This document shows, in pieces, positions 1 through 47,808 of a stretch of 47,808 nt of DNA (positions within the stretch are counted from its first letter, which is position 1; the number at the start of each line of letters is the position of its first letter). The stretch lies in the NCBI GenBank assembly GCA_044350705.1, contig JBILHA010000001.1, positions 1 to 47,808 on the forward strand, read 5' to 3'. Origin of the DNA: Candidatus Kapaibacterium sp. (lineage in GTDB: Bacteria; Patescibacteriota; Patescibacteriia; UBA9934). Below the pieces are notes generated by a model. The model ran no database searches. It was not told the DNA's origin and saw only the letters and a list, made by a program, of their open reading frames with translations. Both the position numbers and the translations under genes were made by a program.

Positions 1-628
1 TCGAAGCGGGAATTTAGTTTTCACCAATCGTCCCGGAGATCCTAATATTCGCCGTGAAGAGATACTTGGAAAGCGTTTGCGAGAGGAGCAAATTGAGCCT
101 CTTTTAGAAATCGTGAGAGAACAGAGCAAAGCTGCTCGAGAGAGAGTAAGGGCTGAGTCTGAGATTGAAGGCTTTAATTTTGCAATAAATCTTGTACTTC
201 GGGGCTACGCTTTTTCTCAAGACGTTTTCCGTGCGCTTTCAGAGCCCTCGTTTGGAGGAGGTGGTTATCTTACTGATCGAAGCGGGAATTTAGTTTTCAC
301 CAATCGTCCCGGAGATCCTAATATTCGCCGTGAAGAGATACTTGGAAAGCGTTTGCGAGAGGAGCAAATTGAGCCATTGTATGAGATGAATCGACAGGCG
401 AATGTTGCTGTTCAGGAAAGGGCACGTGCAGATAGAGAGCTTGCCGCTTTTGATACTGCGTATAATTTTGTCGCCAGGGGATTTATTACAAATGAGCGAG
501 TATTGCAGGCTTTGGTAGAGCCCTCGTTTGGTGGAGGTAGTTATCTTACTGATCGAAGCGGGAATTATGTTTATATTTCTCGTCCCGAAGATCCTAATAT
601 TCGTCGTGCAGAACTTGGAGGAAGAACA
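1..628 (+). repeat. In-frame tandem coding repeats with a 276-nt (92-aa) period; at least 2.3 copies are visible and the array continues upstream of the window.
   Basis: nt 1-99 are identical to nt 277-375. A third, diverged copy of the same segment starts at 553. The rest of each unit has diverged. Confidence 0.9.
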
Positions 629-3600
629 TTAAGTGAAGAATCAGCGAATGTTCTCAGGCCCTTGCTAGAGATTCTCAATTCTTCGCTTTTTTCTGAAGAA
701 ATTAAAGTCAATTTTAAGAAATATTTACAAACAAAAGATGAGGCTATTTTTGAAAGAATAAAGATCCTTCTTGCTAATGAAGGCGATACTGGCAAGACAG
801 AGAAAGTTGAACGATCGGTTAAGGCTTTGCAAGTTTTTATTACGAGGGTCAATTTGCGGAAAGATGTTTATAAGGGAATTGTAGAAAATGATTCGCCGGA
901 AAATATTGCTCAGATTCTTGCTCGATTTGAGGGAAAAGAGTTGGCTGATATTGCATTAGCTGGGGGTCTTCGAGATGCTGTTGCGGCGAAAAGAAAGAGC
1001 GATGTTTTGAGGGAGGCGATACCGCTTCTGACCCGAGGGAGGAGAGATGTTGGGCGTGTTCTGGAATTGATGCAGCCTCTCATTGCCTCTAATCGTGAAG
1101 ATCAAAGAAAGATTGGGCTAGAAGTTGTAAAGCTTGTCTATGCTGCTGAGTTGGCAGGTTTTCGTGATGAAGTGCAAAAGATGATCGCGCAAAAGGCCGA
1201 TCCAGAAACGATCCGTATTTATATCGATGGATTTCCTGTACGTCCTACCGTAGGAGATTTTGATTATGTAAAGACTATTACGGAAGTTCGAGATAAGGCA
1301 TTTGCATGCTTGGAAGGGATTTTTGAAGTAAAAGCTCTTGAACGTACGGTAAAGATTCGTGAAAGTTTTTCTGCCGCTAATCCTGAGATGGTACTTGAAA
1401 ATATCTCGGCATTGCCTGGTGAAAGTGAGCGAGAGCGTGCTGTTAAAGTTCAGCTCCTTGAACTCTATAAGAAATACGTCGCTGCAAATCGGCCAGATAT
1501 TTTTGATGCACGATTTGCGGAAGAAATTCGCGTACGTGAAGCAGAGCAGCTTCAAGCAAAATTTGAGAGTCCCGAGAAAGGAAAAAATAAAGAGGGATTT
1601 AACTTTGTTCGCGATCGGTTTGTAGAGACTATTTATCCTCTCGTGGAATCTTTGCGTGCAGATGGAGGATCTGTGGGTGAGAAAGTGAGGGAGATTTTGG
1701 ATTCTACAGAAAAGGATCCTCAAAAAAATCCTCGTCGATCGTTTGAACAACGGCTTAGACAGCTTGAAGCGCAGCGCGTTCTTACTGATAGAGAGAAAAA
1801 CTATCTTCAGTCCGTTGAGCTCATGTCGCTTTTTAATCCGTATTTAGTCGCATGTGTCTTTGGAGATCCAGGAGTTACGAGCGAATTTTTGCGGCACCAT
1901 TTTGAAAGGATTTCTCGAGAAACGACCTCGCAGTTGAAGGATGGGGATTATGTTCCTCTTCTGCAGATAGGTCTTGGACCAAATGGTCTGGCGGCGCTTG
2001 GAGAGGGGGTAAGAAATAATGCTGCACTCATGAGTGAAGTGCTGGTTATCGATGCGGGAGAACAGCCCGGGGGACCTTTTGCGATCCCTCGAGGAGCTGC
2101 ATGGGAATTAAATAGTGCAAATAAGCGTGGATCGGCGGCTCGCCAGCTTCCTGATGCTCCTGGTACTGATGAAATCAAGACGATTCGATCGTATGGGAGT
2201 CCGTTGCGTTGGTATCCTGGAGAGCGCAGTGGGGGCAAAGATACGCGGGGTGGCAGTATTAATGCGACGGTAGATTATTTAATCACTCCAGATGATCTTT
2301 CTTCGGCGCGTTATCCTACGAATGAAGAGCTCCAAATTGTTCTTGCCATGCAAGCAGCACTTCTGACGAAGCGTGTTGCTCTTCAAACAAAATTTGTTGA
2401 CATGGAGCCCGATCTGGATCCTCATGGACCAAAAGATGAGCACGGAAATTTCCTTCGAAAGATTGTTACGCTTGAGATAACAGAACCAAACGGCAAGCGT
2501 GAGGTTCGTATTAAGACCGACGCTATTTGGGGTTCTACCGGTTTAGGTGAACCAGGATATGGTTTTAAGCTTCAAGGCAGTCGTGCAGAAAGGGTGATGC
2601 AACAAACGAAAGATGCAACTTTCCCGAAGATTTGCACCACTCTTGAGGGTTTTCAGGCGTTTGCTGATAGGACTCGTGAACAGGTTTCTCCTGGTGACAC
2701 GATTGTTATCTGGGGGAAGGGTAACTCGGCTGATACGCTTATTGAATACATTGGAAGTTTGTTCCAAGGAGATAATCCTCGAGTGCGAGACATCACAAAG
2801 ATTTATGTGATCTGTGATGGAGATTTGAGTGCTCGTCCTCGTTACTCGCTTATTAGCGATCTTAAGCCGCGTAATGGACGAGGAAATCTCATTGAGCAGA
2901 TCAATGCGCGTGTTACTGATGTTGATTTTGCTTCTGCAGAAGGAGATCCTGCTACAAGAAAGATTGTGGTGTATGGACAGGATGGACGCATGATTCGTAA
3001 TACCAATGGAGAGGTTATTGTTGGTGATGCGGGCATTGCTGCAACGGGATTCCGTTCAAAACTCGATGCGCTTTTTGAGGGTTATGCAGAGAAGATAACA
3101 GGAAAAAAAGGCGCGGTAAATCGTGAGCCTCTTGTTCTTCCCACGAATGAGAACGTGCCAGTTGCCGAAACCCTTAAGGGCGATCCAACAGTGCTTATTT
3201 TGGGAACTGCTTCAAGCCCTGAATTCGATAAAGTTGATAAGCTTGCTCAGCTTCCTCAGTCGGCTCGTGAAGCGCTTCTTCGTAATGGTGCGGAGAACGC
3301 GGTGGCTATTGGATTTAGAGCCCCTGATGTGCAGGCTGCAGTGAATATTTGGTTAAATACGCAAGAAGTTCGTGTAGAAGGTACGTCCGTGAAGCGTGAA
3401 CGTGGCGTGCTGATGGTCGATGAACCCGGGGGCTTTTCCCCGGGAGAAGCGTTTAGTTTACAAACCATGGTGGGCGGAAAAGAAAGAATTCCTAATAATG
3501 TTGCTGATGCCGTACGGGCTTTGTCACCCCTGTTTATTTATAACGTAGGAAACATGGTTGAGCTTCGTACATCCGAGGGAAAGCAGTTTACCGGCGAGCT

Positions 3601-3841
3601 TACTTTTACGTTGACCTACGACAAAGCTCGTGATGAGTTGGGATTGCTGTATTCCGAGGAGAATGGTTCCCCCGTTTCTCAGCAAGTGGTAAATGCGGTG
3701 CGTGCGGCATGTATGGATAAAGATGTGCAAAAGTACGCGCTTGTTGCTTTGAAAAAGAAGAGAAGAAATCCGAAATTGGATGTTGTGCTTTCGTTTAAGA
3801 ATGGATTTGTAGATCCTAGGACTACGTTTATTCAGGAATAG
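2..3841 (+). CDS. Large protein (at least 1279 aa, 5' end cut by the window edge). It has N-terminal 92-aa tandem repeats, a long helical middle and a C-terminal two-dinucleotide-binding-domain flavoprotein-like region.
   Basis: The frame is open from nt 2, so the TTG at 77 in the ORF track is internal. Repeat units are LREEQIEPL...EPSFGGG(G/S)YLTDRSGN...P(G/E)DPNIRR. GxGxxG-type motifs are IGLGPNGLAALGEG...VIDAGEQPGG (about nt 1970-2075) and IVIWGKGNSADTLIEYI (about nt 2701-2750). A later GIAATGF motif is also present. Confidence 0.8.
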   Translation, partial: RSGNLVFTNRPGDPNIRREEILGKRLREEQIEPLLEIVREQSKAARERVRAESEIEGFNFAINLVLRGYAFSQDVFRALSEPSFGGGGYLTDRSGNLVFTNRPGDPNIRREEILGKRLREEQIEPLYEMNRQANVAVQERARADRELAAFDTAYNFVARGFITNERVLQALVEPSFGGGSYLTDRSGNYVYISRPEDPNIRRAELGGRTLSEESANVLRPLLEILNSSLFSEEIKVNFKKYLQTKDEAIFERIKILLANEGDTGKTEKVERSVKALQVFITRVNLRKDVYKGIVENDSPENIAQILARFEGKELADIALAGGLRDAVAAKRKSDVLREAIPLLTRGRRDVGRVLELMQPLIASNREDQRKIGLEVVKLVYAAELAGFRDEVQKMIAQKADPETIRIYIDGFPVRPTVGDFDYVKTITEVRDKAFACLEGIFEVKALERTVKIRESFSAANPEMVLENISALPGESERERAVKVQLLELYKKYVAANRPDIFDARFAEEIRVREAEQLQAKFESPEKGKNKEGFNFVRDRFVETIYPLVESLRADGGSVGEKVREILDSTEKDPQKNPRRSFEQRLRQLEAQRVLTDREKNYLQSVELMSLFNPYLVACVFGDPGVTSEFLRHHFERISRETTSQLKDGDYVPLLQIGLGPNGLAALGEGVRNNAALMSEVLVIDAGEQPGGPFAIPRGAAWELNSANKRGSAARQLPDAPGTDEIKTIRSYGSPLRWYPGERSGGKDTRGGSINATVDYLITPDDLSSARYPTNEELQIVLAMQAALLTKRVALQTKFVDMEPDLDPHGPKDEHGNFLRKIVTLEITEPNGKREVRIKTDAIWGSTGLGEPGYGFKLQGSRAERVMQQTKDATFPKICTTLEGFQAFADRTREQVSPGDTIVIWGKGNSADTLIEYIGSLFQGDNPRVRDITKIYVICDGDLSARPRYSLISDLKPRNGRGNLIEQINARVTDVDFASAEGDPATRKIVVYGQDGRMIRNTNGEVIVGDAGIAATGFRSKLDALFEGYAEKITGKKGAVNREPLVLPTNENVPVAETLKGDPTVLILGTASSPEFDKVDKLAQLPQSAREALLRNGAENAVAIGFRAPDVQAAVNIWLNTQEVRVEGTSVKRERGVLMVDEPGGFSPGEAFSLQTMVGGKERIPNNVADAVRALSPLFIYNVGNMVELRTSEGKQFTGELTFTLTYDKARDELGLLYSEENGSPVSQQVVNAVRAACMDKDVQKYALVALKKKRRNPKLDVVLSFKNGFVDPRTTFIQE

Positions 3842-3859
3842 AGCAGCTGTTTAAGAAGC

Positions 3860-3890
3860 AAAAATCACCTTCGCAAAGAAGGTGATTTTT
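3860..3890. terminator. Bidirectional hairpin terminator between the large ORF (+) and tRNA-Gly (-).
   Basis: AAAAATCACCTTC-gcaaa-GAAGGTGATTTTT, a 13-bp stem with A and T runs on both sides. Confidence 0.75.
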
Positions 3891-3891
3891 G

Positions 3892-3966
3892 TGGAGCGGG
3901 TAGAGGGAGTCGAACCCTCGTCACAAGTTTGGAAAACTCGGATAATAACCGTTATACGATACCCGC
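3892..3966 (-). tRNA. tRNA-Gly (anticodon UCC), CCA encoded.
   Basis: The reverse complement is GCGGGTATCGTATAACGGTTATTATCCGAGTTTTCCAAACTTGTGACGAGGGTTCGACTCCCTCTACCCGCTCCA. It folds as a cloverleaf with anticodon loop TT-TCC-AA and closely resembles E. coli tRNA-Gly(UCC). Confidence 0.95.
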
Positions 3967-3970
3967 ATTG

Positions 3971-4098
3971 ATGAAACTGCATATATTCGTCAACTTTCGA
4001 CTCACTCCTTGATTGTATCGACGACGTACTATGAGGTACGTCTTGACGATCCAATCGGCGTCGTTCGTCGAAACTTGCCAGAATATCTGCAGTTTCAT
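3971..4098. repeat. 128-nt imperfect palindrome (rod-like hairpin) directly 5' of tRNA-Gly on the minus strand.
   Basis: 3971-3988 ATGAAACTGCATATATTC pairs with 4081-4098 GAATATCTGCAGTTTCAT (18 positions, 1 mismatch). 3991-4001 pairs with 4067-4077 (11 positions, 1 mismatch). The inner arms are also largely complementary, and the apical hairpin is GACGTAC-N-GTACGTC. Confidence 0.7.
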
Positions 4099-4204
4099 GC
4101 GTTCGACGTTTTGAGTCAAAACTTAGCGCAATATATTTCGTTCCGTATTGCTTGTTTCTTGCTCCGATATGAACGACTTGTAACGAAAGAGATGGTACAC
4201 CAGG

Positions 4205-4278
4205 AAAAAAGGGTTTGCAACCCGGGGGATGTCTATAAAAAAAGGGACGCCCGGCGGTCGTGGAGACGACCACCGGGC
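4205..4278 (-). terminator. Tandem hairpins with T-runs (read on the minus strand) directly after the stop of the 4278..4622 ORF.
   Basis: GCCCGGCGGTCGT-ggag-ACGACCACCGGGC (4249-4278) is followed on the minus strand by GTCCC plus T7. A second hairpin, GGGTT-tgc-AACCC (4211-4223), is followed by T6. Confidence 0.55.
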
Positions 4279-4622
4279 TACGGGGGAGGGGGCGGGGGCG
4301 CAGGCGGAGCTGGGCGCGAGGATCTCTCGAGGAGTTTTTTGACTCCTCGCCCTGCTCGTTGGAGCAGGGTTTTGAGAAGTCTTTTTGCCGCCTTGTGAGA
4401 GGCGACTTTCGCTTTTTTCCCTTGCTTTTTTGCCATCGCCTTGACGGCTGACCATGGCAGGGTGATGGGCAGGAACCAGACCCAGAGCAGTTTGTTTATG
4501 CTCCAGGCCACGCCCTTCCCGATGAGGGGAATTTTTCCTCCCCAATGCCTGATTGCCAAGAAGAGGAGAGGGAAGAAAACGAGATATCCCACCCATGCAC
4601 TTGGCTCATTGAAGAAGTTCAT
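4278..4622 (-). CDS. Hypothetical small membrane protein (114 aa) with a basic, proline-rich C-terminal tail.
   Basis: ATG start. Two hydrophobic segments (VGYLVFFPLLFLAI and LLWVWFLPITLPW) are followed by a Lys/Arg-rich tail ending in PAPPAPPPPPP. A terminator follows. The 3' third overlaps two perfect 8-bp hairpins and G-runs, so coding status is uncertain. Confidence 0.35.
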   Translation of the reverse strand: MNFFNEPSAWVGYLVFFPLLFLAIRHWGGKIPLIGKGVAWSINKLLWVWFLPITLPWSAVKAMAKKQGKKAKVASHKAAKRLLKTLLQRAGRGVKKLLERSSRPAPPAPPPPPP

Positions 4623-4686
4623 TGCAGATCCTTTATCAGAAGGTTTTTCGAGATCTCAGAACAAGAAATATTAGCACATTTTTAAC

Positions 4687-4743
4687 AAAAAAACAATCCC
4701 TACTTCGTTCCTCTTCTGTCGTCGAGGAGCTACGTTAGGGATT
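4687..4743 (-). terminator. Intrinsic terminator downstream of the DHH phosphoesterase gene.
   Basis: Long hairpin AATCCCTA...TAGGGATT (4695-4743), followed on the minus strand by GTTTTTTTG. Confidence 0.6.
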
Positions 4744-4896
4744 GGCTTATTTGTTGACGTCGGCTTCTCTCTGGAAAAGCCGACTCTTTAAGTACTGCAT
4801 CGGTGTATCCGCATCAACGGGAAATGGCTTGCGGATGTAATGAGTATAGCTATCTCTTCGGGGAGGAGAAGATAGGGATGTGGGAAAGGGATATTT

Positions 4897-5883
4897 TTAG
4901 CTATCTTTAGCCTTTTTTACTACTTTCCATACCCCCGGTTCTGTTTCTTCAAAACGCGCATGTGAGATTTTGAAGCCTGCTGCAAGTTTATGTCCTCCTC
5001 CGCCAAATCTTTTTTCTGCGAGCGTGGCGACGTCGCGAGTTCTACTTCTGAGGCTCCCCTTGAGCGATCCATCAGCTTTTTCGTAATATACGAGGACGGT
5101 TTCATGTGAAGTGTCGAGCACTTCGTTGAGATATTCTGACAGCGATTTGATGTCATCTTCGGTTGCTCCGGCGTCTTGTATATCTTTCTCGGTGATTCCG
5201 GTTACGGTTGCTTCAAGATCTGGATCAAACGAGAGGCGAGAGAGCGCAATTCCCCAAAGTTTGAGTGAAGCAAGGGATTTGTTCATCATCGTATTTTGTA
5301 CGATAGGTTTGAGGCGTGCTCCTCGTGCGATGAGCTCACTTGCAAGCCGCATGACGGTGTCGTTGGTGTGCTGTGTGGAAAAGAGAATGGTATCGGTGCA
5401 CATTCCGGTTAAGAAGCACTGTGCCGCCGCTTGTGAAATTGGTAGTCCCAAGGTTCTTACAAAGCGGTATGCTACATCTGCGGTAGAAGGCGCGTGAGGC
5501 TCGATGAGGTTCATGTCTCCGTAATGGGGATTTGTCGCATGATGATCCATGCAAATGACTGGAACTTTATAGATCATCTTTGAGAGAACGGGAGGAAGGT
5601 AGGCGCCATCGGAATTATCGCACACGATGATGAGATCAATCGTTTTATCCTGAAAGATTTTCGCGTCTCGAATAATGTGTTCTACGCCCGGGATAAAAGC
5701 GAGAGCGGCAGGAAGGGGTTTTGGTGAGAAAACTGACACTTTTATCTTCAGTTGCACAAGAACATGGAATAATCCCAGGGTAGAGCCCAGCGTATCCCCA
5801 TCGATACGTTCATCGGTCATGAGGAGGACGTGTTTTGAAGCGAGAAGAGATTGAGCGATGCGTTCGTAGACCGGATGCGTCAT
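4897..5883 (-). CDS. nrnA: DHH/DHHA1-family phosphoesterase (NrnA-like oligoribonuclease/pAp phosphatase).
   Basis: Motifs DGDTLGS, VICMDHHATN (DHH) and RFGGGGHKLAAG (DHHA1 GGGH); 328 aa. Confidence 0.8.
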   Translation of the reverse strand: MTHPVYERIAQSLLASKHVLLMTDERIDGDTLGSTLGLFHVLVQLKIKVSVFSPKPLPAALAFIPGVEHIIRDAKIFQDKTIDLIIVCDNSDGAYLPPVLSKMIYKVPVICMDHHATNPHYGDMNLIEPHAPSTADVAYRFVRTLGLPISQAAAQCFLTGMCTDTILFSTQHTNDTVMRLASELIARGARLKPIVQNTMMNKSLASLKLWGIALSRLSFDPDLEATVTGITEKDIQDAGATEDDIKSLSEYLNEVLDTSHETVLVYYEKADGSLKGSLRSRTRDVATLAEKRFGGGGHKLAAGFKISHARFEETEPGVWKVVKKAKDS

Positions 5884-5958
5884 AGGGAAGGGGGAAACGT
5901 ACTATCCCGAAGCACTCTCGTCAAGAACGAAAAAGACGAGCTATGATGGCCCCAGTCT

Positions 5959-8202
5959 ATGTACCTCTCCCGTATCGATATTCAGGGATTTAAAACGTTT
6001 GCCGCGAAAACGACCCTCCATTTTCCTAGGCCCACCCCTGATCATAAACCGCTCACGGTCATCGTGGGTCCTAATGGATCGGGAAAATCGAATCTTGCGG
6101 ACGCAATTCGTTGGTGTTTGGGAGAGCAATCATTAAAGCATCTTCGTGGAAAGGAGGCGCAAGATATTATTTTTTCAGGCTCTTCTGGAAAAGCTCGATC
6201 AGGATTTGCGGAGGTTGTTTTAACTTTTGAGAATACTGATGGAGCATTGGGCGATGTTGCCGAGATGACTATTGCGCGTCGTTTGTATCGTGATGGAGAG
6301 AGTGCGTATCTTTTGAACGGAGAAGAAACGCGGCTTCAAGATATTCAATTGTTTTTAGCGGAGGCTGGCGTGGGACAGCGATCATATGCGGTGATTGGTC
6401 AGGGAATGATTGATCAAATTATTGTCGCTTCTCCGGAAGATCGAAAACAGTTTTTTGATGATGCAACCGGAGTGCGAGGTTTTCAAATGAAGCGTCATCA
6501 GGCGGTGCTTAAGCTTGATCGCGCATCACAAAATTTAGCAGAAGTAGAAATGTTGTTGGGAGAGCTCGAGCCTCGATTAGCGCTGCTGCGGAGACAGGTT
6601 AAAAAGCTTGATGAACGGGCGATTGTTGAGGCGCATTTTACGCATGCGGCCATGCAGTATTACGGAACCTTGTGGTGGAAGGTTATTGATGAGCGTGTAA
6701 AAGGTGAGGGTGAGTATGGACGAGTGAAACAGCGGGTTGATGAAATGAAGAGAAAAGGAGCTGAAATTGATGAGCAGCTTTCGCGTTTAGAGCATGAGCA
6801 TAGAGCTTCACAATCCGTGCATGATGCAAAGCGTCAAGAAAGTCAGCAAGCATATAAGCGAGCCCTTGAAGAGCTTCATGGTGCTCGAAAAGCGCATGCG
6901 GTTGCTGAACAGGAAATTGCTCTTGCGCGTGTTCGCGCACAATCATCTTGGGCGCCACTTCCTCTGCATGACATTGTTGCGGAAGTGATAGCAGTAAAAG
7001 AAGCGCACGATCATTTAGTGAACGAACTCGAGAAAGTGCAATCTCTTGATGAGCTTTCTGCGCTTGTTACAAAAACGCATGATATCCGTGAACGTGTAGT
7101 AATGCTTCATAAGCGCCTCGTGAAGCCTGCTCCTGAAGCCTGGGAGCCAGATCCTCTGTTGCTAGCTCAAGTTGCTGATGCAGAAGAGCAGATTGTGCGT
7201 GCGGAAAGTAAGGTCAAAGAAGCTGAAGAGATACTTAATGCGGTACAAAGCAATTCTGCTTCACCGAATCAGGAAGTATTTGTATTGCAGCGTGCAGCGC
7301 GTGAGGCGCATACGGAATTATTGCGCGCTGAGCAGGAGCTTCATGCGAGAGAAATTGCTCGTGCACGCTTTGACGCAGAGGCTGAGGGTCTTTTGCGTGA
7401 AATGCGGGACTTGCTTTCTCCTGAACTCGTTGATCGTGTTCAGCGACAAGCTCCGGAGATCCGTGAACAGGATATTTCTCGTGCTCATGAAGAGGTGCGC
7501 AGACTTCGCCATCAATTAGAAGTCATTGGAAGTATTGATCCTGAGGTTGTCAAAGAACATGCAGAAGTTTCTGAGCGTTATACGTTTTTAACGGGTCAGG
7601 TTGCTGATCTTCGTCAGGCAATTTCTTCAACGCGAGAAGTGGTTTCTGCGCTTGATACAGAAATTCAGGAAACTGCTGAAACTGCTTTTGCTACCATGAA
7701 TACTGAATTCCAGAAGTACTTTGCGGTTCTTTTTGGTGGAGGAACTTGTTCTTTGCAGCGGGTGAAAAGAGAAAAGGCTCCTGCGGCGGAAGGAGAAGAA
7801 CAGGAGGAGCGCGCGTCTCTTGTTCCTGAGGCGGCTTGGTCTGGGGTGGAGATTATTGCCGCACCTCCTGGAAAGACGCAGAAGGGCCTTCAGCTTCTTT
7901 CCGGAGGCGAGCGGGCTCTTACCGCGATTGCGCTTTTGTGTGCAGTTATGGCAACGAATCCTTCGCCATTTGTGGTGCTTGATGAGGTTGATGCTGCGCT
8001 TGATGAAGCGAATACGGTTCGATTTGCAAATATTCTCGCAGAACTTCGACAGCGAACGCAGTTCTTAGTGATCACGCATAATCGTGCAACGATGGAAAAG
8101 GCAGATGCATTGTATGGGGTGACGATGGGGGGCGATGGGATGAGCCAGCTGTTGTCGGTGAAGCTCGAGGATTACGTTCAGGGAGATTCGGCGCGACGAT
8201 AA
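5959..8202 (+). CDS. smc: SMC-family chromosome segregation ATPase, unusually short (747 aa) with no recognisable hinge.
   Basis: SMC-type N-terminus MYLSRIDIQGFKTFA, Walker A GPNGSGKSN, QGMIDQII, signature LSGGERALTA and Walker B FVVLDEVDAALD. The middle 430 aa are coiled-coil-like. Confidence 0.85.
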   Translation: MYLSRIDIQGFKTFAAKTTLHFPRPTPDHKPLTVIVGPNGSGKSNLADAIRWCLGEQSLKHLRGKEAQDIIFSGSSGKARSGFAEVVLTFENTDGALGDVAEMTIARRLYRDGESAYLLNGEETRLQDIQLFLAEAGVGQRSYAVIGQGMIDQIIVASPEDRKQFFDDATGVRGFQMKRHQAVLKLDRASQNLAEVEMLLGELEPRLALLRRQVKKLDERAIVEAHFTHAAMQYYGTLWWKVIDERVKGEGEYGRVKQRVDEMKRKGAEIDEQLSRLEHEHRASQSVHDAKRQESQQAYKRALEELHGARKAHAVAEQEIALARVRAQSSWAPLPLHDIVAEVIAVKEAHDHLVNELEKVQSLDELSALVTKTHDIRERVVMLHKRLVKPAPEAWEPDPLLLAQVADAEEQIVRAESKVKEAEEILNAVQSNSASPNQEVFVLQRAAREAHTELLRAEQELHAREIARARFDAEAEGLLREMRDLLSPELVDRVQRQAPEIREQDISRAHEEVRRLRHQLEVIGSIDPEVVKEHAEVSERYTFLTGQVADLRQAISSTREVVSALDTEIQETAETAFATMNTEFQKYFAVLFGGGTCSLQRVKREKAPAAEGEEQEERASLVPEAAWSGVEIIAAPPGKTQKGLQLLSGGERALTAIALLCAVMATNPSPFVVLDEVDAALDEANTVRFANILAELRQRTQFLVITHNRATMEKADALYGVTMGGDGMSQLLSVKLEDYVQGDSARR

Positions 8203-8204
8203 GT

Positions 8205-8666
8205 ATGGATCACGAACGGTATTTTTATGAGGCGGTAGAGGAGGCAAAAAAGGCGACGTGCGCTCGACGTCTTTGCGGGAGTATCGTGGTCGCAGTGTCG
8301 GGAGAAGTTATTGGACGAGGGTGGAATGGGCCTCCGGCGAGAGATGAGCTTCAACGACGATGTGACCGGAAAGGTGAGTTACACACCGATTTTAAAAGTG
8401 ATAAGACTTGTTGTATTCATGCAGAGTGGCGAGCTATTTTTGATGCCCTTCGTCACCATCCGGCAAAGATAGAAGGAGCGGCACTCTATTTTGCGGCAGT
8501 TGATGAGGAGGGAGAGCATGTGTTTGCGGGTGCGCCGTATTGCACTATTTGTTCCAAAATGGCGCTCGATGTTGGGCTTCGGTGGTTCGGACTGTGGCAC
8601 GAAACGGGCATTCGCATGTACGACACTCGGGAATATAACGACCTTTCTTTTGCGTGGAAGCCGTGA
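8205..8666 (+). CDS. Cytidine/deoxycytidylate deaminase-family zinc enzyme (dCMP deaminase-like).
   Basis: Motifs CIHAEWRAI (H-A-E) and APYCTICSKM (PCxxC); 153 aa. Confidence 0.7.
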   Translation: MDHERYFYEAVEEAKKATCARRLCGSIVVAVSGEVIGRGWNGPPARDELQRRCDRKGELHTDFKSDKTCCIHAEWRAIFDALRHHPAKIEGAALYFAAVDEEGEHVFAGAPYCTICSKMALDVGLRWFGLWHETGIRMYDTREYNDLSFAWKP

Positions 8667-8684
8667 TATCGTTGCGGTATTTCT

Positions 8685-9488
8685 ATGCCTTATCCTCGAA
8701 AGAATACTCCTCGTTCCCAATCCTCTCGTCGTGACGAGAAGACTAGTTGGGAGCCTGTTGCCAAGTGGTACGGCAAGCATTTAAAAGATGAAGATACCTA
8801 TCAGACGACGATTGTTTTTCCGAAAACACTTTCTCTTTTGGCTCCAAAGAAGGGAAGGGTTTATTTGGATATTGCGTGTGGAGAAGGTTCTTTTGCCAAA
8901 GAGGTAGCGAAGAAGGGTGCGGATATTTTTGGTATCGATATTTCCTCGACGCTTATTCGCCAAGCACAGGAAAAGCGTATTCATGGTGCGACATTTCGTG
9001 TTGCGAATGCGAAAGATTTTGCGCGCTACTATCCTGAGAAAAGTTTTGATGGAGCGACGTGTATTTTGGCGATTCAAAATATTGATGACATGGTTGCAGT
9101 ATTTCGTGATGCTGCGAAGGTGCTGCGACCCGGATCTTCTTTTGTTCTTGTGATCAATCATCCTGTTCTTCGCACCCCTCGTCAAACGTCTTGGGGTTAT
9201 GACGAAGGAAAAAAGATGCAGTACCGTCGCGTTGATGGCTATATGATTCAGCATGAGATTCCTATCTTGGCTCATCCAGGAAAGGGGGAGAGAAGTGAAC
9301 GGACATTTTCCTATCATCGTCCCATGCAAGATTACGTGACCGCTTTAGTATCTGCGGGTTTTGTGATTGATGGGCTTGAAGAATGGACTTCGGACCGCCG
9401 CAGCGAATCAGGTGAACGAGCACGTACAGAAAATCGTTCTCGTAACGAAATTCCTTTGTTTATGGCGATTCGGTCTAAGCTTTTATAA
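8685..9488 (+). CDS. Class I SAM-dependent methyltransferase.
   Basis: Motif I VYLDIACGEGSF, followed by ADIFGIDIS and the post-I/II pattern; 267 aa. Confidence 0.75.
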   Translation: MPYPRKNTPRSQSSRRDEKTSWEPVAKWYGKHLKDEDTYQTTIVFPKTLSLLAPKKGRVYLDIACGEGSFAKEVAKKGADIFGIDISSTLIRQAQEKRIHGATFRVANAKDFARYYPEKSFDGATCILAIQNIDDMVAVFRDAAKVLRPGSSFVLVINHPVLRTPRQTSWGYDEGKKMQYRRVDGYMIQHEIPILAHPGKGERSERTFSYHRPMQDYVTALVSAGFVIDGLEEWTSDRRSESGERARTENRSRNEIPLFMAIRSKLL

Positions 9489-9494
9489 AATTTT

Positions 9495-10139
9495 ATGTCG
9501 ATCGAATCTCGAGAAGTCGGACCGAAAAAAATACTGACTACTTCTCAAATGTTTGAAACATGGATACGTCAAGAAGGAAACCGCTATGAAAATCTTTTGA
9601 CTGAAAGAGGCTTTTTACGTGAGGAAGAGAGGGGAAATGATCAAGCGATTTATGAAGCTTCCTGTGAATGGCGTAAAACTTATATTGCTGATTTAGGACT
9701 TGAAAACAAGGAGTGGCAAATGGAAACAGTTGAGCAGCCAGGCATGAGGGCGAAAACATGGTTTCTGGGAGGATGGGCGGGATGGAAGGGGTATCGTCCT
9801 GATGGTGCGCGTTTTACTACCTTTGAAGATGTGGTGCGAGGAATTATTCATCATAAATCTGGAATTCCTCCGCATCATCTTGAAGGTATTCCAAGTCTTG
9901 CGGCAAAAGCGAATGATCTTTCTTCTGGGGCAGCTTACTTTCTTCTTTCTTGTGGAGGGGATATAGCGGTTCTTGAAGGCACGAATCGTCTTGCAGCACT
10001 TGTGTATGCCGCTCAGATGAATATGTTTACTCCATCTCGATTGAATAACGTGTACCGATGTGATCTTCCTCTTGAAAAACAGCAGCTTTTTTATCGTTTT
10101 TGTGAAGATCGACCGGTAATAAAGGGAAAATACGCATAA
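9495..10139 (+). CDS. Hypothetical protein (214 aa).
   Basis: Clean ATG ORF tightly packed between neighbouring genes. I recognise no motif. Confidence 0.5.
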   Translation: MSIESREVGPKKILTTSQMFETWIRQEGNRYENLLTERGFLREEERGNDQAIYEASCEWRKTYIADLGLENKEWQMETVEQPGMRAKTWFLGGWAGWKGYRPDGARFTTFEDVVRGIIHHKSGIPPHHLEGIPSLAAKANDLSSGAAYFLLSCGGDIAVLEGTNRLAALVYAAQMNMFTPSRLNNVYRCDLPLEKQQLFYRFCEDRPVIKGKYA

Positions 10140-10163
10140 TCTCTTATTTTGCCCTACCATGTA

Positions 10164-10192
10164 TTGACAAATATTTTATCTTCACGTAGAGT
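10164..10192 (+). promoter_or_regulatory. Candidate sigma70-type promoter for rpsP.
   Basis: TTGACA (10164-10169), N17, TAGAGT (10187-10192), 21 nt before the ATG. Confidence 0.4.
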
Positions 10193-10213
10193 AGTCGCAA
10201 AAATAACCCCTTT

Positions 10214-10531
10214 ATGATCGTATTTCGTCTCTCCCGTACCGGAAAAAAGAAGCAACCTTACTTCCGTATCGTTGTTCAAGATAAGCAGCGTGATCCATGG
10301 TCTCCTGCAATTGAAATTGTAGGAAACTTGAATCCTCGCCTTGAAAAGCAAGATGCTGTTCTCAATAAAGAGCGCATTGCATACTGGCTTTCCAAGGGTG
10401 CGCAGCCATCTCCTACGGTTCACAATCTTTTTGTTGATCTTGGGATTATGCAGGGTGAGAAGGTGAAGCATACGCGCATCACTGCCAAGCGTGCGAAGAA
10501 AATTGCTGAAAAAGCTTCAAAGGCGGAGTAA
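10214..10531 (+). CDS. rpsP: 30S ribosomal protein S16.
   Basis: MIVFRLSRTGKKKQPYFRIVV...ERIAYWLSKGAQPSPTV, typical S16 sequence. Confidence 0.95.
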   Translation: MIVFRLSRTGKKKQPYFRIVVQDKQRDPWSPAIEIVGNLNPRLEKQDAVLNKERIAYWLSKGAQPSPTVHNLFVDLGIMQGEKVKHTRITAKRAKKIAEKASKAE

Positions 10532-10544
10532 TTCCTCTCTTGCA

Positions 10545-10578
10545 AAAGTCCCCCACATGGGGGACTTTGCGTTTTCTT
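10545..10578 (+). terminator. Hairpin plus T-run after rpsP.
   Basis: AAAGTCCCCC-acat-GGGGGACTTT, followed by GCGTTTTCTT. Confidence 0.6.
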
Positions 10579-10658
10579 CCTGATTTGTATACTAGGGACT
10601 GATGCGACCGGAGGTGAATGGCGGCACCGGACGCACTTACTTACCGCCAACCTACTGT

Positions 10659-10997
10659 ATGGAATTTGATCAGGAGTTTGTTGAGTACATTGTAAAGAAT
10701 CTCGTAAACAAGCCCGAAGAGGTTCGCACCGAACGCAAGGTCGATGATCAGGGCATTCTCATTACTGTGCATACTGCACAGGATGATATCGGGTACGTTA
10801 TTGGTAAGGCTGGGAAGACCGCAATTGCTATTCGTACGCTTCTTGCAACGCTTGGAGCGAAGCATAATATGCGTATTAGTTTCCGTATTGATGCGCCGGA
10901 TACAGGCAAGCGTCGCGGAGAAGAAATAGGTGCCGCACCTGTTGTTGCTCCTTCCGTGGGTGGAGATGATCTCGCGGTTGATAGTCTCACGTTCTAG
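10659..10997 (+). CDS. KH-domain RNA-binding protein (YlqC/UPF0109-like) with a C-terminal extension.
   Basis: MEFDQEFVEYIVKNLVNKPEEV...GYVIGKAGKTAIAIRTLL (GxxG KH loop). It occupies the usual position between rpsP and trmD. I chose the ATG at 10659 rather than the upstream alternative start at 10602. Confidence 0.8.
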   Translation: MEFDQEFVEYIVKNLVNKPEEVRTERKVDDQGILITVHTAQDDIGYVIGKAGKTAIAIRTLLATLGAKHNMRISFRIDAPDTGKRRGEEIGAAPVVAPSVGGDDLAVDSLTF

Positions 10998-11009
10998 TTT
11001 TCCCTTAGG

Positions 11010-11045
11010 AAGTCCGTGTTACCATAAGGTAACGCGGACTTTTTT
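11010..11045 (+). terminator. Strong hairpin plus T5 ending immediately before the trmD ATG.
   Basis: AAGTCCGTGTTACC-ataa-GGTAACGCGGACTT (14 positions, one G-U), then TTTTT, then the ATG at 11046. Confidence 0.6.
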
Positions 11046-11774
11046 ATGCTTCATATTGATATTCTCACTATTTTTCCGGAAGTTGTTACCCCATACGCTC
11101 ATGCGGCAATGCTTGGGCGTGCGCAGAAAAATAAACTTATACAGATTCGTGCGCATCAATTGCGTGATTATTCGGCTGATAAAAAACATCACAAGGTTGA
11201 CGACACTCCATATGGGGGAGGCCCGGGCATGATCATGACTGTACAGCCTTTTGACGCCGCACTTCGGAAGATACGTTTGCGTAAGAAGCTTTTTTCACGA
11301 GTCGTGCCAAAAACCCACGTTGTGCTCACTGCAGCATATGGGAAGCCTTTTACACAGGCAGATGCTGCGCGATTGGCGCTGTATGATCAAGTTCTTTTTT
11401 TGTGTGGACGATATGAAGGCATTGATCATCGTGTAGAAGAAGCGTTTGTTGATGAGGTGTTTTCCATTGGCCCTTATGTGCTTACTGGCGGAGAGTTGCC
11501 TGCTCTTGTTATGACGGATGCAATCGCGCGAAATATTCCTGGCGTTTTGGGAAATCAAGAAACACTCGCCGAAGAGTCACATGCATCATCGGGATGGCTT
11601 GAATACCCGCAATATACCAAGCCAGAGCGCTATATCGTTGAGCCTTTCCCTGGAGAAAAAAAGCGAACTTCAGAGGAATTACGCGTGCCTGCTGAATTGC
11701 TCTCGGGAAACCATAAAAAAATTGCTACTTGGCGTTCTGCACAGGCGTTCAAGCGGTCTTCCCGAGAAGAATAA
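11046..11774 (+). CDS. trmD: tRNA (guanine37-N1)-methyltransferase.
   Basis: MLHIDILTIFPE...VDDTPYGGGPGMIM...CGRYEGIDHRV, typical TrmD sequence. Confidence 0.95.
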   Translation: MLHIDILTIFPEVVTPYAHAAMLGRAQKNKLIQIRAHQLRDYSADKKHHKVDDTPYGGGPGMIMTVQPFDAALRKIRLRKKLFSRVVPKTHVVLTAAYGKPFTQADAARLALYDQVLFLCGRYEGIDHRVEEAFVDEVFSIGPYVLTGGELPALVMTDAIARNIPGVLGNQETLAEESHASSGWLEYPQYTKPERYIVEPFPGEKKRTSEELRVPAELLSGNHKKIATWRSAQAFKRSSREE

Positions 11775-11816
11775 AGTTATCCCCAGAAATAGGGAAAAAA
11801 ACTCTCGTGAAAAGAC

Positions 11817-11845
11817 TTGACAGGTTTTTCAGGGTCTTATACACT
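11817..11845 (+). promoter_or_regulatory. Candidate 16S rRNA promoter.
   Basis: TTGACA (11817-11822), N17, TACACT (11840-11845), about 150 nt upstream of the 16S 5' end. Confidence 0.5.
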
Positions 11846-11910
11846 GCCGCTCGTCGCTGAAGGGAATTTCTAGCGACTCGACCCTTCACAATTTCATATC
11901 CTAACAACGA

Positions 11911-11946
11911 TGCAATCACATAAACAATTGTGTGATTACAGCGTCC
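11911..11946 (+). other. 5' strand of the 16S processing (RNase III-type) stem.
   Basis: TGCAATCACATAAACAATTGTGTGATTACAGCGTCC is complementary to the trailer at 13580-13610. The 15 nt GTGATTACAGCGTCC pair perfectly and flanking near-matches extend the stem. Confidence 0.7.
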
Positions 11947-11997
11947 CCAATCGCATCGAAAGATGCACTATAACAGAGTCTTTCTTCGGAAAGATTT

Positions 11998-13494
<1,497 letters not shown>

Positions 13495-13579
13495 CAAAGG
13501 AATTTGTCGACTTTATATGTTCTTCGGAGTATATAGAGACTAAAAATCCTCTTTGGGACCTATGGGTTACCATTGAGGT

Positions 13580-13610
13580 GGACGCTGTAATCACAGAGTT
13601 GTTTATTGCA
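13580..13610 (+). other. 3' strand of the 16S processing stem.
   Basis: GGACGCTGTAATCACAGAGTTGTTTATTGCA pairs with 11911-11946. Confidence 0.7.
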
Positions 13611-13622
13611 AAAGTTGTTAAC

Positions 13623-13656
13623 AAAAAGAGCATTTATTGCTCTTTTTTGTTTTCTG
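13623..13656 (+). terminator. Intrinsic terminator after the 16S trailer.
   Basis: AAGAGCA-tttat-TGCTCTT, followed by TTTTGTTTT. Confidence 0.65.
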
Positions 13657-13705
13657 TTGAAAAGTGTGTTGCTGTTTTGCTTTGATCTTAGTAGTACAGG
13701 TGCAT

Positions 13706-14722
13706 ATGTTTTTCCGTTTCCTTTTTCTTTTCCCTCTGCTTGCATTTCTTTCTTTTTCTTTTCCCTTGTTTGGCTATGCTGCATTGAGTGGAAATCTTGT
13801 TTCTTGGGAGGGATGGAGAAGCAGGGGAGATGTCGAGATCAGAGAGGAGGAGGGGATGATTATTTTTGATAGCGAGTCGGGGGGCTCCCATTCTGTATTC
13901 CAAGATATTCCCGTTTCTGGGTATGCGGGAAAGTATCTTGTTATTGCGGCCTTTTCTTGGATTGAGGAAGATGCAGGGTATCGTTCTCCTGCTGCATCTC
14001 AAATTTACGGGTCTCTTTATAATGCCCAAGGGATTCACATAGGCATGATTTCTCCTCAGTCTCTTCGGCATAGATTAGTTAAGGGAGGTGAATGGGATGT
14101 CCTTTATGCCACCGTAGCAATTCCTGCTTCCGCGCAGACCCTTAGACTCTTTTTAGAAAGAGAGGGAGGATATCTTGAGGACCGGTTCGGAAGACGAGCG
14201 GCGATGTACGATATTGCGGTACGCGGAGTGAATTCCCTTGCTGAGGGGAGGGCTTATATTCATGATGCTTATTGGGATAGGCTTTCTTTAGGGGATCCAA
14301 GAGGGGAAGAGGGGTATATCAAGGGTCATGAGGTTTTATGTTCCGAAGGGCGACAAGATACACGTATTTCCGCTGGAGTCTCTTCTGAGGTCTATGCAGG
14401 CCGCCAGGAGGGCTTGTGGACCCTTTGGGTGGCAAATGAGGATGCGTGGCTATGGGATAGATGGGGAAAGCAGCAAGAGTTTTTTCAGAGTTCTCGTGCT
14501 CGGGGGGTGGGAAGCCTTTGTATGAAGTCGGGAGATCGTATTCGTATTAATGGTGTTTTTTCTTCGGATTCTTACCTTGTCTTTTCCTCTGAGGGAAGTC
14601 CCGCTGATGTTATTACGGATATTCGTATCGCCGGGGAACGGTACGAGATTGGAGCTCAAGAGGTTTGTACCTGGGATAGTAATGGAATGGGGGGATACGA
14701 TATTCTTTGCGAAGTGCCTTGA
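13706..14722 (+). CDS. Hypothetical secreted protein (338 aa) with an N-terminal signal peptide.
   Basis: MFFRFLFLFPLLAFLSFSFPLFGYAA is signal-like. I chose the ATG at 13706. A candidate promoter (TTGCTG, N17, TAGTAC) ends 8 nt before it. Confidence 0.6.
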   Translation: MFFRFLFLFPLLAFLSFSFPLFGYAALSGNLVSWEGWRSRGDVEIREEEGMIIFDSESGGSHSVFQDIPVSGYAGKYLVIAAFSWIEEDAGYRSPAASQIYGSLYNAQGIHIGMISPQSLRHRLVKGGEWDVLYATVAIPASAQTLRLFLEREGGYLEDRFGRRAAMYDIAVRGVNSLAEGRAYIHDAYWDRLSLGDPRGEEGYIKGHEVLCSEGRQDTRISAGVSSEVYAGRQEGLWTLWVANEDAWLWDRWGKQQEFFQSSRARGVGSLCMKSGDRIRINGVFSSDSYLVFSSEGSPADVITDIRIAGERYEIGAQEVCTWDSNGMGGYDILCEVP

Positions 14723-14727
14723 AAAAT

Positions 14728-14757
14728 AAAAAAATCTCCTTTTACAAGGAGATTTTT
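14728..14757. terminator. Bidirectional hairpin between the secreted-protein gene (+) and tRNA-Phe (-).
   Basis: AAAATCTCCTT-ttac-AAGGAGATTTT with flanking A and T runs. Confidence 0.7.
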
Positions 14758-14832
14758 TGGTGCCGAGAGCCAGGATCGAACTGGCGACACGAGGTTCTTC
14801 AGACCTCTGCTCTACCACTGAGCTACCTCGGC
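14758..14832 (-). tRNA. tRNA-Phe (GAA), CCA encoded.
   Basis: The reverse complement is GCCGAGGTAGCTCAGTGGTAGAGCAGAGGTCTGAAGAACCTCGTGTCGCCAGTTCGATCCTGGCTCTCGGCACCA, with anticodon loop CT-GAA-GA. Confidence 0.95.
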
Positions 14833-14985
14833 TTACAAATTTGCTACCCAAGTTTGCAAACTGCTGTGTTGAAAGAACTGGGCTCGGCCTCAACGTACAT
14901 TTTGGGTACGTATCGGCCTGCGCCGTTCTTTCTCCTTGCATTTTGCAAACTTAGTAGCAAATTTTCACTCATCGCTGGAAATCAC

Positions 14986-15062
14986 TGGTGGGCGTGCCTG
15001 GACTCGAACCAGGGACCTCAGTCTTATCAGGACTGCGCTCTAACCACCTGAGCTACACGCCC
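14986..15062 (-). tRNA. tRNA-Ile (GAU), CCA encoded.
   Basis: The reverse complement is GGGCGTGTAGCTCAGGTGGTTAGAGCGCAGTCCTGATAAGACTGAGGTCCCTGGTTCGAGTCCAGGCACGCCCACCA, with anticodon loop CT-GAT-AA. Confidence 0.95.
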
Positions 15063-15149
15063 AAAATTGGGCCTGCTTATGGTAATACGGATGAGGGGGA
15101 GCGTCAAGAAATGCAAAGGGTATCTTTTTTGGGAAAATACGCAGCGAAA

Positions 15150-15183
15150 CAAAAAAGAATTAGGGAAAATCCTAATTCTTTTT
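15150..15183 (-). terminator. Hairpin with A and T runs at the 3' side of tRNA-Pro.
   Basis: AAAAAGAATTAGG-gaaaat-CCTAATTCTTTTT. Confidence 0.6.
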
Positions 15184-15261
15184 TGGTCGGGACGACAGGG
15201 CTCGAACCTGCGACCTCGTGGTCCCAAACCACGCGCTCTAAGCCTACTGAGCTACATCCCG
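15184..15261 (-). tRNA. tRNA-Pro (UGG), CCA encoded.
   Basis: The reverse complement is CGGGATGTAGCTCAGTAGGCTTAGAGCGCGTGGTTTGGGACCACGAGGTCGCAGGTTCGAGCCCTGTCGTCCCGACCA, with anticodon loop TT-TGG-GA. Confidence 0.93.
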
Positions 15262-15318
15262 ATAATTATCACCGAACGGGGGAAATGATACTGTATACCT
15301 AAAAAATGAGCAAATGGT

Positions 15319-15954
15319 ATGACGGAGTCTCTTTTATTGCATACTCCTGAGCGATCTCGAGGAGGCAGTATCGCTGGGATTGATGAGGTGGGAAGAGGGT
15401 GTGTAGCTGGACCCGTGGTTGCGGCGTGTGTGGTTTTTTCGTGGGATAGCTTTTCTGAACTCGAGGCCTTGGATCGCCGAGTGCGTATTCGGGATAGCAA
15501 GCTCATGACACGTGCTCAGCGTACGCTTGGCGCAGAACTTATTCGGGAGCATGCCCTTTTTGTAGGGGTAGGGTTAGTGGAGGCTGATGTTATTGATGAA
15601 ATCAATATTCTTCAGGCTACGTTTGAAGCCATGAGGCTGGCACAGAAGGCGGCAGGGTGTCCTCCGGATACGTTTTATTTTATTGATGGCAATAAGACGG
15701 TCCCTGAGGTTTCATGGAGGCAAAAGGCTGTTGTGGATGGAGATGCGCAGATTTTTTCTATTGCTGCTGCTTCTATTATCGCAAAGGAATATCGTGATTC
15801 GCTTATGGAGCGTCTTCACGAGCAATACCCCTCCTATTTCTTTGCCAAGCACAAGGGCTATGGAACGAAAGAGCATTATGCGGCCATTCAGGCCCACGGC
15901 ATTCTTCCTGTCCATCGAAAGACTTTTTTGAAGCGGTTTTTGACGGAGGTATAG
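15319..15954 (+). CDS. rnhB: Ribonuclease HII.
   Basis: GIDEVGRGCVAGPVV, IRDSKLM, FIDGNK, AAASIIAKEYRD and KGYGT motifs. Confidence 0.93.
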   Translation: MTESLLLHTPERSRGGSIAGIDEVGRGCVAGPVVAACVVFSWDSFSELEALDRRVRIRDSKLMTRAQRTLGAELIREHALFVGVGLVEADVIDEINILQATFEAMRLAQKAAGCPPDTFYFIDGNKTVPEVSWRQKAVVDGDAQIFSIAAASIIAKEYRDSLMERLHEQYPSYFFAKHKGYGTKEHYAAIQAHGILPVHRKTFLKRFLTEV

Positions 15955-15980
15955 CATGGCATGTGTTACACTGTTCTTGT

Positions 15981-16316
15981 ATGCGCACAGAATACGGAAA
16001 ACTTGTCCGGGACAAGATTCCGGACCTCATCCGCACTCATGGGGCTGTTCCGGTTGTTCGCGTTCTTACCGATGATGAGTTTGTGGGAGAGCTCAAAAAG
16101 CGTCTCATTGAAGAGGCGTGGGAAGCGCACTATGCCGATGGCATGGCGCTTGTTGAAGAATGCGCGGATATCTTTGAGGTTATGGCTTGGATGATGCGGG
16201 CTCGAGGTATTGACCCTAATGAAGTATTTGCCATGGCTGAGGCTCGTCGGCATGAGCGGGGAGGATTTGCGGAAAAGACGTATTTGGTGGCTGTAGAAGA
16301 GAATGTTGCGGTATAA
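15981..16316 (+). CDS. MazG-like / phosphoribosyl-ATP pyrophosphohydrolase-like nucleotide pyrophosphohydrolase.
   Basis: MRTEYGKLVRDKIPDLI...LIEEAWEA...EECADIFEV, an all-alpha NTP-PPase signature. An alternative GTG start lies at 15963. Confidence 0.65.
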   Translation: MRTEYGKLVRDKIPDLIRTHGAVPVVRVLTDDEFVGELKKRLIEEAWEAHYADGMALVEECADIFEVMAWMMRARGIDPNEVFAMAEARRHERGGFAEKTYLVAVEENVAV

Positions 16317-16380
16317 GACTGGTCTTTTATGGCCAGTTTTTAACATGGTCATTTTGTAAGAAATTGAGTAGTATCTGGGC

Positions 16381-17772
16381 ATGTCGTTTCAGGATATTCT
16401 TGATGCTCAGACTCTCCACGCGCCTCGGTATATTGCGGCGCAGGGTTTGACGCGTTCCCTCGTTGAGGAAATTTCTTCTGTAAAACGAGAGCCTCAGTGG
16501 ATGCGTGAAAAACGGTTGCAGGCATTTTCTTTTTTTATGCAAGCTACCCTTCCTGATTGGGGCCCTTCGCTTGCAGGGCTTGATTTGAATAGTATCCGGT
16601 ATTTTGTTCGTCCCGATGCGCAAGAAGAGCTTTCTTGGGAAAAGGTACCGGATGAGATTCGCGATACGTTTGAAAAGTTGGGCATTCCTGAGGCGGAACG
16701 AGCAGGACTTGGGGGTGTTGGCGCCCAATACGATTCTGAAATGGTGTATCACCGGCTCCGCGAGGAACTTTCCGCACAAGGGGTTATTTTTGAGAATATG
16801 GATGTTGCGGTGCAGAAATATCCTGATCTTGTGCAAACGTATTTCATGAGTCGATGTGTTCCCGTTCATGACCATCCTTTTGCCATGCTTCATGCGGCGG
16901 TTTGGAGTGGAGGTACTTTTATTTACGTTCCCCCTGGAGTGAAAGTAGATATTCCACTCTCAGCTTATTTCCGCATGAACGCAGCACGAGGAGGTCAATT
17001 TGAGCATACGCTGATCATCGCCGCGGAAGGAAGCGAGGTGCATTACATTGAAGGATGCTCTGCCCCTAAATATGACGATGCGGCACTTCATGCCGGATGT
17101 GTGGAAATTTTTGTGGAAAAGGGTGCGAAAGTGCAGTATTCCAGCATTGAGAATTGGAGTAAAAATACGTACAACCTCAATACTAAGCGCGCCTTGGTTG
17201 ATGAAGAGGGAGAAATTATTTGGTTAAATGGCAATATGGGAAGTGCGGTTACCATGCTCTACCCGATGAGTGTTTTGCGGGGCGATCGATCGCGTAGCAG
17301 GTATGAGGGATTTTCTTTTGCGGGTCCTGGGCAGATACAGGATACGGGTCATAAGGTTGCGTTGGTTGGAAGGCAGACATCTGCTGTTGTTTGCGCGAAG
17401 AGTATTGCTATCGGCGGAGGGGTTTCTACGTATCGGGGCTTGGCGAAGATTGCGAAAGCTGCACAAGGCGCTTCTGTTCATGTGACTTGCGATGGCCTTA
17501 TGCTGGATAATGCCTCTCGCACCCATGCTATTCCGGTCATCACTTCTGAGCAGCAACGTGCAGAGATTATGCATGAGGCGCGGGTGGGAAAAGTTGATGA
17601 GCGTGCTCTGGCGTATTTGGCTGCACGAGGCATGTCGTCCGAAGATGCGCTGCATACGATGATTTCAGGTTTTGTTGATCCCCTCGTAAAAAAGCTTCCT
17701 TTGGAATATGCGGTTGAGCTTATGAAGCTCATTGAACTTGAAATGAAGCAGGCTTCTCTGCGAAAGGTATGA
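16381..17772 (+). CDS. sufB: Fe-S cluster assembly protein SufB.
   Basis: FEHTLIIAAEGSEVHYIEGCSAP, NWSKNTYNLNTKRA and DTGHKV, typical SufB; 463 aa. Confidence 0.93.
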   Translation: MSFQDILDAQTLHAPRYIAAQGLTRSLVEEISSVKREPQWMREKRLQAFSFFMQATLPDWGPSLAGLDLNSIRYFVRPDAQEELSWEKVPDEIRDTFEKLGIPEAERAGLGGVGAQYDSEMVYHRLREELSAQGVIFENMDVAVQKYPDLVQTYFMSRCVPVHDHPFAMLHAAVWSGGTFIYVPPGVKVDIPLSAYFRMNAARGGQFEHTLIIAAEGSEVHYIEGCSAPKYDDAALHAGCVEIFVEKGAKVQYSSIENWSKNTYNLNTKRALVDEEGEIIWLNGNMGSAVTMLYPMSVLRGDRSRSRYEGFSFAGPGQIQDTGHKVALVGRQTSAVVCAKSIAIGGGVSTYRGLAKIAKAAQGASVHVTCDGLMLDNASRTHAIPVITSEQQRAEIMHEARVGKVDERALAYLAARGMSSEDALHTMISGFVDPLVKKLPLEYAVELMKLIELEMKQASLRKV

Positions 17773-18326
17773 CGAAAATTCTTTCTCCACTTTCGCGGGA
17801 TGACATTCGAGAGGAAATTCTTGTTCTGCACTCTCAAGAGATTGAGCATCGTTTAGTTATTCCTGAGGGGGAGCAGCAAACGTTTACTTACCACTATCGT
17901 GTACACGAAAAGGCAACAAGATTTCGTTTACGTATGATGCTCGTAGTAGAGCAGAACGCTTCTCTTTCTTTAGATGTTTCATCGTTTTTAGCCGCGGAGC
18001 AGACCCAGAGTGATATTCGAATATTTCTTGTGCTCAAAGAAGGGAGTAAAGCTGTGGTACGGCAATTCACGCATGCTTCTCATGCAACGAGCGTGGTACA
18101 TGAGGAAATTCGAGGATTGGCTCTGGGGAATTACCGGCAAGCATCTTTTCTTCCCGAGCTTTCTCTTCTCCATGAAGAAGTTGTTGCAACGCATGCGGCG
18201 AGCATTGTGCGCATTTCTGAAAAACAGCTTCGATATTTTCTTTCTCGAGGTCTTTCTCCTGCGGCTGCTGAGCATTGTTTGGTGGAGGCTTTTCTGACCT
18301 CTACGTCATATGGAAATTTATCTTGA
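17769..18326 (+). CDS. sufD: SufD-like Fe-S assembly protein, truncated form (185 aa).
   Basis: It overlaps the sufB stop (ATGA). The C-terminus ATHAASIVRISEKQLRYFLSRGLSPAAAEHCLVEAFL matches the SufB/D C-terminal helix region. Confidence 0.7.
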   Translation: MTKILSPLSRDDIREEILVLHSQEIEHRLVIPEGEQQTFTYHYRVHEKATRFRLRMMLVVEQNASLSLDVSSFLAAEQTQSDIRIFLVLKEGSKAVVRQFTHASHATSVVHEEIRGLALGNYRQASFLPELSLLHEEVVATHAASIVRISEKQLRYFLSRGLSPAAAEHCLVEAFLTSTSYGNLS

Positions 18327-19464
18327 TCATGCAGCAACGACACGTATTGCACCTGAATCGCTTCAGGCCATGATTGCGTTTGAACAGGCGGGCAGAGGAA
18401 ATCCTTTTCGGGGGTTACATGCTGCTGCGGAGCGCGCTACCGAAGCATATGAACAATCTCGCGAGGTCGTTGCACGTTTTTTGGGAGCTCCTGCGGATCA
18501 TATCGTTTTTACCAAGGGGACGACTGAGGGTCTTAATATGCTTGCAAGAGGTTTGGCGGAAACCCTTCAAGAAGGAGATGAGATTATCCTTTCCCTTCTC
18601 GAGCACCATGCGCATTTACTTCCTTGGCGTGCTGTTGCAGAGCAGCGAAAATGCGTGCTGCGGTTTGTTCCTCTCACTCGTGAAGGAGAGTTTGACGTAG
18701 CTGCCTATCGAGCCATGCTTTCCCCTCGTACGAAGGTAGTGGCGGTTACCCATGTTTCCAATGTTTTAGGCACCGTTGTTCCGTTGGAGGAGATCGTTCA
18801 AGGGGCTCGAGAAATGGGTGCGTTTGTCTGTGTTGACGGCGCTCAGGCGGCGGGGCATATGCAGATTGATGTTGTTGCCTTCGGTGTTGATGCGTATGCG
18901 ATGAGCGCACACAAAATGTATGGTCCTCTGGGGATTGGAAGTTTGTACCTTTCCGCGCGTCTTCAGGAGGTACTGCAGCCATTTTTATTAGGAGGAGGCA
19001 TGATTGAAGAGGTACTTGATGACGGATGTCCGGTTTTTGCAGAAGGTGTTCGTAAGTATGAGGCAGGAACGCCAAATGTTACCGGTGCGGTAGGGTTTGC
19101 TGCTGCGTGTACCGTGCTTTCTCCTTCTTTACAGACAATCAAGCAAAAAGAGCAAATGCTCACGAAGATGCTTTGGGAAGGTTTGAGCTCTTTTGCGTCT
19201 GTTACTTTGTACGGTCCTCCGCCGGAGCGAGAGCGACGCGGAGTTATTGCTTTTGCGATAGAGGGGAGACATTCTCATGACGTTGCTCAGGAGTTGAGTC
19301 AGCGCGGCATCGCTCTCCGGGCGGGTTTTCACTGTGCGGCTCCTTTGGCGCGTTGCTTGAATCCTCAAGGGGTCCTTCGTGTGAGTATGGGGAAGGATAC
19401 TTCTGAGGAAGCGTGTAGGGTATTCTTATCTCTTCTTCAGGAAGTGATACGTGAGAACGTGTAA
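18310..19464 (+). CDS. sufS: Cysteine desulfurase (class V aminotransferase, SufS/NifS-type).
   Basis: YLDHAATT, the PLP-lysine motif SAHKMYGPLGIG and the catalytic RAGFHCAAP. Confidence 0.9.
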   Translation: MEIYLDHAATTRIAPESLQAMIAFEQAGRGNPFRGLHAAAERATEAYEQSREVVARFLGAPADHIVFTKGTTEGLNMLARGLAETLQEGDEIILSLLEHHAHLLPWRAVAEQRKCVLRFVPLTREGEFDVAAYRAMLSPRTKVVAVTHVSNVLGTVVPLEEIVQGAREMGAFVCVDGAQAAGHMQIDVVAFGVDAYAMSAHKMYGPLGIGSLYLSARLQEVLQPFLLGGGMIEEVLDDGCPVFAEGVRKYEAGTPNVTGAVGFAAACTVLSPSLQTIKQKEQMLTKMLWEGLSSFASVTLYGPPPERERRGVIAFAIEGRHSHDVAQELSQRGIALRAGFHCAAPLARCLNPQGVLRVSMGKDTSEEACRVFLSLLQEVIRENV

Positions 19465-19470
19465 AAATTA

Positions 19471-19851
19471 TTGGTATACCTTTTGAGCATCTTTATGCTT
19501 TCTCTTTTGCAAGATCATGCACAGTATCCTCGTTTTCGACGAGAGGTATTAGATTTTCCTTTTGTTGGTCATGCTGCAAATCCTTTTTGTGCTGATGCAG
19601 TTGATATTGGTATACGTATTGGGGAGGGAAAGCGGATAGCGGATGCGGGGTTTTCTGGTACCGGATGTGCGCTTTGTGTGGGTGCCTCATCGCTTTTGTG
19701 TGAATATATTCTTGGTAAATCGATTTCTGAACTTGCCCCTTTGCAAAAGGAGTATTTGCAAGGAGAAGAGATTGGACGGATGCGTGAAGGATGTGTCACA
19801 GTGTCGGCAGTTGCGCTTCAGCGCGCCATAGCTCTCTATGCTTCGTTGTAA
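19471..19851 (+). CDS. sufU: SufU/IscU-type Fe-S scaffold (NifU N-terminal-like).
   Basis: NPFCADAVDIGIRI...FSGTGCALCVGASSLLCEYILGK. An alternative start lies at 19495. Confidence 0.8.
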   Translation: MVYLLSIFMLSLLQDHAQYPRFRREVLDFPFVGHAANPFCADAVDIGIRIGEGKRIADAGFSGTGCALCVGASSLLCEYILGKSISELAPLQKEYLQGEEIGRMREGCVTVSAVALQRAIALYASL

Positions 19852-20485
19852 ATCTTTTTCTGGAAAACGTGGTGATCGTCTGATCTTTTCTGAGGTTTCT
19901 TTCTCTGTAGAGCCTGGAGAGCTTTTGTGTATTACGGGTCCAAATGGAGCAGGGAAGAGCACCCTTCTTCAAGCGATTGCAGGTTTCCCCGATATTGCCA
20001 CTACGGGGGAGGTTTTTGACGCGCATGGATCTTTAGCGGGGCTTTCGCTTGAAGAGCGTTTTCGTCGTGGCATGATGTTGACGTTTCAGGAGCCTCCTGC
20101 GCTGCCTGGAGTTTCTTTTCTGACGGTAGCTCGTGAAATGCTTACCGCCCAGACGGGAACACGTCCTGACATCGCTTCTTTATATCGTCTTATCCGAGAA
20201 GTATTTCATCGGCTCCATATTTCAGAGGACTTCATCGAGCGTTCACTTTTTGATGGCTTCTCTGGGGGAGAGAAGAAGCGGGCCGAGCTTGCGCTGCTTC
20301 TTCTTGCACGACCTCGTATTGCGCTTATTGATGAAATTGATGCCGGGCTTGATGCTGAAGGGAGGCTTCTTGTACAGGAGGTGTTTGGTGAGTTCTTAGC
20401 GCAGGGAGCTACGATTCTTTGCGTTACTCACAGTGTAGATTTTCTTGAGCATTTTCCGAAGAAAAAAAGTTTTTCGATTTCATGA
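19838..20485 (+). CDS. sufC: Fe-S cluster assembly ATPase SufC.
   Basis: Walker A GPNGAGKSTLL, signature FSGGEKKR and Walker B ALIDEIDAGLD. It overlaps the sufU end by 14 nt. Confidence 0.9.
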   Translation: MLRCKSFSGKRGDRLIFSEVSFSVEPGELLCITGPNGAGKSTLLQAIAGFPDIATTGEVFDAHGSLAGLSLEERFRRGMMLTFQEPPALPGVSFLTVAREMLTAQTGTRPDIASLYRLIREVFHRLHISEDFIERSLFDGFSGGEKKRAELALLLLARPRIALIDEIDAGLDAEGRLLVQEVFGEFLAQGATILCVTHSVDFLEHFPKKKSFSIS

Positions 20486-20546
20486 TTGTCAGTTTTTAAT
20501 AAGGAGAGATTCTTGAAGACGGGTGATTTTTGAGGGAAATCTGGTT

Positions 20547-20575
20547 TTGCACTCTCTAGGTGAGTCTGCTAATAT
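20547..20575 (+). promoter_or_regulatory. Candidate clpP promoter with an extended -10, ending 8 nt before the ATG.
   Basis: TTGCAC (20547-20552), N17 ending in TGC, TAATAT (20570-20575); ATG at 20584 with no SD. Confidence 0.5.
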
Positions 20576-20583
20576 AGGTATAT

Positions 20584-21189
20584 ATGTCATATCTCATTCC
20601 TACGGTCATTGAAAAAACTTCATACGGTGAACGTGCGTATGATATTTACTCCCGTCTTTTAAAAGATCGCATTATTTTTTTAGGAAGTGCGATTGATGAT
20701 GGCGTGGCAAATGCGGTGATTGCCCAGCTCCTTTTTCTTGAAAGCCAAGATAAAGAGCGTGATATTAAGTTGTACATTAATTCTCCGGGAGGTTCCGTGA
20801 CCGCAGGATTAGCAATTTATGACACCATGCAGCATATTCAGCCTGATGTCTCTACCATCTGTGTGGGTATGGCAGCTTCCATGGGTGCGGTACTTCTTGC
20901 TGCAGGAACTGAAGGAAAGCGTTTTGCTCTTCCGAATTCGGAAATCATGATCCATCAGGTTTTGGGAAGTGGTATCTCGGGTCAGGCAACGGATATTAAT
21001 ATCCATGCTCGACGCATTATGCAGATGAAGGATAGTCTTAATACTATTTTAGCTGAGCATACCCATCAGCCTTTTGCTAAGGTAGCTGAGGATACTGAGC
21101 GCGATCGATTCATGACCGCTAAGGAGGCCCAAAAATACGGATTGGTTGACAAGGTTATTAAGAAGGGAGAAGAGAAGCTTCAGAAGTAG
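20584..21189 (+). CDS. clpP: ATP-dependent Clp protease proteolytic subunit.
   Basis: [27 protein letters not shown], catalytic GMAASMG and IMIHQ. Confidence 0.97.
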
Positions 21190-21222
21190 AAAAAGTGCTC
21201 TTTTTTCAGGGTTACTGCACTG

Positions 21223-21252
21223 TTGACGCCCCCCTCCTTTCTTTGGTATTAT
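21223..21252 (+). promoter_or_regulatory. Candidate promoter in the clpP/vanW convergent spacer.
   Basis: TTGACG (21223-21228), N18 ending in TGG, TATTAT (21247-21252). Confidence 0.4.
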
Positions 21253-21257
21253 TCATT

Positions 21258-21418
21258 GTCACGGATGGCTTTTTAGCCTTTTCCTGGGCGTTTTTTGGAG
21301 GGAACTGCGGTCACGACAAGCATGGGGATACATAATCACCCGTGCTCACTGGATCCGTCTGGTGTGTTACAGGAGATGTATCTTCTTGACCGCAGCTCCC
21401 TCTGAAAAACGTTTTTTA
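21258..21418 (+). ncRNA. Candidate structured small RNA of unknown family. Alternatively it is an elaborate clpP 3' UTR and terminator.
   Basis: A long closing helix pairs 21289-21313 with 21387-21411 (about 24 paired positions) and encloses two hairpins (21320-21345 and 21347-21364). A loop-to-3' complementarity pairs 21326-21333 with 21376-21383. A T-run follows at 21412-21417. Confidence 0.35.
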
Positions 21419-21627
21419 TTTCGGTGCTTTTTTGCCCTCATCGGTCCGGTTGCCTCGTCGTACCGGTAAGTACGCCTCGGCAATCCTCCCTCTTCGGAGC
21501 AAAAAATCCCTCGAAATAAAAAACGTTTTTTCGCTTCTTATTTTCATTTCTCTGTTATTTTTTATCTATACTGATCCAAGTGGCGTCGCGTGCCGAAACT
21601 CGTTGAAAATAAAAAAATCTTTTGAAA

Positions 21628-21661
21628 GAAAAGAATTCTCATTTGTTTGAGAGTTCTTTTC
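21628..21661. terminator. Hairpin terminator after the VanW-like gene; it could act in both directions.
   Basis: GAAAAGAATTCTC-atttgttt-GAGAGTTCTTTTC with flanking T and A runs. Confidence 0.6.
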
Positions 21662-21665
21662 TTTT

Positions 21666-23594
21666 TTATTCAATAACTGGTTCTGCGGGTACGTCTGTTG
21701 TTGTTTCATTTTCCGAGACACTGTCACTGGATGCGACGCCGACGAGACAAATTTGAGGAAGTGAGCGGTAGCTTGAATTGAAGGTTTCGGTTGTTGTGGT
21801 TCCATCTGCCCAGAGAATGTTGTAATCGAATGTGGTGGTAGCTCCCTGATATGCATTTTGGCAACGTCTTACGCCGGGGGCGAGGGAAGTGGTTTCTTTT
21901 ATAATTGTTGCTCCATATCCGGTCCAGCTGAGTACTTCTGGCGGAGTGTAGGATCCTTTGCGCCCATCTGATGTTCCCCAGAAAGAGAAGAAGAGTTCTC
22001 CGGTATCTTCTTTTACTTCTGTAACGAGCATGACGTAGTGTTGAGTATCGTTTTTAATTTTTAGGTCAGGTGAAGGGTCGTAGAGGGTCGCGTCTGTTCC
22101 CGGGAGACCATTTGATGGATCATTATAGTAGGAAACTACGAGAGAGTGGTTTCTGCGCTCAGCGATGTGAAGGCCTGAATTCATTGCTGCACGAAATGTA
22201 GTGGTTCCAATTTGGCAGAGTCCACCGCCAACTTCTGGAATAATCTCATCTCCTTTAATGACGAGCTCAGGGAGATATCCGTCTGATACCGTAAAAGGTT
22301 TTAGTTTTTCAACTAATGAGAGCGTTTCTCCGGGAGGAATGAGGAGGCCATTCAATTTTTCGGCTCCATGACGAATATTTGCGCGACGGTTGGAGGGGGA
22401 TCCTGCGAAGCTGGAATATCCCGTTCCAAGTATTTCTTTTATGCCATAGGTGTTAATGCTTTCGATGGGTATCTCGGGCGCTTTGCGGACCACGGCGATC
22501 GTAACGGGTTCTGTGCTTGTGTCTTCTTTTGCGAATGCTTTGCGCAGGTCTGTAAAAAGCTGATCGTCATTAACGACAAGTCCGTCGCGGCTTGGAACGA
22601 ACTCTGTAACGCGCTCACCTTCTACCGTGAATTTTGCATCTTGGGGGGCAATATCAATATCCGTATGGATTTCCGTGAGAAAGGCGGTCATCGCCTCTGC
22701 CTCCAGAGAGAGTGTAGGTTGTCCCTGTTCATTTTTTTCAGGTTTCAGCCAGATTGCGAGGTTTTTATTTGTTATTTCGTATGAAAAGCTCTCCCCCTGA
22801 TCGTTCGAGAAGGTAAGCGTGTAAGGAGCTTTTTCCACGGCGGTAACTGCCTCTGGGATAAGGTCTTTTGCTTCTTCTGCAGAAATCAACGAAGAGCGTT
22901 CGATAAGTTGAAGATTCAGTGTTTGCAGGGAGAGATCCTGAGCGTCTTTTTTGAGTGTCTCAAAGGCGCTTTGTATATCAATCGTTGATCCGATGACTGC
23001 ATCAACGACTTCAACTTGGGCTTTTCCTTCTTCGGAAATGCTGATGACAAAATCGGTAGGAGTGCCGGGGGATTCTGCTTCAGGGTATGCTTCTCGAATA
23101 GCGTCTGCGATTCTTGTTTCAGAGAAGGTGATTTCTGGTTTTATGTCTGTTTTTCCAAATGTTGCAAACCAAAGAGGTGTGAAATACTTTTGCATGTCAT
23201 TTCCTGAGCGACCAAGCGCGTAGGCGTTGCTTACGAGTTTTCCTACATCTACTTCCGCTAGTTCGTACACGAGATCTGGATCGCTTGCTCCACGGGGCAT
23301 GAGTGCTACGGTTTCGGTTTTTCCGTAGAGAGAAGTTGTGATTCCGGTATCGAGAAAATTATTCACTGCACGTTGAATTTTTTCCGTTGCTTCAGTGACG
23401 GTCATTCCTCCTACGTCAATGCCGGCAATAGATATTCCACCATAAATACGGTCAGCGTAGGCTCTTTGGGCTACTGCTGCGCTTGCCCCAAGCATTCCTG
23501 CAATGACGAGAGTGATCACGAGCGTTATGACAACACCGCGAGGTATTTTTTGCGAGGAATTTTGTTTTTCGGCCTTTTGCTGTTCCTTTTCCAT
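21666..23594 (-). CDS. VanW-family protein with an N-terminal membrane anchor.
   Basis: TM segment VVITLVITLVIAGMLGASAAV. VanW core GETLSLVEKLKPFTVSDGY...GGGLCQIGTTTFRAAMNSGLHIAERRNHS. Confidence 0.85.
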   Translation of the reverse strand: MEKEQQKAEKQNSSQKIPRGVVITLVITLVIAGMLGASAAVAQRAYADRIYGGISIAGIDVGGMTVTEATEKIQRAVNNFLDTGITTSLYGKTETVALMPRGASDPDLVYELAEVDVGKLVSNAYALGRSGNDMQKYFTPLWFATFGKTDIKPEITFSETRIADAIREAYPEAESPGTPTDFVISISEEGKAQVEVVDAVIGSTIDIQSAFETLKKDAQDLSLQTLNLQLIERSSLISAEEAKDLIPEAVTAVEKAPYTLTFSNDQGESFSYEITNKNLAIWLKPEKNEQGQPTLSLEAEAMTAFLTEIHTDIDIAPQDAKFTVEGERVTEFVPSRDGLVVNDDQLFTDLRKAFAKEDTSTEPVTIAVVRKAPEIPIESINTYGIKEILGTGYSSFAGSPSNRRANIRHGAEKLNGLLIPPGETLSLVEKLKPFTVSDGYLPELVIKGDEIIPEVGGGLCQIGTTTFRAAMNSGLHIAERRNHSLVVSYYNDPSNGLPGTDATLYDPSPDLKIKNDTQHYVMLVTEVKEDTGELFFSFWGTSDGRKGSYTPPEVLSWTGYGATIIKETTSLAPGVRRCQNAYQGATTTFDYNILWADGTTTTETFNSSYRSLPQICLVGVASSDSVSENETTTDVPAEPVIE

Positions 23595-23597
23595 ACA

Positions 23598-23990
23598 TTA
23601 CATTCCTTTTGCTACGGTGAGTTTTACCCGTTCTCGGGCCTTTGGGGCTTGAATGGTGAGGATGCCGTTTTTGAGTGCCGCTTCGGTTTCGTCGGTTTTA
23701 ATGCGGCAGGGGAGGATAATCGCTCGAGAAAAGGATCCCCAGAAGCATTCGCTGTAGTGCATCGTAGCCTGTGCGGGAAGATTTTCTCCGTGACGTGTGC
23801 CTCGAATAGAAATCATATCGTCGGTGATATGAATATCTAATTCTTTTTCGGTTATTCCCGCAATGGCAGCGCGGACAATGATCTCTGTAGGCGTTTCTGC
23901 AACGTCTACTGCGAGCTGTCCTTCCTTATGGATGCTCCAGGGATACTCTGCCTCTTGATGAAGCAGGGGAGATGATTGCGCGAATGCCAT
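23598..23990 (-). CDS. Hsp20/alpha-crystallin small heat-shock protein.
   Basis: Alpha-crystallin domain LAVDVAETPTEIIVRAAIAGI...FSRAIILP...AALKNGILTIQAPK. It lies 3 nt upstream of the vanW-like gene. Confidence 0.88.
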   Translation of the reverse strand: MAFAQSSPLLHQEAEYPWSIHKEGQLAVDVAETPTEIIVRAAIAGITEKELDIHITDDMISIRGTRHGENLPAQATMHYSECFWGSFSRAIILPCRIKTDETEAALKNGILTIQAPKARERVKLTVAKGM

Positions 23991-24054
23991 AGTTCGTTTT
24001 TATTTTACGTGAATTTTTCTTCTTCCACGAGAGAGGGTGGGGACGGACTGCTAT

Positions 24055-24083
24055 TTGCTTTTTTAGCGCATTTCTGCTAGTAT
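24055..24083 (+). promoter_or_regulatory. Candidate promoter for the RRM protein gene.
   Basis: TTGCTT (24055-24060), N17 ending in TGC, TAGTAT (24078-24083); about 80-nt 5' UTR. Confidence 0.45.
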
Positions 24084-24169
24084 ACAGGTACTAATCATCC
24101 GCAGGCTACGTTCGAGACCGTGACATTGTGCCGGTGCAGAGGCAAGCGACGGAGAAGTAATGCAAAATT

Positions 24170-24427
24170 ATGCCAGAGAATACACGCGTTTTCGTTGGTG
24201 GCCTTCCATACGCCATGACTGAAGACGATGTAAAGGCTTTCTTTGCGCCAGCCGGTAATGTGGTTTCCGTCTTCCTTCCTATCGAGAAGGAGACTGGCCG
24301 CAAGCGCGGTTTCGGCTTCGTAGAACTTTCTACGGTCGAAGAGCAGGAAAACGCTGTCAAGATGTTTGACGGTGCAGACTGCGGTGGTCGCAAGATCAGC
24401 GTCTCCCAAGCTCGCCCACGCGAGTAA
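24170..24427 (+). CDS. RRM (RNP-type) RNA-binding protein.
   Basis: RNP-2 VFVGGL and RNP-1 RGFGFVEL; 85 aa. Confidence 0.9.
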   Translation: MPENTRVFVGGLPYAMTEDDVKAFFAPAGNVVSVFLPIEKETGRKRGFGFVELSTVEEQENAVKMFDGADCGGRKISVSQARPRE

Positions 24428-24433
24428 TAAAAG

Positions 24434-24468
24434 ATCCCCGAGTATTTTACTCCGGGGATTTTTTATTT
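24434..24468 (+). terminator. Intrinsic terminator after the RRM gene.
   Basis: ATCCCCG-N12-CGGGGAT, followed by TTTTTTATTTT. Confidence 0.6.
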
Positions 24469-24469
24469 T

Positions 24470-25879
24470 ATGAGCGTACGGAGTGTATACTTTCTTCATA
24501 TGTGGGGACTGCCGTGGAGAGTCATTATTGGTTCGAGTGTTCTCTTTGCTATTGCGGTTCTTTTCCTTTTATTTGTCGTTCAGCGCTTGGTAGGTCAAGA
24601 GGTTCCTGTTTGGACTCAGGCACTTACCGGAACAGCGCATCGTGAAGGTGCGGGTGGGGTCGTCTACACGCTGCTTTCTGTAGAGGAGGTGGGGAATGTT
24701 GCGGTGCGCATTCGTCTGCCTCCTGAACCGCGTTATGACACGGGCGCTCCTTTAGTGGTGTACATTCCTTCTTTCTTTACTCCTGATCAGAAGGCTTTTC
24801 AGGAGCTTCAGGGACTTTCTGATTTCGGATTTGCTCAGGTTTCTGTGCTTTTGCCGGGTCGTAAAGATCGGGAAACTGATTTGGGGAGCGATGGAGAAGC
24901 TGATTATGGGGGAGTCAACTCTGCCGCTACTCTTCGTGAAGTTTTTCTTTATGTTTCAGGGCAAAAAACTGATGTTGATGGAAGATATATTCAGGATCGT
25001 ACTACGGTAGATCTTGATACTGACATTGTAGGCGCCTATGCGTTTTCACATCCAGGCATTTTGCTCTTTCAGACGATTGCGCAGTTCGGAGATCGTTTTT
25101 CGTTAGACTTTGTTGTTTCAAGAGAGAGTCCTACCGAGCCTCTTCTTTCTTCCCTCGAGCTCGGTCACTATCTTCGCGGAAAGGTGATTTTGAATACTCA
25201 GTATGTCCCCGCGGTGCACTATCGTGATAATGGCATTCTTCTTTCGTATGAAGATATTGCATGGGATGCACAGGATGACCGGCCGTATTTTGATGTAAAT
25301 AAGGATGGCGTTGCGCGTTCGGATGATGACATTCTTTTTGGTCCTCAAGTTCCAGGAATGTTTGGAAAGAAAGTGTATTCTCCGGAGCTCCTTGAGGCTC
25401 TTCGAGAGAATGAGCTTTTTACTGCAGCGCAGTGGCCGGAAGATCTCGCGACCCCTGAAGAGGCTCATCTGTGGTGGCAGGGAAGGGAATCGCTGAGCGT
25501 TCTTGGCGACATAGCGCAAGTGTTGCCTGATTTGCCGGTTATGCTTGTTTTTTCTGCGCGTGATCATGTGCAGCCGAGCGCTGATAAGCCGCATATTCGT
25601 CAGGCGTATGCAGGATTAACCGGAGGGGGTACGTGGGTTAGATTGAATCCGGATTCTGTTTATGTGGCTTTATTTGATGAGCTTCTTGCGAAATCATATG
25701 CGGAACATTCGGCAAGTACGGGTCCAACCTCTTGGATTGAAGAGGTTGAGGCATGGGGACATCCTGTTGGCGCCAATGCATCGAGGGTTATTCCTTTTGC
25801 AGCACTTATGGAGATGGCGGATCGTGTAAAGTATGATGAGTGGAGTGGCGATCTCTCTCGCGTTCTCTCTTCTCCTTAA
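24470..25879 (+). CDS. Hypothetical membrane-anchored protein (469 aa; alternative start at 24500).
   Basis: N-terminal TM WRVIIGSSVLFAIAVLFLLFVV followed by a large soluble domain. No confident motif. Confidence 0.55.
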   Translation: MSVRSVYFLHMWGLPWRVIIGSSVLFAIAVLFLLFVVQRLVGQEVPVWTQALTGTAHREGAGGVVYTLLSVEEVGNVAVRIRLPPEPRYDTGAPLVVYIPSFFTPDQKAFQELQGLSDFGFAQVSVLLPGRKDRETDLGSDGEADYGGVNSAATLREVFLYVSGQKTDVDGRYIQDRTTVDLDTDIVGAYAFSHPGILLFQTIAQFGDRFSLDFVVSRESPTEPLLSSLELGHYLRGKVILNTQYVPAVHYRDNGILLSYEDIAWDAQDDRPYFDVNKDGVARSDDDILFGPQVPGMFGKKVYSPELLEALRENELFTAAQWPEDLATPEEAHLWWQGRESLSVLGDIAQVLPDLPVMLVFSARDHVQPSADKPHIRQAYAGLTGGGTWVRLNPDSVYVALFDELLAKSYAEHSASTGPTSWIEEVEAWGHPVGANASRVIPFAALMEMADRVKYDEWSGDLSRVLSSP

Positions 25880-25882
25880 GAT

Positions 25883-26950
25883 TTGTTATGCTCTTTTTAT
25901 ATGGCCAACTCATCCCATACTTTTTCTAAAGATCTTCTTGCTCGCTGGTTCTTTTTGCTTCTTGCGGGCGTTGTTCTGTATCTTTTTTATCGTCTCGTGG
26001 AACCATTTTTGCTTACCGTTCTTACTGCGGCGATGATTGCCATTCTTGTTACTCCTCTTGAAAAGTGGTTGCGTGTTCGTTTGCACAGTCGTCGCATTTC
26101 TACCGTTATCGTTCTTTTGGGCGTATTTCTGCTTTTGGTAGGCCCACTCACTGCGGCGGGTGTTTTGCTCGTCCGTCAGGGAAGTGAGCTTGTGCAGTGG
26201 GTTTTGGAAAATCCTGAGCATATTCAAGAGATTGCTCGGGGAACCCATCCTTTTTTCTCTTTTCTTCCCGTGCAGGTCCGTGAGCTTTTTACTTCTTTTG
26301 ATCTTACTTCTTTGGCACAAACGGCTTCGGATTGGGCACGGACGCATGGTGCGCGTCTTTTTTCTTCAGGAGCTGAACTCGTGTTTAAGACGTTTATTTT
26401 CTTTATTTGCTTGTATTTCTTTTTGTCTGAGCGAGAACAGATTCTTAAAGAGGCAATGGCGCTTAGTCCGCTTAAAGATTCGCTCGATAAGAATATTACG
26501 AAGCGTATTGTTGACACGGTGCGCGGAGTAGTATTCGGTTCTCTCATTATCGCTGCCATACAAAGTATTTTAGCGGCAATTGGATTTACGATTTTCGGTG
26601 TACCGGGAGCATTTATTTGGGCGGCGTGTGTGCTTATCGCTGCACAGGTTCCTATGCTTGGAACGTCGGTGATTATGATTCCGGCAGTTCTTTATCTTTT
26701 TATTACTGGCGAAACGGGATCGGCGATTGGTCTTGCTCTATGGGCGGGGGTTGCTGTTGGTCTTGTCGATAATCTTCTCCAGCCATTTATTGTAGGAGGA
26801 AGAACGCATATGCATGCACTCCTTATTCTTCTTTCCATTTTGGGGGGATTGGAATTTTTTGGACCGATTGGATTTATTCTTGGGCCAACTATTCTTGCCG
26901 CTCTTCTTGTTATTTTAGAAATGTATAAGGGAGGCTATTTAGAGCGGTAG
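25883..26950 (+). CDS. AI-2E family transporter (PerM/UPF0118-like permease).
   Basis: Polytopic protein with the pattern typical of the family (LVEPFLLTVLTAAMIAILVTPL...; C-terminal GGLEFFGPIGFILGP). An alternative start lies at 25901. Confidence 0.7.
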   Translation: MLCSFYMANSSHTFSKDLLARWFFLLLAGVVLYLFYRLVEPFLLTVLTAAMIAILVTPLEKWLRVRLHSRRISTVIVLLGVFLLLVGPLTAAGVLLVRQGSELVQWVLENPEHIQEIARGTHPFFSFLPVQVRELFTSFDLTSLAQTASDWARTHGARLFSSGAELVFKTFIFFICLYFFLSEREQILKEAMALSPLKDSLDKNITKRIVDTVRGVVFGSLIIAAIQSILAAIGFTIFGVPGAFIWAACVLIAAQVPMLGTSVIMIPAVLYLFITGETGSAIGLALWAGVAVGLVDNLLQPFIVGGRTHMHALLILLSILGGLEFFGPIGFILGPTILAALLVILEMYKGGYLER

Positions 26951-27076
26951 CTTTGAAAAAGCATGGGGTTCCTGTGCCGTCTTCCTTTTAAATTTCAAAT
27001 CATTTGTTACATTTGCTCAGGTTATTCGTGATCCTTCTTATTCGTAGGCTTTTTCTGATGTGATGGTAGAGTACTC

Positions 27077-27105
27077 TTGCCTCATTTTGTGAGATCTGGT
27101 ATCTT
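27077..27105 (+). promoter_or_regulatory. Candidate promoter of the tRNA-Glu transcription unit.
   Basis: TTGCCT (27077-27082), N17 ending in TGG, TATCTT (27100-27105). Confidence 0.4.
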
Positions 27106-27118
27106 GGTGCCCGCAAGG

Positions 27119-27226
27119 GGCTCCATCGTCTATCGGTTAGTCCGGCAACGTCCGCAAGGATTTTGTAGGCGGACGGCCGGATCCGGCCTTCGGTGAAACT
27201 TTATGTACCGAAGTAGCCGGAGACAC
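27119..27226 (+). pseudogene. Split 5' fragment of tRNA-Glu (27 nt) interrupted by an 81-nt structured insert.
   Basis: 27119-27140 is identical to 27254-27275, and 27222-27226 (GACAC) is identical to 27276-27280. The insert 27141-27221 has TCCGGC/GCCGGA ends and three internal hairpins. No T-arm or 3' acceptor strand follows. Confidence 0.6.
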
Positions 27227-27253
27227 AGATTTTATACGATGTGACTTCAGCTT

Positions 27254-27328
27254 GGCTCCATCGTCTATCGGTTAGGACACGGGCTTTTCAAGCCTGTAAG
27301 CCGGGTTCGACTCCCGGTGGAGTCACCA
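27254..27328 (+). tRNA. tRNA-Glu (UUC), CCA encoded.
   Basis: GGCTCCATCGTCTATCGGTTAGGACACGGGCTTTTCAAGCCTGTAAGCCGGGTTCGACTCCCGGTGGAGTCACCA, with anticodon loop TT-TTC-AA. Confidence 0.93.
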
Positions 27329-27330
27329 CA

Positions 27331-27366
27331 AAAAGACCTCTCATCATGAGAGGTCTTTTTGTTTTT
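27331..27366. terminator. Bidirectional terminator shared by tRNA-Glu (+) and the SOD gene (-).
   Basis: AAAAGACCTCTCA-tca-TGAGAGGTCTTTT, followed by TGTTTTTTT. Confidence 0.75.
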
Positions 27367-27939
27367 TTATTTGAAGCGCTTCGTAATAATTTCCCAATTG
27401 AGGTTTTGGAAAAATGCGTTGATGTACTCACTGCGTTGTGCGGGAAGGTAATCTACCATGAAGGCGTGTTCCCAGACGTCCATTGCAAGAAGTACGGGGA
27501 GGCCGCCGAGGTGGCCAAGTTCGTGATCGCTTACCCAGACATTGTGGAGCGTATTTGCTTTTGGATCGTGTACGAGAAGTACCCATCCGATGCCTCGCAT
27601 GACGCCCATGGCTTGAAATTCTGCTTTCCAGGCGTCAACAGAACCCCAGCGACGGGTAATTGCATCTGCGAGCGCACTGCTTGCGATTTCTCCATTTCCT
27701 CCGAGAGATTCGAAGTAGAGTTCGTGGAGACGCATTCCGTTGAATTCGAATCCGAACCGACGAGTGATTTCAGACAGTGCTATTGCGTGTGTTTCGGAAT
27801 CTTTTTTGTACTCAGCAATTTTCGCAAGCATTGCGTTCGTATTTTTTACATAGCCTGCATACAGCTTGAGGTGTACCTCGAGCTGTTTTTGAGATATACC
27901 GGTTACGTTTTCGAGATTGAAGGATTGTTCTGAGTACAT
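27367..27939 (-). CDS. Fe/Mn-family superoxide dismutase.
   Basis: LEVHLKLYAGYV, FNGMRLHELYF and the C-terminal LAMDVWEHAFMVDY signature; 190 aa. Confidence 0.85.
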   Translation of the reverse strand: MYSEQSFNLENVTGISQKQLEVHLKLYAGYVKNTNAMLAKIAEYKKDSETHAIALSEITRRFGFEFNGMRLHELYFESLGGNGEIASSALADAITRRWGSVDAWKAEFQAMGVMRGIGWVLLVHDPKANTLHNVWVSDHELGHLGGLPVLLAMDVWEHAFMVDYLPAQRSEYINAFFQNLNWEIITKRFK

Positions 27940-28037
27940 AGGGAGTGAGGGGAGTTGGGGGAGTAAAGGGAGCGGGGGAATGATGCAATGTGAGGACGTT
28001 CTCTTTTTTGCAAATTCATGCTAGCATATTTTTAATT

Positions 28038-29063
28038 ATGGTAAAAATTCTTGCCATTGAAACGAGTTGTGATGAAACTGCCCTTGCGCTTGTTGAAGGG
28101 GATGGAGAGCGCGTGACTTTGCGTGCATCGCTTGTCCGTTCGCAAGTTGATATTCATGCGGTGTATGGGGGTGTTGTTCCGGATATTGCGGCGCGTGAAC
28201 ATGTTGAACTTCTCATGCCGATGCTTCATCGGGCAAAGACGGAAGGATTGCTTGATGAGCTCGATGCTGTTGCGGTTACTGCAGGGCCTGGGCTTGCGCC
28301 AGCATTGCGCGTGGGTGTGGGTGCGGCAAAGGGTTTGGCATGGAGTTTGGGAGTGCCTTTGGTGCCGGTGTGTCACCTAGAAGGGCATATTTATGCTTCG
28401 TGGATTCGCGATGATGGCTATGTTCCTGCATTTCCTATTCTTGCCCTTATTGTTTCTGGAGGGCATACCGAGCTTGTTCTTATGAAGGGTCATGGGGAAT
28501 TTGAACGCTTAGGTGAAACGCTCGATGATGCGGCGGGCGAGGCATTTGATAAAGTGGCAAAAATGCTTGAACTTGGATATCCCGGTGGGCCGCGTGTTGC
28601 CGCGCTTGCGGAGCAGGGAAGGAAAGATGCGTTTGCATTTCCTCGTGCCATGGAAAAGAGTGGAGACTTTTTGTTTAGTTTTTCCGGCGTGAAGACGTCC
28701 GTATTGTATGAACTTCGTAAATTGGCTGATGCGAAAGGTTTAACTGATGGTGTACGTGCTGACATTGCGGCTTCTTTTCAGGAGGCGGTTGTTGATATTT
28801 TGAATAAGAAAACATGTGCCGCTGTGCAGAAATATCGTCCGGCGTCGGTAGTGCTTGCTGGGGGAGTTGCTGCGAACGTGGCGCTTCGCGAACGATTGCA
28901 AGAAAGTTGTGCGAAGTTAGCAGTGCCTTTTTTTATGCCGGAGTTTCGTTTTTCTATGGATAATGCGGCGATGATTGCGGTAGCGGGATATTTCCGGTTT
29001 TTGCAAGGCGCAGGGCGAGATCCAAAAGATGTTTCTGTAGATCCGAATTTAGATATTGTTTAG
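28038..29063 (+). CDS. tsaD: tRNA N6-adenosine threonylcarbamoyltransferase TsaD (Kae1/Gcp).
   Basis: ILAIETSCDETA, metal site CHLEGHIY, VSGGHTEL, AGEAFDKVAK. I chose the ATG at 28038. Confidence 0.93.
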   Translation: MVKILAIETSCDETALALVEGDGERVTLRASLVRSQVDIHAVYGGVVPDIAAREHVELLMPMLHRAKTEGLLDELDAVAVTAGPGLAPALRVGVGAAKGLAWSLGVPLVPVCHLEGHIYASWIRDDGYVPAFPILALIVSGGHTELVLMKGHGEFERLGETLDDAAGEAFDKVAKMLELGYPGGPRVAALAEQGRKDAFAFPRAMEKSGDFLFSFSGVKTSVLYELRKLADAKGLTDGVRADIAASFQEAVVDILNKKTCAAVQKYRPASVVLAGGVAANVALRERLQESCAKLAVPFFMPEFRFSMDNAAMIAVAGYFRFLQGAGRDPKDVSVDPNLDIV

Positions 29064-29065
29064 CT

Positions 29066-29500
29066 ATGTCGCAAACATTTCTTACGCAGTCGAAAGAAGA
29101 GACGCAGCGTATTGCTGCTGATTTTGCGAAGACGCTTCGAGGCGGGGAGGTTATTGCGCTTGTTGGTGATGTTGGCGCGGGAAAGACAACGTTTACTCAG
29201 GGGCTTGTTGCGGCGCTTGGGAGTACGTCGCGCGTGAAGTCACCTACTTTTGCGGTATTGCATGAATATCCTGTAGTGCAGCATGCTACTATAACTCGTG
29301 TCGTACACATTGATTTTTATCGCTTTACTTCGCCAGAAGAGGTGCGCGCCTTGGAGCTTGATGAATATCGCAATGGAAGTACGGTGATTATTGCTGAATG
29401 GCCGAATATTTTTGAGCAAGATGTATTACAGGCAACGATAACTCTTCATTTTTCTCATCTTCATGCTGATGAGCGAGAAATAGTGATTTATGGTGATTGA
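29066..29500 (+). CDS. tsaE: t6A biosynthesis ATPase TsaE (YjeE).
   Basis: P-loop LVGDVGAGKTTFTQGL, SPTFAV, HIDFYR. Confidence 0.9.
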   Translation: MSQTFLTQSKEETQRIAADFAKTLRGGEVIALVGDVGAGKTTFTQGLVAALGSTSRVKSPTFAVLHEYPVVQHATITRVVHIDFYRFTSPEEVRALELDEYRNGSTVIIAEWPNIFEQDVLQATITLHFSHLHADEREIVIYGD

Positions 29501-30146
29501 ACATGGAGGCTTTCGTGAGCGTGGGTATAGTGGTGGTCTTGCAGAGCGAGATATGTTAGGATCTCCATTTCAAGTTCTTTCCGGGAAGGATCGTCAGTCG
29601 GAGATTGCTAGGGTAGCCCGATTTAAGCAGGATTTGATTGCTCTACAAAGAAAATTTGAAGAGAATGGCTATCTTCCTTTTGATACTGCCATGCAATTTT
29701 GTAGAGAGCATCAGGCTGAGGATCCTCTCGTTCCTTCTAAGCCTTTTTTGCAGGAGTTGTTTAAGCACATTACTGATATTGTCACGGAGTCCTTTGAGAT
29801 TGATGATATTGATATAGACGATCTACGCTTTTTTTCTTCCGTTGATACCCCCCTTGATATTTTTCATGGTATCGACGGTTGGATTGAAATTAAACATCCA
29901 AAAACAGGGGCTTTTGTTTCCGTAACGCTTGATGTTACTCAGAATTTAGGAAAGCTTTATGATGGTCATAAGGCTGATGTCATTGTTCAGGCAATTGATC
30001 ATTACCCCACCCCGCCTCGTGCCAGGATCCCCCTTCCTCAAGAGGTTGCAAAGTACTGTCAAGAGATGGCTCGTTTTTCTGCGCAGGTACGAGCGGTCGC
30101 TCAAGAGATATGTGAGCATGCTTTTCCTTATCGGAAAGTCGCTTGA
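29490..30146 (+). CDS. Hypothetical protein (218 aa) overlapping the tsaE 3' end by 11 nt.
   Basis: Clean ATG ORF. I recognise no motif. It does not look like TsaB, because it lacks the ASKHA-type N-terminus. Confidence 0.55.
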   Translation: MVIEHGGFRERGYSGGLAERDMLGSPFQVLSGKDRQSEIARVARFKQDLIALQRKFEENGYLPFDTAMQFCREHQAEDPLVPSKPFLQELFKHITDIVTESFEIDDIDIDDLRFFSSVDTPLDIFHGIDGWIEIKHPKTGAFVSVTLDVTQNLGKLYDGHKADVIVQAIDHYPTPPRARIPLPQEVAKYCQEMARFSAQVRAVAQEICEHAFPYRKVA

Positions 30147-30160
30147 AAGAGGTTATTTGA

Positions 30161-30877
30161 TCATGTTAGAAATTTTGCGCATGCAACGATGGCGGCGGTT
30201 TCTGCTCGCATGACCAGGCTGCCGATTTTTATGATATGTGTTTTGCTGTCTTTTGCAAGCGCGATTTCTTGTGGGGTAAAACCTCCCTCAGGACCGATAA
30301 AGAGTGCAAGTGGCATGGTTTTTTGAAGAGGAGGAAGTTTTGATTCCTCTCCTTCCTCGTGGAAAATAATTCGTGCCATGGATGCCGTTTTTCCCATTGC
30401 TTTCGCGAAGGTGATGGGTTCTTCAATGGTAGGGATCGTTGCTCGTCCGGATTGTTCTGAAGCCTCTTTTACGATTTCATTCCATCGTTTGTTTATTCCC
30501 GGCGTTTTTTTAATGGTGCGATCGGTATGGAGCGGGATAACATGCGCTACGCCAAGTTCGGTACATTTTTGAAGCATCCATTCAAAGGTATCCTTTTTCG
30601 TGATCGCTGCGCATACGGTGACTTCAGGTTTGAGCGGAGGAATAATGCGCGATCCTGTAATTACTCCAGTTACCGCACTTCTCGTAATATCCGTAATGTG
30701 ACATTCAATCTCGGTGCCATTATTGGGAAGTAACGAAAGATGATCGTCGGGCTTCATGCGAAGTACCTGGACGATTTGTTTATGGAGAGGACCTGCTGGA
30801 ATAGAGAAGGCCTCTGCGCTCAAAGCAATCCATTCCTCCGGAACGAAAAAGCGAGCCGTGCGCATAGATGAGAGCAT
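30161..30877 (-). CDS. rsmE: 16S rRNA (uracil1498-N3)-methyltransferase RsmE.
   Basis: MRTARFFV, PUA-like N-terminus and the SPOUT C-terminus LFIGPEGGFTPQEI...LGSLVMRAETAA. An alternative start lies at 30865. Confidence 0.88.
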   Translation of the reverse strand: MLSSMRTARFFVPEEWIALSAEAFSIPAGPLHKQIVQVLRMKPDDHLSLLPNNGTEIECHITDITRSAVTGVITGSRIIPPLKPEVTVCAAITKKDTFEWMLQKCTELGVAHVIPLHTDRTIKKTPGINKRWNEIVKEASEQSGRATIPTIEEPITFAKAMGKTASMARIIFHEEGEESKLPPLQKTMPLALFIGPEGGFTPQEIALAKDSKTHIIKIGSLVMRAETAAIVACAKFLT

Positions 30878-30885
30878 CCTAGCAT

Positions 30886-30928
30886 AAACAAAAAAACATG
30901 ACGAGCGGAGAATGTCGTCATGTTTTTT
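30886..30928 (-). terminator. Terminator downstream of pilB.
   Basis: CATGACGA-gcggagaatg-TCGTCATG with A7 and T6 flanks. Confidence 0.65.
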
Positions 30929-32807
30929 ATAACCCTACGATGCGTTGTACCTCCTCTACTGAGGTGAGTCCTTCGCTCGCTTTGAGGAGACCGTCTTGCG
31001 CCATGGTTACCATGCCCTGTACTTTTGCAATGTCGCGCATTTCGTATTCTGAGAGCGCTCCGTTGCTTTTGAGAATGGCTTGTTCAAGGGTGGCGTCTTT
31101 TATGAGTACTTCGTATACACCAACTCGCCCTTTATATCCACTGTTGTTGCATATGGTGCAACCTTTTGGACCATACCAGGTGATTTTTTCGAATGTTAAT
31201 TGCTCTTCTCCGGAGTTTTGCGGAATTTCAGCTAGTTTTGTTTTTGCAATTTCTGCGAGTTCAGTCGGAAGCGTTATCTGTTGTTTGCATATGCATAGTT
31301 TGCGTACTAGGCGTTGTCCCATGATGGCATTGATTGCAGGTGCAAGAAGGTGAGGGGCAACGCCCATAGAAAGGAAGCGGGGAATCGCACCGGCGGCATC
31401 ATTGGTATGGATGGTTGAGAGCAGCATGTGCCCAGTCAGTGCGGCCTGAATGGCGGTTTCTGCAGTTTCTAGGTCACGGATTTCTCCCACCATGACAATA
31501 TCGGGGTCTTGGCGGAGAATGGAGCGTAATCCCTTTGCAAAGGTATAGTCTTTGCTCGCATCGATTTGGCTTTGATTGATGCCTTCGAGTTTGTATTCGA
31601 CCGGATCTTCCAGGGTGATGATTTTTACATCAGAGGTGTTGAGTTTGCTTAATATTGCGTAGAGCGTCGTTGTTTTACCTGATCCGGTTGGACCGGTGGT
31701 AATTACCATGCCGTTTGGTCGCTCCACTTCGCGAAGGATCTTTTTGAGGGCTGCAGGACGGAAGCCGAGCGCGTCAAACGAAAGAGAGATTGCGTCAGGG
31801 TTGAGAAGGCGCATGACCACGGATTCTCCAAATGCGGTTGGAATAGTAGAAACGCGTACATCGATTTTTTTGTTTTGTTGAAAGATAGTAAAGCGTCCGT
31901 CTTGGGCTTGGTTGGTGATATTCATTTTTACGCTTGCGATGAGCTTGATGCGGTTGATGATTTTTTTCCATTGATCTCGGTCAATGCGAGCAATTTCTTG
32001 TAACATACCGTCAATACGAAGCCGAACGATAATTCCCTTTTCTTCAGCTTCTACGTGAATATCTGAAGATCCGAATTTTATTGCTGCTGCAATAACGACG
32101 GTAATCATGTCGGTGACATTTGCCTGGGAGAGAAGTGATGCGACGGTTGATGCTTCACTCATGGAGTCTTGGTATTTTTTGAGGTCTGCTTCGGTGATTT
32201 CTACGCCCTTTACGATGGCGGTGATTTTCGGCAGCGCTTCGTAGAGCTTCATGGCATGTGTGAAGCTCTCTTCGCTGATCATGTAGAGTTTGCCATTTGC
32301 TTTGTGGCGTTCGGTGAGTTGAAAAAGCACCTCTTCTATTTGAGGTTTTTCTGGTTCTTTTGCTGCAACTCGGAGTTCTGATCCATTAAAGAGGAAGGCG
32401 ACCATGCCTAATGCACGTGCCTGTGCTTCAGGAATAAGCTGGAGTGCATCAGGACTAATGGGGAAGCCCTTCAATTCAATTGTGGGTAGTCCTAACGCAC
32501 GTGCTTTACGTCCGGTTTCATCTTCTGATTCTCTTCGGGCAATTGCAGTCATTTTTTCTTGGAGCTTTTCAGTGATTTCTTCATTTTCGCTCAGGCTCAT
32601 TTTTCCTGCAGGCGTTTGTAGGGTTGATGAAGAGAATGAGACTCGTGCGGGGGGGGCTGTATTGGGAGAAGAAGGAGTCGTTGGGGAAAGGGTGTTTTGT
32701 TGAGAGGTAGACGCGGTATCCTGTGTTTTTTCTGAGGGAACAGAAGATTGGGTCGTATTTTGATTGCGACGTGCGAGTAATTCTTTTATGGAAGGAAGTG
32801 GAGACAT
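30927..32807 (-). CDS. pilB: Type IV pilus / type II secretion assembly ATPase (PilB/GspE family).
   Basis: Walker A TGPTGSGKTTTLYA, Asp box, Walker B DIVMVGEIRD, His box and a tetracysteine-like CxxC region (GPKGCTICNNSGY). The N-terminus is Ser/Thr/Pro-rich and low-complexity. Confidence 0.9.
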   Translation of the reverse strand: MSPLPSIKELLARRNQNTTQSSVPSEKTQDTASTSQQNTLSPTTPSSPNTAPPARVSFSSSTLQTPAGKMSLSENEEITEKLQEKMTAIARRESEDETGRKARALGLPTIELKGFPISPDALQLIPEAQARALGMVAFLFNGSELRVAAKEPEKPQIEEVLFQLTERHKANGKLYMISEESFTHAMKLYEALPKITAIVKGVEITEADLKKYQDSMSEASTVASLLSQANVTDMITVVIAAAIKFGSSDIHVEAEEKGIIVRLRIDGMLQEIARIDRDQWKKIINRIKLIASVKMNITNQAQDGRFTIFQQNKKIDVRVSTIPTAFGESVVMRLLNPDAISLSFDALGFRPAALKKILREVERPNGMVITTGPTGSGKTTTLYAILSKLNTSDVKIITLEDPVEYKLEGINQSQIDASKDYTFAKGLRSILRQDPDIVMVGEIRDLETAETAIQAALTGHMLLSTIHTNDAAGAIPRFLSMGVAPHLLAPAINAIMGQRLVRKLCICKQQITLPTELAEIAKTKLAEIPQNSGEEQLTFEKITWYGPKGCTICNNSGYKGRVGVYEVLIKDATLEQAILKSNGALSEYEMRDIAKVQGMVTMAQDGLLKASEGLTSVEEVQRIVGL

Positions 32808-32810
32808 GGG

Positions 32811-33824
32811 TTATCCAAACAGGTGCTTAAGGGTACGTTTGGCATGGGTAGAGCTTCGCGCGGTTTGAGGTTTTTTTGTCGTTGTAAAAGTTTCGTCGAG
32901 AGCGTTCCAGCTGAGATAGGTCACGAGTGTTGAAAAGCCTGCAGCTGCAACGGCCCATGTTGCGCCAAGAAGCACGGTACAGAACGTTATGATGGTTATG
33001 CCGGTGAGTGTTCCTTGAGAAATCATGAGACTAAAGAAGGGAATACTCAAGCTGCCGATTAGGATAAGTCCCACAATTGCAAGGATGGAAATGGCGAATG
33101 TAACCGCGAAGAGCACGAGAGAGAGCTCCGCGCAGGCCACAGGATGGGTTTTCATCGTTTTCCAAGCAGCCTCTAGCGCATGTACTATGGAAGTATTTTT
33201 TTTCACAACACCTATCAGCGCAAACATGCCCCAAATATTCAGCGCGAAAGCAATAATGATGGTGAATGCTGAAAAAATAGTTCCAAACAGGGCATCAAAG
33301 AAAAATTGTGTGGGCTGGAGATTTGAAACGAGGATGCTTGTTACGATGAGGAGGTTGATGATGAGTATTTTTATAAATGCATCAATGGTTAAAATACGAA
33401 GTAAGCGTGGATGTGCAGCGTCTTTTGCAAGCTCATTCATGCTTAGGGAAGCTTTGCTTGTCATTGTATGATGACTTGCGCGTAAGATGATGTGTTGACA
33501 CCAGGCGAGCATCCCGGCTCCTATCAGGATGAGAAGGATCCCGGTAATCGTTGTAATGATTATGGCATATGGGCCCTGTAATACGATACTTGCAAGCATT
33601 TCTCGGGTAAAAGAAATACTGGTAAGTAGCGTGAGCGGATCGGTTCCTGGAAGGGTAGAGGAGAGACGTGCTTGCGTGAGCACGTCGTTGACGGCTGCTC
33701 CTATTCCTGCGAGTCCGGCAATGGCTGCAATCGGCCAAAGCTCCCGATGATGCCATGCGTGGGATACCGCATTTCCGATCAGGGGTCTAAAAAATGATTT
33801 CTCCTCTCTTTTTTTTCCAGGCAT
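32811..33824 (-). CDS. Hypothetical polytopic membrane protein (337 aa), 3 nt upstream of pilB.
   Basis: I chose the ATG at 33824, which has GGAGGA 4 nt upstream. Several hydrophobic helices are present. It is not PilC/GspF-like by eye. Confidence 0.6.
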   Translation of the reverse strand: MPGKKREEKSFFRPLIGNAVSHAWHHRELWPIAAIAGLAGIGAAVNDVLTQARLSSTLPGTDPLTLLTSISFTREMLASIVLQGPYAIIITTITGILLILIGAGMLAWCQHIILRASHHTMTSKASLSMNELAKDAAHPRLLRILTIDAFIKILIINLLIVTSILVSNLQPTQFFFDALFGTIFSAFTIIIAFALNIWGMFALIGVVKKNTSIVHALEAAWKTMKTHPVACAELSLVLFAVTFAISILAIVGLILIGSLSIPFFSLMISQGTLTGITIITFCTVLLGATWAVAAAGFSTLVTYLSWNALDETFTTTKKPQTARSSTHAKRTLKHLFG

Positions 33825-33926
33825 ATTCCTCCAAGTAATAGGTAAAGTATAACATTGTTTCCTAGCATCATTTTTTCTTTCGCCGAAGAAAAACCTCTCA
33901 TGGATCATGAGAGGTTTTTTCTTTTA

Positions 33927-35783
33927 TTAGGCTGTTTTTGGTGTCATGAGTGGAGCTTTTTTCTTTGCGCCCACGAGTTTTTCGAACTCTTCTTTTTCGA
34001 TCGTTTCTTTTTCAAGGAGAACGTTTACGATTTCATCCATTGCTTTTCGTTGTTCGCGGACGATGCGTGTTGCGGTTTCAAGCGCAGCATGCAGGATGCG
34101 GTTTATTTCTGCGTCAATGGATTCAGCTACTTTTTCTGAGTAATCTCGATTTTCATGAATTTGTTTTCCGAGGAAAATCATGTCTTCGCGTTCTCCGTAG
34201 GTACGAGGGCCGAGAAGGTCGCTCATGCCATATTGGGTGACGAGTTGGCGGGCGAGGTGCGTTGCTTTTTGTAGGTCATTGCTTGCGCCTGTCGTTAGAT
34301 CTCCAAAGATTTCTTTTTCCGTTACATATCCTCCCAGGGTCATTGCAAGGTCATCAAGGAATTCTTGGCGAGAATGCATTTTACGATCTTCCTGAGGAAT
34401 ACTCATGGTGTAGCCTGCTGCTCGGCCACGGGAAATGATGGAGATTTTGTGTACATCATCGCAGTGGGGAAGGAGGTGACCTACGATGGCGTGTCCTGCC
34501 TCGTGATATGCGGTGAGCACGCGTTCCTCTTTGGAGAGGATGTGGCTCTTGCGCTCTGGGCCAAGCATGACTTTTTCGATGGCGTCGAGGAGATCAATTT
34601 GATTGATTTCTTTTTGGTTGCGACGTGCGGCGAGAATCGCTGCCTCGTTCATGACGTTCGCAAGATCTGCGCCTGACATGCCGACGGTTCGTTCAGCGAT
34701 GCGCTGAAGATCGACCCCTTCCGCGAGTGGCTTTTCTTTTGCGTGGATATCGAGGATCGCTCGGCGGTCTTTGAGGTCAGGGCGATCAAGTACCACGCGG
34801 CGATCAAAGCGACCTGGACGCAAAAGTGCAGGATCAAGTACGTCTGGACGGTTGGTGGCTGCGATGACGATAATACCGAGGTTTGGTTCAAAGCCGTCCA
34901 TTTCTACGAGGATTTGGTTGAGTGTCTGTTCACGTTCGTCGTGTCCGCCTCCTACGCCTGTGCCGCGCTGACGTCCTACGGCATCAATTTCGTCGATAAA
35001 GACGATACAAGGTGCAGCTTTTTTTGCCTTAGTAAATAAGTCACGTACTCGTGATGCACCCACACCTACGAACATTTCTACGAATTCAGAGCCTGAGATG
35101 TGAAAGAAGGGGACGTTTGCTTCTCCTGCAACTGCACGAGAGATGAGCGTTTTACCCGTTCCTGGAGGACCCATGAGGAGTACGCCTTTTGGAATTTTTG
35201 CTCCTAAGTCCGCAAATTTCTTTGGTGTTTTTAAGAACTCCACAATTTCTGTGAGCTCTTCTTTTGCTTCAGGATTTCCTGCCACTTCCGCAAACGTAAT
35301 TTTATTCTTTTTATTGTTTACTTCGCGAGCATTAGATTGTCCAAAGGTAAGGGCTTTTCCGTTTGCTCCTTGCATTTGACGGTAGAGAAGGAAGAGTACA
35401 AAACCTACACCGATTACCAGAATGAGTGTGGGGAGAATGCTTTGCAGCAAAATGACACCTGCAGAAGGTTCTTTTATCTCAATACTTAATCCAGAGAGTT
35501 TTTCCCCAGATACTCCATAATCCGTTAAGAGCTCGGTCACTGCTTGAGAAGGCTCCTTTTTTGTGATGTAGGTTGTGCCATTTGCTCCTACGCCGGTGAG
35601 CGTGTCTTCTTCTACGGTCATTGCCGTGACATTTCCGTTTTGAATCTCTTGCACAAGAGACGAAACAGGTACATGGGAAACGTTTTGCGGCTTTGCTGTA
35701 ATGACTGAAAAGAGGACGCTCACTGCGACCAGAACAAGGAGGAAGGTAATGATATTTCGAGAGAGAGGTTTCATAGGCTTCAT
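33927..35783 (-). CDS. ftsH: ATP-dependent zinc metalloprotease FtsH.
   Basis: Two N-terminal TMs, Walker [13 protein letters not shown] region and zinc site HEAGHAIV. Confidence 0.97.
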
Positions 35784-35862
35784 GCGGGTATCTTGGCAGA
35801 AAGAAAGGGCTTTTGCAACAAAAAATAATCGACCCGTTGTAAGGGTCGATTATTTTTTTGGC

Positions 35863-37014
35863 TTACGCCTTCTTTTCTTCGGACTTTTCTGCTTTATCAG
35901 CCTTCTTTTTTGTCTCCTTTTCTTCGCGGAGAGAAAGGCCAAGGCGATGTTCGTTCGGTTCGATAGAAACAATGCGGAATTTCATGACGTCTCCTACGGA
36001 GCCTATCGTGGAAGGATCTTCCACGGGCTTGTCGGAAAGTTCAGAAACGTGTGCAAGTCCCTGGATATCGGTATCAAGTTCTACGAAGAAACCGAATGGG
36101 TTTACTTTGATGATCTTTCCTTCTACCCAGTCTCCTGCCTTGAAGCGCTTGGTGACGGTCTTCCAAGGATCGTCCGTAAGCTTCTTCATGGAAAGGAAGA
36201 TCTTGCTTCCTTCAATGCCGATGATTTCTGCTTGTACGTTATCACCGAGCTTGATGACATCCTTTGGATGGTCAATGCGCTGCCACGCGATTTCAGAGAT
36301 GTGTACCAATCCTTCGAGAGGAACGGTGGTGCCGGTAGGGAAGAACTTCACGAATGCGCCGAAGTCTGCAACTGCAGAAACTTCACCTGCAATGACGTCC
36401 CCTACATGGCATTGAGCGATGACGCTCTTTTGCTCCTCTTCCCAGACTGCCTTTTCGGAAACGATGAGTTTTCCATCATCTTCCTGCATGTCGAGGACGC
36501 GTACGCGGAGATCGATTCCGACAAAGCTCTTGAGCTTATCGAAAATCTTTTGTTTGTCGCCTCCTGCAACGCGAGGATAGTGTTCAGGGGCAAGCTGAGA
36601 AACTGGCAAGAATCCCTGCACATTTCCAAGCTTCACAATAAGACCACCCTTGTTTGCATCAGCTACCTTTACGATGATTACTTCACCGGAGGAAGAGAGT
36701 GAGGAGATGTCCTGCCATGCACGCTTTGCGCCGGAGGAACGGAAAGAGAGTTCCACTTCGCCGTTTTCGTTTTCCTCTTCAATGACCGTTGCTTCCACTT
36801 CATCTCCTATGGAGAGATCTTTGGCAAATTCGGATTCATTGCGGAGTTCGCGACCGCGTACAACGCCGACCATCAAGCCTGCGATGTCTATAGTGATTTG
36901 GCGACCTGTCGTGGAAAGTACTTTTCCTTTTACGATTTCGCCCTTCTTAGGAACGGGCAAGAATTCATCTTGGCCCATGAGCTTTTCGAGCTCGTTAACT
37001 GCTGTTTTTGCCAT
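35863..37014 (-). CDS. rpsA: 30S ribosomal protein S1 (four S1 domains, 383 aa).
   Basis: I chose the ATG at 37014 (MAKTAVNELEKLM). Four repeats of the GxxVxGxV...GxxGxxH S1 pattern are followed by a Lys/Glu-rich tail. Confidence 0.88.
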   Translation of the reverse strand: MAKTAVNELEKLMGQDEFLPVPKKGEIVKGKVLSTTGRQITIDIAGLMVGVVRGRELRNESEFAKDLSIGDEVEATVIEEENENGEVELSFRSSGAKRAWQDISSLSSSGEVIIVKVADANKGGLIVKLGNVQGFLPVSQLAPEHYPRVAGGDKQKIFDKLKSFVGIDLRVRVLDMQEDDGKLIVSEKAVWEEEQKSVIAQCHVGDVIAGEVSAVADFGAFVKFFPTGTTVPLEGLVHISEIAWQRIDHPKDVIKLGDNVQAEIIGIEGSKIFLSMKKLTDDPWKTVTKRFKAGDWVEGKIIKVNPFGFFVELDTDIQGLAHVSELSDKPVEDPSTIGSVGDVMKFRIVSIEPNEHRLGLSLREEKETKKKADKAEKSEEKKA

Positions 37015-37190
37015 AAAAAGTTCCTTTCCGCGGCACTTCCGCCAAAGGCGGGCTGCAATGCGAAAAGGCGCTAAGAATAAAAGTGAACCGGGGCAATTGT
37101 AAGGGAACTCGAGAAAAAAGGCAAGAAAATAACAGACCCTGCCCGGAAACGACATGCGCTCCGGGGGAGGGCTGTCGATGGTGGGCAGGG

Positions 37191-37985
37191 CTACGGACGG
37201 ATTTGGAGGTTTTTTTCCTCTTTTTTCCGCCAGAGGTCGAGGAGCGTTGCCCTCATTTTTTCGGCGGGAATGATGGTTCCATTCTCCGCGAATAATGCGG
37301 TGACGTCGCTCCATTCGACTTCTAAGGTCTTGGGCCCGCTCCCGAAGGTGAGATCGAGGATGCGTACACTTCGGTTTTGCACGAGCAGGCCTTTGAGGAG
37401 CGATTCGACGCCTCCTGAACGAGGAACGCAGAGCGTGGTGAGCTTCGCGTTGGGGAATTTTGCTTGATCTCTCCTAATGGCCGCCTTTGAGGGGCGGTGG
37501 GCATCAGGAAAGATAAGCACCGATTCCTCAAGTTCGGTCACGCTCATGCCGAGGATGACCTTGGCTCTTTCTCCCTCTTCCCGGCTAATGAAAACCCCGC
37601 GACCCATGAGGTAGAGCGGTCCTCCTACGAAGATCCCCATCACTCCGCGGAGATTTTCTCTTTTGCTCACGATGGAGGGGTGTAATCCCCACTGCGCGAG
37701 TACTCCCATGAGTGCGGGAGTGTCCGCGAAGGCGGGATGGTTGCAGATGAGGACGGTGACTCCCTCGTAAGGAGGAGGATGCTCAGCGGGAAGGGTGAGC
37801 TTTCTTTTGAGGATGGCCAGATGCCCGATTCTCAGAAGAAGGGTGCCCCAGAGGCCGGGAACTGCTTGTGCGATACGACGGCCTGTAGGAAATATGAGGC
37901 CGACCATGCCACAGAGGAGCGCAAAGCTCCCCAAAGTTCCGGTCACGCTCATGCCGAGGACGAGTGCGAAGAAATTTGCGAACAT
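37191..37985 (-). CDS. plsC: Lysophospholipid (1-acyl-sn-glycerol-3-phosphate) acyltransferase family protein.
   Basis: N-terminal TM, then the NHxxxxD block CNHPAFADT and an FP(D/E)xxR block IFPDAHR. Confidence 0.55.
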   Translation of the reverse strand: MFANFFALVLGMSVTGTLGSFALLCGMVGLIFPTGRRIAQAVPGLWGTLLLRIGHLAILKRKLTLPAEHPPPYEGVTVLICNHPAFADTPALMGVLAQWGLHPSIVSKRENLRGVMGIFVGGPLYLMGRGVFISREEGERAKVILGMSVTELEESVLIFPDAHRPSKAAIRRDQAKFPNAKLTTLCVPRSGGVESLLKGLLVQNRSVRILDLTFGSGPKTLEVEWSDVTALFAENGTIIPAEKMRATLLDLWRKKEEKNLQIRP

Positions 37986-38099
37986 GCGGTCTCCGTGTGC
38001 GCGTTTGCGGCAACATGGTAGCGGATATTAGCGAAGAAATCAATACTTTTTTGTTTTATAGACAGGTGCTACAGACGAGGAGGGAAGGGTTTTGTATTC

Positions 38100-38810
38100 T
38101 TGGGTACGTCTATGTCTCATCCCCATCATTATCTTCTTGAAGAGTACCGTCTCTCTATTGCAAAACTCGTTCCGCTTACTCCTCGAGAAATTACTGAAGA
38201 AGCTCATCGTTTATATGAAGAGCTTTTACAGAATGAGCATGCTACTGAGCGACAAATTCAACAGGCGCTTATTGAAATAGGAAAAAAAGAGTATCCGTAT
38301 CGTAAAGCTTATGAAGCGTTGTGCGCTACTGATGAAGAGAAGCGTTTAGAGGAAGCTGCGTTTTCAAAAATAGATCCTGAGATCGCTGAAAAAATTCGTG
38401 CGGTTACGGCTCATGGCGTGCATCTTACTGATTACGCCAACAGTAAGCTTTTTGAAACTCAGCTGACCTCTGAGGAGCGTTATCGTGTTGAGCGGGCAAT
38501 TCTTGAGGCTCATGACGTGATTAATCGTCAATGTGATGAGCGTGCACATGCTCGTCAGGAGAGCTTTGATGAATTGGTGAAGCAATGGACTGAAAAGCGT
38601 GATGAGATTCAGCGGCTTATTGGTGAAATGCGCAACATGGCAAGTCGGAGTCCAGAGCTTTCAGGAGAAATCTTGGGTAAGGCAGCGGCGTTTGAGGAAG
38701 GGTGGTCTATTGTTTCTCGTGACCCTGGGGAAAAAGAGGTGCGAGAAGCGCTCTCTTCATTCGCCACACAGCTTGAGGAACAATCGGATGACGACATGCT
38801 TACGCTGTGA
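38100..38810 (+). CDS. Hypothetical helical protein (236 aa from the TTG at 38100; alternative ATG at 38112).
   Basis: Long ORF with an acidic C-terminus. No motif recognised. Confidence 0.5.
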   Translation: MGTSMSHPHHYLLEEYRLSIAKLVPLTPREITEEAHRLYEELLQNEHATERQIQQALIEIGKKEYPYRKAYEALCATDEEKRLEEAAFSKIDPEIAEKIRAVTAHGVHLTDYANSKLFETQLTSEERYRVERAILEAHDVINRQCDERAHARQESFDELVKQWTEKRDEIQRLIGEMRNMASRSPELSGEILGKAAAFEEGWSIVSRDPGEKEVREALSSFATQLEEQSDDDMLTL

Positions 38811-38825
38811 TACTCTTCGGACCGT

Positions 38826-39464
38826 ATGCAGATTTCCTGGAATGGTTTGGGATGTTTTTCTCTTGTTGCAAAGTCTGGACAAGGGGAGGTAACCGTGGTG
38901 ACAAATCCTTTTAAGGCGCAGGATGATGTGAAGCTCAAGGGCGGCACGGCGTCAATTCTTGTTCAGTCGCATGAAGGTAAAGATACCGAGAATCTTTCCG
39001 CTTTTTCTTCCGAGCACCCTGAGGAGGGGAGAAAGATTTTTGTCGTGAAGCATGCTGGAGAGTATGAGGTACAGGGAATTTTTGTGATCGGAATTGATGC
39101 GCCAAAAAAAGATGGCACACCTCATGCGGTCTATCGTATTGATGCGGAAGGTATGCATATCGGATTTCTCGGTGCGCTTGATCGTCAACTTTCAGCAAAG
39201 GAGGTGGATGCTCTTGGAACCGTTGATATTCTCCTCGTTCCTGTGGGGGGAAATGGGGTCCTTTCTGCACAGGAAGCCGCGGCAGTTATTGCTCAGGTAG
39301 AGCCTCGCATGGTCATTCCTTCCTATATGGGAACGGGAAATTATGGCTCTGCTGATGTCGTTAAGCGTGAAATTGCCTGTCCTACTGAAGAGACGGCAAA
39401 GCTGAAAATTACCCGTCCACAGTTGCCTGAGGAGGATATGCGCATGGCTATTCTCCAGATATAA
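38826..39464 (+). CDS. MBL-fold (UPF0173/Lactamase_B_3-like) hydrolase-like protein with a degenerate metal motif.
   Basis: The overall pattern MQISWNGLGCF...ILVQSHEGKD...DILLVPVGG resembles the metal-dependent hydrolase family, but the HxHxDH motif is not intact. Confidence 0.5.
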   Translation: MQISWNGLGCFSLVAKSGQGEVTVVTNPFKAQDDVKLKGGTASILVQSHEGKDTENLSAFSSEHPEEGRKIFVVKHAGEYEVQGIFVIGIDAPKKDGTPHAVYRIDAEGMHIGFLGALDRQLSAKEVDALGTVDILLVPVGGNGVLSAQEAAAVIAQVEPRMVIPSYMGTGNYGSADVVKREIACPTEETAKLKITRPQLPEEDMRMAILQI

Positions 39465-39472
39465 CGGCCTTT

Positions 39473-39685
39473 ATGAAGCGCGTGAGTACTGCTCAGAAAA
39501 TTTGGATCATTTTTGGAGTAGTGTGTTTTCTCGCGGTTGTTTTCGCGGTACAGATTTTTCTTACGATGAGACAAAATTATACGAGCGCTGTCTCTCATGA
39601 AGTTACTGAGCGTTCTCGGCTTTTTGCTGAGGAGGTAAAAGAGACATTACAAGAACAGCGTCAATCTTCACCTGATCAACAATAA
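39473..39685 (+). CDS. Hypothetical small membrane protein (70 aa) immediately upstream of gyrA.
   Basis: One TM ([21 protein letters not shown]). It is tightly packed between neighbouring genes. Confidence 0.4.
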
Positions 39686-39693
39686 AACGTGGT

Positions 39694-42255
39694 ATGGCTC
39701 AAGACCTTCAATCCGGTTCAGATCTTCTTCCGATGGGTACCATTCTTCAACAAAGTATTACCGACGAGATGCGTCGCGCATATTTAGACTATGCCATGTC
39801 GGTTATTGTTTCTCGCGCCCTTCCTGATGTACGCGATGGAATGAAGCCGGTACATCGACGTATTTTATATGCGATGTGGATGCTTGGGCTTCGTTCCAAT
39901 GCAAAATTCCGTAAGTCCGCAACGATTGTCGGTGAAGTGCTGGGTAAATATCATCCGCACGGAGATCAGTCGGTGTACGATTCTATGGTTCGCATGGCAC
40001 AGGACTTTTCGTATCGATATCCTCTTGTTCACGGACAAGGAAACTTCGGTTCCATGGATGGAGACTCTGCGGCTGCCTACCGTTATACCGAAGCAAAGCT
40101 TTCTTCAATTGCTGAGCAAATGCTCATTGATATTGAAAAGAAAACGGTGGATTTTCGTCCGAACTATGACGGAAGTCATGATGAGCCAACGGTTCTTCCC
40201 TCCAAGCTTCCGAACCTTTTGGTGAACGGCATGCTCGGTATTGCGGTGGGTATGGCAACCAATATTCCTCCACATAACGTGAAGGAGGTATGTTCTGCTG
40301 TTCTGGCGCTTCTTGATGATCCTGAGATTTCTCTTGAAGGCCTTCTTGAGCACATTCCTGGTCCAGATTTTCCTACGGGAGGTATTGTCTATGGCGCGAA
40401 TGATCTCAAGACTGCCTATGCGACGGGTCGAGGAGGGGTGGTCGTACGTGCAAAGGCGGATATTGTTGAAGGAAAGAAGGACATGCACATGATTGTCGTG
40501 ACTGAAGTTCCGTACATGGTGAATAAGGCATCCCTTCTTGAAAAGATTGCTGACCTTGTTCGAGAGAAGAAGATGGATGGTATTCGTGATCTTCGCGATG
40601 AGTCGAACAAAGAAGGTGTTCGTATCGTCATTGAGCTTAAGAAGGATGCATATCCTCGCAAGGTGCTTAACCAACTTTATCAACTCACTCCGCTGCAAAC
40701 CACGTTCCACTATAACGTTCTTGCACTTGTTGATGGTATCCAGCCACGCATTCTTAACCTCAAGCAAGTTCTTGAAGAGCATGTAAAACATCGTAAGGAT
40801 GTTGTTCGTCGTCGTACCGAGTTTGATCTTGAGAAGATCAAAGATCGTTTGCATATTTTGGAGGGTCTTACTATCGCGCTTACGAACATTGATGAGGTCA
40901 TTGCGATTATCAAAAAGTCGACCGATAAGGAAGCTGCTCGTGAGAATCTCATGAAGAAATTTAAGATGAGCGAACGTCAAGCGATCGCCATCTTGGAAAT
41001 GCGTCTTCAGCAACTTGCGAACCTCGAGCGACTGAAGATTGAGCAGGAATACAATGAGAAGATGGCGATCATGCGTGCACTTGAAGAAATTCTCGCTTCG
41101 GAGAAGAAGCTCATTGCGGTGGTCAAGAAGGAGGTTGAAGAGGTTATGGCACAGTATGGCGATGAACGTCGTACAAAGATCGTGAAGTCTGGGGTAAAGG
41201 AATTCTCGATGGAAGACCTTATTCCTGACGTGCAGACGATTGTTCTCATGACCAAGGATGGTTACATCAAGCGCGTTTCTCCTGACGCGTTTGCTCAGCA
41301 GCACCGCGGTGGAAAGGGAGTGATGGGTCTTACTACCAAGGAAGAAGATTCTGTTGAGTCGGTGTACTCCACTTCTACTCACCAGGATATGATGTTCTTT
41401 ACCTCGCGAGGACGCGTTTTCAAGCTGAAGGCATATGAAATTCCTGAAGCATCGCGTACGGCGAAAGGTCAGGCAATCGTGAACTTCTTGAACCTTGGTC
41501 CGGGAGAGAAGGTAACAACCGTACTCTCGGGAGATCTCAAAAAAGAGAAGGCAAAGTTTATCGTCATGGTGACCAATCGCGGCACGATTAAGAAGACCGA
41601 GATTAGCGACTTTGATAACGTTCGAAGCTCGGGCATCATCGCTATTAAGCTTAATGATGGAGATAACTTGCGTTGGGTGCGTACGTCTACTGGAAAGGAT
41701 CACATTGCGCTTGTGACGGCGAATGGCATGTCGATTCGTTTTGCAGAAGATGATGTTCGTGCCATGGGCCGTGTTGCTGCGGGCGTTCGAGGTATTAAGC
41801 TCAAAGGGGAAGATGAGGTTATTGGTATGGATGTCATTACCCCGGAAGATTTGGTGCAAAAGAAGCAGTTACTCATCGTTATGGAGAATGGTTATGGTAA
41901 GCGTACGCCTCTTGATGAATACACCTTGCAGGGAAGAGGGGGTATGGGCATTAAAACTGCCCAAATTACTGCAAAGACCGGGAAGCTCGTTATGGGTACG
42001 GTGATGGCAAAGGATGATGTGCGTGATTTGCTCGCAGTTTCTGTTGCCGGACAGGTGATTCGTACTCCTGCGACCTCGGTTTCTGAGTTGGGACGCGCTA
42101 CGCAGGGCGTAAAGGTCATGCGGTTTAAGACTGCTGATGATTGTGTGGCTACTGCTACCTTGGTAGGGGGTGGGGACTCGCTTGCCGAGCTCGTTGCAGA
42201 GGTAGAAGAGGGGGAAGAACAGCCGAAGCAGAAAATGAAGTCTAAAAAGGCATAA
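39694..42255 (+). CDS. gyrA: DNA gyrase subunit A.
   Basis: [59 protein letters not shown] and C-terminal beta-pinwheel repeats. Confidence 0.97.
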
Positions 42256-42321
42256 ATTCTCGAATAGCGGGATATTTTATGCCGCAGGGGTTGCTCGAGT
42301 GGGCGGCCCCTGTTTCTTTTC

Positions 42322-42350
42322 TTGACGTACCTCGCCAATTTCGCTACTAT
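42322..42350 (+). promoter_or_regulatory. Candidate rpmF promoter.
   Basis: TTGACG (42322-42327), N17, TACTAT (42345-42350), 22 nt before the ATG. Confidence 0.45.
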
Positions 42351-42372
42351 TTGCGCATTCTTTTATCTTTGT

Positions 42373-42702
42373 ATGCCATTGCCCTCATTTCGTAACTCTC
42401 GTTCTAAAGTTCGTCGTCGCCGCGCGCACCATGCGCTCAAGGCTACCGCAAACGTAGGATGTGCCAACTGTGGTGCTCCTATTCTTCCTCACCGTGCATG
42501 TAAAGCTTGTGGTTTTTATAAGGGCCGCAATGTTCGCGGTGCGTCCGTCGCAAAAGCTGAAAAAGTTGTTGCAAAGGCGACCAAGAAGACGGTTGCTTCA
42601 AAAGCTATTGAGGCTTCTTCTACGGAAGCTGCAAAGGCAAAGAAGCCTGCGGCAAAGCGCGCACCTCGCAAGACTGCAAAGAAAGCTGAAGCTGCTGAGT
42701 AA
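42373..42702 (+). CDS. rpmF: 50S ribosomal protein L32 with a Lys/Ala-rich C-terminal extension of about 50 aa.
   Basis: MPLPSFRNSRSKVRRRRAHHALKA...CANCG...CKACGFYKGR, followed by an AKKA-type tail. I chose the ATG at 42373. Confidence 0.88.
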   Translation: MPLPSFRNSRSKVRRRRAHHALKATANVGCANCGAPILPHRACKACGFYKGRNVRGASVAKAEKVVAKATKKTVASKAIEASSTEAAKAKKPAAKRAPRKTAKKAEAAE

Positions 42703-42789
42703 AGACACAAAAGTCGCTTTTCACCAAAGCGACTTTTGTTTTTCCTTCTCATCCAGTATTCTCTGAGAGTTGTTCCTTATCCTTTTTCT

Positions 42790-43290
42790 ATGTCTAATCG
42801 TCACTTAGCGCGGACTATGGCAATGCAAGCCCTGTATGAATGGGACTTTCGAGGCCAAGATACTGCGCGTTTATCTGAGATCCTTTCGTTTGTTCAGCAG
42901 GAGTTCGGCAAGTCGCTCGACGACGACGGCTATGTTGCAAAACAAGTACACGGCGTGGTGGAGCGAATCGCGGATATTGATGAAAAGCTTAATGCTTTTT
43001 CTCCTAACTGGTCGGTCGAAGCCATGACCGCTATTGATCGCAACGTTTTGCGATTAGGCGCGTATGAGCTTTTATACGATGAGAGTATTCCTTCGCGTGT
43101 TGCGATCAATGAATCCATAGAGCTCGGAAAAGTTTTTGGGGGTGAGGCATCGGGAAAGTTTGTTAATGGTGTGCTCGGTGCTCTTTATAAAGATCGTATT
43201 GCGCAAGGTGTTGAAAAGACGATAGATGTTCAGGAGCAGCTCGATAAAAAGGAAGGTGGTCCAGAAGAATCTTCAGGTTTACAAAAGTAA
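42790..43290 (+). CDS. nusB: Transcription antitermination factor NusB.
   Basis: MSNRHLARTMAMQALYEWDF...AIDRNVLRLGAYELLY...INESIELGKVFGG...FVNGVLG. Confidence 0.9.
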   Translation: MSNRHLARTMAMQALYEWDFRGQDTARLSEILSFVQQEFGKSLDDDGYVAKQVHGVVERIADIDEKLNAFSPNWSVEAMTAIDRNVLRLGAYELLYDESIPSRVAINESIELGKVFGGEASGKFVNGVLGALYKDRIAQGVEKTIDVQEQLDKKEGGPEESSGLQK

Positions 43291-43292
43291 GT

Positions 43293-43985
43293 ATGGAGCG
43301 AGATATTGCCGCATTGGCTGCCTTGTTGGGGGTTTCTTATTTGCCGGAAGGGCATTTGGAGCAAGCGGTTGTACACCGCTCGTATTTAAATGAGCACCCA
43401 AATTTTCCTTTGGGACATAATGAGCGTCTAGAGTTTTTAGGTGATGCGGTTTTGGAGCTCGTGGTTACCGAGCATTTGTATGCTCACTATGGTAATCCTG
43501 AAGGAGAGCTCACGACGTGGCGTTCCGCTTTAGTAAACGGCGATAGTCTCGCTGATGTCGCGAAAGAATTGGGAGTAGAGAAATACCTCTATCTTTCTCG
43601 GGGTGAGGAGAAGGATGCGAATACCAAGGCACGTCGTTATATTCTCGCGAATGCTACTGAGGCGATTATTGGCGCTTTGTATTTGGATTACGGCTGGGAG
43701 ACTGCTAAGGAATTTGTTACCAAGCACGTTCTCGTGAAGCTTCCTGAGATTTTAGAAAAACGTTTGTATATTGATCCGAAGAGTCGCTTTCAAGAAGCTG
43801 CGCAGTCTAAGTTGGGACTTACTCCTACATATAAAGTGTTAGAGGAAACGGGGCCTGATCATGAAAAGCATTTTCGTATGGGAGTCTATTTAGGAAAAGA
43901 GCTTATTGCAGAGGGTACGGGCACGAGCAAACAAGAGGCGCAGATTTCTGCAGCTGAAGCAGGGCTGCAGGCAAAGAATTGGTAA
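43293..43985 (+). CDS. rnc: Ribonuclease III.
   Basis: Signature NERLEFLGDAVLELVV followed by a C-terminal dsRBD. Confidence 0.95.
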   Translation: MERDIAALAALLGVSYLPEGHLEQAVVHRSYLNEHPNFPLGHNERLEFLGDAVLELVVTEHLYAHYGNPEGELTTWRSALVNGDSLADVAKELGVEKYLYLSRGEEKDANTKARRYILANATEAIIGALYLDYGWETAKEFVTKHVLVKLPEILEKRLYIDPKSRFQEAAQSKLGLTPTYKVLEETGPDHEKHFRMGVYLGKELIAEGTGTSKQEAQISAAEAGLQAKNW

Positions 43986-44002
43986 AAAAGATATTTTGCT
44001 AA

Positions 44003-44033
44003 CATAAATCCGACCTTGCAGGTCGGATTTATG
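44003..44033. terminator. Hairpin between the convergent rnc and tRNA-Lys genes.
   Basis: CATAAATCCGACC-ttgca-GGTCGGATTTATG, a 13-bp stem with weak U-tracts. Confidence 0.5.
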
Positions 44034-44108
44034 TGGTGGACCGGGTGGGGATCGAACCCACGACCAATTGATTAAGAGTCAACTGCTCTACCGCTGAGCT
44101 ACCGATCC
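44034..44108 (-). tRNA. tRNA-Lys (CUU), CCA encoded.
   Basis: The reverse complement is GGATCGGTAGCTCAGCGGTAGAGCAGTTGACTCTTAATCAATTGGTCGTGGGTTCGATCCCCACCCGGTCCACCA, with anticodon loop CT-CTT-AA. Confidence 0.93.
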
Positions 44109-44139
44109 ATTTGGAACGATGGATAGTATGCCAAAATTG

Positions 44140-44168
44140 TTGACCATCGTCAACGGTGAGATTATACT
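44140..44168 (+). promoter_or_regulatory. Candidate promoter for tRNA-Arg.
   Basis: TTGACC (44140-44145), N17, TATACT (44163-44168), 17 nt before the tRNA 5' end. Confidence 0.5.
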
Positions 44169-44185
44169 GTATCCGTCCTCAAGAG

Positions 44186-44262
44186 GCGGTGTTAGCTCAG
44201 CTGGATAGAGCGTCTGGCTTCGAACCAGAAGGCCGGGGGTTCGAATCCCTCACATCGCACCA
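44186..44262 (+). tRNA. tRNA-Arg (UCG), CCA encoded.
   Basis: GCGGTGTTAGCTCAGCTGGATAGAGCGTCTGGCTTCGAACCAGAAGGCCGGGGGTTCGAATCCCTCACATCGCACCA, with anticodon loop CT-TCG-AA. Confidence 0.92.
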
Positions 44263-44263
44263 T

Positions 44264-44296
44264 AAAATTAGCTCGTAGAGAGCTAATTTTATTTTT
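44264..44296 (+). terminator. Terminator after tRNA-Arg.
   Basis: AAAATTAGCTC-gtaga-GAGCTAATTTT, followed by ATTTTT. Confidence 0.65.
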
Positions 44297-44319
44297 CGTG
44301 GTATATACTATAGAGCAAT

Positions 44320-44523
44320 ATGTCCATGCTTCTTCTTATTGGGATCGTGATGATGGGTCTTCCGGCGCTCCTTATTTTTGGTTTCGCCGCATATATCTTT
44401 TTAGGTTTTGTTAATGATGATAAAGACGCAAAGGCGATCTTCAATCTTGCGCTTCTTATCATGGCGGTTGGATTTTTCTTTATTGTAGGGCACTTGGTAG
44501 GGACGTACGTGAGTATCACTTAA
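44320..44523 (+). CDS. Hypothetical small two-TM membrane protein (67 aa).
   Basis: MSMLLLIGIVMMGLPALLIFGFAAYIFLGF...LALLIMAVGFFFIVGHLVG. A hairpin terminator follows. Confidence 0.4.
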   Translation: MSMLLLIGIVMMGLPALLIFGFAAYIFLGFVNDDKDAKAIFNLALLIMAVGFFFIVGHLVGTYVSIT

Positions 44524-44542
44524 GAAGGCTGCAGAATCTCGT

Positions 44543-44580
44543 AAAAGAAAATCACCGCATTATGCGGTGATTTTCTTTTT
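44543..44580. terminator. Bidirectional hairpin between the small membrane ORF (+) and hup (-).
   Basis: GAAAATCACCGCA-tta-TGCGGTGATTTTC. The loop TTA is the hup stop codon on the other strand. Confidence 0.6.
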
Positions 44581-44850
44581 CAGTGCGTCTTTTAGCGCTT
44601 TTCCTGCTTTGAATTTCGGTACCCGTACTTCTGGAACTTGTATTTTTTCTTGTGGCTTACGAGGATTTACTCCCATGCGAGCGGTGCGGGTACGTGCAGA
44701 GAAGGTTCCAAATCCTGCAATGGTTACCTCATCTCCATCTTGCAGAGAACGCGTTACCAATTCTTCAAAGTATTCAATGAAGTCTTCCGCGACTTTTTTG
44801 GGAATACTCATGCGGTCTGCAAGCTTCAGTGCGAGTTCTGCTTTATTCAT
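44560..44850 (-). CDS. hup: HU-family nucleoid DNA-binding protein.
   Basis: MNKAELALKLADR...VTIAGFGTFSARTRTARMGVNPRKPQEKIQVPEVRVPKFKAGKALKDAL. Confidence 0.95.
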   Translation of the reverse strand: MNKAELALKLADRMSIPKKVAEDFIEYFEELVTRSLQDGDEVTIAGFGTFSARTRTARMGVNPRKPQEKIQVPEVRVPKFKAGKALKDALKKKITA

Positions 44851-44907
44851 AGAAAGAGAGGAAAGAATGGGCTGATATTAGCCAAGTATTTTCTCTCTGT
44901 CAAGCTT

Positions 44908-46467
44908 TTATCTCGCGAATTCAATCACGCGCTTTTCTCTGATTACGGTAATTTTTACTTCCCCTGGGTACGTCAGCTCCTTTTCAATTTTGTGTGCAAT
45001 ATTTTTTGCCATTTCGTATGCCTTGTAATCATCCACCATTCCTGGTTCGACGAATACACGTACCTCGCGTCCAGCTTGAATGGCATATGCTTTTTCTACT
45101 CCTTCAAATCCTGACGCCACTGCTTCAAGATTTTGGAGTCGCTGGATATATTCTTCCACGCTATTTCGGCGGGCACCTGGCCGAGCTCCAGAAATTGCAT
45201 CTGCAGCTTTTACAATAACGCCTTCAAGCGTACGAGGGCGATCTTCATGGTGGGCAATCGATTGATAGCAAAGATCTTCGGGGAAGCCGAACTTTTTCAT
45301 GATATTGTAGCCAATTTGTGGATGCGCCCCTTGCATGTCGTGATCTACGGCTTTTCCGATGTCGTGGAAGAGCCCACCTTTTTTGAGCGGGAAGGGATCG
45401 AGGCCAAGTTCCTCGCCGATCATGCCTGCAATGCGTGCAACTTCGAGAGAGTGCTGAAGAACGTTTTGTCCGTAACTGGTACGGAATTTGAGGCGTCCCA
45501 AAATGGCAATGAGTTTTGGATCAATGCTTGGGACAGGGATGCCGAGTTCATAAAGCGCATCTTCTCCTGCTTTTTTCATTTCTTTTGCAAGATCGTTTTT
45601 TGCTTCTTTGATAGCTTCTTCAATGCGCGCAGGTTGAATACGCCCATCTTTCATGAGGAGTTCTAGTGCGCGTTTTGCTACCTGACGCCGAACCGGAGAA
45701 AAACCGCTGATAGAAATAACCCCGGGAGTATCGTCGATAATGAGTTCGCATCCGGTTTGATGCTCAATGGCTTTGATGTTGCGTCCTTCCTTTCCAATAA
45801 TGCGTCCTTTCATGTCTTCAGAAGGAAGTTCAACGTAGGTGATCGTTGCATCTGCTACATGACTACTTGCAAAGCGCTGGATTGCGAGAGAGAGCACTTT
45901 GCGTGCTTTATTCTCTATTTCCTCTTCGGTTATGAGATCCATTTTCCGCACTCGTTCCAATAGGGCATCTTGATGATCTCGCTCGATTTTCCCCAAGAGC
46001 ATGGACAATGCTTGTTCTTTATTGAGCCCTGCAATTTCTGCCAATCTTTGTTCCGCTTCGATTTTTGTGAGCTCTACGGCTTGTTGCGCGGTTATGACGG
46101 CGAGTTTTGCTTGTTCAAGGCTCTCTTTGCGTTTTTCAACATCAATAAGCGTCTCATCAAAACGACGTTCCCGTTCTGAAAGACGTTCCTGGGCAAGATC
46201 TAGAGATTTCATTTTTTCTTGCAGCTCTTTTTGTGCCTCTGCGACAATTTCCAACGCTCTTTCTTTAGCCTCTAATAATAAGCGCTGTTCGTGCGCCTTC
46301 GCTTGTTCTAATGCAAGAGCTTCCTTGCTTTTTGCATCATCAAGAATGCGTTGCGCACGGGCTTCTGCGGAGGAAATATTTCTTTTTGCGAGAAATGCAC
46401 GTGCAAAATATCCTGCAAGAACGCCGACAAGAATGCCGGCGCAGGTAAGAAGAATGGTAAGAAGCAT
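44908..46467 (-). CDS. rny: Ribonuclease Y.
   Basis: N-terminal TM, coiled coil, KH domain (GRIIGKEGRNIKAIE) and HD domain (LFHDIGKAVDH); 519 aa. Confidence 0.95.
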   Translation of the reverse strand: MLLTILLTCAGILVGVLAGYFARAFLAKRNISSAEARAQRILDDAKSKEALALEQAKAHEQRLLLEAKERALEIVAEAQKELQEKMKSLDLAQERLSERERRFDETLIDVEKRKESLEQAKLAVITAQQAVELTKIEAEQRLAEIAGLNKEQALSMLLGKIERDHQDALLERVRKMDLITEEEIENKARKVLSLAIQRFASSHVADATITYVELPSEDMKGRIIGKEGRNIKAIEHQTGCELIIDDTPGVISISGFSPVRRQVAKRALELLMKDGRIQPARIEEAIKEAKNDLAKEMKKAGEDALYELGIPVPSIDPKLIAILGRLKFRTSYGQNVLQHSLEVARIAGMIGEELGLDPFPLKKGGLFHDIGKAVDHDMQGAHPQIGYNIMKKFGFPEDLCYQSIAHHEDRPRTLEGVIVKAADAISGARPGARRNSVEEYIQRLQNLEAVASGFEGVEKAYAIQAGREVRVFVEPGMVDDYKAYEMAKNIAHKIEKELTYPGEVKITVIREKRVIEFAR

Positions 46468-46511
46468 AGAAATATGCGCTTGCAGTATCGGCTGGATGCG
46501 CGTCAGGAGCG

Positions 46512-47258
46512 TCAGCTTTGCTCTCCACCACGATACAAATCGTTTTTTGCGAAGTCAAGCCAGTTTTCTTGAGTGAGCTCATGAAGAGGAGTTGCCTCCT
46601 CAATGGTATGGGGGCCGATTGCCGTTCGGCGTAGGTAACGGAGATATCCACCCGTGCCACACAATTTTCCCAGATCTCGAGCGAGTGCGCGGATATAGGT
46701 GCCCGATGAAACGGTTACTTTGAAGGAAAGTGTGACTGGGAGGGGGAAGGAGTATGGGGTGCGGGGGGTAGGGGAATCGAGAGGATTGGGTTCGAATAAC
46801 GACTTCCACTCATATACAGTGACTTTTCTTGGCTGTACTTCAATCGTTTTACCAGCACGGGCAAGATCATATAGTTTTTTCCCTTGCACTTTTATCGCTG
46901 AGTACATGGGTGGAGTTTGTTCTTGGGGGCCGGTCAGCTCATACAGTGCTTGGCGGAGTTCTTCTAGAGAAATGCTTTGTTCTCCCTGTTTTGGAACGAT
47001 TTTTTCGGGTGATTCAGGGTCGAGTGTTTCGGTGGTAGCGCCGAGCGCGATATCGGCAATGTAGGCTTTGTCCATGCCGAGGAATGTTGAGAGGTGTTTG
47101 GTGTGCTCTCGTCCTACTCCAATAATGAGGAGCCCGGTTGCAAATGGATCCAGCGTTCCCGAGTGTCCCACCCGTTTTTCTCCCGTTATTCGACGGACTC
47201 TTGCTACTACATCGTGACTTGTTTTTCCCGCGGGTTTATCGATGAGGAGGAAGGGCAT
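46512..47258 (-). CDS. truB: tRNA pseudouridine(55) synthase.
   Basis: LLIDKPAGKTSHDVV...VGHSGTLDPFATGLLIIGVG, including the catalytic Asp motif. Confidence 0.93.
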   Translation of the reverse strand: MPFLLIDKPAGKTSHDVVARVRRITGEKRVGHSGTLDPFATGLLIIGVGREHTKHLSTFLGMDKAYIADIALGATTETLDPESPEKIVPKQGEQSISLEELRQALYELTGPQEQTPPMYSAIKVQGKKLYDLARAGKTIEVQPRKVTVYEWKSLFEPNPLDSPTPRTPYSFPLPVTLSFKVTVSSGTYIRALARDLGKLCGTGGYLRYLRRTAIGPHTIEEATPLHELTQENWLDFAKNDLYRGGEQS

Positions 47259-47337
47259 AGATGCAAATACGATAGCAGATTGGTGAAGAAAGTACGCTAT
47301 CTTGCTCCAAAGAGGCTTATTCGCTACACTTCACCCC

Positions 47338-47808
47338 ATGAATATTTCAGAACTCGCCCGTCAATTGCGGGTCCCTACCGAAGAACTTCGTTCACGTTTA
47401 CCTGAACTTGGTTTTGATATTGGTGGAAAAGCTATTAAAATTCCTGATCGTGATGTTGGTAAAATCATCAAGGCCTGGAATGATCATAAAAAGCGACTTT
47501 ATCTTCAAAAGAAGATGGAGGAGCAGAAAACTCGTGCAGAGCGAAAGGCACGTGTACAGTCGGGTGAGGCTGAGCGAGTCGCTATTCCTCCTCTTATTAC
47601 GGTGCGTGATTTTGCTACATTGCTTAACCTTCCGGTTGCTAAGGTTATGCAGGAGCTCATGCGTAATGGTATTTTGGCGTCTTTGAACGAACGTATTGAT
47701 TTTGATTCTGCATCCATCATTGCTGAGGATCTCGGTTTTCTTGCTGATCGCGCGGATGACCAGAAGGAAGATGTGGTAGATAATGAGGCGAATACCCGTT
47801 TGGAAGAA
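47338..47808 (+). CDS. infB: Translation initiation factor IF-2, N-terminal part (3' end runs off the window).
   Basis: I translated frame 1 by hand; it is absent from the ORF track because no stop falls within the window. The translation is MNISELARQLRVPTEELRSRLPELGFDIGGKAI...ITVRDFATLLNLPVAKVMQELMRNGILASLNERIDFDSASIIAEDLGF, which contains two IF2_N-type motifs. Confidence 0.8.
   Translation, partial: MNISELARQLRVPTEELRSRLPELGFDIGGKAIKIPDRDVGKIIKAWNDHKKRLYLQKKMEEQKTRAERKARVQSGEAERVAIPPLITVRDFATLLNLPVAKVMQELMRNGILASLNERIDFDSASIIAEDLGFLADRADDQKEDVVDNEANTRLEE

Follow-up and report, generated by a model that had tools for sequence, protein, structure and literature searches.

A candidate small structured RNA gene with an invariant bulge, usually located between clpP and vanW, in a class of Patescibacteria

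Introduction

Several described RNAs share features with the element reported here, a candidate RNA gene that we refer to as E1. The likeness to 6S RNA lies in a single-copy, probably abundant and mostly double-stranded rod, with a central unpaired stretch between two arms and a strong promoter of its own. 6S RNAs are longer than E1, however, and their unpaired stretch forms a two-sided bubble, whereas that of E1 is one-sided (10 nt opposite 1 nt) and invariant in sequence. We know of no 6S bubble that is sequence-invariant to this degree. SRP (4.5S) RNA is similarly hairpin-shaped and about 110-130 nt long, with a conserved asymmetric internal loop whose long strand is on the 5' side, but this loop lies beside the GNRA loop, while the conserved loop of E1 is about 25 bp from the tip. 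Y RNA resembles E1 in having a long stem in which the 5' and 3' ends pair, a bulged helix, also conserved, close to the top of this stem, and a terminal U-run. Lastly, in antisense-controlling riboswitch arrangements, such as the S-box antisense RNA of the ubiG operon in Clostridium and the B12 riboswitch with AspocR in Listeria, a structured RNA likewise lies between a promoter and a terminator and points towards the 3' end of a convergent protein-coding gene. E1 differs from these arrangements in that it matches no aptamer family, has a very long and stable terminator helix, and has a neighbour that is not constant.

A second element at the same locus, E2, resembles REP/BIME, Correia and RPE-type palindromic repeats (MITE-like) as well as rRNA-operon processing stems and leaders, in that it is a multi-copy intergenic hairpin of ~130 nt. 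As with palindromic repeats, the E2 family comprises several subfamilies and varies in copy number between genomes. In contrast to those repeats, E2-family hairpins abut the 5' ends of stable-RNA genes, and their pairing is kept by compensatory changes.

Patescibacteria, which account for a large part of bacterial diversity, have very small genomes and, with few exceptions, have not been cultured. To our knowledge, very little has been learned about their RNA biology. E1 combines traits that otherwise belong to housekeeping RNAs, being usually single-copy, present in about nine tenths of the sampled class genomes, preceded by a consensus promoter of its own, and endowed with a bulge that does not vary among more than 80 families. 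No housekeeping RNA known so far matches it, however. E1 can easily be synthesised and offers a concrete bait with which to find a new partnership of RNA and protein in this group.

The clpP-vanW intergenic region

The DNA analysed here (the window) is a 47,808-nt stretch of a Candidatus Kapaibacterium sp. genome, positions 1 to 47,808 of contig JBILHA010000001.1. An earlier examination of its letters, made without database searches (the sequence-only reading), had singled out a convergent spacer bounded by the end of clpP on the + strand and the end of a vanW-like gene on the - strand, and both boundaries are confirmed by ORF and Pfam analysis. The upstream same-strand neighbour of E1, clpP (20584-21189, + strand), is a 201-aa ORF matching Pfam CLP_protease (E 6.3e-85). 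The convergent neighbour (21666-23594, - strand) is a 642-aa ORF with matches to Pfam VanW (E 1.7e-34) and PG_binding_4. The spacer between clpP and vanW is 476 nt. With a crude gene model, no gap in the window is longer, but the description of it as far longer than the others was too strong, since the next gaps measure 422, 307 and 303 nt. In related loci with both clpP and vanW flanks (n = 27), the spacer ranges from 183 to 644 nt, with a median of 331 nt.

Directly after the vanW stop codon lies an A/U-rich 18-bp hairpin, E3 (21625-21664, - strand), which is a perfect hairpin in folds of both strands and appears as an inverted-repeat self-match. E3 is likely to be the vanW terminator, as judged from its sequence; it went uncounted in a simple terminator scan because it has too few G-C pairs.

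Predicted structure of E1

The body of E1 (21287-21411, + strand; CM R1 score 107 bits) is predicted to be an unbranched rod. Its closing helix, P1, pairs 21290-21313 with 21387-21410, plus C21289 with G21411, giving 24-25 bp; this helix and the T6 run that follows it at 21412-21417 are present as originally described. Above P1, the 10-nt bulge CGACAAGCAU (21314-21323) faces a single nucleotide, U21386. The rod continues with P2 (21324-21333/21376-21385), which contains GGGG/CUUC with two G.U pairs, then P3 (21339-21343/21369-21373) and P4 (21345-21353/21358-21366), which is capped by the loop UCCG (21354-21357). The tip loops of E1 homologues are variable, of UNCG or GNRA type. A small 5' leader hairpin in the MFE fold (21260-21286, + strand) is species-specific, the stretch being missing from 29 aligned relatives.

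The region 21255-21420 folds with an MFE of -74.8 kcal/mol (z = -7.5), and none of 200 shuffles folded as well. Covariation analysis of related spacers supports the rod P1/bulge/P2/P3/P4 through compensatory changes. RNAalifold returned 36 pairs, 28 of them with double changes. On an alignment of 92 sequences (A2), 86.8% of cells are paired in the rod, compared with 41-48% when the structure is slid along the alignment, and 35 of 45 pairs show double changes; the covariation score is 0.615, compared with 0.13-0.16 for slid structures, and 0 of 500 shuffles scored as high. On a class-wide alignment (A5), 90.3% of cells are paired, compared with 42-49% when slid; the 31 sequences, found by CM and not by motif, were fitted to the model, which biases this figure towards the structure. 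Cells with G.U greatly outnumber cells with A.C in both alignments (612 to 144 in A2; 200 to 35 in A5), from which it follows that the plus strand is the RNA.

While the helices vary freely, the bulge does not. CGACAAGCAU is kept in 29 of 29 relatives found by BLAST, and all 10 letters are the same in the 31 class members found by CM; in A2, by contrast, invariance of the two conserved blocks is by construction in 62 of the 92 rows, which were retrieved with a pattern requiring both. The pairs framing the bulge (C-G and A-U on one flank, G-C and G.U on the other flank) show little or no variation. In one of the 31 CM-found members, the closing A-U pair at the bulge is replaced by C-G, with both sides changed. 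A contig from a strain with 97% identity has no changes at all in 21264-21475, but does have changes in the flanks.

The comparative data favour a different inner fold from the one proposed in the sequence-only reading, which placed two hairpins inside the closing helix. Both can be read in the sequence. The second, CACTGGA-tccg-TCTGGTG, is P4 and is conserved with covariation, but the first, GCATGGG/CCCGTGC, is not conserved: together with a third hairpin of the MFE fold, it shows 48.6% paired cells across the 92 homologues, equal to shuffled and slid controls, and no double changes. The complementarity between GGATACAT and ATGTATCT, suspected of forming a pseudoknot or alternative fold, is real and covaries; it is helix P2. 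The inner part of E1, as far as alignments of homologues reveal it, is a single unbranched rod and not three hairpins in a multiloop.

Promoter, terminator and transcription unit

A sigma-70-type promoter precedes E1 at 21223-21252 (+ strand), with a -35 element TTGACG (21223-21228), an 18-nt spacer, and an extended -10 element TGg-TATTAT (21244-21252), just as had been noticed before. It has 10 of 12 consensus matches plus the TG and is the sole promoter-like site in 21100-21760, with both strands scanned. Shuffles of this sequence yield a mean of 0.8 promoter-like sites, so a single site is at chance level, and the promoter is meaningful through comparative data only. Such data were obtained from 90 distinct homologous loci. 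In 53 of these loci (43 with TGn), the bulge motif is preceded, at a distance of 28-79 nt, by a strict match to TTGACN-N16-19-TANNNT; only 2 of 180 control windows contain such a match, and the other 37 loci have none. Transcription of E1 would be expected to start near 21259.

At the other end, P1 and the T6 run (21412-21417, + strand) have the form of an intrinsic (Rho-independent) terminator, namely a stable hairpin followed by a U-run. Among the 90 homologous loci, 39 have four or more T in a row 15-35 nt past TCTTCTTG, just after P1, and 28 more have a T-run 36-66 nt past it; none was found in 23. The terminator is a property of the E1 3' end and not a full account of E1.

Conservation, covariation, and the promoters and T-runs of relatives all uphold the proposal of a discrete structured RNA of ~160 nt that is bounded by a promoter and a terminator and is independent of the flanking genes. 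Among the 27 loci with clpP on one side and vanW on the other, 3 have E1 inverted within the spacer. Together, the data make it very probable that E1 (21223-21417, + strand) is a genuine, independently transcribed structured RNA gene. We infer its expression, ends and stability from features of the DNA, and we estimate the length of its RNA at about 130-155 nt.

Distribution and gene neighbourhood

E1 was found in 108 of 121 sampled genomes of the class (102 of 110 high-quality genomes), with 13 of the 121 lacking a match. It is single-copy except in three genomes of the class that have two copies, and is present at one place each in 18 of 18 genomes of the genus. Outside the class, the only match among ~140 genomes of the phylum was a weak one adjoining a ClpB-type gene, and no E1-like RNA was found downstream of clpP in 27 loci from other classes.

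E1 usually lies between clpP and a convergent vanW. In 78 related loci, ClpP is the upstream same-strand neighbour in 34 and adjoins E1 in 38, while VanW is the convergent downstream neighbour in 44 and adjoins E1 in 50. No VanW adjoins E1 in the remaining 28 loci, and E1 is downstream of vanW on the same strand in 6. In some loci, only 23-40 nt separate the vanW stop codon from the conserved 3' block, which is located at the foot of P1. Of the 75 loci that have a downstream ORF, whatever its kind, 59 have it in convergent orientation. The downstream ORFs of the other 16, on the same strand as E1, belong to no common family, except for one group of 3; E1 therefore does not have the conserved same-strand downstream gene that would mark a cis-regulatory leader or riboswitch.

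Comparison of E1 with known RNAs

No Rfam 15 family matches E1. A gathering-threshold Infernal scan of the window, a permissive scan of the spacer, and a scan of 20 homologous loci gave nothing credible; the best matches in the spacer, at E >= 0.1, fell on the A/U-rich hairpin and were to eukaryotic families that are not plausible here. The earlier statement that the element lacks SRP, RNase P, tmRNA and 6S hallmarks was thus upheld by model searches. A search of the literature on CPR structured RNAs, clpP/vanW intergenic RNAs, and tRNA leader hairpins yielded nothing relevant among the entries listed. E1 is a previously undescribed small structured RNA gene.

Individual candidates were considered in turn. 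Models for tmRNA, RNase P RNA and 5S rRNA have no match in the spacer, and the genes themselves are elsewhere (C2:84505-84919, C2:255337-255760 and C2:292440-292548, respectively). The tmRNA gene was missed by ARAGORN but found by Infernal beside smpB, and hence E1 is not tmRNA. SRP RNA (RF00169/RF01854) was rejected because there is no model match and neither the partner protein Ffh nor the receptor FtsY was found. SRP RNA models had no match in the genome, spacer included, at E<=10, and none in 61 relatives at E<=1. The Ffh M domain (PF02978) was not found over the Pfam cut-off in 61 genomes of the order, with one sub-threshold match, or in 151 genomes of the phylum. The SRP GTPase domain (PF00448) gave two sub-threshold P-loop matches and none over the Pfam cut-off. 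The DT[AS]GR motif is absent from long ORFs, and a loose regular expression for the SRP loop matched only at scattered positions in coding DNA. A published study describes SRP subunits as absent in many CPR bacteria (PMC8080830). Y RNA was rejected because Ro60/TROVE (PF05731) was found in 0 of 21 genomes and Rfam gave no match. The 6S model RF00013 had no match in the spacer or E1 at E<=10, in the whole genome, or in the 20 homologous loci at E<=0.5.

Possible functions of E1

The explanation that we place first is that E1 is a stable, non-coding, rod-shaped RNA of the housekeeping type, made from a stand-alone gene (21223-21417, + strand) and acting in trans. A conserved protein would dock at the invariant one-sided bulge and the adjacent G.U-containing helix. 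The long, variable helices would serve only as a stable scaffold and as the terminator, and the RNA would end at the base of P1 in the T-run or at a separate terminator. Protein docking at the bulge is a best guess, drawn from a conservation pattern in which a single-stranded bulge and G.U pairs are conserved while the remainder varies freely. Taken as a whole, this explanation is tentative, and we would put it at a little short of an even chance.

A 6S-like role for E1 is a weaker option than a protein-docking stable RNA. E1 would bind RNA polymerase holoenzyme as a mimic of a melted promoter, and the bulge strand would be the template for a release product RNA. This proposal draws on the form of the RNA, a single-copy and near-universal rod with a central unpaired stretch between two arms of ~25 bp each, on its consensus extended -10 promoter, and on the lack of a canonical RF00013 match in the genome, which leaves the role vacant. 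Since 6S RNA is not universal, however, a vacant role proves nothing. The lack of a 6S match in E1 or its homologues, a bubble that is not two-sided, and the difference in length (about 125-155 nt for E1, compared with 187 positions in the Rfam 6S model) all argue against a 6S-like role, which we consider unlikely.

A local role, linked in cis, instead of a general one in trans might be read from the strong synteny with clpP and convergent vanW. E1 might be an antisense-type regulator directed at the vanW 3' end, with its promoter firing at that end and its terminator setting the amount of antisense RNA. Alternatively, the clpP and vanW mRNAs might share E1 as a stabilising 3' end or bidirectional terminator. 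The short distance between the vanW stop codon and the foot of P1 in some loci is consistent with a local role, as are the terminator formed by P1 and the T-run, and the location of the weak outgroup relative beside a ClpB-type gene. Against this, the 28 loci in which VanW does not adjoin E1, and the 6 with E1 in the same orientation as vanW, show that the arrangement is not fixed. P1 is far too stable for switching, and a plain terminator would need neither an invariant bulge nor a consensus promoter of its own. Moreover, duplex prediction for the clpP, vanW and hsp20 start regions gave nothing better than shuffles did. A local role is decidedly unlikely.

A base-pairing sRNA that acts in trans usually presents its seed as an accessible single strand on a stable scaffold with a terminator behind it, and E1, with its invariant 10-nt bulge as the seed, would have this layout. 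For a seed to stay the same in more than 80 families, its targets would have to be just as constant, and no such targets were seen. Two exact complements of the bulge exist in the genome, the number expected by chance; both are inside ORFs, and the 16S gene has none. We regard a seed function as very unlikely.

The cores of ligand-sensing and catalytic RNAs typically contain unpaired nucleotides that are invariant and flanked by conserved G.U pairs, which raises the prospect that E1 is an orphan aptamer or ribozyme, with the bulge and tandem G.U pairs as a binding pocket or metal site. A lone one-sided bulge in an unbranched rod would make a poor pocket, however, no Rfam riboswitch or ribozyme model matches, and, as described above, there is no conserved same-strand gene downstream to control. 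A role of this kind seems highly improbable.

Finally, the idea that E1 is not an RNA gene but a DNA palindrome, a mobile-element relic or a small protein gene, suggested by a long inverted repeat adjoining genuine repeat elements and by a 26-codon frame that opens at an invariant ATG in this genome, is close to refuted: E1 is a single-copy element at a conserved locus throughout most of the class, the excess of G.U over A.C shows selection on one strand, substitutions are compensatory and not codon-like, and the two invariant blocks are spaced at 79 nt or at any of the lengths from 71 to 76 nt, covering all residues mod 3, so E1 is not coding.

E2 and a family of hairpins at stable-RNA genes

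E2 is a 128-nt hairpin repeat of B type (21403-21530; family-sense strand -; nhmmer E 1.6e-37) that belongs to a family we refer to as stable-RNA leader hairpins. CM R2 matches it at 21405-21529 (- strand) with 36.3 bits (E 1.5e-7). E2 abuts and overlaps the 3' end of E1, to which it is antisense. The segment 21507-21531 does repeat the 3' strand of the E1 closing helix, as the sequence-only reading had observed, but it is the 3' arm of E2, a separate repeat, and not an alternative pairing partner. Among the genomes compared, E2 occupies this spacer only in this species and its near strain: it is kept in the 97% strain contig and absent from the spacer in 29 aligned relatives, and other species of the genus lack it at this site. 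A partial (half) copy of a C-type family member lies at 21556-21627 (- strand), recognised through blastn matches to the arms of other copies at C2:255241-255301 (E 1.7e-6), C1:195376-195421 (E 1.2e-5), C1:373105-373145 and C2:299803-299842 (hairpin-family alignment A3). No joint removing E2 or E1 was found in contigs of four DNA runs. E2 and the half copy would be later additions to the spacer, and E2, antisense at the 3' end of E1, could be at most a back-up bidirectional terminator.

The genome has ~10 full-length E2-type copies plus fragments by nhmmer, including one with 97% identity at C2:242687-242796. CM R2 gave 19 matches in this genome; the 41 genomes searched comprise this one, 29 other positives with 1-34 matches each, and 11 without a match. 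The many similar copies and patchy copy number are those of a MITE/REP-like element. In an unsystematic look, no terminal direct repeats or link to a transposase were noticed.

Family hairpins (~130 nt) are found directly before tRNA, tmRNA and RNase P RNA genes of the same orientation, 0-20 nt from the 5' end of the gene, and in this lineage it is usually a tRNA gene that they precede. Their outermost stems differ between copies yet stay complementary; paralogues keep their pairing by compensatory changes, and G.U greatly exceeds A.C on the sense strand. In this order, the hairpins would normally be transcribed as 5' leaders of the RNA genes that they abut. Their position at tRNA, tmRNA and RNase P RNA 5' ends, with compensatory pairing, suggests that the transcription or processing of stable RNAs in the lineage has a feature that has so far gone unrecognised.

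A more far-reaching proposal links the two elements. E1 might be the RNA subunit of an undescribed ribonucleoprotein that is near-universal in one class of ultra-small, SRP-less bacteria, with E2-type hairpins as leader RNAs. We consider this possible but on balance doubtful. Two versions of the ribonucleoprotein would fit, one a 6S-analogue regulator of polymerase with a one-sided bubble, the other a factor tied to the neighbouring Clp proteolysis genes. If the ribonucleoprotein proposal is true, the E2-type hairpins at E1 and at tRNA genes would be a new class of leader RNA released from stable-RNA precursors, and not junk repeats.

No promoter was seen inside the 3' arm of the leader hairpins. 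In several cases, some of them read by eye, a promoter-like site lies upstream of the hairpin.

Organization of the clpP-vanW spacer

The convergent genes clpP (20584-21189, +) and vanW (21666-23594, −; a VanW/PG_binding_4 gene of 642 aa) are separated by a spacer of 476 nt. The sequence-only reading described this gap as far longer than any other in the window; with a crude gene model it is indeed the longest, though others of 422 and 307 nt occur. The second-longest gap (37315-37736, 422 nt) is flanked by divergent ORFs. Upstream of clpP are genes for a class-V aminotransferase and an ABC ATPase (18310-20485, +).

Both strands of the whole spacer fold far better than shuffles (z about −9), and comparison with its own 910-kb genome (two contigs) divides the spacer into several parts that are not related to each other. 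A predicted rod-shaped RNA gene, E1 (21287-21417, +), is unique in the genome. E2 (21403-21530, −), a hairpin repeat, has one 97% copy and several weaker copies, and a further match to its family, at about 21556-21627, resembles the arms of additional copies. E3, an A/U-rich hairpin at 21625-21664, lies directly past the vanW stop codon. A 97%-identical strain contig has no changes within 21264-21475, while the flanks differ; in the predicted vanW terminator hairpin its changes cluster in both arms (21628, 21636, 21643-21647, 21661, 21664 and 21665).

Structure and covariation of E1

When the spacer was searched by BLAST against 60 relatives, the E1 part was found once per genome in 18 of 18 genus genomes, and most family and order members had its 5′ core. 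Aligning 29 relatives revealed CACGACAAGCAUGGGG and AUCUUCUUG as invariant blocks; the remainder varies freely. A two-block pattern scan of the genome collection recovered at least 119 species. Among the matches listed (80 loci), 36 have Patescibacteria-type titles (Uhr-, Kerfeld-, Magasanik- and Komeilibacteria, Parcubacteria, and others), 39 come from third-party assemblies for which “uncultured Gammaproteobacteria bacterium” is a record title only, and 5 have other or unspecific names. The named candidate phyla among the E1 loci (Uhr-, Kerfeld-, Magasanik-, Komeilibacteria and so on) are placed by GTDB in class ABY1.

RNAalifold and pair counts for 92 distinct sequences gave a single unbranched rod. 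It consists of helix P1 (21 counted pairs), a 10-nt bulge (CGACAAGCAU) opposite a lone U, P2 (10 pairs, the first four being G-C, G.U, G.U and G-C), P3 (5 pairs) and P4 (9 pairs), capped by a UNCG- or GNRA-type loop. In this set, 86.8% of cells are paired, as compared to 41-48% with slid partners, the covariation score is 0.615 versus 0.13-0.16, and double changes occur in 35 of the 45 pairs; none of 500 shuffles reached the observed values. A covariance model of E1 (R1), and not the pattern, supplied another 31 class members; 90.3% of their cells are paired, versus 42-49%, in an alignment fitted to the model, which favours structure. The conserved blocks of pattern-found loci are fixed by construction. 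In the R1-found sequences, the 10 bulge letters are identical in 31/31, and the closing A-U pair has become C-G on both sides in one of them. G.U cells far exceed A.C cells in both sets (612 versus 144 and 200 versus 35, respectively), indicating that the plus strand is the E1 RNA.

Sequence blocks and structure are both kept in relatives (29 relatives; 92 and 31 sequences), in line with the structured RNA suggested by the sequence-only reading. The 25-bp helix it described (21289-21313 with 21387-21411, then T6) lies at those positions, and its inner hairpins and complementary octamers are likewise present. The octamers do pair, but as helix P2 of the rod and not as a pseudoknot. The GCATGGG/CCCGTGC hairpin and the third hairpin of the minimum-free-energy fold are not conserved; the two together have 48.6% of cells paired, equal to controls, and no double changes.

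Transcription of E1

The promoter-like TTGACG, N18, TGg-TATTAT reported at 21223-21252 was found there, as the sole promoter-like site on either strand. A single such site matches the shuffle expectation, so the promoter in the window alone proves nothing. Of 90 distinct loci, 53 have a strict TTGACN-N16-19-TANNNT match 28-79 nt upstream of the bulge motif, and 43 of the 53 also have the TGn of an extended −10 element; among control windows, 2 of 180 have the strict match. A T-run directly follows P1 at 39 of the 90 loci and comes later, within 36-66 nt and often behind a separate hairpin, at 28; at 23, none was found. These features predict that E1 is its own transcription unit. The predicted RNA would extend here from about 21259 to 21412-21417 (~155 nt), including a species-specific 5′ mini-hairpin. 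The distance between the two invariant blocks can be 71, 72, 73, 74, 75, 76 or 79 nt, which preserves no reading frame in E1.

Distribution of E1

The class was sampled evenly with 121 genomes, and R1 detected E1 in 108 of them; among the 110 of high quality the figure is 102. Positive class genomes have one copy, except for three with two adjacent copies (G270:C3:71877-72125, G252:C2:276464-276802 and G310:C6:3966-4252). Among 151 evenly sampled genomes from the phylum, R1 matched the genome studied here, one more of the order, five other sampled class genomes and, weakly, one outgroup. This outgroup locus, L169 (G101:C3:80487-80610; E 1e-4), is the only R1 match outside the class. Its rod resembles that of E1, the bulge being shorter and the CUUCUUG strand identical, and the locus may hold a distant relative. 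In 27 genomes from other classes, the clpP-downstream DNA contained nothing E1-like. Because genome-wide RNA searches score only what passes a first filter, E1 outside the class is “not found” rather than “absent”. L169 adjoins, convergently, a ClpB-type AAA+ gene; given this neighbour, the clpP context and an Hsp20 gene downstream of vanW (23598-23990, −), protein quality-control genes abound around E1.

Identity and proposed role of E1

No Rfam 15 family matches E1 in the window or at 20 homologous loci, which agrees with the earlier failure to assign it to SRP RNA, RNase P RNA, tmRNA or 6S RNA. The tmRNA, RNase P RNA and 5S rRNA genes all sit elsewhere in the genome, so E1 is none of these. 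The tmRNA gene (C2:84505-84919, −; 98 bits with the Rfam tmRNA model, none reported by ARAGORN) adjoins smpB (C2:84044-84472) and is preceded by a leader hairpin of the E2 family. The rRNA genes of this genome appear unlinked: downstream of the 16S gene (11998-13494, +) come an ORF (13664-14722) and tRNAs on the minus strand, with no 23S gene, and the 5S gene lies on the other of the two contigs.

Neither SRP RNA nor 6S RNA is detectable in this genome. The Ffh M domain (PF02978) had no match above the Pfam cut-off in 61 order genomes (one was sub-threshold) and none in 151 phylum genomes; searches gave no real match to the SRP-type GTPase (PF00448) and no DT[AS]GR motif in long ORFs. SRP loss appears to be known already, since a passage of PMC8080830 describes SRP subunits as missing from many CPR bacteria. 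A search for a Ro60 gene in 21 genomes found none. A title-level literature search and Rfam gave no published description or family for either E1 or the tRNA-leader hairpins.

As read from alignments, E1 is predicted to be a stable rod with a one-sided invariant bulge, framing pairs that include G.U, covarying helices and a consensus promoter, and it occurs as one copy in nearly every genome carrying it. We infer an RNA that presents a fixed site, because the bulge is invariant, the helices covary freely, the copy is single and the promoter is consensus. E1 would offer this one site to a conserved partner, and the remainder would act as scaffold and terminator. A protein partner is the most likely reading, held tentatively and with slightly less than even confidence. 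A 6S-like role, a special case of partner binding, would suit the rod shape and fill a role vacant in this genome, but the bubble of E1 is one-sided and the model search was negative, making this role unlikely.

Synteny points to a possible local role linked to vanW or clpP. At the 78 loci found by pattern, ClpP lies next to E1 upstream on the same strand in 34 and VanW lies next to it downstream and convergent in 44, the two arrangements coinciding in 24; adjacency as such reaches 38 for ClpP and 50 for VanW. However, 17 loci have neither gene nearby and P1 is very stable, and we consider a local role quite improbable. E1 is inverted inside the spacer in 3 of 27 loci having both genes, and no same-strand gene downstream is conserved. 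Action through seed pairing, ligand binding or catalysis is likewise improbable; complements of the bulge occur at chance level only and within ORFs, and E1 pairs with the start regions of neighbouring genes no better than shuffles do.

E2 and the stable-RNA leader hairpins

Searches using nhmmer with own-genome copies, together with ARAGORN, placed hairpins of ~125-135 nt in front of 16 genes, in the same orientation and at a distance of 0-20 nt. These genes comprise those for tmRNA and RNase P RNA and 14 tRNA genes out of 42, and some of the hairpins sit between tRNAs within one cluster. Family members in the window, all on the minus strand, include 3967-4100, 14833-14967 and E2; examples elsewhere are C2:15648-15779, C2:84919-85052 and C2:255233-255360. 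The three subfamilies have in common a central CGUAC-loop-GUACG hairpin, and in two of them two conserved internal-loop motifs lie on opposite strands. Of 17 upstream copies, 16 have a sense strand that folds more favourably than the antisense strand. For ten paralogues of subfamily A, 95.9% of cells are paired versus 33-38% when slid, with double changes in 22 of 38 pairs and 26 G.U versus 3 A.C cells. A covariance model of subfamily A, R2, has matches in 30 of 41 order genomes (1-34 per genome, 19 in this one). At 11 of 11 loci examined, in 11 other genomes, a co-oriented tRNA gene begins 0-4 nt past the end of the match. The family may supply leaders that RNase P releases, act as a signal for processing or anti-termination, or be a mobile repeat favouring stable-RNA genes.

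R2 matches E2 on the minus strand, and E2 is therefore antisense against the 3′ end of E1. The segment at 21507-21531, earlier read as repeating a strand of the E1 closing helix, is present. E2 is missing from the clpP-vanW spacer in other species of the genus; it accounts for much of the spacer length and is a recent addition. Its 97% twin is likewise placed against the 3′ end of tRNA-Ile(UAU), a tRNA uncommon in bacteria. This gene (C2:242807-242883, −; ARAGORN) has a leader hairpin upstream as well as the E2-type hairpin at its 3′ end.

What the first reader, a model, noticed from the sequence alone, without database searches (positions are those of the whole stretch)
27077..27367. Split duplicate of the tRNA-Glu 5' region carrying an 81-nt four-way-junction insert, at the start of the tRNA-Glu transcript
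The intact tRNA-Glu(UUC) gene spans 27254-27328. A perfect copy of its first 22 nt lies 135 nt upstream (27119-27140). That copy is broken by an 81-nt insert (27141-27221) and then resumes with GACAC (27222-27226, equal to 27276-27280). Together these give 27 of 27 nt of the tRNA 5' region, split inside the 3' strand of the D-stem.

The insert is bounded by inverted hexamers TCCGGC (27141-27146) and GCCGGA (27216-27221). These close a junction of three hairpins: CGTCCGC-N13-GCGGACG (27149-27175), the palindrome GCCGGATCCGGC (27176-27187) and CTTCGGT-N12-ACCGAAG (27188-27213).

After GACAC the similarity to the tRNA decays. No T-arm or 3' acceptor strand follows, so this copy cannot yield a tRNA on its own. 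A promoter-like element (TTGCCT, N17, TGG-TATCTT, 27077-27105) would place the fragment at the very 5' end of the primary transcript, and a strong terminator follows the intact tRNA.

Possible explanations are a decayed tRNA duplicate invaded by a small structured intron-like or MITE-like insertion, a scar of site-specific integration into the tRNA 5' half, or a functional structured leader or decoy. Non-canonical tRNA insertions at D-arm positions are established in some Archaea. I know of no bacterial precedent, which is why I rank this highest.
Basis: partly seen in the sequence, partly recalled or inferred. Interest (0 to 1): 0.7.

Follow-up and report, generated by a model that had tools for sequence, protein, structure and literature searches.

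The report
Relic nuclease cassette inside tRNA-Glu gene
The split tRNA-Glu fragment with its 81-base hairpin insert is the gene-less leftover of a small selfish nuclease cassette that invades the front end of tRNA genes in ultra-small (Patescibacteria) bacteria while keeping a working tRNA copy, a cassette type I could not find described in the literature.

Summary
The sequence facts are correct: a perfect copy of tRNA-Glu nt 1-22, an 81-nt GC-rich insert, GACAC (nt 23-27), a 27-nt spacer, then the intact tRNA-Glu(UUC).

Four homologous inserts covary as two tandem hairpins, not a four-way junction.

- **Empty sites.** Two relatives carry the same promoter and leader directly against an intact tRNA-Glu, so about 135 nt were inserted in this lineage.
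- **Occupied sites.** An orthologous locus (L026) and L034 have the same fragment, hairpin module and GACAC, but a ~90-aa GIY-YIG nuclease gene (UPF0213/Slx1-like) where the window has 27 nt. That spacer reads ATG-TGA, which I take to be a collapsed ORF.
- **Family.** The architecture recurs at tRNA-Glu(CUC), tRNA-Ser and tRNA-Gln genes: old tRNA 5' fragment split in the D-arm by a GC-rich hairpin module, then a GIY-YIG ORF, then an intact tRNA. Many homologues have ends that are translated tRNA sequence.
- **Module.** It lies inverted in L026 and is not dispersed elsewhere.

Verdict: an ORF-less relic of a homing-endonuclease-like cassette, now only a transcribed 5' leader. The hairpin's role is unknown. 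This is a new variant of a known kind.

The parts
25883..26950 (+). Upstream flanking gene, an AI-2E/PerM-type permease. It serves as the synteny anchor.
   Evidence: ORF and translation. Pfam AI-2E_transport is assigned to the same gene in L008. The orthologue stands in the same position in L026 and L011.
27077..27105 (+). Ancestral tRNA-Glu promoter: TTGCCT, 17 nt, TATCTT with an upstream TGG.
   Evidence: TTGYYN-N17-GGTATCTT is conserved in L026, L034, L010 and L011. In L010 and L011 it lies 11 nt from an intact tRNA-Glu. The consensus scan did not flag it.
27106..27118 (+). Original tRNA leader (GGTGCCCGCAAGG).
   Evidence: The same GGTGCCCGCAA or GGTGCCCGCGA leader precedes the intact tRNA in L011 and L010 and precedes the fragment in L026.
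27119..27140 (+). Displaced 5' fragment of the original tRNA-Glu gene: nt 1-22, i.e. the acceptor 5' strand, the D-stem 5' strand, the D-loop and G22.
   Evidence: Exact 22-nt repeat of 27254-27275. The same fragment stands in the same place in L026, L034 and L027.
27141..27181 (+). Hairpin A of the GC-rich module. Closing stem 27141-27146 with 27176-27181; inner stem 27149-27155 with 27169-27175.
   Evidence: Fold. Compensatory changes occur at the closing stem and at the 7th inner pair across four loci.
27182..27221 (+). Hairpin B of the GC-rich module. Closing stem 27182-27187 with 27216-27221; inner stem 27188-27194 with 27207-27213.
   Evidence: Fold. Compensatory changes are T-A to C-G in the closing stem (L027) and T-A versus C-G at the 7th inner pair.
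27222..27226 (+). GACAC, tRNA-Glu nt 23-27. This is the end of the displaced tRNA fragment.
   Evidence: Equal to 27276-27280. The same 5 nt follow the module in L026 and L034. Longer continuations to nt 26-39 occur in L030, L035, L037 and L033.
27227..27253 (+). Spacer, read as a relic of the nuclease gene: 5'-UTR remnant AGATTTTATACG, ATG (27239-27241) directly followed by TGA (27242-27244), then a 9-nt spacer.
   Evidence: In L026 and L034 the same interval holds a 91-aa and an 80-aa GIY-YIG ORF. The collapsed-ORF reading is an inference from position, not from significant sequence similarity.
27254..27328 (+). Intact, functional-looking tRNA-Glu(UUC) with encoded CCA.
   Evidence: ARAGORN; Rfam RF00005 at 56.1 bits.
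27328..27362 (+). Intrinsic terminator: a 16-bp stem followed by a T-run. It is shared with the convergent SOD gene.
   Evidence: (I1).
27367..27939 (-). Downstream flanking gene, an Fe/Mn superoxide dismutase. It serves as the synteny anchor.
   Evidence: Translation; Pfam Sod_Fe_C; homologues.

Best explanation
The feature is the ORF-less remnant of a small selfish cassette that inserts into the 5' part of tRNA genes in Patescibacteria.

**Intact cassette.** It has this order: host tRNA promoter and leader; the displaced tRNA 5' fragment (nt 1 to about 22-39), split in its D-arm by a GC-rich hairpin module; a short UTR; an 80-100-aa stand-alone GIY-YIG nuclease gene of the UPF0213/Slx1-like type; then a complete tRNA whose 5' part was brought in or duplicated with the cassette. 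The host therefore keeps a working tRNA.

**The window.** The nuclease gene has been lost and only ATG-TGA remains. What is left is the fragment (27119-27140), the two-hairpin module (27141-27221), GACAC and a 27-nt spacer.

**Shown.**
- The insertion itself, by comparison with empty-site relatives.
- The orthologous ORF-bearing locus.
- Recurrence of the architecture at four tRNA species.
- Selection for the hairpins, through compensatory changes.
- Patchy distribution among close relatives.

**Inferred.**
- The cassette spreads like a free-standing homing-endonuclease gene: the nuclease breaks an unoccupied tRNA gene and repair copies the cassette.
- The cassette then degenerates, as in the classical homing cycle.
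- In the window the 135 nt are now only part of a roughly 140-nt 5' leader, transcribed from the old promoter and removed when RNase P matures the tRNA.
- The hairpin module may hold down translation of the nuclease, because its 3' closing stem overlaps the only Shine-Dalgarno-like GGAG or GGGGG. Alternatively it may be a DNA structure the nuclease needs. This last point is the weakest.
For: **Empty sites.** L011 and L010 (SOD 85% identical to the window's) have TTGCCG or TTGCTG, N17, GGTATCTT, then GGTGCCCGCAA or GGTGCCCGCGA directly followed by an intact tRNA-Glu.

**Orthologous occupied site.** L026 has permease, promoter, 22-nt fragment, 81-nt module, GACAC, a GIY-YIG ORF (Pfam PF01541, E = 3.6e-10), tRNA-Glu and SOD.

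**Further occupied sites.**
- L034: the same architecture, with a compensatory TCTGGC/GCCAGA closing stem.
- tRNA-Glu(CUC): L027, L035, L037.
- tRNA-Glu, contig ends inside the tRNA: L030.
- tRNA-Ser(GCU): L031, L032.
- tRNA-Gln(CUG): L033.

**Protein evidence.**
- 30 of 272 homologues end in ...APSSNG or ...G[PS]IV, which are translated tRNA-Glu/Gln 5' ends.
- Many others carry translated tRNA sequence at either end.
- Several N-terminal extensions translate 'fragment + mini hairpin'.

**Hairpin module.** 104 of 104 cells pair and 4 pairs are changed on both sides, while the loops diverge.

**Module tied to the cassette.** There is no other YCCGGC..GCCGGR hairpin and no GIY-YIG gene elsewhere in the 47.8-kb window or in the control loci.

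**Patchy distribution.** L026's SOD is 91% identical to those of the element-free L010 and L011 but only 84% identical to the window's.

**Population.** The window allele is invariant in six lake metagenomes.
Against: - No nuclease gene is present in the window. Its membership rests on position and on the shared fragment, module and GACAC. The 27-nt spacer shows no statistically significant similarity to the ORFs.
- The nuclease is only a catalytic domain with no DNA-binding domain. Its nearest relatives are UPF0213 proteins and Slx1, not I-TevI or Seg enzymes. Sequence-specific homing is therefore unproven.
- The restored tRNA still contains the presumed target sequence, so simple homing logic does not explain immunity of the occupied allele.
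- The function of the hairpin module is unknown.
- The module is inverted in L026, which no step of the model predicts.
- There are no transcript data.
Confidence: 0.72

Rival explanations
1. The 81-nt insert is an autonomous, MITE-like or REP-like palindromic element. It inserted independently into a dispensable tRNA fragment, and the nuclease cassette is unrelated to it.
For: - It has perfect 6-bp terminal inverted repeats and precise boundaries with no ambiguity.
- It occurs in both orientations at the same site.
- Its size varies from 30 to 82 nt among loci.
- GC-rich double-hairpin elements are mobile in Allomyces mitochondria (Paquin et al. 2000, cited in PMC4478555; the content is from my own knowledge).
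Against: - No second copy exists in the 47.8-kb window, in the control loci, or in viral contigs apart from chance hits in GC-rich DNA.
- The metagenome scan with the conserved core returned only the orthologous tRNA-Glu locus plus two chance hits in 70% GC contigs.
- In every locus examined the module sits in the D-arm of the displaced fragment of a GIY-YIG cassette. This holds for unrelated tRNAs whose module sequences are themselves unrelated.
Confidence: 0.1
2. The structure acts at the RNA level. Either it is a selected leader or decoy for tRNA-Glu expression, or the hairpin module is a novel D-arm insertion (intron-like or tolerated) of a tRNA.
For: - The hairpins are kept by compensatory changes, and the one non-Watson-Crick pair is G-U in the sense strand.
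- The fragment stays identical to the tRNA.
- L033 holds a full-length tRNA-Gln copy with the module in its D-arm.
- The predicted fold of the primary transcript pairs the old fragment with the tRNA 3' end.
Against: - In the window and five of the other loci the module-bearing copy is truncated at nt 26-39 (further truncated: L027 at nt 22, L032 at nt 20), and an intact tRNA always follows.
- The module is inverted in L026, so loop sequences are not conserved in the RNA.
- There is no Rfam family, no group I ribozyme, and neither ARAGORN nor Rfam calls the module-bearing copy a tRNA.
- Close relatives do well without the module.
Confidence: 0.1
3. It is an attL/attR-type scar of an integrase-mediated genomic island or prophage that integrated into tRNA-Glu and was later almost completely deleted.
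For: A 22-nt direct repeat of tRNA sequence flanks foreign DNA, as at tRNA-targeting islands.
Against: - No integrase or phage genes flank the site. Synteny (permease, tRNA, SOD) is intact.
- The intact homologues of the insertion are only about 350-400 nt and encode a GIY-YIG nuclease, not a recombinase.
- The target is the 5' half, whereas integrases usually use the 3' half (established knowledge).
- No viral relatives were found.
Confidence: 0.03

Closest known systems
Free-standing GIY-YIG homing endonuclease genes of T4-like phages (Seg family; SegB acts in the tRNA gene region)
   Same: - A small nuclease gene sits between or inside conserved genes without an intron.
- It is patchily present among close relatives.
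- It is associated with tRNA genes.
- The host function is kept.

Sources: PMC2988022 and PMC13096335, found; details are from my own knowledge.
   Different: - Seg enzymes have a DNA-binding domain. The proteins here are about 85-aa catalytic domains closest to UPF0213 and Slx1.
- This cassette sits inside the tRNA gene, with a duplicated 5' segment and a conserved hairpin module.
- The hosts are cellular (Patescibacteria), and no phage copies were found.
Mobile endonuclease ORFs of fungal mitochondria that carry a replacement copy of the displaced gene end (e.g. Allomyces atp6), and the GC-rich double-hairpin elements (DHEs) of the same genomes
   Same: - The logic is the same: nuclease ORF, plus a duplicated gene terminus, plus a leftover pseudo-fragment.
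- GC-rich two-hairpin modules of 26-79 bp are associated with mobile DNA.

Sources: Paquin et al. 2000 as cited in PMC4478555; the content is from my own knowledge.
   Different: - There the 3' end of a protein gene is replaced. Here it is the 5' end of a tRNA gene.
- DHEs are dispersed in dozens of copies. The module here is found only inside the cassette.
Insertion sequences in rRNA genes of CPR bacteria that encode GIY-YIG proteins
   Same: The same bacterial radiation, the same nuclease superfamily, and insertion into structural RNA genes at stem-loop positions. Those insertions resemble neither group I nor group II introns (PMC11270868).
   Different: - That study covers rRNA genes only and does not mention tRNA (0 occurrences).
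- It describes no duplicated gene fragment or hairpin module.
[quoted passage not shown]
Integrative elements that target tRNA genes and carry a replacement tRNA segment in attP
   Same: The insertion leaves a direct repeat of tRNA sequence and an intact tRNA.
   Different: Those elements use tyrosine integrases, usually target the 3' half and are kilobases long. No recombinase is present here.

Membership tests
Free-standing homing-endonuclease gene (HEG) cassette | Encodes a nuclease of a homing-endonuclease superfamily | tested here: not met
   The window has no ORF, only ATG-TGA at 27239-27244, and tblastn finds no GIY-YIG homologue in the window. The feature is met in the orthologous locus L026 and in L034, L027, L030, L032, L033, L035 and L037 (Pfam PF01541). 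The window copy is therefore a relic, not a full member.
Free-standing homing-endonuclease gene (HEG) cassette | Presence/absence polymorphism at one precise site among close relatives (occupied and empty alleles) | tested here: met
   Empty sites are L010 and L011. Occupied sites are the window, L026 and L034. L026 is closer to the empty-site genomes than to the window by SOD identity.
Free-standing homing-endonuclease gene (HEG) cassette | Insertion leaves the host gene functional | tested here: met
   An intact tRNA follows the cassette in seven loci, scoring 56-62 bits on Rfam's tRNA model where it was scored (window, L027, L032-L035). For L026 and L037 the call rests on ARAGORN only. In L030 the contig ends inside the tRNA.
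Free-standing homing-endonuclease gene (HEG) cassette | Site-specific cleavage of the unoccupied allele, followed by copying of the cassette by repair | not testable with these tools
   This needs enzyme assays or crosses. The nuclease lacks a recognisable DNA-binding domain, which argues for caution.
UPF0213 / YhbQ-type stand-alone GIY-YIG nucleases (Slx1-like URI domain) | An 80-100-aa single GIY-YIG domain with the catalytic Tyr, Tyr, Arg, His and Glu conserved | tested here: met
   This applies to the related loci only. The invariant or nearly invariant residues are Y5, Y16, G18, R26, H30 and E62. The best solved relatives are 1zg2 and 1ywl (UPF0213, E about 1e-9), then Slx1, weakly.
tRNA intron (archaeal bulge-helix-bulge type, or bacterial group I) | The insert lies within an otherwise complete tRNA gene | tested here: not met
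   The window copy stops at nt 27, with no anticodon arm, T-arm or 3' acceptor strand. One exception elsewhere is the full-length module-bearing tRNA-Gln in L033.
tRNA intron (archaeal bulge-helix-bulge type, or bacterial group I) | Group I ribozyme core or bulge-helix-bulge motif at the junctions | tested here: not met
   No Rfam intron family matches the region even at E up to 10, nor in seven related loci. The module is two plain hairpins. No formal BHB search tool was available.
Dispersed palindromic repeats (MITE, REP/BIME, mitochondrial double-hairpin elements) | Multiple dispersed copies in the genome | tested here: not met
   There is a single copy in 47.8 kb, none in control loci, and only the orthologous locus in the metagenome scan. 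The rest of the 462-kb contig could not be searched.
Dispersed palindromic repeats (MITE, REP/BIME, mitochondrial double-hairpin elements) | Terminal inverted repeats and target-site duplication | tested here: inconclusive
   A 6-bp terminal inverted repeat is present. There is no target-site duplication: the flanks are TTAG|...|GACAC.
Integrase-mediated island at a tRNA gene (att scar) | A recombinase gene or island remnants between direct repeats of tRNA sequence | tested here: not met
   Only 113 nt lie between the repeats. The ORF-bearing homologues encode a GIY-YIG nuclease, not an integrase.

The most novel reading that the evidence does not exclude
The hairpin module and the Slx1-like mini-nuclease together form a new kind of structure-guided mobile element.

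In this reading the nuclease has no DNA-binding domain and recognises extruded hairpin or cruciform DNA: the GC-rich module and perhaps the D-arm hairpin of the tRNA gene. That would be comparable to the REP/RAYT and IS200/IS605 hairpin-transposase pairs. The module would then be the element's cis-acting end, and ORF-less copies such as the window's would be non-autonomous derivatives that a copy at another tRNA gene could act on in trans.

A second, bolder branch is that module-bearing full-length tRNAs such as the L033 tRNA-Gln copy are functional. That would mean bacteria tolerate or remove a 36-81-nt D-arm insertion.
Probability: 0.2. Interest if true: 0.85.

Novelty: new variant of a known kind. 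Interest (0 to 1): 0.6.

Why it matters
**tRNA annotation.** The finding explains a class of odd partial tRNA sequences and over-long 'GIY-YIG' ORF calls in Patescibacteria assemblies. Many database proteins of this family have ends that are simply translated tRNA or hairpin sequence.

**Mobile DNA.** It defines a compact selfish cassette of about 350-400 bp that invades an essential single-copy gene without killing the host, and it shows stages expected of a homing cycle: empty, occupied and decayed sites.

**Nuclease biology.** It gives the widespread but functionally obscure UPF0213/YhbQ-type mini GIY-YIG nucleases a concrete, testable genomic role and candidate substrates, namely tRNA-gene D-arm DNA and a conserved hairpin module.

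**The window itself.** The practical message is modest. The tRNA-Glu gene is intact and carries a 135-nt fossil in its leader.

Tried and rejected
- **Rfam.** A gathering-threshold search of the whole window and an E up to 10 search of 26950-27400 gave only the tRNA and noise. The same held for seven related loci.
- **Other copies in the window.** None of either hairpin half at up to 3 mismatches. No other YCCGGC..GCCGGR hairpin. No fragment duplications at the other six tRNAs. No GIY-YIG gene.
- **Promoter scan.** It found nothing. The promoter was rescued by conservation instead.
- **GTDB genome scan with the permease.** It gave only distant relatives (46-61% identity) without synteny.
- **Viral contigs.** The hairpin pattern gave only chance hits in GC-rich contigs. 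The GIY-YIG profile gave no relatives.
- **Metagenome scan.** The window's own JGI contig was not returned, so that collection apparently lacks it.
- **RNA-seq runs.** None holds the locus; they share only about 10% of words, from tRNA sequence.
- **Contigs laid on the window.** No variants, joints or excision forms appeared.
- **Tandem 54-nt duplication followed by decay.** I considered and rejected it. The 27 nt after GACAC match neither the tRNA (11 of 27) nor the leader (11 of 27), both by hand alignment, while nt 1-27 are perfect.
- **Four-way junction.** Rejected on covariation.
- **Literature.** Nine searches found no description of this architecture.
Full report
**1. What is in the window**

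ARAGORN and Rfam place one tRNA-Glu(UUC) at 27254-27328. Its first 22 nt recur exactly at 27119-27140, and no such match occurred in 100 shuffles.

Between the copy and the gene lie three pieces:
- an 81-nt GC-rich insert, 27141-27221;
- GACAC, 27222-27226, equal to tRNA nt 23-27;
- 27 further nt.

The insert folds far better than shuffled sequence. As RNA it gives -42.7 kcal/mol with z = -4.8. As DNA it gives z = -6.4. A 16-bp terminator follows the tRNA.

The flanking genes are an AI-2E-type permease (25883-26950, + strand) and an Fe/Mn superoxide dismutase, SOD (27367-27939, - strand). Permease and SOD homologues identify the organism as a member of the Patescibacteria/CPR near Candidatus Uhrbacteria. 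The same allele, without any variant, occurs in several lake metagenomes.

**2. The insertion is derived**

Two relatives whose SOD is 85% identical, L011 and L010, have the same promoter and leader running straight into an intact tRNA-Glu. The sequence is TTGCCG or TTGCTG, 17 nt, GGTATCTT, then GGTGCCCGCAA or GGTGCCCGCGA. More distant Uhrbacteria, L005 and L007, also have plain tRNA-Glu genes.

In the window lineage 135 nt were inserted into the gene: 113 foreign nt plus a 22-nt repeat.

**3. What was inserted**

A metagenome scan used the core shared by the window and a second contig seen in the same lakes. It returned L024 and L026 from Hainich groundwater. L026 is the orthologous locus, with this order:
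- permease, promoter and leader;
- 22-nt fragment;
- 81-nt module;
- GACAC;
- a 91-aa ORF;
- tRNA-Glu(UUC) and SOD.

The ORF is a GIY-YIG nuclease (Pfam PF01541, E = 3.6e-10). Its stop codon is the TAG of the tRNA D-loop, at tRNA nt 20-22.

L034 shows the same architecture with an 80-aa ORF.

The window's 27-nt spacer occupies the place of these ORFs. It reads AGATTTTATACG-ATG-TGA-CTTCAGCTT, a start codon abutting a stop. I read this as a collapsed ORF. That is an inference from position.

**4. A family, not a one-off**

The same layout occurs at several other tRNA genes. In each case the order is displaced tRNA 5' fragment, a GC-rich hairpin module inside its D-arm, a few more tRNA nucleotides, a GIY-YIG ORF, and an intact tRNA.

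| tRNA | Loci | Module position |
|---|---|---|
| Glu(UUC), 81-82-nt module | window, L026, L034 | 22\|23 |
| Glu(CUC), 79-nt module | L027 | 22\|23 |
| Glu(CUC), 30-nt module | L035, L037 | 21\|22 |
| Glu, contig ends inside the tRNA, 30-nt module | L030 | 21\|22 |
| Ser(GCU) | L031, L032 | 14\|15 |
| Gln(CUG) | L033 | 22\|23 |

L033 additionally holds a full-length tRNA-Gln copy carrying the module. ARAGORN and Rfam do not call it a tRNA.

The protein searches point the same way.
- 2447 representatives match at E up to 1e-3.
- 270 proteins match a clade profile at E up to 1e-10, mostly Patescibacteria.
- 30 of 272 fetched homologues end in ...APSSNG or ...G[PS]IV, which are translated tRNA-Glu/Gln 5' ends.
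- Many others have N- or C-terminal extensions that are plain translations of tRNA genes or of 'fragment + mini hairpin'.

**5. The hairpin module**

On four 79-82-nt homologues (alignment A3), two tandem hairpins pair in 104 of 104 cells. Four pairs are changed on both sides: 3-40, 15-30, 43-82 and 55-68. The loops diverge.

In L026 the module is inverted relative to the tRNA. Hairpin order, bulge side and loop composition all flip.

The 30-36-nt modules are near-palindromes. They can fold either as two mini-hairpins or as one 12-13-bp hairpin.

The module is not dispersed. No further copy exists in the window, in about 150 kb of related loci, or in viral contigs.

**6. Distribution**

By SOD identity L026 groups with the element-free L010 and L011 (91%) and is more distant from the window (84%). 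The cassette was therefore either gained twice or lost precisely once. Recombination between the direct repeats would restore the empty site.

A second contig in the same lake metagenomes has similar depth to the window's contig (14 versus 15.3, and 17 versus 16.5). It matches the L027-type tRNA-Glu(CUC) cassette. The window organism or a co-occurring relative may therefore still carry an intact nuclease copy. I could not verify this.

**7. How it most likely works**

Shown:
- the insertion;
- its recurrent architecture;
- retention of an intact tRNA;
- purifying selection on the hairpin stems;
- patchy distribution;
- ORF loss in the window.

Inferred:
- The cassette behaves like a free-standing homing-endonuclease gene, and the window shows its decayed stage.
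- The tRNA is now transcribed from the old promoter through a leader of about 140 nt that RNase P must remove.
- A thermodynamic fold predicts that the old fragment can compete for the tRNA 3' end, which would be a possible cost to the host.
- The module may occlude the only Shine-Dalgarno-like motif. GGAG or GGGGG lies in or next to its 3' closing stem, 10-20 nt before the ATG, in the tRNA-Glu cassettes inspected: L026, L034, L027, L037, L035 and L030.
- Alternatively the module may be a DNA structure the nuclease needs.

Caveats:
- The nuclease is only a catalytic domain. Its closest solved relatives are the UPF0213 proteins 1zg2 and 1ywl, followed weakly by Slx1.
- The restored tRNA keeps the presumed target sequence, so classical homing is not demonstrated.

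**8. Comparison with what is known**

The logic of nuclease ORF, duplicated gene end and leftover fragment resembles free-standing Seg/Mob genes of T4-like phages (PMC2988022, PMC13096335). It also resembles mobile endonuclease ORFs of fungal mitochondria, where GC-rich double-hairpin elements are mobile too (Paquin et al. 2000, cited in PMC4478555; content from my own knowledge).

In CPR bacteria, GIY-YIG genes have been reported inside non-intron insertions of rRNA genes (PMC11270868). That paper does not mention tRNA.

Nine literature searches found no description of the tRNA cassette with its D-arm hairpin module. Absence from this library is not proof of novelty.

**9. Verdict**

The fold and the favoured interpretation need correction. 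The window locus itself is a fossil. The family it led to is a new variant of a known kind of selfish element and merits a systematic survey and a nuclease assay.

Noticed in passing
L033:437-562 (GCA_020049755.1, JAHZTO010228336.1): A full-length tRNA-Gln(CUG) copy carries a 36-nt hairpin module between nt 22 and 23. It lies directly downstream of an intact tRNA-Gln. About 105-nt direct repeats (leader + nt 1-39 with module) flank the nuclease ORF and the intact tRNA. ARAGORN and Rfam do not call the copy.
   Followed up: partly
L026:1642-1665; L030:2277-2300; L035:1747-1770; L037:1144-1167: The nuclease ORFs run into the tRNA and stop at the TAG (nt 20-22) of the tRNA D-loop. RNase P cleavage at the tRNA 5' end would therefore leave the mRNA without a stop codon. 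That could be a built-in way to keep nuclease levels low. This is speculative.
   Followed up: no
window 27241-27249 and 27318-27326: The spacer just upstream of the tRNA (GTGACTTCA) can pair over 9 nt, with one G-U, with the tRNA 3' acceptor strand plus discriminator. In the whole-transcript fold the old 5' fragment pairs with the tRNA 3' end instead of the genuine 5' strand.
   Followed up: partly
lake metagenome runs X1, X2, X3, X5: A second contig of similar depth carries an L027-like cassette at a tRNA-Glu(CUC) gene, 378 nt from fragment to tRNA. The same genome or a co-occurring relative may therefore hold an intact nuclease copy.
   Followed up: partly
L009 (ERZ28575898 scaffold_2061): In the closest relative found (SOD 93% identical) the 9.8-kb contig ends 5 nt after the SOD stop. 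The assembly breaks exactly at the tRNA-Glu locus, as expected if repeated tRNA or fragment sequence confuses assembly.
   Followed up: no
window 11998-13494 and 14758-15261: The 16S rRNA gene stands alone on the + strand, with no 23S or 5S within the window and no insertion. tRNA-Phe, tRNA-Ile and tRNA-Pro lie just downstream on the opposite strand. This is an unlinked rRNA arrangement.
   Followed up: no
window 27111-27118 and 27152-27159: The octamer CCGCAAGG occurs both in the tRNA leader, where it forms a CCC-GCAA-GGG mini-hairpin ending at tRNA G1, and in hairpin A of the module. This may be chance.
   Followed up: no
proteins P0130, P0174, P0175, P0178, P0238, P0247, P0270 and others: Many database 'GIY-YIG' proteins have long N- or C-terminal extensions that are literal translations of neighbouring tRNA genes (e.g. 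GAIAQLGERLNGIQEVVGSIP). Some are tandem duplicates. This points to systematic gene-calling errors around these cassettes.
   Followed up: partly
whole window: GC skew is positive in every 2-kb bin, so cumulative skew rises monotonically. The window therefore lies within one replichore, with no origin or terminus.
   Followed up: no
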